Position numbers and translations under genes: made by a program
NCBI GenBank assembly: GCA_038087875.1
Contig: CM075982.1
Location: forward strand, 15,562,001-15,626,000
From: Malacoraja senta
Lineage: Eukaryota
Reading direction: 5' to 3'
Length of the DNA: 64,000 nucleotides
Notes under the pieces: model-generated
What the model was told of the DNA's origin: nothing
Database searches by the model: none
The model's input: the letters and a program-made list of their open reading frames with translations, nothing else
In this document: positions 1 through 64,000 of the stretch, piece after piece
Position numbering within the stretch: the first letter of the stretch is position 1
How the letters are laid out: each line of letters starts with the position of its first letter

Positions 1-1344
1 ATTATTTTTCTGCTGGTATCTTGATAAGATGGCATGGGTAAGAATGATGTTTTGTGCATGTGCAGCTAGAGTGAAATGTTGTTAAGAATATTCGAGAAAT
101 CTAAGATTTCTGGGCAAACATGTTTGTAACTGCTTCTGTCTTTAGCACTTGCATATTTTGTGCTACTCCAGAGGTCCTTTGACATAGAATTTGCTGTGAT
201 AAGATTAAAGCTCTTTCTCAGATTATTTGTCATTTCTCAGCTACTTTCCCCTTTGAGAAAACAAGTCGAGCAATAACTACAAATAAACTATTAGCATTTC
301 AGGTCTGGGGCCCTTCAGAACTCAAAGGGTCCCAAACCTGTAATGTTAACTGGTTTTCTTTTCACAGGTGCTGCCTGACCTAATGAGCTTTTCAATACTT
401 TTCTGATATCTAGCATCTGCAGTTTTCAAATTTAATTTTCTTCTGTATAAAAATGTTGGAATTACTTTCATTTCCTTTTTACATAATGGCTTTGAGCCCT
501 CTACAAATGTAAAATGATTGCAGAAGCTGCCTTTGCATGTCCTAAAGCAGTTAATATGTTATGATATATTCAACACATGTACCACTCATTGAAACACAGC
601 TATTTTAAAACACGGTGTAGATGTGAGTGGTTGCTTTGCAATTCAACTCAAACTTAAAATGGGGGCAGTCAGTTGACATCTTTAAATTATTTTACGAACA
701 ATTTGAGATCAAATAATTGTTCATAATTGATATTAGCCATAGAAAATCATGACAGTTACTTATTGATGCAGTGACATTTTTGAAGGATACCAGTCTATAG
801 ATAAACCACACAAATCAGTCTTTCCAAGCTTCTTTCAACATTAGTTTTGTTGAATTTTGAGTGTAGTTTTTAATAGTTAATTGAAGAGCAGAAAGAGAAG
901 TCCTAATTATTTATTCCCATCATAATCTTGGCTATACTAATTTCCAGAGCAGCCATGATGTACACAAATTTGGGATGTTAGGAACAGTTGTTAAAACGTG
1001 TCACCTGGTGGAACCAGTTTCCTTTTTAATAGAGAGATTTGATCACCGAGTACTTTAATTGCCTCTTCAAAATGTAAAATTGTGTTTTCCATGAGACCAA
1101 ATATATTTGTATTCTGATGCGTAATATTGCAAAATTTGCAATTAACACAACGAATTACAGTAGCCCTATTAATGGTGACTTTATTTGCGAAACAAGCTTT
1201 GCTCGATTATGACATCCTGTGGTCATATAAGGTACAATGCATTACATGATAGTTATGTGTTAATTTGTAAAGCTTTTTCTTGTGTTGCTTTATTTAATTT
1301 TAGTTTTTCCTTAAATAGTAAACATTTTGTTTTGTATTCCTTAG

Positions 1345-1407
1345 ATTTGTCTCACCAAGATCATTCTGAAACTAGTGAAGACCCAGAAGTCGAAGTAACT
1401 ATTGAAG
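1345..1407 (+). CDS. GTF2I: GTF2I exon, copy 1 (63 bp, equivalent to human alternative exon 12 / 'exon B'), GC donor
   Basis: ttag|ATTTG...ATTGAAG|gcaagc; encodes (D)[20 protein letters not shown] vs human [21 protein letters not shown]; phase 1-1. Confidence 0.9.
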
Positions 1408-2415
1408 GCAAGCATTTAACTGATTCGGTAGTTGGCACAGAAATTACCATATAGTAGTTGAATCTGAATAAATTGGTGTTCGGTTCTGTTCTATTACATT
1501 CCACAACAATTGTGAGTCTCTGAGGGAGGGAATGGTCAGGTGGGTGGTGAATTTGAATTTAAAAGTCATAGATGCAGCCGGTTGTGCTTTTCCTTTTTTT
1601 GTTCCTACATTCCTGATCTGCTCCTCTTTACCCTCAAATTTCGGCAAATTGCATTGAGGGTGTAAAATTATTTTATTTCATAATTCAAAATTGTACTTGA
1701 AAATCAAAATGTCCTTTAATTTAAGAGACTTTATTCTTCTGGCTGGTCAGCTTTGATTTCACCTGATGTCTGTAGAGCAGTACTTGATGAAAAAAGAAAA
1801 TGTCTGGGAGCCGGCATGAAAGAAGTGCACGTGGAAGCTTTTAAACTATACTAGACCAATCTGACTTGTGCCAAGATATCAGTTTTCTTTCAAATAAAAT
1901 GGAATATTTCAATGCGTCTATGTTCTTGTAACAAACAGAAGAGCATAATGGAGAATGAAGAAACGGTTGGTTATTGTAAAATAATTTATCTTGATAGATT
2001 GAGAAAAACGTGGGTGCGCTTTCTATGCAATCCTCGTTTGTTATTCATAATGGGGTATTGGTATAGACATTGGAGTGTACCTTTGCTAAAAATGTTTCCA
2101 GCAATTTTTATTTTTTATTCATACATTACCAGCAGTTTTGTTTATTTTTCATTTATGTAAACACTGCCTAGTTGAGTGCACATGCTAGATTCTATATATC
2201 CCACGATTCTGCTTACTTTTATTTAAGTCCTCATTCAGTGTGGCCATTTGGATACTTGGGATTCCAAATTTTTGTCATGAATGCATCAACAAGATTACAG
2301 TGAAACCAAAAGGCACTGTAGATCAGGTTATTTGGATAAGTATGAGAGGCCATTTATGGTTCACAGTTTTATGAAAAGCATGGAAAAGTTATGAAACTGC
2401 ATTTTCTATTTTTAG

Positions 2416-2514
2416 ATGATGAATATTTGCCACCGAATAAGCGACAAAAGTATACAGTACAGCTGACGGATGCCGGGGCCTCCGCGAAGCGGAAAAGTAG
2501 GGAATTCAATTTTG
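2416..2514 (+). CDS. GTF2I: GTF2I exon, copy 1 (99 bp; NLS/basic region before I-repeat 2)
   Basis: tttag|ATGAT...TTTG|gtgagt; (D)DEYLPPNKRQKYTVQLTDAGASAKRKSREFNF vs human DDDYSPPSKRPK...AGKRKVREFNF. Confidence 0.93.
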
Positions 2515-3141
2515 GTGAGTTAAAGTACCATTTCAATTTCTTGAAGATTTGTTTCCATTGCTAGATAAACTGGACCAATCATCAGACTTGCTAGATGCTA
2601 TGTATTCTATGTTTATGCGGAAATTACAATGGATATTTTAATAAATTTAATTGTAATTTTTGATTTTTCATTCTTAATGGTCTTTAATTAAACAATACAA
2701 AATACTTTTTGTAAATTTAGTTTGTTTTGTATCATTCATTTTCTATGTTGTACATTATGTTAAATTTGTTTTACTATAATGATTAGATTTTTCAATCCAG
2801 TAGGTGTGCAAGGAAAATTCATTTGTAAGATGGTTCATAAGTGACTTTTGTTCACAACATTCAATTTGGCTGATTCAACAAAATAAATAAAGTACAGAAC
2901 TTTGCTTTAACATCTCAACTGCAAATACTGCATAATTTAGACTTTTCATTATTAAACATTTGTGCTTGAAACAGACATTTGATTTATTTTGTCAGCGTCT
3001 TGAAATTCGTCTTGCATGTATTCTGTGTTTGCAGTAGGCAATATTTGATACACTCTGGTTTAAAGGTTTCTGCATTCATCACTACTTGGAGTCATTGCTG
3101 TGCACAAATTAATCAACGGGATTCACTGTATCTGGTATTAG

Positions 3142-3354
<213 letters not shown>

Positions 3355-4567
3355 TAATTATGGTTAATGTGAAGGCCAGCAAGTCGATTAGGGACGTGGG
3401 CAGAGGTGAGCGTGATTATGATACTGAGGGGGACAGTTATTAGACAATATAGGTGGCTATTACTAACCCAAGCTGATTGCATGAGATGGGCTGTACATTA
3501 TTGCAATGGTAAAGAGTATTCAATCTTGACTGATGATGGATTAAATTTATTGAACTGGTAATTGATGGTTGGAAATTTGTTGTATTTCATTCTACAATGT
3601 ATTCAGTTACTCGGATTGGTTCTTAACTAGTTCCATTGAAGCCAAATGCTTCCATGAAGAATGGCACAATATAGCTATGATCAAAAGGTCCTCAGTGTGA
3701 CATGGTAACGATGTTACCTGACTTGATGAGTGTTTCTGGCGCATTTTATTTCAATGGGACATTATAGCCTTGGGTTTAATGCTGTTGAATTATTACATTC
3801 AGTTGGCGGTTTCAGTCTATGCAGTTTACATTTCTACCATGCATTTATGTTTTTACACCTTGCTGCTAACTTCAAATGTATTTGTCTGATTTACATCATC
3901 TCCAGACCCACTATTGTTAACCAAGTGTTTATCACACACGAATCCAGCTCCATCATCCTTGCTGTCATTTTTTTTTAATCCATCTCTTCCTCCACTTTCT
4001 TGAATAACATTTTTGGGGCCTTTTCCTCCTTCCCTGCCTATTCTTTCCCCAATATTGCATCTTAAAATGGGCTTTGCCCCAGAGTATTTCCCAGTTTTGA
4101 TAAAGGTCACCAATCTGAAATGGTAATTTTAATTGTCTCCACTGAAACACCCTGATGACTCCCTCTGCATTTCTGACATTTTCTGTTTTAGACTTCAGCA
4201 TCTACAGTATTTTCCTGTTCTTAGAACCTACCAGTTACAATCTGAAGAGTCTGATGGAGTGGGCTGTTTAACTTTAGAACAAGAGAGGTTATGGGAAGAT
4301 TGACGAGGTGTTCAAATTATGAACATCATAAAGTATGTTAGGAGAACCTTTTCACTGACATGAGGATCAATAATTTGAGGACAAGGATTTAAGATTATTG
4401 ATAGAAGAATTAAAGGAGGTAAATTTACTTTTCAAATGGATACCAGAAACAATTCAGCATTAACTTTCAAAGAAGAATGGATAATGGGAATTGCAGGAGA
4501 TAAGGAGTAATGAAATGGTTCTAAGATGAGCTGTTACCAGGGTGGGCCAAATATAGTTTAAAAAAAT

Positions 4568-5095
4568 GCAGTTTTGGTGTCCTAATTTGAGGAAGAACAT
4601 TCTTGCTATTGAGGCAGTGCAGAGTAGGTTCACCAGGTTTATTCCCGAGATGGCGGGACTGACATATGAAAGAATGGATTGACTGGGCTTGTATTCACTG
4701 GAATTTAGAAGGATGAGAGGGAATCTTATAAAAACCTATAAAATTCTTAAAGGATTGGGCAGGCTAGATGCAGGAAAAATGTTCCCAATGTTGGGGAAGT
4801 CCAAAACATTTTAAGAATAAGGGGTTGGCCATTTCGGACTGCGATGAGGAAAAATATTTTCCACCAGAGTTGTGAATGTGCGGAATTCCCTGCCACAGAA
4901 GGTAGTGGAGGCGAATATAAGGGATATATTCAAGAGATAGTCAGATATAGCTCTTGGGGCTAATGGAATCAAGGGATATGGGGCGAAAGCAGGAACGGGG
5001 TAGTGATTCTGCATGATTAGCCATGATCGTATTGAATGGTGGTGCTGGCGAAGGGCTGAATGGCCTACATCTGCATCTGTTTTCTATGTTTCTAA
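4568..5095 (+). mobile_element. CR1 LINE 3' fragment
   Basis: QFW-P...E-VQ-RFTR-IP-like ORF2 C-terminus followed by a tttctatg-type tail. Confidence 0.75.
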
Positions 5096-5521
5096 TAGCC
5101 CTTTGTGCTGTAAAATTTCTAATGGTATCTGGAACTGTCATCTTATTTATTATCCGGGTTCCTATTTTTCCTACCTCTAAATATCAGCCTAATGTCTTTT
5201 GCGGGGTTATTAAAGAAAAATATACGTAAATTTCTTGGTTTGGATGCATCTTTGTTTTAGTTTGGTGATAATGCATTGTCTTATCAGTGAATTAAGCCAG
5301 CTTGCTTAGTCTGCAGAACTAGACTTCAAGGTTTGGTAGGATATCTCATGAAGCTTAAAAAATCTGCTCTCCCACATTTTTCATTGCTCTATATTGAGAA
5401 ATGTCATTCTGCAATTTGGTAATGTTCCTATTCAACCCTTTGCATTTAAGTATGTTCACTGCAAAGTGGAGTGTAAGTAATTTAGAACAGGTATTGTATG
5501 AAGCTACTATAATAGATCTAA

Positions 5522-5755
<234 letters not shown>

Positions 5756-7802
5756 TAATAGCGAGAGAACTGGTGTGTTGGATTTTATTGGCTACTGTTA
5801 AGTTGTAGTAGTTATTTGCTGTAAAGAGATTTGAAATACTTGAAGATTCTGAGCACTTGTATAAATGTAGGGCATTTACATTTTACCCTTTCTATTGTGT
5901 ATGAAGAATCAGTCTTCTACTTTTGGCCATCATTGGTTTACTGGTTGGAATGGGAAGGGGACAAAGGTATGGTGAATATGTAAATGTAGCAATTTTTTTT
6001 GTTCTTGAAGATATGTTATTGAATTATTGCTCATAATTTCTAAAATTTCACGTATTTTATTGGATTTCAGTGTACATAATCCGTTAATTTATACTTCAGT
6101 CAATTCCTGCTAATTTGGCACCGTTTGACACTAATTTGTGTGTAATGGATCTTAATAAAGCATAAACATGCTCTTTAATTTGATTGGGTTTTGCAGCATT
6201 TGTACCCCAGAACATTGCGTTGCCAATTCTGTACCTCCCTTGACCATGTTTCTGCTAGAGCTAGAATTTCCCAATCCCATATTCACATTGCAACGTCTTC
6301 CAAAACCCATCATTAATTTAGCATTATATTTCAATCATTTAACTGATAGTCCACAAAGCAAACATTTCAAGATAAGTACAGACTCTCAGCCAATGACATA
6401 ACATCTATGGTTATCCTACCCATTCTCATCCAATCAGAAATCCAATTGTAACAGTTCATATTGTGAATAAATACCTCCTTTATCAACCATTACTCCGGTT
6501 TGTTTGATAAATTAAACAAAAATTACAACATGATGCACAGAGAAAGACCATGTATACTTTAATTCCTGCTGATTATTGAGGGGATCTATTGTACGACACC
6601 ATCAAAGTGATCACCCTCTTCTTGCTTCTCAGTTCTACCCATCTAACATCACTGGATGAATATCCCAGGAATGTCCTCACTCAGTACTGCCGTAATGTTC
6701 TTCCTAACCAAAAAAGCCACTGTTCCTCTCCCATCTCTATCACTATAATCCTTGCAGCATTTGTACCTCAGAACATTGTGCTGCCAATTCTGTACCTCCC
6801 TTGACTATGTTTTTGCTATAGCTAGAATTTCCCAATCCCATATCCTGAGTTAATTTGCCTTGCATGTCAGGCCTCTTTCATTGAAATAAATGCAGTTTAA
6901 TCCATCATTCTTCCCTTGCTCCCTGCCACACTCCTGCCTTCCCTTTCAACTGCATTTGCTCTCTAATTTATTTGTCTCTACTTTCTCATCCACATTACTG
7001 CTTTGGATCCACCATTCTGCCAGACTGGTTTAAAGCCACAATCTAGCAAAAACTATATCTAGCAAATCGTTCCAACAGGATTTTGGTTTGGTGCAGTTCA
7101 GGTGCACCCTCTCTTACTGCCATAGAAGAGATGCCAATGATCCAAAAACCTGAAATGCTACTGCCCGCACCTGTTCCTCAGCATGCCATCTTCAGCCCTT
7201 TCCTCCTATTCCCATATTTAAGGGAAATGCCTTATTTTCACAATGCCTGTGCTAATGCCTTATTTTCACAATCCTGTATCTGTGTACAGTTACACCATCT
7301 TTTTATCTTTATTATTTATGCATTTGGTACTTTCCTCTATTTTGTGCAGCAAATGAATCAAACCTTCAAATACAATTGTATAGGCTCTCTGATGCAGAAG
7401 TACGGTATTCAGCCCAAGCGGTATATACCAATGTTTATGCTCTTCCCATCTCAATATATCTGTGTATTTGCTTGCCTAAGTATTGGATTGATATGCATGC
7501 AGACCACTTTCATAATCTTGTACTTCATTACATGTACCCTTTTGCTTTCTGTGCAAAAGAATTATTAATGAACCTGTGTAGGGAAAAGCAGTAAATTATG
7601 TGATGGACCATATCTTAATAGCAGAAGTTGCACAATCAGAATCAAAATTTCTTGATAGGAAATTGAAATCCTGCTCTGTCTTCTGTTTTGCATGAGGACT
7701 CTAGATCAGTTTAATGTCTCTTCACCTATTCCACCAAATCATTTCTCACATGTGCACGTTTGTTTCGATGTAATTAAAGCAAACAATCACTTCTAAAAAT
7801 AT

Positions 7803-7956
7803 TTAAGAAGGAACTGCAGATGCTGGAAAATCGAAGGTAGACAAAAATGCTGGAGAAACTCAGCGGGTGAAGGGTTCCTGCCCGAAACATTGCCTATTTC
7901 CTTCGCTCCATATAGATGCTGCCTCACCCGCTGAGTTTCTCCAGCATTTTTGTCTA
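7803..7956. mobile_element. Short Penelope-derived hairpin repeat with 14-bp target-site duplication
   Basis: Inverted arms tagacaaaaatgctggagaaactcagcgggtga / tcacccgctgagtttctccagcatttttgtcta; acttctaaaaatat at 7789-7802 and 7957-7970; same ends as the Penelope element at 30240. Confidence 0.75.
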
Positions 7957-8158
7957 ACTTCTAAAAATATAACTTATTTCAATGAAACTCGTATCAAATA
8001 ATTTGTACAGGTTTTTTTTTTTTTTTAATTGTAATGTAAAATGGTGGTTATTAGGCTAAATGTTTTTCCACTGTATAACAAAATATCCAGTCTGCAGTTA
8101 TTTTGCATGAAGGTGCAATTAAAGGTGAGTTAGAAAAAAACTTTTTTTTGTTCTCCAG

Positions 8159-8217
8159 ACCAGAACTATTAACTAGTGAGCAAGAAGAAACAATTCCTGA
8201 TAAAACGGTCCCAGGAG
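8159..8217 (+). CDS. GTF2I: GTF2I exon, copy 1 (59 bp linker after I-repeat 2)
   Basis: ctccag|ACCAG...GGAG|gtaagt; (R)PELLTSEQEETIPDKTVPG; phase 2-1 fits both neighbours. Confidence 0.9.
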
Positions 8218-8628
8218 GTAAGTGTGCAGACTTTGAAAGGGTGTGTGGTGGTCTATTTCTTGCTGTTTAATACAGAGGCTGATCGTCGATATTCTGATTA
8301 CATTGGAACTTCATTTGATCAATACTCTAATGCAGCGTTTCTCAATCTTTTTACCCTTGCGGAAGCCTTAAAAGAATTTTAATGTCTCCGGGAACCCCTG
8401 AGTTGGGGGTTGCCGGGCCCGTCTTCATTTTGAGATTGCCATTTTGACTCGCGTCATAACGGAGATCTCTGGCGTCAACGGGAACCCGTCGGCCGTGACT
8501 GCGCAGTTGGGGGAGGATTGCCGGGCCGGGTTTGCCATTTTAACATCCAGCGTTATGTATAAGTGGTTGCTACTGGGGGAATATTGTGTTGGGGAGGGGG
8601 ACCCAACGGGTCCACGCTTGCTCTAGTT

Positions 8629-11600
8629 CAGGGCCGTGAAACTAATTTTAGGTCACGGACCAGGTAGGGCAAAGTACGACTTCACGCGGGCCGGATCAGT
8701 TGTGCACGCGTGAACGCACGCGCACGTGCTCCCACAGATTTTGTTGCTTTCATTTTTTCAACCTGCTCTCATGTGTCTCAGTCTCTGCTATAACTACAAA
8801 GTGTTTCACTTTACGAATTTCGTTTCTTTTGAAGATTGCCTAGCAAGCATTACTTTTATAATTGGTATTAACTTACAGTTGTAGGCTACAAGAAATTTGT
8901 GATGAGAGAGAGAAAAAACAATGCTATATTGGCTAATAATTTGAAATCGAACATTAGCAGACACAAATGTAGACCTAACGAAACAACTTGTTTCGTTAGG
9001 TCTACTTCTCCACCACCATTTTAGCACTGATATCTAAGAGACTCCGAGGTTGTGGCCTCTCCCAGTCAGTGCGGGTTTCTGGAACGATCGGGAAACTGGG
9101 AAGGGCCTCGAACAGAGACGGTTTGCGGTCGGCTGAGCTCTCTCCTCCGCCATGAGAGAAAAGTACCCACCATGCAACCCACACCGCTGCAATGTTGGGG
9201 GGGTTTTCCTGACAGCATTCGAACCCAGCACCCAGCCGCTCCGTACTGCACAACCTAACCCCGCTCAGTGCCCACCCCTGCCTCGTCATTGGCACAGCTG
9301 ACTGCCCAGAGGGTAGTCCCTTCTATTGGGCCAGCCTGGTGCCAGTCACGTGGGATGACGGCCAGCCCGTTTGTCTGAATCTCACCGCGTTCGGACCTGC
9401 CCCCCAAGCAGCATTTGCGGTTTGATTGGTCAGGTCGGGTGTCAGTCAAGGAGTCGTCACAATGCTGGCAGCGCGCAGCCGAGACTTCTCACACCATATA
9501 AGGAGCGCGCGGCTGACTAGGAAGATGGGTCACGCACACGAGCAGCGGCTCAGGGGAAGCCCAGATGCCCCGGAACTGGGGACATCTGCAGCCCAATCTG
9601 GTAGCGGGCCAGACTGTAGCGTTGTTCCAAATTCCTGCCATCAGTGGTGCTCCACTTCTGATCACTGCCTGTGCATGCGACTCGAGAGGCTATGGGTGGG
9701 GGGGGGGTGTGATTAAAATGCAGAGTTTTATTGGTTGTCAGAGAGGGATTTCCACGTACGACAAGCTTTTTGAAGAAATTTTGTTCTGTCATCCCGTTCG
9801 CAATTTAAAAAAAAAAAATGTTGCATGACTATTGAATCGCTGGATGAAAGTTGGGCCCAACTTCAACGCCTTCAAAATCACGGATCGCAAGTTCAGGACC
9901 AAAAAAAAGGTATGTACTGTAGGACGTTTAATTAATATTTTATCTAGTTTTTGGTATAATTTCATTTTAATCTGATGCGAAATATGTTATTGAGGCCCCT
10001 ATATCGGCCGTGTCTTGCCTGCCGGCTGTGAGTGAGCAAAATCCGATCTCTATCATAATCCACAAACATCCACTGTCAAGAAAATCAAATTCATTATTTT
10101 TTTGCACAATCGTGTCACAAGAACTAAATTATCTATATTTTGTGTTATTGTCTATCCATGATCAATATTTTCATACTAAATATCTGACTAAAAACTTCCA
10201 CAGTACATAGTTTTTAGTTGGATATTTAGTATGAAAATATTGATCATGGATAGATAATTACACAAAATATAGATAATTTAGATGTTATGACACGATCGTG
10301 CAAAAAAAATAATATTTTTATTATCTTGAGAGGGGATGTTTGTGGATTTTGAGCACATGTCTGTAAAATGGCCCTTGCCTGCTGCAGTGTTATAAACCAA
10401 CAGAGAAAAATTTATGGGAATTAAACATTCAATTCCTTCCATTTGGCAAAGAAATTCATGACAAAGTGAGATTTAAAAATCATGTTATATTGTGAATTTT
10501 TGTGTGAATGGGATCAGTTTGTTATCTGGATACTTTGGCTATTTAAAACAAATATTTTAGCCTTTTCTTAAGAATGGGATAGATGTTTAGATCTAGTAAT
10601 TGAATTTAGATGAATTTAGTTGGGCATTTACTATTTGTTTTAACTTTTAACTTGTGTTAGGCTTTTTGTTGAACAAAATCATTTCTACTTTTTTTCTAAA
10701 ACTGCAAATAAAAACTTGTTTCTACTTAATGTTGTTCAGTGGTTTTTTTCTTTACATTTTTCAGATGCCTCCGAAGAAGAAACGCAGAATTGTCAGTCCA
10801 AATGCCCAGCTTGGAATAGCTAGAGCTCACCATGAAGTGAATTTCTCTGTCATGCCCGAGTCTAAGAGGGATCTTAAAAATGGACACATCTTGTACTTGT
10901 ATACCTCGTTTGGAAAAAGTCAGTCTGAAACAGAGTCGGCTGAGTTCACATTGCTCTTTGTCGGATGCAGAAGGCTATTCATTTGCTGCTGTTAACTCAA
11001 GGGTGAGGACTCTCGTTAACCGGACTTTGCTCAAGTTTAAAAAAAACTCAGCAATCCCAAGGAACTTGAAAAATTTACGGAAATTTGTGATGAAACTTTA
11101 AAACTTCCAGAAGGCAGTCAACACATTTATTTAGATGATATTCCACTGCCTGATTGATGCTCACGATCCTGAATCCTTGACATCTGCCGAAAGCCAAGAG
11201 ACCATATTTCTAGACACTGAGGACATTGGCGATGACAGTCATAGTCTGCATCCTCCACTGAATCTAGCAACGCCAACGACAGCTGCTGCCTCTCCTGAAC
11301 CAATGCCATCGACATCTAGTGTTTCAACAAGATGTAGCAGAGAACTTGTAAGTCTTTCATCAAGGAAACATAAAAATGAAGAAAAGACTAAACTTTCTGT
11401 CTATCTCCAAGATCGCTCTTGCACTAAAGTATCGCACAAAGATCAGTGAACTTAGGGCACAGTTGAAAACTCCCAAACATGTAGTTAATCAAACCTTAAA
11501 GAGAAAGCAAAACCAAATAGATTTGATGGACAGAAAGATTCAGGAACAAAACCAAATTACGTGGGAATACTTTGGCATGAGAGCTTGCTGAAACCAAGGC

Positions 11601-14219
11601 AGAGTTTTTGAAACTTAAAAAAGCACACAGACAATTGCTCAAATTTCATGGCAGTAAGAAAAAGAGGAAAACTGTTTCGATTCGCCAATACAGAAAAGTT
11701 CAGGAAAAACTAAAGGACAGGGAAGAGGATGTGAGACGCCTCAAATTTGACAATCTTGTCCTCAAAGAAACAATCGAAACTCTGGAGGCTGCCAGTATTG
11801 TCAAGTCAAAGGTGGACCAGAAGACTTATTCCTCAACGACAAGGATGCATGTGTTTGACTGTATTGTAAACAAAACTCCTACAGCAAACATTCCAATCCT
11901 GATCCGCCAGTTGCACAAGTGGAGTGGACTTGATCTGGATAGTGATCCTCAACGCAGTGCAGTTGAACTTATGGCCTGAGAATTGGGAGCTGTTGCTGAG
12001 TTATACAGCACAGATGATCCTAGCAACAAATGATTCGACTGTTGGTTTTGATGTAACCGCCCAAGAAGACACCCATATTAACAGTGTACACTTCACCACC
12101 ACAAATTAATGTCTTTCTGCAGCAGTCGATGAATTGGCTGGTGGGACTGCTGAGGACCATGCTCAACATATTTGCGATACTGTTGACAATTTGTGTGAAA
12201 CTTACACTTATTTTAATGAGCAGCGGATTTCCAAGACACCAGGCAAACGATGATAGACAACATTACAAATACACTGAGTGATGGGTGTGCAGCTATTTAT
12301 GCTGCTATTAGGATTGTTAACAGTGAGTGGGGTAAATCTTTGAATGAGCTCTACTGCCATTTGCATCCTCTTGACTCCATCGCAGCGCCAGTTCTCTCAG
12401 CCCTCAAAAAGCACAAACAATCCAGAGGCAAAGTCTTGTTTGGTAAGGACTGTCTAGCAAGAAATGTCATACTGCAGATGAACAAACAAGAATGGAAGGG
12501 GACGCAAAAGGATGTTACATTTTTGGATGAAAGGAACATCCCCCGAGGTGTCCCCCCACGGTACCGTGGCAACCGATTACATATACTTTCCATATTAGTG
12601 GCAAGCTCATAGAACATTATGATGACTTTGTTGCCTTGCTGAATAGTGGAACATCCTGTGGGGGGATTGAGAAGCGCCATCCTCACCCAGGCTGCAGCAA
12701 AAGTAGAACTTCAGATATTGGGCTTACTTGGCAAATATCTGACTCGGCTTTGGATGAAGCCCTTCTACACTTCAAGCCAGAATCAGTTCAACCATGTTGA
12801 TGGCATCAAAGTGGTTAAAGGGGTGATTGCTGCTCTAAAGAAAGCCACACAAAATCCAGAGAACTTGATATTGGCAAGGGAAGATTTCTTCGGGGAGGAG
12901 GTGCATCTTGATGCCATGTTGACAAAACTTCGGGAGCTACCAGTACATCCACAGTTCAGTTCAATGATGAGCAGCTGTCTTCAAGCTGTCATCACTGTGT
13001 TGGAAAGGCAATATAGTAAATACTTTGAACTTGATGTAACTGAGAAACTGAAGGAGGAGACTGCATCAGCAAGATCAAACAACATTGATGTGGAGGAGAT
13101 AATGGGGATGTTTAGCTCATCGAAACTCAAATGTCCCATGTGTTATTTGTCATGTAGAATGCGGGCCTGCAAGAATAGAACAATCAACTTCCTTTATAAT
13201 CTCGAGGAGCAACATAGGGAGGAGGTGCTCTGTAAGGCAATGAAATGGGGGAGAGTGCAGAGGAACAGATGGAAGAAAAAAACAGAAGGAATTGAGAGCA
13301 GAAATCATCAAGCAACAGAAAGATAAGGAGCATGCTCGGGACACGAAAGAGGAAAAAAATAGGGGGAAAAAGAATCTGATTGAGACAGCATTTGCAGAGA
13401 TTATCCGAATTTGGACTACTCCAAATGTGATGATCTACAGGACATACTTAATGGGAAAGTAGTGGGCAGAAAGACATGTCATGCATGGTTTGAAGAGCAA
13501 AAACTTGAAGTTTACAATGCCAACATTGAAGTTGAGGAAAAACAAGGTGTACAGAGTTGCGTATTGGTTGCAGTCTGAGGTTTATGATAATGCTACTGAT
13601 TATGGTATGCCAATGTACCAGCTAGCAGCTGATGTTCTCCATGAAGACTTGGTCTTTTGCTAGAAATTGTAATTTCTTTACCTGTCTGTTACGGATTTAC
13701 AGCATATAATACAATAATATTAAAGTTCTGATCTTGAGAATATCACATTTTTGAATTTTCAAGGCAGTCTGGGTGTTTATTATTATTTCCGTCACAACTG
13801 TTAATTTTGTAATCAGCTACTTAATTTGGTAATTAACTAATTATATACTTTAATTTCAGGTCATCCAAGTAAGATGTATCATATTTGTTTCAGAATGCTT
13901 CCATCTATAATTGAAAAATTAATTCAGTTATCTTAATTTTTAAGAAAGTTATGGGCTTTTATATCAATTGACTCCTCGATCACAGCTTTTGTGTTAAGTT
14001 AATGGAACAGCAATAGGGAACAAGATGCTAATTTCTGAGTATGAAAATGACCATAACTTTTTTAATACTGAAGATATAAAAATGAATTAGGTATCGAATT
14101 AAAATTCTTTTTATGCTTTATCCGATGGGATAAATTACAGGCATGATTTTGAAAAATCTCAAAATTTTGCAACATCCCTACAGATTCGACCCCTGTGGGC
14201 CGGTAGTTTGACACCCCTG
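8629..14219. mobile_element. hAT-Charlie-type element (middle shell of nest 1)
   Basis: Ends cagggccgtgaaact / agtttgacacccctg; TSD ctctagtt / gtctagtt (7/8 match; resembles the Charlie NTCTAGAN target preference). Confidence 0.7.
10765..13663 (+). pseudogene. Degenerate DDE DNA transposase (unassigned family) with N-terminal NLS, coiled-coil-like region and C-terminal spindlin-like domain
   Basis: Frameshifted ORF pieces join into MPPKKKRR..., GFDVTAQE (D, 12050), SDGCAA (D, 12280), CHLH (12355-12366), PRYRGNRLHIL, LGLLGKYLT, NNIDVEEIMGMFS (E, 13093); stop at 13661-13663; likely element right end acatcccta at 14180. Confidence 0.75.
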
Positions 14220-15050
14220 GTCTAGTTTATTTATCACTATTTCACTCGGAATCCCTCGCGACCTCTCGCGGAACCCGAGCGTTCCGGGGAACCGCGGTTG
14301 AGAAACTCTCTAATGCCTTAGTGCAATACTGCCGTACAGCAAAGTTAATCTTCTAACTGGGATCACCTCCACTGTCCCTATTCCCGTAGCTGCAGTTGTG
14401 CATAGCTTCTCATTACAGTTTTCATGCCGTTTAACTCTTCAGCCACTCTCATCCCTAGCTTAGTAATTGCAGTTTTTGATTTGTATTGGATTAATTGAAT
14501 CTTGCCATGCACCTGGTCGTTTCTCTGGTCCATTTATGCCCACTTGATATCTGTATTGGGATTGGTTTATTAGTCTCATGGGTACCAAGATACAGCAAAA
14601 AGCTTTGTTTTGCGATTCATCCAGACAATTCATACCATATGCAGAGCTGCCAAGTAGTACGGATTTTCCTTATTTTGTACGGAAATGCGATAAGAATACT
14701 GATGTATGATTTTGCGTTGTTAAATACGGATTAAAAAAAAATCGGTATTTAACAACGCAAAATTGACCACAGACAATCGTAACAATGAGTCACCGGTGTA
14801 CCAGCCGAGGTGCAGCAGGCAGGTGGGAACATCCGAGATCGGCCTGACTTCCTATTTCATTAACATACCACTCGCCAAGGGAAATGTAATAAACCCGGTG
14901 AATTTGACTTGAGATCTTGCTGCTTAAAAAATGCAAGGATATAAAAAGTCATACTGTACCTCTAAAAATGATAGATTAAATCTATTAGTATTTTAAATTT
15001 CAAGATCTGGATGATTTTTTTTGTAAGCGTTGATCTATTTGGGGTTAAGA

Positions 15051-15052
<2 letters not shown>

Positions 15053-15083
<31 letters not shown>
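15053..15083. repeat. (CT)n microsatellite
   Basis: Direct inspection. Confidence 0.9.
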
Positions 15084-15086
<3 letters not shown>

Positions 15087-15228
15087 TTTTTGTGTCTATC
15101 TTCAATTTCAGAGTTAAATAAAAACACAGTGCTGGAGGAACTCAGCGTTCTAGGCGGCATCTGTGGAGAGAATGGACTAGGAGTTGTTTCAGACCAGGGT
15201 TCTTCTTCAATAGGAAGGAACTGCAAAT

Positions 15229-15701
15229 CAGGCGTGATATTCTTCCTATTTAAATCGGAATTCTGGTTTTTTGTTTTCCTATTTATCAATTTTTTGTTGC
15301 CTAATTATTTGGCGGCCAATCAACCGCTGTCTCTAAGGGGGTTGCATCCAATTACCAACCAGCTTCCCTTACTGAAGCAGAAGATGGCTGCAGCCAACAC
15401 TTTTTCTCTGCTGTTTGCACACAGTGCTAGGCAAAGAGACATTTCAGGTAACATTTTTTGTAACGATTTTTCTAGCTGTATTTCATGAAATATTAATCTT
15501 TTGGGGGTTATTTTACTGGTTATGTGTTAGAAACATTCTACGCTTCTGTTATGTAAACTACCAGCAGAAAGCTTGGGAATCACTTTCAATTTATTGAAAA
15601 TGCTGGAGCCCCCTGAACCCCCACTGGGGGGGGCCTAACCGGCCTCCTGGACCCCCGGCCAATACTTCCTACTATTTTTCTGGAGGTGAATATCATGCCT
15701 G
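15229..15701. mobile_element. hAT-like MITE
   Basis: TIRs caggcgtgatattc / gaatatcatgcctg (1 mismatch). Confidence 0.75.
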
Positions 15702-16041
15702 TAGGAGTTGTTCCGGGCCAGGGTTCTTCTTCAATAGGAAGGAACTGCAGATGCATTTGTCTTTGCAAAACGCCAAATGATTCAGGGAATGCCGAGGTGA
15801 GAGAGAGAGAGAAAGATATATAGAACGAGATATAGAGAGAGCGAGAAAGAACGAGATATAGAGAGATTCCAGCCTCTTAACGTTTCCTCAGGCCATGGGG
15901 AAACGTTGGTACCAAATGACTTTCAATTATAAACTTCTGGACAAATGCAAGAAAGCAGCTATGACATATAATACACAATAAACTATTAGAAATACACAGT
16001 AAACAAGTTATGCATTCTTGTACTCTTACATGGGTATGACC

Positions 16042-17575
16042 CAGGCACGTGCTGTGAGTAATTAGTTAGGGTAGGCAGTCAGTATCTTTGGTCAGTCGGC
16101 ATTAAACAAAAAGCTTGAAAACCGCATGCGCAGATTGTTCTCTCCCCGGTGAGCTATCAGTCGGCTTTTTTAAAAATCTTAAACCGCGCATGTGCAGATT
16201 GTTCTCTCGACTTTTATAAAGTAATTTGTCAGTCGACTTTTATAAAGTGATTTGTCTTCTAAAGTATTTAAACATATAGCTCAAAGAAATTTACTTTGCA
16301 CATTCTATTTGTTGAAATACAACCGTATAGCCACTCTTTCCTGTGGTACCAAGCTGTTTTAAATGTTCTAATTATTTTTGTTTCTTGGTGCTGTTGAAGT
16401 TCTTTAAGTTCTGGCGGTTTGCCATTTTTAATTATTTTGGTGTTTTCCTCATAAGATTGCTTAGAGAAACTCTTAAGATAATCACTATTCATCTTTGAAA
16501 AACCCGCATAGAAACTTGCGCAGCACATGCATGCACCGTGGCAATTTACACTTGCCACGGTGTAAAGGCAGAATTTCAGCTGCCTTTATAGACCGTTGAC
16601 ACTGATGGCTTGAAGCAGCATGGACGGCAAGTGAGTAGCACATACTTCCGCATGTTAAATGTACTGCGGATGAAAGGCACGGGAGAATTATGCCTACCTA
16701 AGAGACCGATCTCTTAGGTAAGCATAATTCTCCCATGCCTTTACTATTTATATTTAATAATTACCATTTTATAATTTTATTCAGGGTAGGCACTGCCTAC
16801 CTTGCCTACCCCAGAACTGCCAAGTAGTACGGATTTTCCGTATTCATACGGAAATGCGATAAGAATAAGGATGTACGGATTTGCTTTGTAAAATACGGAT
16901 TTTTTAAAAATAGTCCTGACTTCCTGTTTCATCTTGTTGCTTAAAATGCAAGGATATAAAAAGTCATACTGTAACTAAAAATTATAGCAGATTAAATCTA
17001 TTAGTATTTTAAATTTCAAGATCTGGATGATTATTTTTGTAAGCTTTGATCTGCTACAGGTTTAAACAGCGCTTTAGCGCGTGGGAATTTAAACGAACCG
17101 CTATGGGTTCTAATTATAGCGCTACCAGCTGGAGCGCTATTGCCTTGACATAGAGCTATGGGTCACAGACTGTTCGGGGAGGGAGAAGGAGAGAGGGAGG
17201 GAGAAAAAAAAGGAGACGGAGGAAGAGAAGGAGAGAGAGGGAGGGAAAGAGGAAGGAGGGAGGTTTCGAAAATGGCTTCTACATCATCATCTGGTGCTAA
17301 AAGCAGGAAGCAGCCGTTCAAACAGAAGTATACAAAGCGATGACAATGAATGCACTTCAAGTAAGGTGCATAGAAGACGTCAATTGGTAGCAAAGTTATG
17401 CATTCTTGTACTCTTACATGGGTATGACCGCACAAAAAAAAAACATTTTTTCCAGCAAAATGTCACAGCGTAAAAATACTGATATCCTCAGCAAAATACT
17501 GATTTTCAGGTACTAGAATACTGAAATGCTCTTGACAAAACTCGGCAGCTCTGCTACCCTGACAGCACAAGTCTG
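16042..17575 (-). mobile_element. hAT element with a TTF-type zinc-finger transposase remnant (middle shell of nest 2)
   Basis: TIRs caggcacgtgctgt / acagcacaagtctg; TSD gtatgacc / gtataacc; minus-strand ORF RTFKTAWYHRKEWLYGC. Confidence 0.75.
16812..17553. mobile_element. Second copy of the 6-bp-TSD family (inner shell of nest 2)
   Basis: TIRs cagaactgccaagt / actcggcagctctg; TSD ctaccc at 16806-16811 and 17554-17559. Confidence 0.85.
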
Positions 17576-18459
17576 GTATAACCGAGCATAAAAAAATAAA
17601 TTAAAAAAATCTGCAAAATGGGATCGTGTATAAGTACTGATTTCCTCAGCAAAATACTGATTTTCAGGTGCTAGAATATTGAAATGCTCTGCATATGTGG
17701 GTATAATTGCACCATGAATTTAGCAGCTTATGCAAAAAAAGAAAGGAAATAAAGTGCAAAATATAATGAAAATAATATACAGCTACAAAGAAAGTGCAGA
17801 TAAATGTATCATGGTAGATTGGGAGATTATGAATACATACATATCTTATGATGGTCTGTTCAAGAGTGATAACAGTGAGGAAGAAAGTTATTATTTTAGT
17901 ACATGGTATGTCCTGTAAGGCTTTTGTACCTTTTGCCCGACTAGAAAGGAGAAAAGACGGAATGGCCAGGGTCTGATCATCCATGTTTATGCTTTGTTGA
18001 GATCCTCATGTCTAAATATGTAATAATCTGGAATATTTAATATTTGTTTGAACCACTGGTTGAGCAGACTGCATTACCAGAATAGTTTGGTGTCCATTTT
18101 GATAACACGAGAAGCCAAAAGTTTGAGTAAAATCAAATAGATTTTTAAAATTTCTAATAGTGGGATTATCCTTTAAAACTGTTACTTTGTATTGTAGTTG
18201 CTTCTTTATTAATGGCCATGGTTCTTTTAGCTGCATCATTAAATGATTAACTCAGACACCACTGCACAGTTTATAAAATCAAATTATGCTGGAACAACCT
18301 GATCAGCTATGTCACACATAATCTCTATTTGCCTGGATTTACCCTTTCAAGATACAGAGTGTGTCTTGTGGGGCAGACTGAGCTTCAAGCATCAAGTTGG
18401 CCTCGGGTGATTCGAAACCTTCAATATATTGCCACTGTTTGTCTTGAGTTTATGTTGTG

Positions 18460-19285
18460 AAACAGAGATCTGGGAGTACAGGTGCATGTTCCCTAAACGT
18501 GGCAAGTCAGGTTGGACATTGTGCCTTCATGGGGAAGAGTATTGTGTACGATATGATAGCGCATAATGCAACTGTACAAGTTCTTGGTCGGAATCGAATT
18601 GGAGCATTCTGTGCGGTTCTCGTTGTACAGCGATAGGAAGTTGGTCATTATGTTGGAAGGGGTGCAGAAGAGATTTACCAGGTTATTACCGGGGCTTGTG
18701 AGTTTGAGTTATGGGGCTGTCCCACTTTACGAGCTAATTCAAGAGTTCTCCCGAGTTTCCCCTGATTCGAACTCGGAGAATTACGGTAATATCCACTCGT
18801 AGGTACTCGGGGCTCTCGTGGACATTTTTCAACATGTTAAAAAATCTTCACGAGCTTACCGTGTTTCCCAAGTACCTGCCGTTAGCGTTATGGGCCGCTA
18901 AGAGACGTTCCGAGCTCCGACGTAGCCGCTACTTACATTCTACGTGCTTACCACAAGTTTGATTTTTTTTTAAACTCGGGAGAGCTCTTGAATTAGCTCA
19001 TACAGTGGGACATCCCCATAATCAGGAGAGTTTGGATAGGATGCAAATGTTTTTCTTTGGCCTGCAGGAGGCTGAGCGGTCGGTTACTATCATAGGGCAT
19101 AGATACATTTTTCCCCTATCTGGATAGTCTTATCTAGAACGGTCCAACAATTTGCTGGAGGAAGCTGTAGAAGTGGGTACAATTACAACTTCAAAAATAG
19201 GAGGATTAATAGTACTTGGGGCCAAATGCAGGACTAGTGCTTTAAGCCAACTTGGACAAGGTGTATAGTTCTGTGACTCTAAATC
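18460..19285 (+). mobile_element. Degenerate CR1 LINE 3' fragment, interrupted by a MITE
   Basis: QLYKFLV..LEHSVRF...LEGVQKRFTRLLPGL. Confidence 0.7.
18712..19018. mobile_element. Palindromic PIF/Harbinger-like MITE
   Basis: Long TIRs ggggctgtcccact..agctaattcaagagttctcccgagttt / aaactcgggagagctcttgaattagct..agtgggacatcccc; flanked by tta / taa. Confidence 0.7.
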
Positions 19286-19789
19286 TCTATTGAAAACTTT
19301 TCAAATAGAGTTGAACAAAAAAGAAAACTTATTAAAATTACAATCTGAATACTACCAAATACTGAAAATAAAGGAAGCTTGATTATGACTCCCTCGTTCT
19401 AGATTCTTCCATAAGAGAAATCAACTTACCAACCTATATCATTTTATGGTCCAATGATCCTTCTGGCTCTTCTATACTTCAGAGCTACTGTGTTATCTTT
19501 CTGTGTAAGGAAATCAAACCTTTCAAATTATCCTGTCAGTGAGCCTTTGTGGAACTGCTTTCAATAAACTTGACATATATCATTTAATAAGAGTACCACT
19601 AAACAGTCCTCCAGATATGGTCAGACCGTTCCCATATATAACTAAAGAAACACAACAATTTTTGTTTCAATTCTCTATGAAATGGGCACTAACATTCCAT
19701 TAACATTCCCAAATACTTGTGATACCTATATACTGGCCTTGAGCAAATCATGAACTAGACCACATGGGGACGTGTATCTCAGCAATTGA

Positions 19790-20612
19790 TCTCCACTAGG
19801 GGCGCCGCATTGATGGCAGCCTCTGCCTACAGTCAGTGTTTTTCAATCTTTTATTTTGAGTGTTTTAAAAGTGATTTGGAGGATTCTTTAGTTTTTCTAT
19901 GTGGTGGAGGGGGGTAGGGTGAGGGGGAAACATTTCCCAGTCACTTCCTGGCGAGAATGCGACTATTCTCCGAGTCGCGTCCTCGCCCCCTCCTCACGGC
20001 CTACCAACTGGATTGGCACGGTCTTTCCTGCCAGGGACCGGACCTAGCTTCAGCGGCGGTGGCGCAGCACGATTCACTGCGGAGCGGGCGGATGCCTACC
20101 TGGGTCGCTATTTGAAGCTCGGGAGTGCTGGGCCTGCTGCTTCAACATCTCGGAGCTGGGGTTTGGAGAGCTCCCAGCGCGGATGGCGCTGACCAACATC
20201 GAGGAGGCCTGGGACCCTTTGCCAAGGGCCGCCAGCGTTGAATCTCCGACCAGCGCGGCTTGTGGATTTCGGGAGCTGCGGACTCTGGTAGGAAGTGGCC
20301 GATTCGGATGTCCAAGCCGTTGAGGTGGTTCTTCTGTTCCGACGTCGGAGTTCCATCATCCCGGCGTGAGGGCCTGAACATCGGGCCACCCGTGGCGGCG
20401 ACTGCGAGGGGTTTGCCCCCCGACCACGGCTGAACAACGGAGGAGGATGACTGAATCCTAGAGCCTTCCCACACAGTGGGAAATTTTGATTCCGCTGTGT
20501 GGGGATGTCTGTGTTAAAGTCTATCGTGTTCGGTGCTCTTTATTATTCGTATGGCTGTATGGTGACAACACATTTCACTGTACCAATTGGTACATGTGAC
20601 AAATGTATCTTG
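19790..20612 (+). mobile_element. GC-rich non-autonomous retroelement (SINE-like) with LINE-type 3' tail
   Basis: GC-rich island ending tttcactgtaccaattggtacatgtgacaa; no credible ORF. Confidence 0.45.
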
Positions 20613-20792
20613 ATTTTATCCACAGGATCAGTGGGCTTATTGAAATGAATAGGATCATTATTACTACACTAGGCATTTCTGGTGTGGGGCAGCCAGTCTT
20701 TCTCTGCAGTATGTGGTACATTGCTGCTGGGCTCGGTAGTGGCTGAATGGGAGGCTAGGTGGCAACTATCATTCAGTTCAGTTTAGCAAATA

Positions 20793-23700
20793 CAGGTACA
20801 CCGCCGATTTTCCGGCAACTGATGGTCCGGCACCTCTTTTAATACGGACAAATTATGAGAGTGCACTTGAAATTCCCGCGACCGCCAGACTGGTTCACTG
20901 GGCATTGCATGTGACGGGCGCTCTTTTGGGACGTGTGCCTCCATCCCGAAAAAGTTAATTGTTTACCTCTGCAATTGTTGGTGGTGATCCCTCGGTGCTG
21001 TGTGATTCTTACCTTATTTTGCTTACATTTAACCCTAGCTATGGCTTCTAAGCGAGGTCCAATTGACAGTTGTGATGTCAAGTGTAAGCATGTTAATATT
21101 GATACAAGACAAGATAGAACTGTTGAACAAACTCGACCATGGTGTTTCCGTGCGGAAACTCTGATGCGTATGATATTGGTTCGTCAACTATTTACGATAT
21201 AAAGAAGATACATAGACAAAATAATTAAATTCTTTGTAGACAGTGATTCCAAGAAGCAGATGAGTAATAGAAAAACTATGAAAGATGGCAAGAGTACTGA
21301 GCATGATCAAGTGATGATTGGAATGGTTTTGACATTGCCGGAGTGAAGGAGTGGACTTGTCGGTAGCACATTAATAAAGCAGGCTAAATTGTTCCATAAA
21401 GAACTTAAATTAGAAAATGAGTGCAACTATAGTGAAGGATGGCTTCAAAGGTTATGGAATTTCCATGCGTAAAGTGTGTGGTGAAAAACTTTCTGTAGAC
21501 CACGAAGGAGCTACAGAGTATGTACAGTAATCAATAAACCCTTTTTGTAGGGGGCACTGCTGAGCAACCTATTGAGTAGGACGTGAGGTAAGTCTCCCGC
21601 AGATTTCGATTAAAACTGTTATTCATCGGCTCTTTTTTGATAATAATTTTGAGGAAAGATACTCCAGTGGATTTTGTGCTGGCTACTTGATGTTTTGGAT
21701 GAGTTATTATGGCTACTAAAAGCACCAGAGCTCGTGGTGCAGCTCAACAACAGGCCTAATTCGCAGGAAGAGACCACGTCTACAGGTACCTCGACCCCGC
21801 CCCATGGCTCTACCCCTCTGAAGGCAGGATCGCAAGTTGTCGACATGGAGGTCCTGAAGCTAGAATTACTAACATCTCTGAGACAGGACATTGCAGATAT
21901 TTTTTAAACCGAACTACGAGCAGCATTGGGGGGTGATTTGTCCACAATTGTAGTCGACCTTCAAGCTGTGAAAACACAACTCGCGAACGATAAGGTTGCT
22001 ACGGACACTGAGTTGGCCATACTCCAAGGTACTGTGGGGATAATGGAGGAGTCACTTTCTGCCTGTATGGATGAGATTGCTGAGCTGAAGATTCAGATCA
22101 AGTGTCTAACTGCTGAGTTTTTTAACTTGGACAAAAAATGTGAGGACCTCGAATGCAGATCGCGCCGCAACAACATAAGAATAGTGGGGGTTCCTGAGGA
22201 GACGGTCGTCAACCCTGCTTAAGGACGCGTTCAAGCTGGACGAAGAGCCACTACTGGACCGGGTGCACAGATCCACACAGCCGAAACCATGACCCGGTGA
22301 GCGACCATGACCCATCATTGCTAGGTTCCATTACTACAATGAAGGTGTAAATGTTTTACGCTGTGCGAGAGAGGCTCGACAGATCGATACTGGTGATATG
22401 AGGATCTCCGTTTTCCCCGACCAGGTGGCCCGGGCAGCCTTCAATGAGGTCAGAAAACAGCTGTGTGGCGTGAAGGAGGTTCGCTATGGTCTTTTCTACC
22501 TGGCCCGACTCCGGATCAGCTACGAAGGTGTGGAGAAAGACTTTGACTTGGCAGAGGATGCCAAGTCTTACGTCAACAAGATGAATATTGGGTGATGTTG
22601 TACGATATGTTGCAATAATGTCATGCATCCACGCCTTTACTTTACATTTAAATACTTGTTCACATTTGATGTTTGTTTACATTTAGACACTTGTTTATTC
22701 CTGTTCGACTTGCATTAGTTCATCTTCTCTGCAATGTTCCTTTTAGACGCAGGGGGAATTTAACTTGTTTAAATTGTTGTGTGATAATACCTTATTTTGC
22801 ACTAGTATTAGGCCCCCAAAATGTATTATGGTATATTGGTCGATATGGGATATTCTATTACACATTTAGGAGTTATTCTGTGGGAGTTATTTCTTAGGGT
22901 TGGCTTAATTTATTCTCTGAGTTGTTGCCACAGTTATGAGGCAACAATTGTTTTCTCGTTTCTTACACTTCTGTTTCCCTTTTGTAGACTTTTTTGGTGT
23001 GTGCGTGTGTATGGGGGTTTGTGTGTGTGTGGGCGGGGGGTGGGGCAGCCATCCTGGCTTTCTTTGGATCCATTTGCTTTCTTCATTTACACATAAATGT
23101 GTTCTGCTAACTTGAATCCCAGCATTCTTGGTTCAGGCACACCTATTCGTTTTCTCACTTGGAACATACGTGGTATGGGCAATCCTATTAAAAGATCCAG
23201 GGTTTTCAGTCACCTGAAACGGCTTAACTCTGACATAGTATTTTTGCAGGAGACTTATCTTAGACTTAAAGATCATCATCGGCTGCAGTCCTCTCGGATA
23301 GGTCAGGTCTACCACTTCAATTTTAATTCTAAAGCTAGAGGGGTTGCTATTTTAATTAATAAAATAATTCTGTTATTGCTGATAAAAATGGTCATTATCT
23401 TATAGTTGCAGGCACATTAATGCAAACAAAGGTGTTGTTAGTAAATGTCTATGCACCTAACTTTGATGCTGAATTCTCTAATAGATTACTTGGTAATATA
23501 CCTCATTTAAATACCCATTTGTTAGTTTTTGGAGGTGATCTGAATTGTGTGTTTGACCCAAAGCTAGATCGTTCTCGTCCCCGCACTTCATCCCAATCAA
23601 CTATGTTTAAATCTTTTTCTGATTTTAGTGGTTTAGTTGACCCTTGGAGACTCGTAACCCCTCAATCAAAAAGTTCTCTTTCTTTTCTCAGGTACATCAA

Positions 23701-26700
23701 TCATATTCAAGAATAGATTATTTATTTATAGATAATAGTCTCAACACGTGTTTCCTTGGATTATTCAAGTATTCTAATATCTGATCATGCACCATTATTT
23801 CTAGATATTCAGTTATCCAAACAGAAATCTACCGCCCTGCCCCCCCCCCCCCACCTCCTTTGGAGATTCAACTCATTATTGTTGGCTGATAAGACATTTT
23901 GTGAATCTGTTTCAAACTCAATTGTTGAGTTTCTCTTCTTTAACCAGAGTGAATCTACATCATTTTCATTAATTTGGGAGTCGCTGAAAGCTTTTCTTAG
24001 AGGGCAGATTATCTCATATTCCTCCTATTCTAATAAAAAAACGCAATACCCGGCTTACTGAGCTTGCATCTGCTATTAATAGCCTTGATCAAGAATGTTC
24101 ATCCGATCCTTCTCCAGAACTATTTAAGAAGCGTCTTAATCTTCAGGCGGAGTTTGATCTTATTTCTACCAGAAGTGCTGAGCGACTGTTACATACTTGT
24201 GGTACTTATTATGAACATGGTGATAAACCAAATCGATTACTAGCACACCAATTAAAATGTCAGTTCACCTCACGTCTTATACCTCAAATTAATAATGTTT
24301 CTAACATGACTGTTACGGATCCTGTGGAAATGAATGCCACATTTAAATCATTTTATTCTTCCCTATACAAATCAGAATTCCCTGCTGATACTACCAAAAT
24401 GAATCAGTTCCTGGCCAATCTTGAGAATCCTACCATTGATTCTGACCGTGCCAAAGAATTGGATGTTCCAATTTCGCTTGGAGAACTACGTTTTGCAATT
24501 ACAGCAATGAAATCTAACAACGCCCCAGGTCCTGATGGATTTCCACTTGAGTTTCTAAAGAAATTTATTGATAAATTGGCACCTCTACTTTTGTTGATGT
24601 TCAATGAATCATTGGAAAATGGTTTGTTACCTCCCACACTGACTCGAGCTTCAAGAGTTCTTCTTTTAAATAAAGATAAAGACCCCACTTCCTGTGGTTC
24701 TTATAGACCTCTGGCTTTACTGAATGCTGGTGTAAAAGTTTTGGCCAAAATTATTACTATCCGTCTAGAGAGGGGTTTGTCTAGTATTATTTCTGAGGAA
24801 CAGAATGGCTTTATTAAGGGACGCCATTTATTTTTCAACACTTGTACTCTGTTAAATATTATTCATTCAACACATTCTGATAATTTACCTGCGATTGTAA
24901 TCTCATTAGATGCTGAGAAGGCATTCGATAGGGTCGAGTGGGGGGTACCTATTCGCGGTATTGAAGAAATTTGGTTTTGGATATAAATTTATCAGTTGGG
25001 TAAGATTATTTTATGCATCGCCACAAGCTAGTGTTCAAACAAATGATATTCGTTCTGAATACTTTGCAATAGAACGTGGGACACGTCAGGGCTGCCCTTT
25101 ATCTCCATCTTTCTTCGCTTTGGCTAATGAACCACTGGCCATTTCTTTAAGGTCCTCCACTTCCTTTAAAGGTGTTGTTCGTAACAGTGTTGAATATCGT
25201 TTTTCTCTGAATGCAGATGATTTGTTGCTGTATGTAACTGATCCTGCATCTTGTCTTCCGGGTATCCTAGCAATTCTGGATATTTTTCGTTCTTTTTCAG
25301 GATATAAACTAAATCTTCAAAAGAGTGAATGTTACCCCATTAACGCAGCAGGTTTGCAACTTCAGGAAGCTGATTTGCCCTTTAAAGTCTCTCGTTCTGG
25401 ATTCAAGTATCTTGGCATCAATGTGACGCGTACATTCTCAGGTCTTTTGTCTGCCAACTTTACCCTGTTCATGACTAAAGTGAAATCTGATTTTCAGAGA
25501 TGGAATAATCTGCCTCTCACTTTAATTGGGAAGATTAATGTTGTTAAAATGAATGTTTTGCCTAAATTTCTTTATTTGTTTCAATCAATTCCCTTATTCT
25601 TACCAAAACATTTTTTGACTCCTTAGACAAAATGATTAGCTCTTTTATTTGGGGTGCGAAGCCCCCGAGGGTCTGTAAATCATTACTCCAACGATGTAAG
25701 TTCAGTGGTGGTCTCGCTTTACCGAACTTTCAATTCTACTACTGGGCTACTCACATTAATAAAATACGTTGTTGGGTTGATTTTCCTTATTTAGCTTCGT
25801 GCGAACTGGAAGCCCGCTCTTGCCCTCCTTCATCCTCTATATCTGCTCTTATATATTCCTCTCTTCCAACCAAGATTTCATTGTTTATCAAAAATCCCGT
25901 TGTGCTTAATACTTTAAAGATTTGGTATCAATTCAGGAAACATTTCAAATTTGTAGCTGCATCTCCTTTAGGTCCATTATGTAACAATCACCTGTTTCCT
26001 CCCTCACATTTAGATTCAGTTTTTTCGGTATGGCATAACAGGTATACAATGTTTTCTTGATCTGTTTTCAGATGGTATTTTTAACAGCTTTACCAATTTA
26101 TCATCATTGTATGGATTACCAGCAAATCATTTTTTTAGGTACTTCCAAGTTAGACACTTTGTTTCTAAATGTTTTTCTAATATTCCTTCTTCGCCTCCAC
26201 GACAAATATGGGATAGTTTGATTACTTTCAGGACACAACAAAGAGGGATTGTTTCAGAGATGTATAATCGCATTCTGGATCTTTGCGATCAGTCCAACTC
26301 TAAACCAAGGGCTGCTTGGGAGGAAGTGCTGGGACTTCAACTTACTGAGGAGTGGTGGGATAACATTGTGGGTGGGCCATGTACTGTTACGTCTTGCACT
26401 CATTCAGTTTAAGGTTATACATAAGGTCCATTTTTCTAAATCAAGACTGTCTGGGATTTATCCAGAGGTGGAGGATAAATGTGATAGATGTTCGGGCCCA
26501 CACTGTCATCTGAGCCATATGTTTTTCCTTTGTCCACGATTACATAAATTTTGGTCCGGCTACTTTAATATAATGTCTACCGTAATGGGAATACCTCTAC
26601 AGCCATGTCCATTCATTGCCATTTTTGGGGCCCCGGATGAGTCGGGTCGATTAAACTCTATGCAAAAAGAAATTATTAATTTTACATCTTTAATAGCCAG

Positions 26701-27399
26701 ACACTGCCTACTCCTACAGTGGAAATCCCCTAACCCACCCTCTGTGTCACAGTGGCTCAAAGTTGTAGTGTTTTTTCTTAAACTTGAGAAATTAAATATA
26801 CATTGAGGGGATGTACTGATTTTTTTCACAAATGGCAACTTTTTTTATCATACTTTACAGACTTGCAGGTTCTGCCAAAGGGCTGGTTTGTTAAATGTTA
26901 TGTGTAGGTGCACTCTTCACTCTTAATTAGCCAGGGTGGGATGGGTGGGGTGTGTGACTGATGGTATGGTTGCATTATATATACATTTTATTATTATTTT
27001 TTAAATACTTTTCTTTTAAATTATTTCTATTTATTTATGTTTCTGATTTATTTATTTTCTTTTGTGTATTATTTGAGTGTTTCTTATTAACATGTCTTTT
27101 TTCATTTGTGTTGATTTATTTAAATGTAAAATAAAAAATAATAAAAACCCTTTTTGTTATAGTAATAAAACTCATTTATACCTGTATTAATGTATTTCAT
27201 CCATCATTTAAATCACATTTATATTTGTTTTTATTTAAGTTTCTAGAAGTCCATGGTGCGCGAGTGACATTGGAGGGGTATAATAATGGATCAGAGGTGT
27301 ATTGTTGAATTATTATTGATGTGACCTCTGTTGGTCTGGTAAAACCAATAATCTGGCACGGCTCTGGACCAAGGGTGCCGAAAATCGGTGGTGTATTTG
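20793..27399 (+). mobile_element. Tigger/pogo DNA transposon, internally deleted and split by an L1
   Basis: TA-flanked TIRs caggtacaccgccgattttccggca / tgccgaaaatcggtggtgtatttg; CENP-B-type HTH remnant KQAKLFHKELKL...YSEGWLQR...VCGEKLS at about 21240-21525. Confidence 0.85.
21549..27144 (+). mobile_element. Full-length, degenerate L1-clade LINE (ORF1 about 21709-22595; ORF2 about 23097-26880)
   Basis: ORF1 EDLECRSRRNNIRIVGVPE; APE TWNIRG, DIVFLQET, GGDLN, SDHAP; RT APGPDGF, YRPLALLN, SLDAEKAFDRV, RGTRQGCPLSP, ADDLLL; C-terminal CDRC..H.F..C; 13-bp TSD aaaccctttttgt at 21536-21548 and 27145-27157. Confidence 0.95.
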
Positions 27400-27603
27400 T
27401 ATTTCTGTTACAAAGAAAGGAATATTTTTTTATTATGTTGCCAATCTATTAATGAAAAAATGGAAAGGCTTAGTTCTGATTTAAATGTGGTGAATATTTC
27501 ACCAAAAACTATGTAGGAAGTGATGTACATTTTTTCCCCTTGTGCATGTTTCTTATTGTTCAATTATTTAAGGAATTATAATTAATCACACTTTATTTTC
27601 CAG

Positions 27604-27675
27604 CAAAGGAAGAGTGGAACACTAGGATCACTAAACTAAGGAGGATGGTTGAGGAACTCTTCAGCAAGAAATATG
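27604..27675 (+). CDS. GTF2I: GTF2I exon, copy 1 (72 bp; start of I-repeat 3)
   Basis: ccag|CAAAG...TATG|gtacgt; (A)KEEWNTRITKLRRMVEELFSKKY. Confidence 0.95.
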
Positions 27676-28460
27676 GTACGTATTCTTAACACTTACGTTT
27701 TTTTTAGTTGAATTTTCTTCTCTTGATCTACTATCATAAATTGAATGATTCATCCTTGAATGAGAATCATGAACTTCTACAAAAATGTTATTGATCTCAT
27801 ACAAACACAAATTCAAGCCGTTCATACTGGGGCAAGTTGGAATAAAAGCAATCTGTGGTATTCTCTCCTCATCTATGTTGTTAACAATGCCTGGATGTCA
27901 ATTCTTCATTGCAGCCAGAGATAATGGTAAATATCCCTTCTCATATTTGTTGAACTCCTGATTAAATGTAAACAAAGCTCAAAACTTTGAGTGCCGAACA
28001 CAAAGTTCTCAGTGTCAACAGGGAGATGAACAGAGTTGCATTTTAGGTCAAAGGACCTTTCTTCAAAACTGGAAAAGTGCGAACACCAGTTCTGGGGTTG
28101 GTGAATCGAGAGAATGGGATGAGTGTCTGTGATGGCGTTCAGGTGATACTCACCAAAGTAACAATTCATTAATATATATTTTTTAAAACAGTTGATAAAA
28201 TATGCTGCAGAGATGAATTGGAAACAAAGGTACAGTCAGTTTGGTGTAGGAATTGGAAAGGGTTTTTACATGAACTTATTAAACTTGAAGTCCTGCGGTT
28301 GTAATCTGAAACATACCCATGTTTGTAAATACGGTCTTCAGTAATGTTGTCAGGAAGTGAAACTTCAGCAAATAATCTTGACATTTTGCATGCACGACTA
28401 GCATGCCAATCATATTAGATTTTTCACCAACAAAGGTATGTATTTCAATTCTGATGTTGA

Positions 28461-28694
<234 letters not shown>

Positions 28695-28807
28695 TAAAAG
28701 CCTACACGGCGATGCTGGAAATCTGAGAAAAGCTGAAAATGCATAATTTGCTGAGAAGCAGAGTCAATGGTTCTGTTTTGCTAATCTTTCAGTTGAAAAA
28801 GAATTGT

Positions 28808-28838
<31 letters not shown>

Positions 28839-28859
28839 ATTCTAGCAAGTAGTGCAGAT

Positions 28860-30200
28860 CAAATCAGACCTACTCAAAGGTAATGCAAGGTCGAATTTTT
28901 TGATGTTAACGGGCAGTGATGGCAATCAGTGGAGTAGTATGCTCCTCTTTGTATGATGTGGGAGGTCAGGGACATGTCTAGTGTCCCCGCAGCTCTCGGA
29001 TTGCAAGGATTGGTGGAGAAGGCAGAGGGTGTTTGAGATGGTGTGGTCACACTATGGTGCAGACTGATAGATGGGCGATAGCCAGTACGGGAAGGTAGGT
29101 AGTGCAAGATTTCCCTGTCAATAAGTATACTGCTTTCAACACCGTTAGTGTGGAGACTAAAGATGCCGTTATGATTAGAGACTCCATAGTTAGAGGGGTT
29201 GATAGGGTTCAGTGAAGAAGACTCCAGGGTGGCATGTTGATTTCCCCGTGCTAGGTTCAAGGTATCTGGAAAATTGTAGAAATATTTCAAGGGAGAGGGT
29301 GAGCAGCCAGAGATTGTTGTACACATTGGTGCCAATGACATAGGTAGAAAAGAGATGTCCTGCAAAGTGAATATATGAAGTTGGGCTGAAGTTTAAAATA
29401 AACAGGACCACAAGGGTGATAATCTCTGGGTTATTGTTAGTGTCAAGTTATTGAGGCAAGGAATAGGAGGATGAGACGTATTAATGTGTGTCTGAAGAGC
29501 TGGTGCAGGATGGTAGTATTAGAGGTCTTCAAGCGTGAGGATCTCTTCTGGGGCAGGTGTGACATGTACAAGAGTGAGAGTTGCACCTGAACTTGAGGGG
29601 GGGGGGGGGAGACCAATATCTTGACGGGGACATTTGATAGTGATTGTGAAGGTTTTACCTACTCTGGCAGAGGAGTGGGACCAAAGAATTTGGAACTAAT
29701 GCTTTGCATCTGTTTACATAGAAAAGGGGGCGTGATGAAGATATTGACATTGAGAAAAATGTGAAGTCTGAGAAATGATAAACAGGGATACTTTAAGTTG
29801 CCTAAAACTATAAATCACCAGGCCTAGAAAAAAATAATGGAGATAAATAAATAAGGCTAGGCTCTTAAAGGAGCAAATAACACTGACTTTCTAATATTGA
29901 TAGGCTACTGCCATGAGCTGGAACTTTATGGCAATTCTGCTGCCTAAAAAGGGAGACAGGAATAGAGTAAGTAATAATAGACCATGTAATCTGACATCAG
30001 AAGAAAAATGAAGGAAAGCAGTAATTAACATTTGGAGAAATGCAATTAATCAAGAATAATTAACATAATTGACTGATTGAACTTTTTGAGGTAATAAGGA
30101 AAACAGAAAAAATGGCGAGCAAGTGCCATTGAACATTAAATTCACAAGTACAAATATTTGTTTCAAAGCTCACCCCCTGGTGTCAAGAAAACTAATTGGA
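28860..30200 (+). mobile_element. Degenerate CR1 LINE fragments (ORF1 esterase region plus ORF2 remnants)
   Basis: EQPEIVVHIGANDIGRK (SGNH-like ORF1), KSPG-like and NNRP motifs; boundaries approximate. Confidence 0.6.
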
Positions 30201-30239
30201 TTGTTAGCAGTGTTGGCTAGATACTTCCTTCTTTTGCTT

Positions 30240-31043
30240 AAGAAGGAACTGCAGATGCTGGAAAATCGAAGGTAGACAAAAATGCTGGAGAAACTCAGAG
30301 GGTGAGGCAGCATCTAGGAGCGAAGGAAATAAGCGATGTTTCGGGTCAAGACCCTTTAGACTGATGTGGGGAGGCGGGAAGAAGAAAGGAAGAGGCGGAG
30401 ACAGTGGGCTGTGGGAGAGCTGGGAAGGAGTGGGGAAAGAGGAGAAAGCAGGGAACACCTGAAATTGGAGAAGTCAATGCTCATACCCCTGGGGTGTAAA
30501 CTACCCAAGTGAAATATGAGGTACTGCTCCTCCATTTACGGTGGGCCTCACTCTGGCCATGGAGGAGGCACAGGACAGAAATGTCGGAATCGGAATGGGA
30601 GGGGGAGTAGAAGTGCTGAGCCACCGGGAGATCAGATTGGTTATTGCGACCGAGCGGAGGTGTTGGGCGAAGCGATCGCCAAGCCAAGCGTGGTCTCACC
30701 GATGTAGAGCAGTTGAAACCTAGAGCAGCGGATGCAATAGATGAGGTTGGCGGAGGTGCAGGTGAACCTCTGCCGTACCTGGAAAGACTGCTTGGGTCCT
30801 TGAATGGAGTCAAGGGGGGGTAAAGCGACAAGTGTAGCATTTCCTACAGTTGCAAGGGAAAGTGCCAGGAGAGGGGGAGGCTTCCTTCTTTCCCCTCCCC
30901 TTTCCAGCTCTCCCACAGCTCACTGTCTCTGCCTCTTCCTTTCTTCTTCCCGCCGCCACCCCCACATCAGTCTGAAGAAGGGTCTCAATCCGTAAACGTT
31001 GCCTATTTCCTTCGCTCCATAGATGCTGCCTCACCCGCTGAGC
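30240..31043 (-). mobile_element. Penelope-like element 3' part (GIY-YIG endonuclease) with inverted terminal segment
   Basis: Minus-strand QVRQRFTCTSANLIYCIRCSRFQLLYIGET; flanked by cttccttcttttgct / cttccttccttttgct. Confidence 0.85.
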
Positions 31044-31336
31044 CTTCCTTCCTTTTGCTGTTAACTTGATTAGTTAGAATTGTCTTTACATTGTTGATGA
31101 TTGCCACAAGTCTTTATGAATACAAAATTGGTTTTTGAGGAGCTTTCAAGTGACAGATTAACATAGAAAACCATTGCAACAGTTGATGCAAATTGAAGTT
31201 TTTAGTTGATTGTGAATCTTCAATAATAATTTTAAGCAAAAATATTATATGTGAAAGTTTCCTTTCTTCACAAAACATAACCAAACTATCATTTTTTTAA
31301 CTCAAAGCCACCTGATGTAATCAATCTTATTTCTAG

Positions 31337-31395
31337 ATCAGACCTACTGGTGAATGAAACGACTGAGGCCAATATACAGAGATCAAGCACAACTG
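31337..31395 (+). CDS. GTF2I: GTF2I exon, copy 1 (59 bp linker after I-repeat 3)
   Basis: tctag|ATCAG...ACTG|gtaaga; (R)SDLLVNETTEANIQRSSTT vs human RPELLTHSTTEVTQPRTNT. Confidence 0.85.
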
Positions 31396-31849
31396 GTAAG
31401 ACAAACTGTCTGGTTATAAATGTGGTACAGATATTTGTTGGGTGATTAATCAGCAATTTGTAAGTTACATGCATAACAATTAATATTGTGATGATATTAA
31501 AGATGTCATCCTCTTTATGGGTTATTGGGACCAGCAAGGGAAAAATGGACAAAAAGCTTACATGTAAGGGCGAATGTCACATCGTAATGTAAAAAGTATG
31601 AACAGGAAAGATATAGGACCTGTTCATCTGGTCAGCCTGTGATAATGAGCCAGTAGCAGCAGATTCTCATAAAGAGAAATGAGCAACTTACAGGGGTCAG
31701 TATTGTCTGAACAGATGCAATATGCCAAGACAGAAAAGGCAAAGTTCCTCAAACTTGCATTTAGCCCTGTAACAGTACACGAGTCTGCAGGTATAAAGGT
31801 CAGAATTTGCTTCATGGTGGGAAGCAGAGGTGGCAGCAGATTTTTTTTC

Positions 31850-33015
31850 GGACTGGAGACCTGTATCTTGGGGATCATTGCTGGGCCCAATGCTGTTTGT
31901 TATCTATGTCGGGGGGGTCTCCAAACTATGGCCCGCGGGGCACATCAGGCCTGCCACAAGATTTTATCTGGCCCGCAGCAAGATCAGCGCAGACGGAGCG
32001 TGTGTCAGTTAGGCGTTGTAATGTTTGCTGTAAGACCCTGTTGAGTCTAGCACAATGAATGCAAGTCCGACATCTTGTAAGAAGAGTTTATTTCAACAAC
32101 CAACAGAAACTTCTAGAAGGTCACTTGTCATCAGTCACGAGGCTCAGGCAAACCTGGCAGCTTCTACTCGTGGCCTCAAGAGGGCACTGGCATTTACACA
32201 TTGATGACGAATACAAATGTTGCAAGGTGGCACTAGCATTTACATCACAGGCATTGAGTTGATTCGAGTCAGGGAGCACGGCGGCCCGGAGCTGCTCTTA
32301 GTGTAGAACCGAGACATCACAGGGCCGCCGTGAAGATGGGTGCAATGGGGTGGGGGGGCTTAGTTCGGCGGGGGGGGGGTGGGCTTTGTTTGGCAGGGGC
32401 GGGGGGCGATGGTCAGAATGGGTCAGCGGCAGGGGGCGGTGTTCGGCGGCGCGTTATAACATGCGATCGTTCTTCGCCTCTTCCTCCAGCCCCGACTCCA
32501 GGTATCGGCAGTCGGACATGCCTGACACGTTATTGATGGAGATTTCATCAAAGAGTGTTTGAGTTCATTAAATTATGAAACTGACATTTCCTTATTTTTT
32601 CCTCCGACCCGCAAAAATGTGCCAAATATATAATGTGGCCATCGTGCTGAAAAGTTTGGAGGCCCCTGATCTATGTCAATGCTTTGGATGAGAATGTACA
32701 AGGCGGTATGCAGATATACAAAAGTAGATGGTATCATAGCCAATGAAGGCTAGTTATCAAGAATTGCAGCAGGATCTTGATCAACTGGGCAAGTGTGCTC
32801 AGGAACTGCTTATGGAGGTTAATTCAGATAAGTGTACGATGTTGCATTTGGGAAGCCAATCCTGGGCAGGACCTTCACAGTAAATGGTAGGGCCTTGGAA
32901 TGTTGTAGAGCAGAGATATTTGCAAGTTTATAGTTCCTGAAAGTGGGTAGGGTGGTGAAGATGGCTTTTGACATGTTGTTCTTCATCTGTCAGGGAACTG
33001 AATATAGAAGTTGGG
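31850..33015 (+). mobile_element. Degenerate CR1 RT fragment, split by a MITE
   Basis: WRPVSWGSLLGPMLFVIY|VNALDENV continues across the insertion; YADT, LQQDLDQL. Confidence 0.65.
31910..32668. mobile_element. hAT-Charlie-type non-autonomous element
   Basis: Ends cgggggggtctccaaact / agtttggaggcccctg; perfect 8-bp TSD atctatgt at 31902-31909 and 32669-32676. Confidence 0.85.
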
Positions 33016-33134
33016 ATAGACACAAAAAGCTGGAGTAACTTCAGGACAGGCAGCATCTCTGGAGAGAAGGAATGGGTGACGTTTCGGGTCGAGACGTGCA
33101 ATCTAATGGGGAATCAAAAGTACCCAAGTTGTAA

Positions 33135-33505
<371 letters not shown>

Positions 33506-33670
33506 TAAGTTCTGAATTAAACATTTTAGTCCTTATGTTTCTTTTAAATTGGCATTAGCTTTTGTCCAATTAAAGTTCTGAAATATGGCATGAGGCATTG
33601 AATGCAATTACTTGTTGTAAAGTGTTCTTCACAGCTATTACTCACACTTATTTCAATGGTTTTCCGCCAG

Positions 33671-33729
33671 GCCAGACCTAGTAGAGCCGTACATTCCCGA
33701 TGGGTTGAAACAAGGGAATAGCACTGATG
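33671..33729 (+). CDS. GTF2I: GTF2I exon, copy 1 (59 bp after I-repeat 4)
   Basis: ccag|GCCAG...GATG|gtaagg; (K)PDLVEPYIPDGLKQGNSTD vs human KPELVISYLPPGM. Confidence 0.88.
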
Positions 33730-34046
33730 GTAAGGATCTGAATGTTTTCAACCCATGTTCAAAATGGTGACGTTGTGTAAATGTTAAAAGCTATATTTGT
33801 TAGTGAGGAATTTGTATTTGAATTTTCAACCTGAAATTTGGAGCAACACTCTGCGACATTGCTCATTGTTTATGCGATCTCTGCCACATTTCGCCCTTGC
33901 CATAGTTGGCCATTCTAGTTCTTGTCTGCGACAGCAAACTGAGAATTTGTTATTATAAGGGAAAGTATCAATTATCAATGAAAGGTATGATGATCTCATT
34001 GTTAGAGAACTGAAGAAATTCTGGACACATTTTGTTGGATATCACT

Positions 34047-34856
34047 CGGGGCTGTGGAGTTGATACCCAAAACACCCGACTCAGACTCCTTGATTTCTTA
34101 TGTATCCGACTGACTCTGACTCCTTGATTTCTTGTGTATCTGACTCTGACTCTAACCTTGATCCCTGGGTATAATAATACTAAATCTGCAATGATGGCAT
34201 TACACAAGATGGCATTTCATAAGAACTACATGAATCATTAGGCTACCTTTTAAACCCATGTCCTTAAAGTTTTGAGTCTAATGGTTGTAGCTATGCTCTT
34301 GTGTGTTTTCCATTGTTTATTCTTGAAAAAAAACATAATTCATTATGATGAAAGAAAAAAAACCCATATAGAACTATGACAACATTAAAATTCCATTGAA
34401 TTAAATAAAAAATATAAAACGCATTACCCCAAAAATTTATTAAACCAAGGCCACAGGTAAGAGCTAAATGGCTAAATTATGACCAAACAATTCTCAAGTG
34501 CAATAGAAATTAAAACTAAATGCATACGTAGTTAAGTTTGATACAAAAGTACATACCTAAAATTTATTAATAACTTGTCCTTGGGAACAGAATTGCTTCT
34601 GCCAGATCCTCTTTCATTGAATTGAAGTCCTTAATTCAATTAAGGACTATTTTCAGTGCGGAGAACAATCTCTCCACGCTGACCTGAGTGGGTGGTATGG
34701 TTGTTAAAAATCATAGCTGCAAATTTTTACTATTTCTGGATAAGTAGGGATGACTTCTTGTACTGTAAGTTTAGATGAGCGATCATATTTCTCTGCTACT
34801 TTTAAATCACCAAGAAAATCTTGCTTAAATTCCATTCATTTCACATCAAAAGGCTG
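34047..34856 (-). mobile_element. hAT element with dimerisation-domain remnant, truncated by the gap
   Basis: Terminus cggggctgtggagt with gactc(c/t) subterminal repeats; minus-strand IPPTQVSVERLFSALKI. Confidence 0.7.
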
Positions 34857-35056
34857 NNNNNNNNNNNNNNNNNNNNNNNNNNNNNNNNNNNNNNNNNNNN
34901 NNNNNNNNNNNNNNNNNNNNNNNNNNNNNNNNNNNNNNNNNNNNNNNNNNNNNNNNNNNNNNNNNNNNNNNNNNNNNNNNNNNNNNNNNNNNNNNNNNNN
35001 NNNNNNNNNNNNNNNNNNNNNNNNNNNNNNNNNNNNNNNNNNNNNNNNNNNNNNNN
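34857..35056. other. Assembly gap (200 N)
   Basis: Run of exactly 200 N. Confidence 1.
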
Positions 35057-35325
35057 CATGGGTTTAAGATTAAGGGATAAGCCCATTTAGAACGGAGATG
35101 AGAGTAAACACTTTTCGCAACAAGAGTTGTGAGTCTGTGGAATTCTCTGCCTCAGAGGGCGGTGGAGGCTGGTTCTCTGGATACTTTAAAGAGAGAGCTA
35201 GATCAGGCTCTTAAAGATAGCGTAGTCGGGGGATCTGGTGAGAACGCAGGAACGGGATACTGATTGGGGATGATCAGTCATGATCACATTGAATGGCAGT
35301 GCTGGCTCGAAGGGCCGAATGGTCT
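35057..35325 (+). mobile_element. CR1 LINE 3' end
   Basis: Homologous to 4810-5070 (tgtggaattctctgcc, gaatggcagtgctggctcgaagggccgaatgg). Confidence 0.75.
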
Positions 35326-35359
35326 ATCTCGTGAATAATTTCTTTCTGGATTTAAAAAA

Positions 35360-37815
35360 TATATATATTTTTATTTTATTAGAAGTAAGTACAGTCATAT
35401 GGCACCAAAACGCCTAATATATATTGACATATTACATTTTATGTACAGCTTTAAAAAAAAAAAAAAAAAAAAAAAAGAATAGATAATAAAAGATAGAAAA
35501 ACGTGTGATATATAGTGTGAGATGGAAAAAGGGATGAAAGAAGAAAAGTGAAGAGAAGAAGATAGAGAAAGAGTAGAAAGTAAGAGATTAAGGAGATCGT
35601 TATTTATATTCTTGACCATCCCTCACCCAGTCCTGGGACAGTTAGCTTCTACGATTCTGTTGCACCATATGCTTCCAAAAAGTCGACAAATGGGAGAACC
35701 ACTCGTTAAGATTTGGTCTAATTTATCTATTAGGAGGAATCGCATTTCCTCAAGATGTGCGGTGTCCAACATGTTTGAAATCCACATTTTAAGCGTTGGT
35801 ATGGGTGTATTTTTCCAAAATTTAAGTATAAGTTTTTTTGCCGTTATTAACCCATAATTTAAAAATAAATTTTGAGGTGAGTTCAATTTATGCCCGTCTT
35901 CCATTACTCCAAATATAATCATTTCAGTATTAGGTTCCATTTTTATCTGAATAATTTTGTAAATATTTCAAAAATACCACCAGAATTTATAAAGTTTTAT
36001 GCAGGAAACAAAAGAGTGTGTTATAGTTGCATTTTGGGATAAACATTTATCACAAATGGGGGACATATTTGGATAGAATTTATTCAATCTAGTTTTTGAA
36101 TAATATAATCTACGACCTCTCCCGACGCCGCGGCAACAGCACCCGGTGAGAACGGCCAGGAACATCGGGCCTTCGTAGAGGCAATAGCGGAGGCCTCAAT
36201 AGGCCTGACTTTGGGAGAACTGAGGATGGGGACTGGAGATTGTGCCTTCCCCCACAGTGGTAACCATTGTGGGGGGATGATTTTTGTATGCCGTGTCTAC
36301 TTTAGTCTGTGTCCAAGATGGCGGTCGGAAGGGAGAGTGTACGCTGGTGCGGTTTAGCTGCCGCTGCTCTCTCTTCACATTGTGTTTCTGGTTTATTTTT
36401 GTGTGTTTTTGGATCGAATTCTGTCTTTAATTTGTGTATTGGTGATGTCTTAATAATTTATTTTACTCCGATTATATGTTTCGTACTTGTTAAACTCTGT
36501 AAGGTGTCCTTGAGACTTTGGTATAAGGCGCCCATAAATAAAATTTATTATTATTATTATTATGTAAAAATTTTAAATTGAATTAAATTATGTCTTACAT
36601 TAATCGAACATTTGTTTATATATATCAAGTACTTTTTCCATGTTTCTTCGTGATTTTTATCATTAATTCTTGTTCCCACTCTTCTCTAAGTGCCTCTGTC
36701 GATGGTAGGTCTATATTTAAGATACTATTATATAAATATGATATTAATTTCTGTGAGTTAGCCTTAATATTCATTGCTTCTTCCAGTGGATCTAAAGTTA
36801 TGTTTTGATATCTTTGTATGTATTTCTTCATGAAGTTGCAAATCTATTGGTTATTTTTCAGTTTAAATTTTAATTGTAATTGTTGGAATGATAACAGATT
36901 TCCCATTTCATACATATCACCGATCCTTTTAATTCATTGATTTTAACCCATTGATTATATGTTTTATCAATAAGAGATGGTTTAAATAAAGGATTATTCA
37001 CTATTGGCATTAACAATGATAAGTTTTCTTAATTTTAAAGATAATTTTATTTTCCAAATTCTTATTGTATAATTGGGTTATTCTTATATATTGTGTTCAG
37101 TTTTATCGGGGAGAATAGGATCGCTCCTATGTTACAAGGAGAACCAATCCTCTTTCTCCATTCTTATCACATTCTGTTTGTTTGATAGAACTGTCCAACC
37201 AGTAAATTATATTCTTAATATGCACTGCCCAATAATAATACAAAAAGTTCGGAAGTGAAAGTCCCCCAACATCTTTTGGTTTACACAAGTGTTTTCTTTG
37301 GATTCTGTGTGATCTATAGTCCCAAATAAAATTAGTAATACGAGTCCAGTTAAAAAAAAAACAATATATATAATGGTATAGATTGAAATAGGTATAATAA
37401 TTGTGGTAAAAAGATCATTTTTATAGTGTTATTCTACCTATTAATGATAACGGAAGTGTTTTCCAGAATTTAATCAACGCGTTGAGTTTATTTAATAAAG
37501 GCATAAAATTAGCATTAAATAATGCTTTATATTTTCTAGTAATTTGAATACCCAAATACTTAAATTTTTCTGTTGCGATTTAAAAGGGAATTTTAATAGG
37601 TGTGTAGATTCTTTCACTTTTATTCCAATTTATTCTATATCCAGAAAAAGAACTGAATTCCTCTATTAAATTTAATAAGTTTGGTATGCTCGTTTGTGAA
37701 TTTGTAATGTATAAAAGTATATCGTCTGCATATAATGAAATTTTATTATTTGAGTCCCTAGTATTATATCCCTGAATATTCGGATGAATTCTTATACTTT
37801 CAGCCAGGGGCTCTT
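35360..37815 (-). mobile_element. 5'-truncated L1-clade LINE (ORF2 3' part) carrying a GC-rich insertion at about 36110-36560
   Basis: Minus-strand EPLAESIR, KISLYADDILLYITN, FSSFSGYRINWNKS, CDKCLSQNATITH. Confidence 0.85.
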
Positions 37816-38032
37816 CTTTCTGGATGATAAACAAAGTTTGAACTTTATTATTTCCACTATATGTGAAAATTTTACATGCATTTCGATGACAAATCTATAA
37901 CATGTGTAATTGTTTAATGGTATAAACTTCTGGATTTATTTGCTTATTTAATGCATTGCATGTCATTAGTTTGTTTAGTGAACCTGCCGTGGTTTCCAAA
38001 CAAGTCTCCTAACAGTTCTAATTTGACTTTAG

Positions 38033-38171
38033 GTGTGGCTGAAGAGCAAAAAGGCAGCACTAAAGCGAGGAAGTAAAGCTGCACCTAGTGTAACTCCAAC
38101 TGCTTTGGATAACCAGGCTGACATTGAAAAAAACAAAAAATCAGTTGAGGATTTATTCTGCTTCGTTTATG
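38033..38171 (+). CDS. GTF2I: GTF2I exon, copy 2 (equivalent to human exon 4; start of I-repeat 1); +1 frameshift as assembled
   Basis: tttag|GTGTG...TATG|gtacta; (C)VAEEQ / KAALKRGSK...KSVEDLFCFVY vs human CVEEEEKAAEM...KTVEDYFCFCY; 139 bp where a phase 1-1 exon needs a multiple of 3. Confidence 0.85.
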
Positions 38172-38699
38172 GTACTATTACATTTCAGTGTTTCTTGTGC
38201 AAACAATCAGTATTATGTTGTGTTTATGCGCTAATATTTATGCAATTGGGTTAAATTAAAAAAAAATAATAACAATTTAAAGTTCATTTAATTTAAAGTT
38301 CTAGTAACAGGCAAATTCATATCATTAGGCAAAATATGTATTCTAATGATGTTCTTTATGTATCTAGCTGCTGCTTAAGAGCATGGAAATTAGGAATGCA
38401 ATGTTACTGAGGAGGGAGGAGGGAGGAGGGGAAATAGCTCAATTGAAAACAGTGAAAATCCAGTAAGTTAATTTGAGCTAAACTCGTGGCTTTTTACTGC
38501 CAAGTTCAGTAGATCTCTCGTTAATTTGAAATTATGGTCCAAGTACTTGTTGCGAAGTTGGTTCAGATTGTAGGTGAGTTGTATGTTAGGTCTTCACCAC
38601 TCTGATAACTTCTAATTCTAATCTCTTGTCCCGTTAACACCGCCATTCTTTTCCAGAAGGGCTGGGGTTCAATTTTAATTTTCAGCTTAAGGAACAACA

Positions 38700-40030
38700 A
38701 TTTTCCAGTTCATTAAACAGAGACCCAATCAGTTCTTAACTAACGCTCTCCTCCACCTGACTAAACTTGCCCAAACTAATTCTCTTATGATTTCTCTCAC
38801 TTCATGTCAAAAATGTACTGATGGCACAGGCATGTCCCAGTTTTGCCTGTCTTTTTCTTGGTTATGTTGGAATACTCCTTGTTCCAAATGCACCCTGGCA
38901 CTATTCTACAATTTTTTCCCCACTGCATTGGTGCTGCCTTCTGTACCCGTGTGGAACTCGTTGATTTCATCACTTTATTACTATCTTCCACCTTGCCCTC
39001 AAATTCACTTGGACTATCTCCGACATCTGACCCCTTTTGTGATCTCTTTGTCTTTATCACAGGGAACTGATTGACATCTACCACAACCCATTGACTTCCA
39101 CAGCCATCTTGACTACACCACCTCCCTTCCCACCTCTTGCAAGGACACCATGTTTTACTCTTAATTTTTCCATCTGTTCAGACCCTCCCACTGTCTGCTC
39201 CAAAGATGAGGCTTTCCACTCTAGGACATCAGAAATAGCCTCTTCAATAAATATGTTTCCCCACCACCCTACCCATGCTGTGGTGCATGGACACCACATC
39301 CGTGCCTCAGTCTACCGCAGTTCTGCTCTCCTCTCTCTCACTCTCTTCCCACCATCCACCACATCCAACGTGTCATTCTCCAACATCCTTATATTGCCTC
39401 CTTCAACATAATCTCACCACAGTCACATCTTAACCTCTCCACCCTTTTCTGCTTTCTGTCTCTGGATTACTCTCTCCTCAACTCCTTAGTTCACTCATTC
39501 TCTCCCACCCCCACCCGAGGAATTTTCCCCAGCAACTGCAGGTGATATAACATTTGTCACTACACCTCTTGCGTCATTCAGGGATCCCATCAGGTCTTGC
39601 ATGAGTACACTCTTCCAACCTCATACCAACGAACACCTGTCCACCATCTTTCAAACCATCACTGATCTTATCACTTCTATTGATTTAATCAATTTATATT
39701 CTTCATATATGGGGGGCATTTAGAGCATGCAACTTTGTAGTTCCCCAACCCTGTACTGCTCATTTTTATCTCCTTCCCAAAATCTAGAAGTAGGGCTGCT
39801 TTGTGGAGCATCTGCATTTAGTCCACAGGGGCAACCCTGAACATCCAGTTGCATGCTACTCTAATGCTTTATTCAATTATAGAACTTAATTCCACTTCCA
39901 GTCTGACCTTTGTTTTGTGGCTTCCTGCATTCTTGTAATAACGCATAGTACAAGCTTGAGAGACTATTCTTCTTCTTCTATCTAGGTACGTTATATTTTT
40001 AGACTTTAGATTTCCAGCTTCTTATAACAT
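38700..40030 (+). mobile_element. Highly degenerate Penelope-like element
   Basis: Remnants similar to 30240-31043 in the opposite orientation; ICSD..F-like region; boundaries approximate. Confidence 0.55.
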
Positions 40031-40327
40031 GCTTTCTCTGTCCAATCTGCACTGCTCATTAAAGATTCATCTGTGCTATTTGCATTGTATTTTCCCCCTC
40101 AATCAGTGCATCCTGCCTGCTATTTGCATCAGAGCACGCTCCTCTAAGTGCGCTTTCCTCAATTACATTGCTGTCAAACATCGCTAAATGTATTCAAGTG
40201 ACTTTTTTGTTGCTTGAATTGTTTATCTTGGATCCCTTTCAATCTGGGATAAGTGTTCAGAGCACCGTGAATTACAATGTTCTAATCTGACCATGTTGGT
40301 AAAATATTTTCTGTTTTACTATTTTAA

Positions 40328-40540
<213 letters not shown>

Positions 40541-40652
40541 TAACCATTCTTCTGAATTTTTTAAGCAATATTTTTTTTGTGAAATACTAAAATGCCTAGC
40601 TATTTGTACAATTCAACATCATTAGCTTAGCTGCAAAGTAGTTCTTGCTATG

Positions 40653-42202
40653 TAGGCTGTGGGCCGAGCATCGAAAATGTGTCTAGAATTTAACTTTCGT
40701 GACCCATGTCTAGGAACTACTTGAAATTTTGCCCAGATTTAGATAAAATATAATTGAGAAGGAAGTCATAACTTGTCAGTGCCAAAAGTTGCACATTAAT
40801 TAATTAAGCTAATTAGGAAATGAGATCGAAAAAATAAGTGCCATCTAGTGCTCGTATTACTCCATGGGGAGCCTAATTCTGTGCTGCTGTCTATTTGAAC
40901 CATATATTATACCATTTAGACTTTTGAATATGACTAATTATATTATTATATAAAAATAATATAAGTGTGAGTGTGTATTTTGAATGATACTGCTGCAGAG
41001 GTCCGGCTCCTGAACCAGCCTAATTAATGGGTGAGGGCAGTTCCTGTGGGTTCCCCGTCTACTGAACCCCACTGACTGCCAGTGTGCAGAGTGGGGGTCA
41101 CGGCCATAGTGGGACTGGGGCAGTGCCAGGCTGGGGGATGGCTAAGGCATCTTACAGGAAAATGCCTAACCCTAACTCGCCCCCCCTTGCAGAGCTGCCC
41201 ACGGCTGGAGCTAGAGCCGCTTTGGGAAAGGCTGCGGGCTCCGTACGTGTGGCTGCTCAGCGCGTCCACCTCGGCCAGCAAGCCCTTCTGGATCATCGTG
41301 GTGATGATGGTGGGGAGCAGCACTGCCCTGCACGTCGCCCGGGCCGCCTTCAGCACCCCCATAGCGCCGGCTCTGTCAGTCCGCCCATTTGCTCGCTGCA
41401 ACACCGGCTGTCCGACAGCTCGACCGACCACTCGCAGCACCCACCGGCGGCCCGACAGCCCGACCGACCCTTCGTAGCATCCACCGGCCTACCGACAGCC
41501 CGACCGACCCGTCGCAGAATCCACCAGCCTACCGACAGCCTGACCGATCCTTCATAGCACTCACCGGCCTACCAACAGCCCGACCGATCCTTCACAGCAC
41601 TCACCGGCCTACCAACAGCCCGACCGATCCTTCATAGCACTCACCGGCCTACCAACAGCCCGACCGATCCTTCATAGCACTCACCGGCCTACCAACAGCC
41701 CGACCGATCCTTCACAGCATCCACCGGCCTACCGACAGACTGATTGACGGACGGACCGACCGACTGACATCCTAACCCAAGCTCTACGTTTGTTATTTAT
41801 CATTTTTATTTAACAGTTCACATCATAACTTTACAAAGATAAATCAATTGTAAAACAATTATCAGCAAGGTTAGCATTACCTTTATTCCTTCGAAACCTT
41901 GCTATTGTTTTGATGTAATTAGGAGGCAACCACGATCCCCGAGTGCTCGCTGCCTAGCTACCATGAAACAAAGCGCGTGATTGGTCAATTGGCATCCGAC
42001 ACAATGTCAAACGTGCATTGATTGGACAATTAATACTCGGAAAATTTGAGGTTTTTCCTCCTATTTTTAAAATATGTGCAGGTTTTGTTCTCGACGAGTT
42101 CAGGTATGATTTCTATAATATTTTTACACTATGTTAAAAATTCAGGTAGTTGTGTTATTTGGGTCGCAAACTTAAACGAAAAGCACCTCGGCCCACAGCC
42201 TA
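40653..42202. mobile_element. Non-autonomous TIR transposon (TAG...CTA ends, 3-bp ATG flanks; possibly Academ-like)
   Basis: Perfect 16-bp TIR taggctgtgggccgag / ctcggcccacagccta; atg on both sides. Confidence 0.8.
41397..41745. repeat. 40-bp minisatellite, about 8-9 copies
   Basis: Unit gcactcaccggcctaccaacagcccgaccgatccttcata. Confidence 0.9.
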
Positions 42203-43174
42203 ATGCTGGATGGGTTTTTTGTCTTCCTTCCATGTGAAGCTATTACATCATGAAGGTTGACTTCTACACTGTTTATTTCAAATTTCCAATAATTATTTAA
42301 GGTCAGGAGGCTTCTTCACCTACAATGTATTAATGGTTTTTGTTATTTAATGCTTCTGTTTAATCTCTGCATTATTTTTGCTCTTGTCAGGCTCTAGATA
42401 TGACTTGGGTAATATAGTAATAGTTTCTGCAGTCTACTAAATTGGACACTTAAGGGTTATGAATAAAGTGGAGTAAATGTGTGTAAGGAAATGCTTCACA
42501 GGTATTTTATAAAGCAATATTTTGTGATTGTTAGTACTTTTGTGATTAGAATAGTTTCCAATATTTTCTTTATCGATGTAGGCCCTTATGGTGTAATGAA
42601 GCTGTGATTGCAAAATTAAATGTATTTATTGGATTACTTCTGGAATTGCTTTTCATTGTGCATATTATCAATTCTAGCTCTATCACAAACCATTAAGAAT
42701 TGTTGACAGTTAGCTGGCAGTAATTTTTCCTAGCTGGGAGATCAGTAATGAATAGAACTTCAAGTGCCTGCCAATAATGGAGATCCCATGCAGGAGATCT
42801 TGCAATTCAAAAAAATAGTGGTGTTGTTGGTAGACAATGTGAATATTTCCTCATTTTCTGCATTTGAAGTGAGAACTATTGAAAACTACCCTTGCTATAT
42901 CAGAAGCCAATGGCTTGATGATTTAATTTTCAATTCATTTTATTTTGTAGGAATGATTCCATGTTTCCAAAATAATTACTTTCAAGATTCATTTAATCTG
43001 TGTAATTTGATGTATGTTCTACTACTGACAGCCTGACAGTTGAAATTGAGGTGTTCTACGAAGCACACTCATTAGCCTTAATATCTTCATATTCACTCAA
43101 ACTTGAGAGTAAGAGGTTGTATTCTGTGAAATTTCTACATGGTTATCATTACTGTGCAACCACTTTCTTTTTAG

Positions 43175-43203
43175 GCCATTTTTGGATACTGCCATTCAAC
43201 ATG
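43175..43203 (+). CDS. GTF2I: GTF2I microexon, copy 2 (29 bp)
   Basis: ttttag|GCCATTTTTGGATACTGCCATTCAACATG|gtaagt; (R)PFLDTAIQH vs human RPFLEPKKH; phase 2-1. Confidence 0.88.
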
Positions 43204-45818
43204 GTAAGTACCACAAAGTATATAATTCCACCCGAATTATTTTAGAATAATATTTGGTGCCATCCTAATGAATATATAGTTTAATTAAATGTATTATTTC
43301 CACATTTACCAAGGTGCAGTGAAAAGTATTTTTGTTGCATGCTATTCAGTCAGTGAAAATACTATACACGTTTACAATCAAACCATCCACTGTAAACAGG
43401 ATAAAGGGTATGACATTTAGTGCAAGATAAAGTCCGATTTAAAGATAATTCAAACGTCTCCAATTATGTAGATGGGAGGTCAGGACCGCGCACTAGCTGG
43501 TGAGAGGACGGTTCAGTAGTTTGATAACTGCTGGGAAGAAACTGTCCCTGAATCTGTTTTGTTGTTCAAATATGATTTTGAATGGTTCTGTGATGTTCCC
43601 TAATGATCCATTTTGCAACATGATGCACAGAAATGTGAAATATTGAACAATGATTTGCTTCTCTCACATTCTCATAGTATTTTGAAGAGGGTTCTGAGAT
43701 AATTGAAAAGTCCAAGGCAGTAATGAGGAATTAAGAAAAAATAGAATTGATGCATTTGACACATGAACAGATTTCTGCTCCGCTTCTGTTATTTTACACT
43801 TTGTTTTAATTGTGTAAGAGGTCAAAGAAAAAGTGTTGTACAAGTAGAGAAATGAAAAGGAGCTTGTAATATGAGGGAAATGTATAATCATGATCCTGGG
43901 TGTCAGTTTTAGTGCTTATTGCTCAGGTAGGAAAGATCAAGAGTATACTTTGCTCAGTGAGTTGACTTAAAATACAGCCTTTCCTTTTCAGTTATTCTGC
44001 TGTTAACTGTTTGAAGCAGGAACTATTCAATGCCGTCCACCTTTTTAAATGATATATCATATGAGGATCAGTGACAGCTTACATCTTTGCTCCATCTTCC
44101 CTGGGGATGTTAAAAAATAATTTACGTATAAATGGATTTTGGACACAGGGTGCACATTGCATGTAAAGTCTAAGATTCATACAAAGCACTTACGCAGTAT
44201 TTCAGCCCAGTCATTTAAATCACAACGGTGACCTAATCATTTGGTCGCTAATCCTTGTGACCAAAACATTATTTCCACCCCTAGCTAACCTCCACAAAGA
44301 TGGCTAGGATCAGCCCTTCTTAAGAATGTTATGTTTGAAGGGTTCAAGGCAATTAGTTTGGAGTTCAAAGCAATCTGTCATAAAACTGAAACTTTGGAAA
44401 GAAAGCAGAGACTACCATAGTTGTAAGCATTTGTACCCTTTTAAAAATATACCATTAATATCCAAGTTTCCAGGCATGATTGTACGTCATTTAGTAGTTT
44501 CTGGAGGTAAAGCATTCTGTGATTTTGGTCATTACATAAAAGAAATGAAAATTGCCCAATTGATTGATCTGTTGGCAAAGTAGTGCAGATTGCAAGTTAA
44601 AATTGGTTTCTTTAAATACGTTCACGTGCAAACACTTTCCTGACTTAGTCTATTTTGACAGATTTAGGATTTAACAAAAATTTAAAAACATGTGGCTTGA
44701 ATGTGCGTGTGTGTGGCTACTAACTTGACCTCATTTTATAAAACTGTTGTAATAGTACTAAATTTGTCCCATAATTTACACTCATCCTCTACAGTTGAGG
44801 TACATTAGTACTTAATACATGTCTTTGATAGTTAGAGAACTACTATTTGCAATATGGAACTTTAGTTTAAAATATTCTAACAGCATTTGTCGTTATTCAT
44901 GTACCAGTGGTTCAACCAACAAACTTGGAGGTGCATGGTTAAACCTATCCTAAATGATTTCACCATTGGCATAAAGTTGATTTTATACATGATAGATGTA
45001 AACTAAAGTTAATGGTGAAAATTACCTGTTTATAGAATGTCTGCTGACTGTACCTGCCAATGAATTGGAAATGGGGCATGGTGTATTATGCACATGTAAA
45101 CACTTGCGCAGCAAAAAGAAAAAAAGGTCTCTTTAGAGAAAGTATCCTTTATGAGGGGTACTCTATATTGACAATGCTATTCCAAGTCAGAGTAGAGATA
45201 ATTGTGTTAAAACACATGCAAATCAAGCCTGGTGACTGCAGTGCTGTAAATTAGTTGTATTCATTGCATTAAATTGATCTTTCCTTCACTGCAAATATCT
45301 AGCTAAGTCATCTTGCTTTCACTCTAATTTCCTTCACAATTTGCTTCCACTTTAAAAAACACTTTTTTTTTTCATTCCCATAATAAGACATGGCCCACTT
45401 ACCAGTTACTGACAGGTACAGTGTTGTCAATTGACTGCAAACTAACAACGCGATGTGACGAGTTTTAGTAAGGCCTACAAACCGCTAGCATTGCAGCACT
45501 CGATACCCTGTTTACAGTATTATTCTTTCAGATATTAAATGTTGAAGATAAATATTTTCCATGTCTGTTTCATTGCCTTTTTTGTCATTTAAATTCTAAC
45601 GATTTCATCTAAACTTACCATGTTTAAATAATTGTTTTTAAAATAGTTTTAATACACTAATCCACTGAAATAAAAGACATGAAGTTCTTGAACATTGTCT
45701 TTTAGCGATGTGTGATATAAAGCAAAGGTTGTACAGTTCTTTTCACAAGAATATTAAGGATTGATATCCAAGCAAGCCATCCATTTACAGATTTAAATTT
45801 TTGATTTTCCCGTATTAG

Positions 45819-45867
45819 AAGCAAAACGACCAATTGAGAAGGAGAATACAAAGATGCCACCTGGCGG
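45819..45867 (+). CDS. GTF2I: GTF2I exon, copy 2 (49 bp)
   Basis: attag|AAGCA...GGCGG|gtaggt; (E)AKRPIEKENTKMPPG(G); phase 1-2 bridges the neighbours and human has SPGG here. Confidence 0.7.
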
Positions 45868-46475
45868 GTAGGTTTTTTCGTCCTTATAATTATTAAATGA
45901 TTTATTTTTCATATTTCAATATAATTGCATGTTCTTAGTTTATACTCATTTGCCTTAATTGAAGGTTAAAGGTGGTTTATATATTTTCACTGAGGTTGGG
46001 CTTGTGTTTTTGAAAATAATTTATGTGGTTTTTCCATACCTTTGGAAAGTTATTAAAAAAAAATAGTTTTCTTTGCATTCCTTTAGTAAAGTCCTCTTGC
46101 CAAGTGATCATTTGTTATCCTGAGCTCTGTCTGTCTTGCCCATTTGTTCAATCTTGGTTTCCTTCTCGCCAATAATAGCGTCATTTTGATTTTGTACTTT
46201 CCTGATTTGTTTGCCACCAGTTCCCATTCCCAGTTTTCCTTCCTCTACCAATGTTTTTCTCGTCATTCACTTGCATTGCTTGCTTGATATTATAATTATT
46301 ATGGCACAGGAGGCCATTCCAGTGAATGCCAGTTTCTAGCAGAACAATCCCGTCAGTCCTACTCATCTCTTCCCAGTTATTATTTCTGTATTTATTCGCT
46401 CTCAGCATCTTCCCTTTGTTTCGTTAGCTAATTACCTGCACTGGTTGTATGAAAAGAAACTAGAGCACATGATAG

Positions 46476-48090
46476 AAGTCAAGTGAACTCAATTTTATTT
46501 CTATAGCACATTTAAAAACAACTCTCGTTGACCAAAGTGCTTTACATTAGTGCAGGTACTAACTTGCTACCACTTGCTATAGTGGTACATAGATCAACAA
46601 TACATACATAAATACATACAGCGCTCCCTCAGAGGACCTCAAGAAAGGCTTGAGAGTAGAAATAAGTTTTAAGTCTAGACTTAAAAGAGTTGATGGAGGG
46701 GGCAGTTCTGATGGGAAGAGGGATGCTGTTCCATAGTCTAGGTGCTGCAACCACAGTCGCCCGTGAGCTTATGCCTAGATGGTCAGTAACCCCAAGTCAG
46801 CCGATCTGAGGGACCTGGCGGTGGTATAGTGGGAAAGCAGATTTTTTATGTAGGTGGGGGCGAACCCGTTAAGGGCTTTGTAAACAAAAAGAAGGAGCTT
46901 GAAATTGATTCGGAACAGCACTGGGAGCCAGTGGAGAGAGGCCAGAATCGGGGTGATGTGGTCCCTTTTTCGGGTGCCCGTCAGGAGTCTCGTTGCGGCG
47001 TTTTGGACCAATTGCAGGCGGGACAGTGATGATTGGCTGATGCCAGTATAAAGGGAGTTGCAGTAATCAAGACGGGAGGAGAAAAATGAGTGGATGATCT
47101 TTTCGAGGTCGTCAAATCGGAGGAAAGGTTTTATTTTTGCTGTCGTTCAAAGCTGGAAGAAGCTAGCTTTTACCACGGCATTGACTTGTTTGTCAAGTTT
47201 CAACGCGGAGTCAAATATCACACCAAGGCTTTTGACGCGAGGTTTGAGTAATGGGGTAAGGCTACCAAGGCTGCCTGCTATCGTTTTGATGGTTTCCGAG
47301 GGGCCGAGTACGATGACCTCAGACTTACTCTCGTTTAGTTGGAGGAAGTTCTGGGCCATCCAACACTTTATATCATCGAGGCAGTGGGTAAGGCTGAGAA
47401 GATTTGATCGTTTGAGCGGGAGATAGAGTTGTGTATTGTCTGCATAGCAGTGGAAGGAAATGCCGTGCCTTTGGATGACTTGGCCTAAGGGTAGCATGTA
47501 CAGGGAGAAAAGAATGGGGCCTAAGATGGAGCCTTGTGGAACCCCGCAGCGAAGGCTAGCTGGGGAGGAGAAAGAGTTACCTATGTTAGTAGAGAAACTC
47601 CTATCTTTGAGATAGGAGACGAACCAGCTCAGGGCAGTGCCATCAATACCAACCCCGTACCGGAGACGGTCAATTAGGATGGTATGGTCGACTGTATCGA
47701 ATGCAGCGCTGAGGTCGAGAAGGAGGAGGATTGCACAGTCGCCGGAGTCAATGGTGAGAAGTCGGTCATTATGTACCTTCAACAAGGCAGACTCTGTACT
47801 GTGGTGGGCCCTGAAACCTGATTGGAAAGTTTCCAGGATGGAATTTTGGTGAAGATGAGGCATACGTTGATTTTAAATTACCGTTTCAAGGGCTTTTGAA
47901 AGGAAAGGCAGTTTGTAAATAGGTCTGTAGTTGCTAGGCAAGGTGGGGTCTGGGTTAGTTTTTTTCAGGAGAGGCTGGACCACCGCGTGCTTGAAGTAGG
48001 TAGGAACAGTGCCAGTGGCCAGAGAACTGTTGATGGCGAGGGTGCTGGGACCGGTTATAGCAATGACATCCTTCAGAAGGACAGAGGGGA
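46476..48090 (-). mobile_element. L2-clade LINE 3' part (RT)
   Basis: [61 protein letters not shown]. Confidence 0.92.
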
Positions 48091-48789
48091 AACCCATGTA
48101 ATCACAGGTAACTGTAAACTCTATATGAACAATACCCCAGGGTGGGATTAAACTTGCTGTCTCACTCCAGCAATGTCATTTACTCTTGTACCTTTGTGCT
48201 GCCCATTACATTCCGTTTCCTCTTCATTTGTTCTCTTATTTTACGTCTGTCTTCCAATCTAATGAATTCACATTGCCAAGAGCATTACCTGCACGCTTAG
48301 TTTTGGATATATCTTGATGATCCTTGTAGATTTTAAATAGGTGAGGTATCCACAATGGGCAACCTTGATCTGATTTCTATCATTAAGGCAGTCGAACATC
48401 AATACAAAAATATTGCCCCCTACCCTTGAACCTGTAATTTATGTAACAACATTTCTTGCAGCATCTTGGAGGTGTTGCAGAATGTTGAGAGTTTAGGAAA
48501 ATTATTAATAGTAGATCATAATCTTACTATAGATCATAATCTATGCAGCAACCTCTTGTTCAGATCCCTAGGATATAGGGCATCCAAGTCCATGGGATTC
48601 AAGTCTAGTTATTTTTCTCAGTACTATTTTATTGATATTAATCACTTTAACTCTCTCTAGAGTTGTGAATTTGTGGAATTGCCATAATGGGGCTTCTGCT
48701 TTGAACTGGGAAAATAGTTACATTTTGGTCGTTTTTCTTCTGTACAAATAGAGAAGGTACAATATAGAAGAAATAAAAGGACTAAATGT

Positions 48790-49570
48790 TCTTGCATGTG
48801 GGTAATGATGGATCAGAGTACAGGAGGGAGATAGATAATCTTATTGAATGGTGCCAGAGAAACTGTATTGCTCTTAACGTTAACAAAACCAAGTTGGCTA
48901 GTTCCCTTCAGGAAGGGGAACATGTCTTGGCCGATTGGACGGCAGTGGCACGAGTCAACAGTTTAATGTTCCTTGGCATGAATATCACTGAAGATTTGTC
49001 CTGGACCCTACACTTTGATGTTATCACAAAGAAAGCTCATATGTGCCTCTACTTCAGAGGCTTGAGGCGATTCAGCATGTTGCAGAATACTCTATTGAAC
49101 AACTTCAAATATATGGTGGAGAGCATATCGATTGCTTGAATAACAGCCTGGTAGGTAACTTGAAGACCCATGACGAAAGAGGCTGCAGAAGGTTGTGGAT
49201 ATTGCCCAGTCAATAACCAGTATTGACCTCCCCACAATCTTAAGAAATCTGCAGGAAGTGCTGCCTCAATGACCCACGCCACCTTGGCCACACTCTCATC
49301 TCACTTATCACCGAGAAGAGGATACAGGAGCCTCCAGGTTCAAGAACAGCTTCTTCCCATCAACGATCTTTAACCACACTGCGCAACCTTACCTCAACCA
49401 CGGTCCACTACATATTTCAGTTTGTACTATTATGGTCTGATTACTAATATTATTGATGATTTATTGTATTTGTGATTATTGTATATTTATTTATTATGCT
49501 AATGTGCCTGTAAGGCTGCAACAAGAATTTCATTATGTTCCTAGTGCAAATTACAATTAAACACACGATT
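48790..49570 (+). mobile_element. Degenerate Rex1/Babar-like LINE 3' fragment
   Basis: EYRREID.L.EWC..N..LNVNKTK, FLGMNITEDLSW, KKAH..LYF..LRRF. Confidence 0.7.
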
Positions 49571-49964
49571 CTTGATATAGTCAAAAGGCAGTATAGACAG
49601 ATGAATTATTTTTTCAGAGAAAATTTCTGTCTGGAATGAATTGCTTGACAAAAAGCTAGTTCAGTAATAACATTCCAAGAATAGATTAATTGGAATGGTA
49701 TGAGTTGGAGGCAAGATTGGGCTAACTATATAGCTGTTTCAAAGAACCAATGCTGGCTGTATGCCCTCTTGTGCTATAATATTTCTACATCTATTCCATA
49801 CGTAATCCATTTAGAATTATAACGTGGTATCTAAACTTCAACCTGACATTACCTCAGGTAAAGGAGAGATTAGTGGAAAAGAGCATCCATTTTCTGCCAT
49901 TAAAGAAAAAGTGAACAACAAACCAGAGCAAAAGTGAATACATTTCCATATTTTTATGTTACAG

Positions 49965-50008
49965 CTTCATTCAAGTGAAAACCGAGCCTTGCGATGATAA
50001 CCAGCCCA
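49965..50008 (+). CDS. GTF2I: GTF2I exon, copy 2 (44 bp; VKTE SUMO motif)
   Basis: acag|CTTCA...CCCA|gtaagt; (G)FIQVKTEPCDDNQP vs human GPIKVKTEPTEDS. Confidence 0.88.
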
Positions 50009-50944
50009 GTAAGTTATTTTTTAATTTGCGTAAGCTTTTAATTAAAGGCAAAATAGTCTATGTAGTTATGTTGCCTGTAATTCTTAATTGCAACATTTAT
50101 GAAAGTTTGTGTTTTGAGCTTGCATTAACTTTACAAGGAATTTTATGAAGTAGTGATAGTTTTAGTATTCAGGATTAAATAATTTTCCGTAAAGGTATTG
50201 CAAATTGATTCAATTGCACAAGATTGTACGATGGTTTCAGACCACCAATAACCATAATTTGATTGATCTGCTCTGAAATTAGTCAAAATCTAGGGTCTTC
50301 ATTATTGTTATCCTTCCTGAAGTCTTAACATGCTGGAAATCTGAAATTTGACAGAAGTTGTGGGAGGGAGGGAGGGAGAGGGAGGGGAGAGAGAGGGGAG
50401 GGGGTCGCAAGGTTTTTTATCAAAGGACTTACGAGAGGCGCGACTGGCAGCACGTTGGGTTTGCAGCGGGGGGAGAGGGAAGGAGGATGGGGAGAGAGGG
50501 AGAGGGCGGACCTGAACTCGGTGAGCGGGCGGCTCTGACGGGGCCGACCTCGGGTGACGTGGAGAGCCTCGGCAGCTCTCGCGTGATGATTCCCCGTGTC
50601 CCTGCAATCAACGGAGGAATTGCAGGTTTCCCAGAGGGAGTAATGCCCCGCGCGACAATAACTTCCGCCGCCATTTTCAAGCCGGTGACTGGCTGTGACC
50701 TCTGGTGACCTCCCGATCTGCAGAGCATATTGAGAACGGGGGGGGGGGGGGGGTGCGTGGGAGTCCAGCTGCAGGAGGCGTGGGGCGAGCGTACTTGTGC
50801 TGGGCATTGTGACGTCAGCAGCTGGTGAGCGCCGTTTAGATTTAAAAAATCGAGTTTTGTGATAAATATTCAAAATCTGGGGAAATAATTGACCAATGAG
50901 TGGATTTCTGAACTCATAAGTAAAATCCCATCCCAAATGTTCTC

Positions 50945-50960
50945 CGCACGCACGCACGCA

Positions 50961-50996
<36 letters not shown>
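50945..50996. repeat. (CGCA)n/(CA)n microsatellite
   Basis: Direct inspection. Confidence 0.9.
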
Positions 50997-50997
<1 letters not shown>

Positions 50998-51005
50998 TAT
51001 AGATA

Positions 51006-51620
51006 ACTAGACCAACTATCAGACGGGAGGCCTAGACCCCCAACGCAACCCGTTCCACTACGTAATATTGCACCATTAACCTGTGGTTCCCCGAACTCAA
51101 CCCGTTCCCGGACGTAAGATTCCTGCCTCCCCCAGCACTGGACTTAAAAAAAAATTCCAATTGCACTTCCCCAATTGCAATACCAATTCACCCTCTCACT
51201 CCCCCCCCGGTCCTGCCAGGAGCTGGAGTAAGTGTTATATGATGGCAGCATTGTTGCAAATGTCGGGTGGAGGACTGTGATATCCCATTCAGATGAAAAG
51301 TTGGTGGAAGCAGAGTGTTCCTGCATTGCAACTTTGTATCGAAGTTTGTTGAAATAGACATTGTATCTGGCAGGAAGGATTTTAACAGTGAAAATCTTGT
51401 TAAAGTTGGCTTTTTTAAACTTTGAAATATCTTGTAACTTGTAAAATATAACATCAAAAGTGAAGAAATGATAAGAACGAGCACGGGAAAAAGCTGAGTA
51501 AGATTCTGCAAAAAAAAAGCGCTATTGTTTACTGTTTTGGCGTAGCTCCTGAGATCAGACAGACAAACGTCGAGACTTTTAATACTATATAGATAGATAT
51601 AGAGATATAGATATAGATAG
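51006..51620 (+). mobile_element. Possible Helitron/Helentron-type non-autonomous repeat
   Basis: Starts actagacca, ends ttttaatactatat(agat)n; a related terminus lies in reverse at 8600-8627; family assignment is from recollection only. Confidence 0.35.
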
Positions 51621-52220
51621 AGAGAGCCAGAGACGGGCTATTCCAGTGAATCATTTAACTTTGCGCACCGGAGCTTTTGAAATGAACCTTCAGACAACTA
51701 AACTGTTTATGAATAAATAAAGATTACTGAATGCATCACTGAGTAATTTGTGTATACTTCAAACTGGTTGATTTGGGAGGGAAATAGATGTTGAAGGTAA
51801 GTTCTTGTTTAATTTGGTTGTTTGCTTGTCGAGATTGAAGTTATGTGGAAAGCTAATATCCCTGTGATATTTTAAATTGGACATTAGATACAAAATAGCT
51901 GACAAAACTTCCATAAATGGTCCCAGTGTAGCCGATCATTTTCTTCAACTGTAAGGGAAAGTATTGCAATTTGATTGCTGATAAAGAAGACTACTGGAAT
52001 TGGCTATGGTTAAATAGTCCATCATATTTGTTGCTAAGAAACATCAAATGATTAATATTTGGGTTCCTGCCCCTACTTTTGTCCTATTATCTGAAGTAGT
52101 TTCCTAAGTGTTGATGTCTTCTGAAGGATAACTTTTTTTTAAAACTACCTGCAGTCTCTGTTTGTATTCTGAAACTTGCCTAATTCTGCATGGACTTTCA
52201 TTTTTCAAAACATTTTTCAG

Positions 52221-52292
52221 GTACGTCAGTTGATCCAACTCCAATCAAAGCTGAAGCAGAAGATCCAGATTATTATCGATATACTAGTCAAG
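52221..52292 (+). CDS. GTF2I: GTF2I exon, copy 2 (72 bp; EDPDYY phosphotyrosine motif)
   Basis: ttcag|GTACG...CAAG|gtaatg; (S)TSVDPTPIKAEAEDPDYYRYTSQ vs human VTVKEESEDPDYYQYNIQ. Confidence 0.93.
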
Positions 52293-55200
52293 GTAATGTG
52301 GAAATCTTGCTCTAAAAAATGTTATTCTAAGCTTCTATTGTGGCATGAGACAAATATTCGACATGTTTAGATTAAATCAATTTCATTAAAACATGGTGAA
52401 TATATCAGTCATTTTGATTTTAAAAACTTGCAACTTTTATCATTTCTTTTCTACTTATGGGTCTTTACAAACTACGTTGTAAAGTAGTGTTCAAAAGTAT
52501 AAACAGTCCAGTTACAGGCATTGCCTCTTTATTGCATAAATTCATAGTATTCCAAATTCGCAAGAGGGTGGATGAGTAGGGGTAAAGCATGTAGAGAAAG
52601 GGAATTACAAAAGTAGAAAAAAATTGTGATGGTGCAGAATATTGTAGCATTATGGAAAAGAGATACACAAGCTGGTTCTCAACAGGTTGAAAAGATTACA
52701 GTAGATGCAGGTGATGAGCATAACGTTTGAGAGGAAACAGATTGCCATCGAGTAGAAGATAAAAGATTTACAGCCCGCTGGCTGAAGAAATTTCTTATTG
52801 GTTTTGATTTGCTTTGAGACTGATCCTTACTTTCCCTGGCTGAGTTGCTTAGAAGCAGCTTCTCTGTGTCTACTCTGCAAACCCTATAAGAAGTTACATT
52901 TTAATGAGACCATCTTTTATTCTAAACTCTAATTTGGGTCTAGTCTGCTTAATCTCGTATCAGACAAACTCATCGTTTTCCTAACAATCAGAATCTTGCA
53001 AGTACAGTAAATCTGATATTCTGGTGTACTCAAAACTTGGGGGTGCTGGACTACCAAATTTTCTAGATAATTGGATGTACCAAACAAGATGAAAGATGTT
53101 GATGCTCTGGTAACAAATCTACTCACGTTCCTGTCTCTTGGTACACACCCTGCCCTTAGTTTGGACGTGGCATACACTTTGACTCCTGGTGTCAGCTCCA
53201 GGTTAATAAACAAGCCCGATGTAGATTTATAGGGATTTCTGAAATATTGAATACAGTATTGGAGTTTTACTCTATACCTTTCTTTGCTAAGGATGGCGAG
53301 ATCTGTACACAGTATTCCAGTGTTCGTCTCATCAGAGCCATATATAATGTTGGTAGTACATCTTTACCTCTGGATGTAAACCCTTTTGTAATAAAGGCGA
53401 ACAAACTGTTTGGGTTCCTGGTTGTTGCCTGTACTTGCTTGTTAAGTGTTTTGTGTATGAAGATACCCAGTTCTTCTGCACATCAGCCTCTGTCAATCTC
53501 TCTCCACATAAGGTTATCTGCTTTTGTTTTCTCTTCTCTCCACCATTTGTCCACTGATTTGTTCCACTGATTTACATTTGTCCACATGATTGTTCATCTA
53601 TCTCGTCCTCGTCCATTCACTTAGCCTGCATATACCACCTGACGTATGTCTATCTTCCTTGAAACTGGCATTGAGCTTTGACTTCTCTGCAAACTTGTTC
53701 TGCTTACCTTTGGGCATCTAATTCAAATCACTGAAATAGATTGAACATCTGGGGCCTCAAGTTATAAACATGCAGCCACCAGATATCTGAAACCTCCACA
53801 AACTTAAAAAAAATAAATTTAAAAAAAATTCTGTCAGTAACCAGTCTTAATTCCCCAATCCCATATGCCAAATTTTGTTTGATGATGTGGCACTTTTTTG
53901 AGTTTAAATACACTTTCTCCAAATATCTATTCTGGTGTTTACAACTTCAAAAACAAAAGTCTAACATATTTGTCGTGAATTATTCCTCTGGTAGGATCAC
54001 GGTGACGCTGCCGAATTTTATTAATTTCTAAATACTCTTAATAATGTTTCTTTAAACCATTCTAGCCTTTTCCCTACATGACAAAGCCAATTTGTCTGTA
54101 CTTGTGATTTTTCTCTCTTGGTGGAGTTGCATTTGTTATTTTATAATCTGAGAATTTATCTACAAATAGTGGAGTTCTGGAAGAAGGCTCTCAATGCATT
54201 TACTATCTCTAGCCACTCTCAAAACCCATTAATGGGCTTCCAGTCCCATTCATTTCTCTTTTTTAAACTGTTGACTCGAGATTTAGTGTGCTCAATGTAT
54301 CTGGGATGTTTTTGTGTTCTTTATGATGAAATTTGTCATGAAATATAAAGTGGGTGAAAGAAGGGTACTCAATAATACCTTGGTAGTTTCAAGATGACAT
54401 ATTTTGCTTGTTTCACAACTTTGTATGCTTGACTTGCATTGAAGTCTTGTTGTTGCATCATTGAGGTTAATGTTACCAATATTCTTAGTAAGGGTTTTTT
54501 TGGGGGGAGGCTTTTTAGGCCTTTCCCCTCGGAAAAGAGAAATAATAAAATTCAAGGATTTCAAAATAACTCGATTCAACTCAACTGTAAAGGATGTATC
54601 GTTAAGTTTTGTATAAATTACAAAGTAGAAAATGGTTTGGACATCTTTTTCATCAAATGTCACTAACCTTTGGAACCAATTGATGTTTTTTTAATGGGTG
54701 AAAACTTGGTGTAGACTATCAAAGGAGTTGGCTGTGTTTCCAGTTATAGCTAACAGTTATGGTGAACAAAACCTGAGTGGAAAATTAAGACTGTTATCTA
54801 TTGTTACATGAACTTGATGGTAATTTGGTTTTGGGAAGGAATTCTCCACGTTTGCCAACTAAGTTGTGCTCTTAGCTGAGTATTCACTTCGCTTATGAGC
54901 ATCTAATTTTGCTTCCTTTGAGATTGCTGGTTCAGGGCAATAGGTTCATGATGCTCAATTGCACCATGACTACTTTTGAACAAGATTAATAGGGCTAGCC
55001 AACTATTTATTTTTGTTTGTGAGGTGGTTATGCACATTATATTGTTTTTAAATGCTTAATCATTGCCTATTGCAATTAAGCATTGGAGGTCCTACAATAG
55101 TGCTTTTCGTGTCAGGGCCTGGTGTGGCTACTTTATATGTCATGGGTACTACCAGAGGTTCCCAATCAAAGTCTTGAAAAGGTATTTGTTTTTCCCCCCC

Positions 55201-56439
55201 AAGATATTTTCTCATTGATTGTGCACAGTTTTCATGACTTATTTGATTGCATAGACTTCCCATACAAAATAATAGCAATATTTCATTGTCAAAGAAATTA
55301 CCTGGCACTGCTCTCCCATCTGTGTGGGAAGGGGAGAAATTGAATTGGTTTCATTGCATCATTATATTCTGCTTTAAGCAATGCTTAATGATCTTCGTTC
55401 TCTAGTAAGGTGAGGGGTTAATTGCTTTCCCTTTTAATGCATCAAAAGAAGTTTTGTTCTTGCAGTCGACATTTAATTCAGCATTTCAATTAGTTTCGGC
55501 ATTGTATCAATACTTTTGATGAGAGATGTTATCCCTGTCGATTTATATTTAATCCCAATGCTTCTGATTTAAAATGAATCTCTTTTGTTGAAATCCCTGC
55601 ATGGCTGCACTATCTCTGTAACCTCTGCAAATCCACTACCAGATCATATTCTCCACTGCTCCAGTGCTAGTCTTGCATCCATCAACCATTTTGACGTACC
55701 TGCTCCCTTATGCATTTATTTTTGTTGTAACATGTGCAGAGCAACTATTTAGTAGCTACGTGGAATTGTCATTTTCAATTATTTTAAATATGCTGTGCAT
55801 GTGCTCCATATGCCATTACAATTGAGCATATATGATTTGTTATTTTGAAATTCATGGCTTGCTTCATCACTGCTCATTTTATTAATAATGTGGTATAGCG
55901 AAAAAAGGCAGATGTTTTATGAAGTTGGCTGCCGGCAACTATGTTCTTTTTAATATAAATGAATTAGTCTTGCAGAAGCATCAAGAAAGTTCATCTAGCA
56001 GTGTGGTTTATAACCAGTGATATTAGAAGCAGAATATAGAACAGTGCAGCAGAGGAACAGGCCCTTCAGCGCACCATGATGACACAATTCAATCTGTCTG
56101 CACATGGTCTAAGGTTTAAATGCTGCTTAAACATTGCTTCTACATCTGCCTCTAACATCTCCCCTGGCAGATTGATCCAGGCACCAGCCACTCTGTGTTA
56201 AACATACACAAACTTTCCTTGTAAATTTCCTTTACTCTCCCCACCATCAAGTTATGACCTCTAATGTTTGACTATTCTATCCTAGTGGAAAGACTCTCTG
56301 TATTCTATCTATGCCTCTCAAATTGTATATGCCTCCCTCTAGATGCTCCTCAGTTTTTGGCACTTCAGAGAAAAAAAATCCATGTTTGTCCAGCCCAATA
56401 TTCCCAATACCCTCTAATTAAGGTAACATGTGTTTTAAA

Positions 56440-57390
56440 AGGTCATCAATAATGCTGGTGCCCAAAGAGTAAGGCGACATGTCTCAACGACTACTCACAG
56501 GTGGTACTAATATGCATGGTGATGAATTGTTTTGAGAGGGGTAATGACGCACATCAACTTATGACTTAGTAAGGATGTGGACCCATTAAATTTCACCTAC
56601 CACGATAGATCAATGGGGAAGTGATCTTGCTGGCTCTCCACGCTGCACTGAACCACTTAGACAATAAGAACATGTACGTCAGGCTGTTGTTTATCGACCA
56701 CAGTTCGGCATTCAACACCACCACCACCTCCAAACATGTCATCAAACTCTGAGAAATGGGTTATATAACCGCATCTTTGATTTTCTTTCTGGGTGTGAAT
56801 TTCTCTGAAAATCTGTTGTGGATGCAGCACATTGATGTAATCACAAGCAAAGCTCATCAATTCCTGTATTAAGATTGAGGAGATCTGGTATGTCGACCAA
56901 TAATATTGAACTTATACAATTGAACTTTTATAATGTACAGGCTGGAGAGCATATGACTGGTTGCATGTGTGCCCAGGAGCAATGTATGCCCACTCCATCA
57001 GACGCTGACTTCCCTGCCATCAAAGGGATCTATAGTTAGCGCTGCCTCAAAAACGCAAACAATTTCATCACATATCCACAATACCTGGCCACACTGTCAG
57101 TTCGTTCCTAGCTTTGGAACAAAGGTACAGAAGCGTGAAAACTCTGACCATTGGGTTCAATAGTTTCTTCCCAACAACCATTAAGCTCTTGAACACTGCA
57201 CTGCACCTCAACAAGTATGAACATCTGCGGACTGTCTTTGGTTGCACTGTGATTATTGGCACTAGTATGGTTATTAATTTAAAATGTTAAAATATTTTAT
57301 CTGTTGTAATGCATTTATGGGCCAGTTAAGCTACTGAATGTATGAATTTCATTGTTCCTTTGGCGGTACCTACATGTAACTCTTGACTTG
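56440..57390 (+). mobile_element. Very degenerate Rex1-like LINE fragment
   Basis: HLDNKNMYVRLLFIDHSSAFNT remnant at about 56654-56720. Confidence 0.6.
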
Positions 57391-58084
57391 ATTCATGAGA
57401 AATTAAATTGTGTTTGTGGTGTAAAATATGCAAAGGTATTGAGTGGCAGTATGGACATGAGAAAGGAATGGCAACATTTGTTCCTGTTATGTCCTGCTGG
57501 ATCTGCTGTGGTTGTGCTGTGGTATTGATTTTTTTAAAATTGTATTGTGCAGCATTTCCCTGTTTCTATTATTGAGTCACCAGATGCTGTGGTTCCTGCA
57601 GTGGAATTATTGAGCTGTTCCACTAACGTTTGCTTTATTTCACCATTGTCTCCAATGTAAAACCAAATAAATTAAGAATGAAGGTTGTTGACCAACAGAC
57701 GCTTGGATCTAATTTTGGGATGCACGAAGAGAAAGTTAACTAATGATTAAAGGAATCACAAAGAAATTTGCACTGCAGGACGATGCAAGTAACTTGATTC
57801 AATGCTGGTGGACACATGAAGGAGTGATGCCTAAAATATTATCTTTCTTCCAATTTAGTTATCTTCACTTGTTCAAAGATGTAACTGGAAGCCACATGAT
57901 GTAAAGGATGTAGGCTAGTACTGATCTTTTTAATACTAAAATTGTATAACACCAATTTGTAGATGATTGAGGAGAAATCTTTGTGGGGCATAATCCACAA
58001 TACATCAGTGGAACTACATATCTATTTTAAATGGTGTTGTATATTAAGGAGTACAAATATATTCAAAAGATCATTTGCCAACAG

Positions 58085-58150
58085 GAGAAGAGTTGCAGAA
58101 TGAAGACAATGTATCAAGTGATGAGACTGATGAGGAATATACACCTGATG
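58085..58150 (+). CDS. GTF2I: GTF2I exon, copy 2 (66 bp, acidic; positional equivalent of human exon 11)
   Basis: caacag|GAGAA...GATG|gtaaga; (G)EELQNEDNVSSDETDEEYTPD; open, phase 1-1. Confidence 0.75.
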
Positions 58151-59781
58151 GTAAGAAGTGGAGTAACTTCCCTTTATAATTGTAAGGCCTGAGAAAATGA
58201 AATGAGTCTGTTGTCTCAGCAGTAACAAAACATGAATGCAGAAGCGTTTGAAATGACGGTTTTTCATTTTTTTATCTTAGAAGTAGTATAAATTTCTAAC
58301 ACAATAAATTGTTCAGCAAATTGCTGGTCTACCAATTGGTAGACTGCAAATGATTGTAATTAGATATATGAAAAATAGAAAATTTAGTTTTGTGGGCCAC
58401 TTGGTTTCATTCATTGATTTTCAGACAAACATTGCAAATTATTTTTCTGCTGGTATCTTGATAAGATGGCATGGGTAAGAATGATGTTTTGTGCATGTGC
58501 AGCTAGAGTGAAATGTTGTTAAGAATATTCGAGAAATCTAAGATTTCTGGGCAAACATGTTTGTAACTGCTTCTGTCTTTAGCACTTGCATATTTTGTGC
58601 TACTCCAGAGGTCCTTTGACATAGAATTTGCTGTGATAAGATTAAAGCTCTTTCTCAGATTATTTGTCATTTCTCAGCTACTTTCCCCTTTGAGAAAACA
58701 AGTCGAGCAATAACTACAAATAAACTATTAGCATTTCAGGTCTGGGGCCCTTCAGAACTCAAAGGGTCCCAAACCTGTAATGTTAACTGGTTTTCTTTTC
58801 ACAGGTGCTGCCTGACCTAATGAGCTTTTCAATACTTTTCTGATATCTAGCATCTGCAGTTTTCAAATTTAATTTTCTTCTGTATAAAAATGTTGGAATT
58901 ACTTTCATTTCCTTTTTACATAATGGCTTTGAGCCCTCTACAAATGTAAAATGATTGCAGAAGCTGCCTTTGCATGTCCTAAAGCAGTTAATATGTTATG
59001 ATATATTCAACACATGTACCACTCATTGAAACACAGCTATTTTAAAACACGGTGTAGATGTGAGTGGTTGCTTTGCAATTCAACTCAAACTTAAAATGGG
59101 GGCAGTCAGTTGACATCTTTAAATTATTTTACGAACAATTTGAGATCAAATAATTGTTCATAATTGATATTAGCCATAGAAAATCATGACAGTTACTTAT
59201 TGATGCAGTGACATTTTTGAAGGATACCAGTCTATGGATAAACCACACAAATCAGTCTTTCCAAGCTTCTTTCAACATTAGTTTTGTTGAATTTTGAGTG
59301 TAGTTTTTAATAGTTAATTGAAGAGCAGAAAGAGAAGTCCTAATTATTTATTCCCATCATAATCTTGGCTATACTAATTTCCAGAGCAGCCATGATGTAC
59401 ACAAATTTGGGATGTTAGGAACAGTTGTTAAAACGTGTCACCTGGTGGAACCAGTTTCCTTTTTAATAGAGAGATTTGATCACCGAGTACTTTAATTGCC
59501 TCTTCAAAATGTAAAATTGTGTTTTCCATGAGACCAAATATATTTGTATTCTGATGCGTAATATTGCAAAATTTGCAATTAACACAACGAATTACAGTAG
59601 CCCTATTAATGGTGACTTTATTTGCGAAACAAGCTTTGCTCGATTATGACATCCTGTGGTCATATAAGGTACAATGCATTACATGATAGTTATGTGTTAA
59701 TTTGTAAAGCTTTTTCTTGTGTTGCTTTATTTAATTTTAGTTTTTCCTTAAATAGTAAACATTTTGTTTTGTATTCCTTAG

Positions 59782-59844
59782 ATTTGTCTCACCAAGATCA
59801 TTCTGAAACTAGTGAAGACCCAGAAGTCGAAGTAACTATTGAAG
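59782..59844 (+). CDS. GTF2I: GTF2I exon, copy 2 (duplicate of 1345-1407, GC donor)
   Basis: Same sequence as copy 1. Confidence 0.9.
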
Positions 59845-60852
59845 GCAAGCATTTAACTGATTCGGTAGTTGGCACAGAAATTACCATATAGTAGTTGAAT
59901 CTGAATAAATTGGTGTTCGGTTCTGTTCTATTACATTCCACAACAATTGTGAGTCTCTGAGGGAGGGAATGGTCAGGTGGGTGGTGAATTTGAATTTAAA
60001 AGTCATAGATGCAGCCGGTTGTGCTTTTCCTTTTTTTGTTCCTACATTCCTGATCTGCTCCTCTTTACCCTCAAATTTCGGCAAATTGCATTGAGGGTGT
60101 AAAATTATTTTATTTCATAATTCAAAATTGTACTTGAAAATCAAAATGTCCTTTAATTTAAGAGACTTTATTCTTCTGGCTGGTCAGCTTTGATTTCACC
60201 TGATGTCTGTAGAGCAGTACTTGATGAAAAAAGAAAATGTCTGGGAGCCGGCATGAAAGAAGTGCACGTGGAAGCTTTTAAACTATACTAGACCAATCTG
60301 ACTTGTGCCAAGATATCAGTTTTCTTTCAAATAAAATGGAATATTTCAATGCGTCTATGTTCTTGTAACAAACAGAAGAGCATAATGGAGAATGAAGAAA
60401 CGGTTGGTTATTGTAAAATAATTTATCTTGATAGATTGAGAAAAACGTGGGTGCGCTTTCTATGCAATCCTCGTTTGTTATTCATAATGGGGTATTGGTA
60501 TAGACATTGGAGTGTACCTTTGCTAAAAATGTTTCCAGCAATTTTTATTTTTTATTCATACATTACCAGCAGTTTTGTTTATTTTTCATTTATGTAAACA
60601 CTGCCTAGTTGAGTGCACATGCTAGATTCTATATATCCCACGATTCTGCTTACTTTTATTTAAGTCCTCATTCAGTGTGGCCATTTGGATACTTGGGATT
60701 CCAAATTTTTGTCATGAATGCATCAACAAGATTACAGTGAAACCAAAAGGCACTGTAGATCAGGTTATTTGGATAAGTATGAGAGGCCATTTATGGTTCA
60801 CAGTTTTATGAAAAGCATGGAAAAGTTATGAAACTGCATTTTCTATTTTTAG

Positions 60853-60951
60853 ATGATGAATATTTGCCACCGAATAAGCGACAAAAGTATACAGTACAGC
60901 TGACGGATGCCGGGGCCTCCGCGAAGCGGAAAAGTAGGGAATTCAATTTTG
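60853..60951 (+). CDS. GTF2I: GTF2I exon, copy 2 (duplicate of 2416-2514)
   Basis: Same sequence as copy 1. Confidence 0.93.
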
Positions 60952-61578
60952 GTGAGTTAAAGTACCATTTCAATTTCTTGAAGATTTGTTTCCATTGCTA
61001 GATAAACTGGACCAATCATCAGACTTGCTAGATGCTATGTATTCTATGTTTATGCGGAAATTACAATGGATATTTTAATAAATTTAATTGTAATTTTTGA
61101 TTTTTCATTCTTAATGGTCTTTAATTAAACAATACAAAATACTTTTTGTAAATTTAGTTTGTTTTGTATCATTCATTTTCTATGTTGTACATTATGTTAA
61201 ATTTGTTTTACTATAATGATTAGATTTTTCAATCCAGTAGGTGTGCAAGGAAAATTCATTTGTAAGATGGTTCATAAGTGACTTTTGTTCACAACATTCA
61301 ATTTGGCTGATTCAACAAAATAAATAAAGTACAGAACTTTGCTTTAACATCTCAACTGCAAATACTGCATAATTTAGACTTTTCATTATTAAACATTTGT
61401 GCTTGAAACAGACATTTGATTTATTTTGTCAGCGTCTTGAAATTCGTCTTGCATGTATTCTGTGTTTGCAGTAGGCAATATTTGATACACTCTGGTTTAA
61501 AGGTTTCTGCATTCATCACTACTTGGAGTCATTGCTGTGCACAAATTAATCAACGGGATTCACTGTATCTGGTATTAG

Positions 61579-61791
<213 letters not shown>

Positions 61792-63004
61792 TAATTATGG
61801 TTAATGTGAAGGCCAGCAAGTCGATTAGGGACGTGGGCAGAGGTGAGCGTGATTATGATACTGAGGGGGACAGTTATTAGACAATATAGGTGGCTATTAC
61901 TAACCCAAGCTGATTGCATGAGATGGGCTGTACATTATTGCAATGGTAAAGAGTATTCAATCTTGACTGATGATGGATTAAATTTATTGAACTGGTAATT
62001 GATGGTTGGAAATTTGTTGTATTTCATTCTACAATGTATTCAGTTACTCGGATTGGTTCTTAACTAGTTCCATTGAAGCCAAATGCTTCCATGAAGAATG
62101 GCACAATATAGCTATGATCAAAAGGTCCTCAGTGTGACATGGTAACGATGTTACCTGACTTGATGAGTGTTTCTGGCGCATTTTATTTCAATGGGACATT
62201 ATAGCCTTGGGTTTAATGCTGTTGAATTATTACATTCAGTTGGCGGTTTCAGTCTATGCAGTTTACATTTCTACCATGCATTTATGTTTTTACACCTTGC
62301 TGCTAACTTCAAATGTATTTGTCTGATTTACATCATCTCCAGACCCACTATTGTTAACCAAGTGTTTATCACACACGAATCCAGCTCCATCATCCTTGCT
62401 GTCATTTTTTTTTAATCCATCTCTTCCTCCACTTTCTTGAATAACATTTTTGGGGCCTTTTCCTCCTTCCCTGCCTATTCTTTCCCCAATATTGCATCTT
62501 AAAATGGGCTTTGCCCCAGAGTATTTCCCAGTTTTGATAAAGGTCACCAATCTGAAATGGTAATTTTAATTGTCTCCACTGAAACACCCTGATGACTCCC
62601 TCTGCATTTCTGACATTTTCTGTTTTAGACTTCAGCATCTACAGTATTTTCCTGTTCTTAGAACCTACCAGTTACAATCTGAAGAGTCTGATGGAGTGGG
62701 CTGTTTAACTTTAGAACAAGAGAGGTTATGGGAAGATTGACGAGGTGTTCAAATTATGAACATCATAAAGTATGTTAGGAGAACCTTTTCACTGACATGA
62801 GGATCAATAATTTGAGGACAAGGATTTAAGATTATTGATAGAAGAATTAAAGGAGGTAAATTTACTTTTCAAATGGATACCAGAAACAATTCAGCATTAA
62901 CTTTCAAAGAAGAATGGATAATGGGAATTGCAGGAGATAAGGAGTAATGAAATGGTTCTAAGATGAGCTGTTACCAGGGTGGGCCAAATATAGTTTAAAA
63001 AAAT

Positions 63005-63532
63005 GCAGTTTTGGTGTCCTAATTTGAGGAAGAACATTCTTGCTATTGAGGCAGTGCAGAGTAGGTTCACCAGGTTTATTCCCGAGATGGCGGGACTGAC
63101 ATATGAAAGAATGGATTGACTGGGCTTGTATTCACTGGAATTTAGAAGGATGAGAGGGAATCTTATAAAAACCTATAAAATTCTTAAAGGATTGGGCAGG
63201 CTAGATGCAGGAAAAATGTTCCCAATGTTGGGGAAGTCCAAAACATTTTAAGAATAAGGGGTTGGCCATTTCGGACTGCGATGAGGAAAAATATTTTCCA
63301 CCAGAGTTGTGAATGTGCGGAATTCCCTGCCACAGAAGGTAGTGGAGGCGAATATAAGGGATATATTCAAGAGATAGTCAGATATAGCTCTTGGGGCTAA
63401 TGGAATCAAGGGATATGGGGCGAAAGCAGGAACGGGGTAGTGATTCTGCATGATTAGCCATGATCGTATTGAATGGTGGTGCTGGCGAAGGGCTGAATGG
63501 CCTACATCTGCATCTGTTTTCTATGTTTCTAA
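63005..63532 (+). mobile_element. CR1 3' fragment (duplicate of 4568-5095)
   Basis: Same sequence as copy 1. Confidence 0.75.
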
Positions 63533-63983
63533 TAGCCCTTTGTGCTGTAAAATTTCTAATGGTATCTGGAACTGTCATCTTATTTATTATCCGGGTTCCT
63601 ATTTTTCCTACCTCTAAATATCAGCCTAATGTCTTTTGCGGGGTTATTAAAGAAAAATATACGTAAATTTCTTGGTTTGGATGCATCTTTGTTTTAGTTT
63701 GGTGATAATGCATTGTCTTATCAGTGAATTAAGCCAGCTTGCTTAGTCTGCAGAACTAGACTTCAAGGTTTGGTAGGATATCTCATGAAGCTTAAAAAAT
63801 CTGCTCTCCCACATTTTTCATTGCTCTATATTGAGAAATGTCATTCTGCAATTTGGTAATGTTCCTATTCAACCCTTTGCATTTAAGTATGTTCACTGCA
63901 AAGTGGAGTGTAAGTAATTTAGAACAGGTATTGTATGAAGCTACTATAATAGATCTAAATCTTAACATTGTGTAAAATTTTAG

Positions 63984-64000
63984 CTCGAGCCACTCTTGCT
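63984..64000 (+). CDS. GTF2I: GTF2I exon, copy 2 (start of the I-repeat 2 core exon, cut by the window edge)
   Basis: tttag|CTCGAGCCACTCTTGCT, same as 5547-5563. Confidence 0.9.

What the first reader, a model, noticed from the sequence alone, without database searches (positions are those of the whole stretch)
10765..13460. Unclassified DDE transposase with a D / D / CxxH / E layout but atypical motifs
Seen after manual frameshift repair (roughly 950 aa): SV40-like NLS PPKKKRR, a long K/E/R-rich coiled-coil-like stretch, then TVGFDVTAQEDTHINSVHFTT, AVDELAGGTAEDHAQHICDTVDNL, SDGCAA, ELYCHLHPLD, PRYRGNRLHIL, LGLLGKYLTRLWM and SNNIDVEEIMGMFS. Known: a CxxH after the second Asp is shared by hAT, P, MULE and Kolobok transposases. 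I see no hAT RW motif, no SVERLFS-type dimerisation motif, and no BED or THAP finger, and the apparent terminus is ...CCCTA. Inference: a poorly characterised lineage or superfamily.
Basis: partly seen in the sequence, partly recalled or inferred. Interest (0 to 1): 0.7.

Follow-up and report, generated by a model that had tools for sequence, protein, structure and literature searches.

The report
Dead hAT-like transposon, unnamed family
This stretch is a dead, frameshifted copy of a cut-and-paste jumping gene whose enzyme is shaped like hAT transposases but belongs to a large, animal-wide family that no domain library or paper I could search names, and whose intact relatives duplicate 7 rather than 8 bases of the target.

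Summary
A full-length but dead transposase reading track runs on the + strand from 10765 to 13660. It has 12 frame changes and one in-frame stop.

No Pfam model matches any piece, or any of 52 intact relatives. The relatives are 900-1020 aa "uncharacterized" proteins of sponges, Hydra, molluscs, annelids, a priapulid, echinoderms, a sea spider and bony fishes.

Six independent insertions of two intact families carry TAGGTATGT...ACATACCTA ends and perfect 7-bp target duplications. I tested Kolobok, Dada, P and canonical hAT, and each fails at least one defining feature.

The family is best read as a deeply divergent hAT-like lineage with no BED finger. It has a small helical N-terminal domain, a coiled coil and a Spindlin-like tail.

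This scan has already reported the same family several times in this genome. I could not query Repbase or Dfam.

The parts
9617..9633 (+). Candidate outer 5' terminal inverted repeat (TAGCGTTGTTCCAAATT)
   Evidence: 13 of 17 bases match the reverse complement of the 3' end. Among the eight other sites in 128 kb with at least 13/17, it is the only one whose 7-base flank (9610-9616, CAGACTG) matches the 3' flank CAGATTC at 5 of 7. Summed contig depth rises from about 500 to about 2300 here, and contigs of the left-hand repeat stop at 9593-9608. Moderate confidence.
10053..10352 (.). Palindrome of two 144-nt arms (88% complementary, 12 nt apart) inside or at the 5' region
   Evidence: The outer 22 nt of each arm resemble the element's terminal repeat. 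Origin unexplained.
10330..10353 (+). Second terminal-repeat-like sequence (GAGGGGATGTTTGTGGATTTTGAG): either the alternative 5' end or a subterminal transposase-binding repeat
   Evidence: The motif AGG-N(1-2)-ATGTT occurs only three times in 128 kb: here, at the 3' end, and at 7886. Here and at the 3' end it is followed, after five bases, by ATTTTGAG. The very-high-copy 5' segment begins just downstream. There is no matching target duplication at this boundary.
10379..10644 (+). 5' segment kept in very-high-copy, internally deleted derivatives
   Evidence: Summed contig depth is 1e5-4e5 here against 2e3-1e4 over the coding part. Contig joints link 10604-10644 to 13710-13838 in four runs.
10765..13660 (+). 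Decayed full-length transposase reading track (965 codons, 12 frame changes, in-frame TAA at 12107-12109; stop at 13661-13663)
   Evidence: Relatives found.
10765..11121 (+). N-terminal basic motif (MPPKKKRR, NLS-like) and small helical domain with the NGH(V/I)L motif; presumed DNA-end-binding domain
11370..11800 (+). K/E/R-rich coiled-coil region
   Evidence: The profile's only sequence matches in the PDB are coiled coils, for example BICDR1 at E 0.0018. The window span 11370-11800 is approximate, placed from the profile tiling.
11800..13300 (+). RNase H-like catalytic core with an all-helical insertion domain (D 12050-52, D 12280-82, CxxH 12355-66, E 13093-95)
13387..13660 (+). C-terminal Tudor/Spindlin-like tail (broken by one frame change)
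   Evidence: A profile of 48 tails matches Spindlin-4, -3 and -1 at E 0.003-0.04. Three of the 48 tails match Pfam PTM_DIR17_Tudor, best E 0.0004.
13710..14180 (+). 3' segment kept in very-high-copy deletion derivatives
   Evidence: Depth is 2e5-8e5 here. It falls to about 27 in the bin 14319-14515.
14158..14180 (-). 3' terminal inverted repeat (reads TAGGGATGTTGCAAAATTTTGAG on the - strand)
   Evidence: It matches the TAGG(T/G)ATGT termini of intact relatives.
14181..14187 (.). 3' copy of the decayed 7-bp target-site duplication (CAGATTC; 5' copy CAGACTG at 9610-9616)
   Evidence: The 7-bp length was established on six intact insertions.

Best explanation
The stretch is an old, inactive, full-length copy of an autonomous cut-and-paste DNA transposon. 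It most likely spans 9617-14180; the alternative 5' end is about 10330. Its single intronless gene encoded a roughly 965-aa DDE transposase with five parts in order: an N-terminal basic NLS-like motif and small helical domain, a long coiled coil, an RNase H-like catalytic domain interrupted by a large all-helical insertion domain (the hAT architecture, with CxxH after the second Asp), and a Tudor/Spindlin-like tail. Shown: the fold, the conserved D/D/CxxH/E, the TAGG(T/G)ATGT terminal inverted repeats, the 7-bp target-site duplications in intact relatives, the multicopy state, and abundant internally deleted non-autonomous derivatives in runs that hold this sequence. Inferred: the enzyme binds the ends through the N-terminal helical domain, assembles through the coiled coil, excises the element by a hAT-type DDE mechanism, and integrates with a 7-bp stagger; the tail may tether it to marked chromatin. 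The family is a deeply divergent hAT-like lineage found across animals, without a Pfam model or a description in the searchable literature. It is not a canonical hAT, Kolobok, P, Dada or MULE element.
Against: No sequence-level link to hAT: no Pfam hAT model matches any of 52 members even at E<=10, and a family profile finds no transposase in the PDB. Identity to Hermes is about 10%. The TSD is 7 bp, not the hAT 8 bp. The fifth base of the terminus is T in the intact families (G in the skate copy), so the hAT YARNG rule is only partly met. In this copy the 5' end is ambiguous, and the TSD is only 5 of 7 at one candidate and absent at the other. Two further copies of another family (L010/L011) share a 4.9-kb block without recognisable inverted repeats or TSD. 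Transposition, hairpin chemistry and any role of the tail are untested. Repbase and Dfam could not be searched, so the family may already have a name.
Confidence: 0.8

Rival explanations
1. It is an ordinary member of the hAT superfamily: an already catalogued hAT subgroup that Pfam models simply miss.
For: Hermes is the best structural match by a wide margin, and the nearest named predicted-structure clusters are all hAT. It has CxxH, an all-helical insertion domain and a TAGG... terminus.
Against: The TSD is 7 bp in six of six clean insertions. There is no BED finger. No match to PF05699 or any hAT RNase-like Pfam model in 52 members. Hydra hATx/hATm, the catalogued hAT groups of one host, have BED, PF05699 and an 8-bp TSD (PMC8721813). 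The protein is about 300 aa longer, with a coiled coil and a Tudor tail.
Confidence: 0.25
2. It belongs to the Dada superfamily, which has DDE with C/DxxH, a 6-7 bp TSD, and is known from fish, oyster and polychaete.
For: The TSD length and host range overlap with the Dada description (PMC3706591).
Against: According to the paper, Dada has DxxH, N-terminal CCCC and C-terminal CCHC zinc fingers, multi-exon genes of about 1400 aa, no terminal inverted repeats, and inserts in snRNA/tRNA genes. This family has CxxH, no such fingers, one ORF and clear TIRs. ARAGORN finds no tRNA gene at three reconstructed empty sites, and Rfam finds no RNA gene in the window. The empty sites were not scanned for snRNA genes.
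Confidence: 0.03
3. It belongs to the P superfamily, which has a 7-8 bp TSD and a DNA-binding domain, coiled coil and catalytic domain in that order.
For: Foldseek lists the P element transposase at E 2e-4. A 7-bp TSD and an N-terminal domain followed by a coiled coil recall P; that comparison is from my own knowledge.
Confidence: 0.05
4. It is a Kolobok or MULE/IS256-type element.
Against: Kolobok makes TTAA duplications, has RR..YY ends, and nearly always has a zinc finger after C/DxxH; none of these is seen here. No match to the Pfam MULE or Mutator models. MULE TSDs are 8-10 bp and MULE TIRs are long (my own knowledge).
Confidence: 0.03
5. It is a broken copy of a domesticated host gene rather than a transposon.
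For: Many databases list relatives as ordinary 'uncharacterized protein LOC...' genes.
Against: Intact copies are multicopy, near-identical, lie at unrelated sites, and are bounded by TIRs and TSDs. This copy has 12 frameshifts. Its ends occur at very high copy as deletion derivatives.
Confidence: 0.02

Closest known systems
hAT superfamily transposases (Hermes, PDB 6dwz/4d1q/2bw3; hobo/Ac/Tam3, Buster, Charlie)
   Same: Both have an RNase H-like DDE core split by a large all-helical insertion domain, CxxH after the second Asp, the catalytic Glu in a conserved C-terminal helix block, short TIRs beginning T-A-G, and many internally deleted non-autonomous derivatives.
   Different: About 10% identity and no profile-level sequence match. 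The TSD is 7 bp, not 8 bp. There is no BED finger, and PF05699 is not detected. It adds an N-terminal helical domain, a coiled coil of about 150-200 aa and a Tudor/Spindlin-like tail. The protein is 900-1020 aa, against about 600-700.
Dada superfamily (Kojima and Jurka 2013, PMC3706591)
   Same: DDE with a C/DxxH signature, a 6-7 bp TSD, and overlapping animal hosts.
   Different: Dada has DxxH, two zinc fingers, introns, no TIRs and strict targeting of small-RNA genes. This family has CxxH, no such fingers, one ORF, clear TIRs, no tRNA gene found at the three reconstructed empty sites, and no RNA gene detected by Rfam in the window.
P element / THAP9 transposases (PDB 6pe2, 6p5a)
   Same: A 7-8 bp TSD, a DNA-binding domain followed by a coiled coil and a catalytic domain, and an insertion in the RNase H fold.
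   Different: No THAP domain, no match to P-element Pfam models, and a much weaker structural match than Hermes.
Kolobok superfamily (PMC9587614)
   Same: C/DxxH signature and a wide metazoan distribution that includes Hydra.
   Different: Kolobok has a TTAA TSD, RR..YY ends and a zinc finger between C/DxxH and E. None of these is present here.
IS256 / MULE (ISCth4, PDB 6xgx)
   Different: It aligns over fewer residues (255, rmsd 5.5 A), there is no Pfam MULE/Mutator match, and the TSD and TIR types differ.

Membership tests
hAT superfamily | RNase H-like DDE domain interrupted by a large all-alpha insertion domain | tested here: met
hAT superfamily | CxxH motif after the second catalytic Asp | tested here: met
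   C533 and H536 (P0036 numbering) are invariant in 13 and in 52 sequences. They are present in the window at 12355-12366.
hAT superfamily | 8-bp target-site duplication | tested here: not met
   Six independent insertions in two families have perfect 7-bp TSDs, and the eighth base differs in each.
hAT superfamily | C-terminal hAT dimerisation domain detectable by sequence (Pfam PF05699) | tested here: not met
   No match in 10 full-length proteins or 52 members, even at E<=10. The structural alignment does run to the C-terminal end of Hermes, residue 609.
hAT superfamily | N-terminal BED zinc finger | tested here: not met
   No Pfam match. The N-terminal 100 aa have one conserved Cys and model as five helices.
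hAT superfamily | Short TIRs fitting YARNG | tested here: inconclusive
   The ends read TAGGT in the two intact families and TAGGG in the skate copy. Positions 1-3 fit; position 5 fits only in the skate copy.
hAT superfamily | Excision through hairpins on flanking DNA | not testable with these tools
   This needs biochemical assays or excision footprints.
Dada | DxxH, CCCC and CCHC zinc fingers, no TIRs, insertion in snRNA/tRNA genes (PMC3706591) | tested here: not met
   This family has CxxH, no such fingers and clear TIRs. ARAGORN finds no tRNA gene at three reconstructed empty sites, and Rfam finds no RNA gene in the window. The empty sites were not scanned for snRNA genes.
Dada | 6-7 bp TSD | tested here: met
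   7 bp.
Kolobok | TTAA TSD, RR..YY termini, zinc finger after C/DxxH (PMC9587614) | tested here: not met
   The TSDs are 7 bp and varied, the ends are TAGG...CCTA, and there is no conserved Cys/His cluster between CxxH and E.
P superfamily | THAP domain and P-type catalytic/GTP-binding domains detectable by sequence | tested here: not met
MULE / Mutator | MULE transposase domain (PF10551/PF20700), 8-10 bp TSD | tested here: not met
   No Pfam match. The TSD is 7 bp.
Repbase/Dfam named families | Nucleotide or protein match to a deposited consensus | not testable with these tools

The most novel reading that the evidence does not exclude
The family is a previously unnamed superfamily-rank lineage of eukaryotic DDE transposons, sister to hAT. 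It would be defined by a 7-bp TSD, TAGGKATGT termini, a non-zinc helical end-binding domain, a coiled coil and a C-terminal Spindlin-type reader.
Probability: 0.25. Interest if true: 0.75.

Novelty: new variant of a known kind. Interest (0 to 1): 0.5.

Why it matters
A widespread family with intact, near-identical multicopy members (419 cluster representatives, many animal phyla) is missing from the domain libraries used to annotate genomes, so its copies are filed as anonymous host genes. Placing it (hAT-like fold, 7-bp duplication, defined ends) lets repeat annotation mask it. It adds a deep branch to the hAT/P/MULE/Kolobok/Dada group that shares C/DxxH. It also offers intact candidates (families P0207 and P0236) for testing whether a Tudor-type reader fused to a transposase biases integration. 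For this locus itself the result is ordinary: one dead copy in a repeat-rich skate region.

Tried and rejected
- Pfam on every open piece of the window copy, on 10 full-length relatives and on 52 members at E<=10: nothing on the core.
- Sequence and profile searches of the PDB: only coiled coils, plus weak Spindlin matches.
- Rfam on the window: nothing.
- Dada was considered seriously because of the 7-bp TSD and was rejected after reading the paper.
- Kolobok was rejected on TSD and termini.
- Hydra hATx/hATm were rejected as canonical hAT.
- Literature searches for a transposase fused to Tudor/Spindlin, or a hAT with a 7-bp TSD, found nothing relevant.
- An inverted-repeat scan and a local alignment of the skate 3' end against the upstream region gave no statistically clear partner: score 24 against shuffles of 22.7 +/- 2.9. 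Only motif-based searches gave candidates.
- There are no other copies of the element's ends inside the window.
- L001/L002 are decayed copies, and L009 lacks a recognisable 5' end. L010/L011 share 4.9 kb without TIR or TSD.
- Two contig look-ups returned no DNA because the sample files were too large.
- The N-terminal domain has no significant fold match.
- I did not build a repaired ORF or a consensus of the skate copy, and I did not test horizontal transfer.
Full report
**What is in the window**

On the + strand, a chain of open pieces in alternating frames runs from an ATG at 10765 to a stop at 13661-13663.

Instead I built a profile from 13 intact relatives and searched all stop-to-stop pieces with it. 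Fourteen pieces cover profile positions 1 to 925 in order. Between them are 12 changes of frame and one in-frame TAA (12107-12109). So this is a full-length but thoroughly dead gene of 965 codons. The codons for the two Asp, the Cys and His of CxxH, and the Glu are all still present (12050-52, 12280-82, 12355-57, 12364-66, 13093-95).

Notes from this scan say the genome is a skate's. I did not test that.

**Relatives**

No Pfam model matches any piece.

- A word search with the longest piece (227 aa) found 22 unnamed proteins.
- The exhaustive search found 419 cluster representatives at E<=1e-3, among them intact proteins of 900-1020 aa.
- A search with the core of one intact relative (P0036) found 137 more. 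Every name given by a source is 'uncharacterized' or 'hypothetical'.
- The hosts are Hydra (dozens of entries), Priapulus, Patella, Nucella, Littorina, Biomphalaria, Liolophura, Capitella, Asterias, Lytechinus, Anneissia, Nymphon, Oryzias, Scleropages and Misgurnus. Atlas clusters add sponges, and possibly fungi.
- Ten full-length proteins, and then 52 members, have no Pfam match on the core even at E<=10.
- A family profile finds only coiled-coil proteins and, weakly, Spindlin in the PDB.

The alignments show these blocks:
- an N-terminal MPPKKK motif and an NGHVL motif;
- a coiled coil;
- LGFDATTQEG (first Asp), GGTAxDY, MTDRAAVNHA (second Asp), LNELNCHLHPLD (CxxH), IPRYRGNRLHILFH, GKLLTGPWM and SARxHNIDAExxMGMFS (Glu);
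- a basic stretch;
- a tail with HxW...YxVxYW...LAADxxxGDL.

**Fold**

I modelled the core of P0036 (residues 345-875) with a 52-sequence alignment. The model has mean pLDDT 92.8 and pTM 0.86. Its order of elements is three strands, a helix, a fourth strand, a helix and a fifth strand, then about 255 residues of helices only, then the helix that carries the Glu. The first Asp lies on strand 1. The second lies just after strand 4. CxxH lies just after strand 5. This is an RNase H-like transposase fold with an all-helical insertion domain.

- Foldseek against the PDB puts Hermes (hAT) first at E 4e-6. Next come the P element (2e-4), ISCth4 of the IS256 family (2.5e-4) and Transib (0.03).
- In the ESM Atlas, the nearest clusters after the family's own are all hAT families (DUF659, Dimer_Tnp_hAT, ZMYM1-like, FAM200-ZBED5 RNase-like), with TM 0.59-0.73. 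Language-model neighbours agree, as leads only.

Its other test, 'a clear match to a named family', is met only at the level of fold.

**Ends and target duplication**

Protein P0207 is encoded identically at four unrelated places in one assembly. The copies share about 4.49 kb at 99.5-99.9% identity. With further members of this family and of the P0236 family, from a second assembly, I could read both ends.

- The ends are TAGGTATGTTA... / ...TAACATACCTA in one family and TAGGTATGTG... / ...CACATACCTA in the other.
- Six independent insertions are flanked by perfect 7-bp direct repeats: GTTCTTT, TACACTT, CAGAATA, CTATATA, TCAAATG and CTATTTG. In none does the match extend to an eighth base.
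- Some copies are irregular: a LINE insertion in L004, and damaged ends in L003 and L006.
- L010/L011 share 4.9 kb without recognisable repeats. I cannot explain those.

**The skate copy's ends**

The 3' end is clear. The sequence ...TTGCAACATCCCTA ends at 14180. It matches the family terminus, and the summed depth of public contigs falls from about 1e5 to about 27 just beyond it.

The 5' end is not settled. There are two candidates.

- *9617 (TAGCGTTGTTCC...).* It matches the reverse complement of the 3' end at 13 of 17 bases. Among comparable matches in 128 kb it is the only one whose 7-base flank (CAGACTG) resembles the 3' flank (CAGATTC, 5 of 7). Depth steps up there, and contigs of the neighbouring repeat stop at 9593-9608. 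One contig also joins 10302 to 13778, which puts sequence left of 10331 inside other copies.
- *10330 (GAGGGGATGTTTGTGGATTTTGAG).* It shares with the 3' end a motif that occurs only three times in 128 kb. It lies just before the segment that is present at very high copy. But it has no matching flank, and it sits inside the right arm of a 144-nt-arm palindrome (10053-10352).

I take 9617-14180 (4.56 kb, close to the 4.49 and 5.60 kb of intact relatives) as the more likely extent. On that reading the 10330 sequence is a subterminal repeat. My confidence is only moderate.

**Non-autonomous derivatives**

I laid contigs of four public runs on 9000-14900 at 80% likeness.

- The coding part has summed depth 2e3-1e4.
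- Positions 10379-10772 and 13334-14318 have summed depth 1e5-8e5.
- Many contigs join 10604-10644 directly to 13710-13838, skipping about 3.1-3.2 kb.

These are the internally deleted, MITE-like derivatives that a cut-and-paste family leaves behind, in very large numbers. All four runs are contigs, and each holds only a fifth to a quarter of the sampled words. The depths are therefore summed k-mer depths, not copy numbers, and the organisms are coded.

**Other domains**

- A profile of 48 C-terminal tails matches Spindlin-4, -3 and -1 at E 0.003-0.04. Three of the 48 tails match a Pfam Tudor model, PTM_DIR17_Tudor. That supports a Tudor-type barrel. I did not model it.

**Comparison with named superfamilies**

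- *Kolobok* makes TTAA duplications, has RR..YY ends, and nearly always has a zinc finger after C/DxxH. None of these is seen here.
- *Dada* shares the 6-7 bp duplication. But it has DxxH, two zinc fingers, introns, no inverted repeats, and inserts only in small-RNA genes. ARAGORN found no tRNA gene at three reconstructed empty sites, and Rfam found no RNA gene in the window. The empty sites were not scanned for snRNA genes.
- *P* lacks support from both sequence and fold ranking.
- *MULE* lacks a Pfam match, and its duplication length does not fit.
- *Canonical hAT* fits the fold and CxxH. It fails on the 8-bp duplication, on the BED finger and on the sequence-detectable dimerisation domain. 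The catalogued Hydra hAT groups hATx and hATm are canonical in all three respects (PMC8721813).

I therefore file the family as hAT-like in how it works, not as a demonstrated member of hAT as currently defined.

**Mechanism**

Shown:
- the catalytic architecture and its conserved residues;
- the defined ends;
- the 7-bp duplication;
- recent mobility in at least two invertebrate assemblies;
- deletion derivatives.

Inferred, from what is established for hAT and other DDE transposases:
- a multimer assembled through the coiled coil binds the TAGG ends through the N-terminal domain;
- it cuts the element out, probably through hairpins on the flanking DNA;
- it joins the 3' ends to target phosphates 7 bp apart.

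Whether the tail reads histone marks is speculation.

**Verdict**

The locus itself is a dead copy.

Earlier notes of this scan report the same family, including an intact 978-codon copy and the Spindlin-like tail, elsewhere in this genome. My fold result agrees with them and was obtained independently. As far as those notes show, these points are new here: the 7-bp duplication, the terminal motif, the exclusion of Dada, Kolobok and P, the N-terminal domain model, and the deletion derivatives.

Repbase and Dfam remain the decisive unchecked sources.

Noticed in passing
window 1-5563 and 58438-64000: The first 5.56 kb of the window recurs at 99.98% identity, in direct orientation, 58,437 bases downstream. 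This is either a large tandem or segmental duplication, or an assembly artefact. An N gap lies at 34857-35056.
   Followed up: partly
window 10053-10352: A palindrome with two 144-nt arms (88% complementary, 12-nt loop). The outer 22 nt of each arm resemble the transposon's terminal repeat in an inside-out arrangement. The arms are themselves repeated in public runs (summed depth 1e4-4e4). Its origin is unexplained: an inverted duplication across a transposon end, a foldback element, or a subterminal structure.
   Followed up: partly
L005, L017, L007, L013, L014, L015 (target duplications): All six 7-bp duplications have T at position 6, read in the element's orientation. With six cases this is only a hint of a target preference.
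   Followed up: no
L010:3757-8698 and L011:3757-8698: Two copies encoding the identical 942-aa transposase share a 4.94-kb block at 99.98% identity. The block starts TCTAATTGG and ends in a T-rich run, with no inverted repeats or target duplication. The copies may have been moved by another route.
   Followed up: partly
L004:3412-7539: A 4.1-kb non-LTR retrotransposon (endonuclease plus reverse transcriptase ORF) has inserted into the 5' untranslated part of an otherwise intact copy of the transposon.
   Followed up: no
window 9095-9608: A separate GC-rich repeat (summed depth of a few hundred) ends at about 9600, abutting the candidate 5' end of the transposon. Another repeat lies at 14516-14712, after about 200 bases of unique sequence.
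   Followed up: no
Atlas clusters: Two clusters of the family's own fold are labelled as commonest in Basidiomycota, which hints that the family may extend beyond animals. The labels rest on few members and were not checked.
   Followed up: no
P0200 (Nymphon striatum): One relative is annotated 'Protein bric-a-brac 2' and carries a BTB domain (PF00651). This is probably a gene-model fusion of a transposon copy with a neighbouring host gene.
   Followed up: no

Follow-up and report, generated by a model that had tools for sequence, protein, structure and literature searches.

Chromatin-reader domains are found at the C-terminus of the integrating enzymes of transposable elements, where they are proposed to tether the enzyme to marked chromatin (bioRxiv 10.1101/2021.11.30.470311; PMC12477816). 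Examples are the chromodomains of chromoviral integrases, fusions with PHD or Chromo domains, and Gypsy-10_Ec32, which has a C-terminal Tudor domain; a 2025 paper names a Gypsy element as the first transposable element with a Tudor domain (PMC12477816). Most of the known reader-bearing elements are LTR retrotransposons, and their readers are chromodomains or PHD fingers; the enzyme described here is a DNA transposase. It shares with them the position of the reader-type domain at the C-terminus.

The solved domains closest to this tail are those of the spindlins. A spindlin is free-standing and packs three modules together, whereas the tail is one barrel joined to a transposase. Both have a five-strand Tudor-like barrel that ends in a helix followed by the last strand, and the tail differs in its longer, acidic beta3-beta4 loop. 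In SPIN1, the methyl-lysine pocket is made of His139, Phe141, Trp151, Tyr170, Tyr177, Tyr179, and Asp184 (PMC8213585). Two further recent reports implicate host SPIN1 in recognising young transposons, which it marks for silencing (PMC11499256; bioRxiv 10.64898/2026.08.20.746118).

The window analysed is a stretch of 64,000 nucleotides that contains one decayed copy of such a transposase gene (Table 1). The gene starts with MPPKKKR directly behind a splice-acceptor-like tract and is dispersed over several frames. Stop codons interrupt it in frame at 12610-12612, 12640-12642, and 13324-13326. The core profile of the family (A4) matches at 11815-12009, 12005-12238, 12208-13548, and 13265-13660 in alternating frames, and the motifs GFDVT, LSDGCA, CHLHPLD, and NNIDVEE are legible in the three-frame translation of the catalytic region. 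The last of the three stops, together with frameshifts at about 13290 and about 13400, separates the tail from the core.

Table 1. Features of the decayed element in the window (positions are those of the window)
Feature	Position	Strand	Basis
Left arm, present in very many copies in related genomes	10100..10680	.	Contig depth, joints
Decayed transposase gene	10762..13663	+	Three-frame translation; tblastn of homologues (covers 11548-13660); core profile A4
hAT-like catalytic region, RNase H-like core with all-alpha insertion domain	11815..13326	+	Homologue model; window motifs
Right arm, present in very many copies, contains tail-coding DNA	13240..14220	.	Depth table, joints
Lys/Arg/Glu-rich helical linker from core to tail, with two frameshifts	13265..13419	+	Translation; A4 profile
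C-terminal Tudor-like domain (N-terminal helix and five-strand barrel) and stop codon	13420..13663	+	A3 profile, identity to intact tails, fold
Frameshift within the tail, where 2 nt of other copies are deleted	13528..13531	+	Frame change; contigs of four runs

The tail itself is an 82-residue domain spread over two frames. Frame A (13411-13578) translates to ...GKVVGRKTCHAWFEEQKLEVYNANIE, and frame B (13481-13663) to ...LRKNKVYRVAYWLQSEVYDNATDYGMPMYQLAADVLHEDLVFC followed by a stop. The peptide that the first-pass annotation had read here with a single frameshift near 13530 is thus present in the two frames, and the break falls at 13528-13531. That annotation had drawn the domain at 13459-13663; the end holds, but the start lies about 40 nt earlier because the N-terminal helix begins near 13420. 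In each of four public runs, 8-19 contigs have an additional AA after position 13528; compared with those copies, the window copy has therefore lost 2 nt.

The six-frame translation of the window was searched with a profile (A3) of 65 homologous tails. The profile matches at only two places, 13420-13548 (profile positions 2-44, E 6.8e-12) and 13526-13660 (profile positions 38-84, E 2.6e-16). With an X placed at the break, the window tail aligns without gaps over 82 positions and is 73% identical to the tail of one intact homologue (P0153) and 71% to that of another (P0194). Judged from these sequence comparisons, the likeness to the family tails is far beyond chance. That decayed non-coding DNA was here misread as a domain has next to no probability. 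Such a reading could point to the lack of an intact open reading frame in the window copy and to the fact that its single pieces match nothing in Pfam or the PDB: a Pfam search of eight ORF pieces gave no match, phmmer of the two tail pieces against the PDB gave nothing relevant, and a feature search of a 226-aa piece returned unnamed clusters only. It is ruled out by the two profile E-values, by the identity to intact tails, and by the conservation of the tail in frame across phyla. As a pseudogene, the window copy can no longer yield the protein and is an ordinary dead repeat.

The arms of the element are far more abundant than its coding interior. Summed contig depth over the left arm is 30-100 times that of the interior, a ratio that mixes copies of several related organisms and is not a copy number, since the runs share at most 0.24 of their words with this genome. 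In contigs of four runs, joints connect 10604-10644 to 13710-13875. Depth falls beyond about 14224. The minus strand carries a terminus-like CAGGGGTGTCAAACT at about 14205-14219. Neither a left partner for this terminus nor the exact left terminus was found in the window, and shared 11-mers gave no convincing pair of terminal inverted repeats there.

Intact relatives of the gene are widespread. The 419 homologues found come from a family present in sponges, cnidarians, molluscs, annelids, echinoderms, and fishes. Twenty-five homologues, from crinoid, molluscs, cnidarians, sponge, and fish, cover the query in full, and each of them has the tail in frame at the C-terminus. At four loci (L001-L004) the open reading frame including the tail is a single exon. 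Read from N- to C-terminus, the intact enzyme has a nuclear localisation signal and coiled-coil region, then an RNase H-like DDE core into which an all-alpha domain of the Hermes type is inserted. A long basic helix follows, and a single Tudor-type beta-barrel of roughly 70 residues ends the protein. No second match of the tail profile was found in any family protein. Word-indexed searches with the tail regions of P0018 and P0160, aimed at finding the tail on other protein architectures, returned the query alone, or the query and one sibling.

The core is best compared with the hAT transposases (Hermes, with ZBED, DUF659, and FAM200-type relatives). The model of one homologue (P0018:340-971, pLDDT 93.7) superposes on Hermes transposase with Z 18.0 over 343 residues (rmsd 3.6; Foldseek E 1.4e-6), and among named Atlas clusters the nearest all belong to hAT-type families (TM 0.51-0.61). 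As in hAT enzymes, the RNase H-like core is broken by an all-alpha insertion, the catalytic layout is D / D / CxxH / E, and the short terminal inverted repeats begin with TAGG. The differences are also clear. Identity to Hermes is about 10%, the family adds a long helix (residues 477-535 of the homologue model, the linker of Table 1) and the Tudor tail, and it matches no hAT model of Pfam: five full-length homologues and one C-terminal fragment, searched at E up to 1, hit no family, hATC (PF05699) and BED included. A search of the core profile against PDB sequences likewise gave no match. The family has escaped Pfam-based surveys, since no model there fits its transposase or its tail. Two other superfamilies were considered and set aside. 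The P element transposase is a weaker Foldseek match than Hermes (E 9e-5), the insertion region is all-helical, unlike the GTP-binding insertion domain of that superfamily, and no THAP or Tnp_P_element match was found; Kolobok was rejected since the duplications are of 7 bp and not TTAA.

Evidence of mobility comes from the copies themselves. Three copies, from assembly ERZ25073254, are 98% identical over 4.67 kb and have the ends TAGGTATGAGACAA / TTGTCTCATACCTA, and the terminal inverted repeats of family copies are 14-15 bp long. Among three independent insertions, a target-site duplication is clear at one, where the 7-bp CCGATGG flanks the element (L002), and displaced at a second, where an AACATAT repeat lies 8 nt away from the left end (L003); none was seen at L004/L005. 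The usual hAT duplication is 8 bp, while that of this family is 7 bp, a length taken from two loci only. At the crinoid locus (L001), AT-rich CTATAGAA repeat arrays lie on both sides and no clean ends were found. The element is multi-copy, and internally deleted derivatives are abundant; four runs show such derivatives as well as high-copy arms. The earlier description of the tail-bearing protein as a cut-and-paste transposase is supported by its Hermes-like fold, inverted repeats, target duplication, and deletion derivatives. The family is one of widespread, un-annotated, hAT-like, cut-and-paste DNA transposons.

The AlphaFold model of the tail is a Tudor-like barrel (pLDDT 95.2). The same strand pattern is seen in a second member, inside a 632-residue model, and both models have a single C-terminal barrel. 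In the structural comparison by VIA-align, the top 24 rows are all spindlins, with rmsd 1.8-3.0 over 63-68 of 83 residues and Z 7.3-8.4, values about the range (7-8) that, according to the note supplied with the structural-search tool, small barrels commonly reach. The superposition falls on residues 123-193 of SPIN1, which is module 2 (TM by query 0.51-0.59). A structure search of the AFDB Swiss-Prot set placed Ssty1 and Spindlin-2A on top, and among named eukaryotic families in the Atlas the Spin-Ssty cluster comes first. Superposition on SPIN1 by an AlphaFold model had been put forward as a check on the spindlin assignment. It is obtained at the Z values given above, but spindlins lead the other Tudors by no more than about 1 Z. 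The RDM15 Tudor reaches 7.0 and the BAHCC1 TTD 6.2, and even the barrels of TraI and TnsB score 6.5-6.9.

Sequence profiles point the same way. When the tail profile was searched against 177,635 PDB sequences, the top 17 matches were spindlins 1-4 (E 0.0024-0.089). The next match had an E of 0.87, and other Tudors, RDM15 and BAHCC1 included, were absent. The spindlin match is marginal (E about 0.002) and limited to strands 1-3, where HMMER pairs H22, W24, Y33, G35, and Y50 of the tail with H, F, W, G, and Y of spindlin module 2. In the printed alignments, a G-x-x-[IV]-x-H-x-[WF] start with a near-invariant His is common to the tails and all three spindlin modules. The best solved matches are thus spindlin modules by both structure and sequence profile, and the barrel is, as the first-pass annotation had it, most like module 2 of SPIN1. 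Its further step, membership in Spin/Ssty by Pfam, fails. Only 2/65 tails match Spin-Ssty (PF02513) in hmmscan, with a best E of 0.11, and this model found no match in an initial set of 18 tails, nor in the five full-length homologues and the C-terminal fragment mentioned above.

Instead, the best Pfam match of the tails is the PTM/DIR17-like Tudor (PF21743), a single Tudor barrel like the tail. This model matches 10/65 tails, followed by BAHCC1 Tudor (5), Agenet (3), and SMN_Tudor (2), with Tudor_2 also weakly matched; most of these matches are weak. With 27.3 bits (E 3.2e-6), one tail (P0077) passes the gathering score of PF21743, which is set at 27.2. The tail may be a generic Tudor, single like those of PTM/DIR17 or RDM15, with a spindlin likeness that goes no further than what all Tudor barrels share. 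We hold this to be a possible but clearly minor alternative. Under it, the ligand could be another mark (H3K4me1, for instance, as for RDM15) or methyl-arginine, and the tail would have no bearing on spindlin origins. Besides the Pfam counts, it draws on a language-model search that places PTM/DIR17-like Tudor (0.81) just above Spin/Ssty (0.79), and on a structural search independent of Foldseek, in which RDM15 (PDB 7de9, an H3K4me1 reader), with rmsd 1.8 at the Z of 7.0 given above, ties with Spindlin-4 (Z 6.9). However, RDM15 is missed by the sequence profile, which yields spindlins only. The spindlin alignments take in the flanking helix and the helix-plus-strand end, whereas that of RDM15 spans 57 residues, and the start motif is common with all three spindlin modules. 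PTM/DIR17 and RDM15 are plant and protist host proteins. The tail is a Tudor-clan ('royal family') domain between Spin/Ssty and PTM/DIR17-like Tudors, and not a proven member of Spin/Ssty.

The conserved residues of the barrel suggest what it may bind. Across 65 tails from several phyla, H22 (64/65), W24 (64/65), Y50 (64/65), W51 (63/65), and D73 (65/65) are near-invariant, and position 33 is aromatic in 64/65. The equivalents of His139, Phe141, Trp151, and Tyr170 of the SPIN1 pocket, aligned by HMMER, are at least 98% conserved. By colinearity with the ends of the structural alignment, the equivalents of Tyr179 and Asp184 also appear to be kept. Tyr177, the fourth cage residue, maps colinearly to a non-aromatic position of the tail, and a conserved Tyr is found three residues upstream. 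The mean net charge of the tail is -5.4, and the barrel without its basic beta2-beta3 hairpin (+4 on average) has -7.4. An acidic barrel of this kind suits a basic peptide rather than DNA.

Small barrels at the termini of transposases and integrases often bind DNA or multimerise, as the C-terminal domains of retroviral integrases do. The tail could accordingly serve in DNA or transposon-end binding, transpososome assembly, or docking of a host protein and not read histones at all, in the manner of the small TnsB and TraI barrels or of the SH3-like domain that ends retroviral integrases. The structural neighbourhood of the TnsB N-terminal barrel (Z 6.9) and TraI (Z 6.5-6.9) fits such a role, as does the basic hairpin. 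Yet the domain is acidic overall, its invariant residues are aromatic and acidic, of the pocket type, and align with the methyl-lysine pocket of SPIN1, and TnsB and TraI are only 8-10% identical, with no sequence signal. We regard a non-reader role as unlikely.

Our preferred reading, held with slightly better than even confidence, is that positions 13420-13663 are the frameshifted C-terminal domain of a pseudogenised hAT-like transposase, and that the intact tail is a Tudor-type barrel that would tie the enzyme to marked chromatin. As the fold and the conserved residues suggest, the ligand of the acidic, aromatic-lined barrel would be a basic peptide carrying methylation, with a histone tail methylated on lysine as the likeliest case. 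Through the bound mark, the transposase or transpososome could be held at marked chromatin, and this tethering might bias integration of the element, by analogy with chromodomains and chromoviral integrases. A broader proposal is that the spindlin-like Tudor tail is a portable chromatin-reading module of several unrelated DNA-transposon lineages in aquatic animals, which steers integration to H3K4-methylated or H3K4me3/K9me3 chromatin or competes with host SPIN1, and which shares ancestry with Spin/Ssty. Candidate carriers would be this hAT-like family and AlphaFold DB entries named as THAP9-like, Mutator-like, and YqaJ-domain proteins; the C-terminal barrels of the entries T1FBE8, A0A6J8BGA8, and A0A8B6HHS2 may be homologous to the tail. 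We consider this broader proposal improbable.

What the locus exposes is a whole DNA-transposon family with a conserved Tudor-type tail and a predicted spindlin-like pocket. Should the tail prove to read a histone mark, the family would be a natural and testable case of mark-guided cut-and-paste integration. It would also offer a small reader module for targeting, with relevance to host SPIN1.

The window gene (table) is a dead repeat copy of a transposase, and its end encodes a C-terminal Tudor-like domain, here called the tail. In-frame stops occur at 12610, 12640, and 13324, and no piece of the gene matches Pfam. Both reading frames quoted for the tail in the first-pass annotation are found: one spans GKVVGRKTCHAWFEEQKLEVYNANIE, and the other extends from LRKNKVYRVAYW through EDLVFC, with the stop codon at 13661-13663. 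A profile built from 65 tails of homologues hits the window at two sites alone, 13420-13548 (E 7e-12) and 13526-13660 (E 3e-16). With an X placed at the break, the window tail aligns without gaps to intact tails at 71-73% identity. The frameshift that had been placed near 13530 is a 2-nt deletion at 13528, because contigs of other copies (8-19 in each of four public sequencing runs of related organisms) hold two additional A's there.

Features of the window (positions relative to the window)
Feature	Position	Strand	Remarks
Decayed transposase gene	10762-13663	+	Opens MPPKKKR directly behind a polypyrimidine-AG tract; repeated frame switches
Decayed reverse-transcriptase ORF	24306-26806	+	RVT_1, zf-RVT
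Decayed reverse-transcriptase ORF	47147-47863	-	RVT_1, zf-RVT
Assembly gap (200 N)	34857-35056		Far from the tail

The catalytic region was modeled from a homologous protein (P0018:340-971) with 66 homologues (pLDDT 93.7). Its secondary structure runs beta-beta-beta-alpha-beta-alpha-beta, as in the RNase H-like fold; behind it come a large insertion made of helices and, late in the chain, a helix with a conserved DAEE. The best counterpart is Hermes transposase (Foldseek E 1.4e-6; Z 18.0 over 343 residues), while P element transposase (E 9e-5) and integrase cores (Z ~11) fall well behind. The nearest named ESM Atlas clusters are hAT-type without exception.

Assembly ERZ25073254 contains three copies of the element, 98% identical over 4.67 kb, that end in TAGGTATGAGACAA and its reverse complement. 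One is flanked on both sides by a direct 7-bp CCGATGG. The second has AACATAT at its right end and once more 8 nt beyond its left end. The third shows no duplication at its flanks and is a segmental or haplotype duplicate, since its flank is common to a fourth locus. At the window element, the arms (left ~10.1-10.68 kb, right ~13.24-14.22 kb) have 30-100 times the contig depth of the coding interior in four runs from four organisms, although such depth mixes their copies and is not copy number. In the same runs, many contigs link 10604-10644 straight to 13710-13875. Such a pattern is the hallmark of abundant non-autonomous derivatives with internal deletions. The Hermes match, the Atlas clusters, the element ends, and these derivatives bear out the earlier call of a transposase, which is a divergent hAT-like family.

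The tail-coding DNA lies inside the very high-copy right arm (13240-14224, against an interior of 10680-13240) that deletion derivatives retain, and the "Tudor" sequence therefore exists in these genomes mostly as non-coding relics. The two A's at 13528 are absent from most of the right-arm depth. Just upstream of the transposase start, within the high-copy left arm, is an inverted repeat at 10053-10352 (144 nt, 88% complementary, 12-nt spacer), a foldback or MITE-like palindrome. A hAT-style terminus, CAGGGGTGTCAAACT..., is found at 14202-14219 on the minus strand where repeat depth drops (~14224). No left end that would pair with it was found in the window; this terminus could be the right end of the element or belong to a neighboring MITE. 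In one transposon copy (L004:7527-7566 / 13408-13430), the right flank recurs, inverted, within the left flank (ccatcatccatg.. vs ..catggatgatgg), and GGCATGG is present on either side, ~30 nt apart from the end. The odd junction might reflect an aberrant insertion or a palindromic target.

With the longest window piece (12646-13323) as query, an exhaustive phmmer search gave 419 homologous proteins. Those of full length have 850-1020 residues, and the same ~70-residue tail ends each one read. When 252 collected proteins were searched with a tail profile, 69 complete tails were recovered, and all 25 proteins covering the whole catalytic region carry the tail, so intact homologues do keep it at the C-terminus. 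In the genomic loci examined, the gene is one exon, tail included. Named sources are a crinoid (Anneissia), gastropods, a chiton, a limpet, Hydra, a sponge (Ephydatia), Capitella, hagfish, and several teleosts; all these proteins are labeled uncharacterised, and one alone has a precomputed Pfam domain. ESM Atlas clusters with the same overall fold are labeled commonest in Basidiomycota. Because their alignment covers residues 1-625, they probably include the tail too, and the family may range wider than animals.

The tail model (AlphaFold, 18 tails; pLDDT 95.2) opens with a helix and three long strands; after a short turn come a fourth strand, another helix, and the final strand. The identical strand pattern is seen in another member, within a 632-residue model. 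Foldseek hits in PDB are mostly Spindlin-1, -2, and -4 (TM by query 0.51-0.59, 75-78 columns, weak E-values). With a second structural aligner the top 24 entries are spindlins (Z 7.3-8.4, rmsd 1.8-3.0, 63-68 residues). These alignments always fall on SPIN1 residues ~123-193, that is, module 2, to which the first-pass annotation had likened the tail by eye. Ssty1 and Spindlin-2A lead the search of Swiss-Prot models in AlphaFold DB, and Spin-Ssty is the first named eukaryotic family in the ESM Atlas (TM 0.61, rmsd 1.6 over 59 residues). When the 65-tail profile is run against 177,635 PDB sequences, the first 17 matches are spindlins (E 0.0024-0.089); all later matches are at 0.87 or above, and there is no other Tudor among them. 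The 18-tail profile behaves the same way. In the HMMER alignment, H, F, W, G, and Y of spindlin module 2 pair with the near-invariant tail positions H22, W24, aromatic 33, G35, and Y50. The SPIN1 pocket comprises His139, Phe141, Trp151, Tyr170, Tyr177, Tyr179, and Asp184 (PMC8213585). Provided that the structural alignment stays colinear through to its last pair, model residue 83 on chain residue 193, the invariant D73 would lie on Asp184 and the mostly aromatic position 68 on Tyr179, with Tyr177 opposite a non-aromatic position.

Other Tudor families compete for the assignment. When the 65 tails are scanned individually against Pfam, a PTM/DIR17-like Tudor is found in ten (one at 27.3 bits, cut-off 27.2), a BAHCC1-like Tudor in five, Agenet in three, and SMN_Tudor in two; Spin-Ssty is found in just two (best E 0.11). 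A structure search independent of Foldseek places the RDM15 Tudor (Z 7.0) level with Spindlin-4 (Z 6.9), and language-model features give a tie (PTM/DIR17-like Tudor 0.81, Spin/Ssty 0.79). The tail could be a PTM/RDM15-type Tudor with another ligand. The original assignment to Spin/Ssty holds for structure and PDB profile, where spindlins come first, but not for Pfam. We read the tail as a bona fide Tudor-clan barrel between PTM/DIR17-like Tudor and Spin/Ssty; its pocket and ends are spindlin-like, yet Spin/Ssty membership is not demonstrable.

The aromatic and acidic pocket-type residues are strictly conserved across phyla. The barrel is acidic (net charge -5.4), and one hairpin is basic. Both the acidity and the pocket residues speak against a barrel for DNA binding or assembly, like the integrase C-terminal domain. 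The tail is proposed to bind a methylated basic peptide, most plausibly a histone H3 tail, which would tether the transposase to marked chromatin. Such tethering would resemble that of chromodomains in chromoviral integrases (bioRxiv 10.1101/2021.11.30.470311).

Fusions of transposable elements with Chromo and PHD domains have already been listed, including a hAT-Chromo in a sponge, and a Pygo-PHD retrotransposon fusion is common in cnidarians (Grau-Bové et al., bioRxiv 10.1101/2021.11.30.470311). A retroelement gene of the latter type, joining PHD_Pygo, endonuclease, and RVT_1, lies beside one copy of the transposon (L003:1-1306, minus strand). The decayed RVT_1/zf-RVT ORFs, LINE-like remnants, mark the window itself as repeat-rich. 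According to a 2025 paper, a Gypsy element is the first transposable element reported with a Tudor domain (PMC12477816). The literature searched yielded no report of a DNA transposase that carries a Tudor or spindlin-like domain, an absence there and not a proof. In AlphaFold DB, clusters with a C-terminal tail-like barrel (T1FBE8 [646-728], A0A6J8BGA8 [470-535], A0A8B6HHS2 [332-397], A0A6J8DEG9, and A0A8B6H1V2; TM by query 0.53-0.83, identity 22-29%) come mostly from mussels, plus a leech. Known here by their database names (THAP9-like HTH protein, Mutator-like transposase, and YqaJ viral recombinase), these entries suggest that the tail may be common to several mobile-element lineages.
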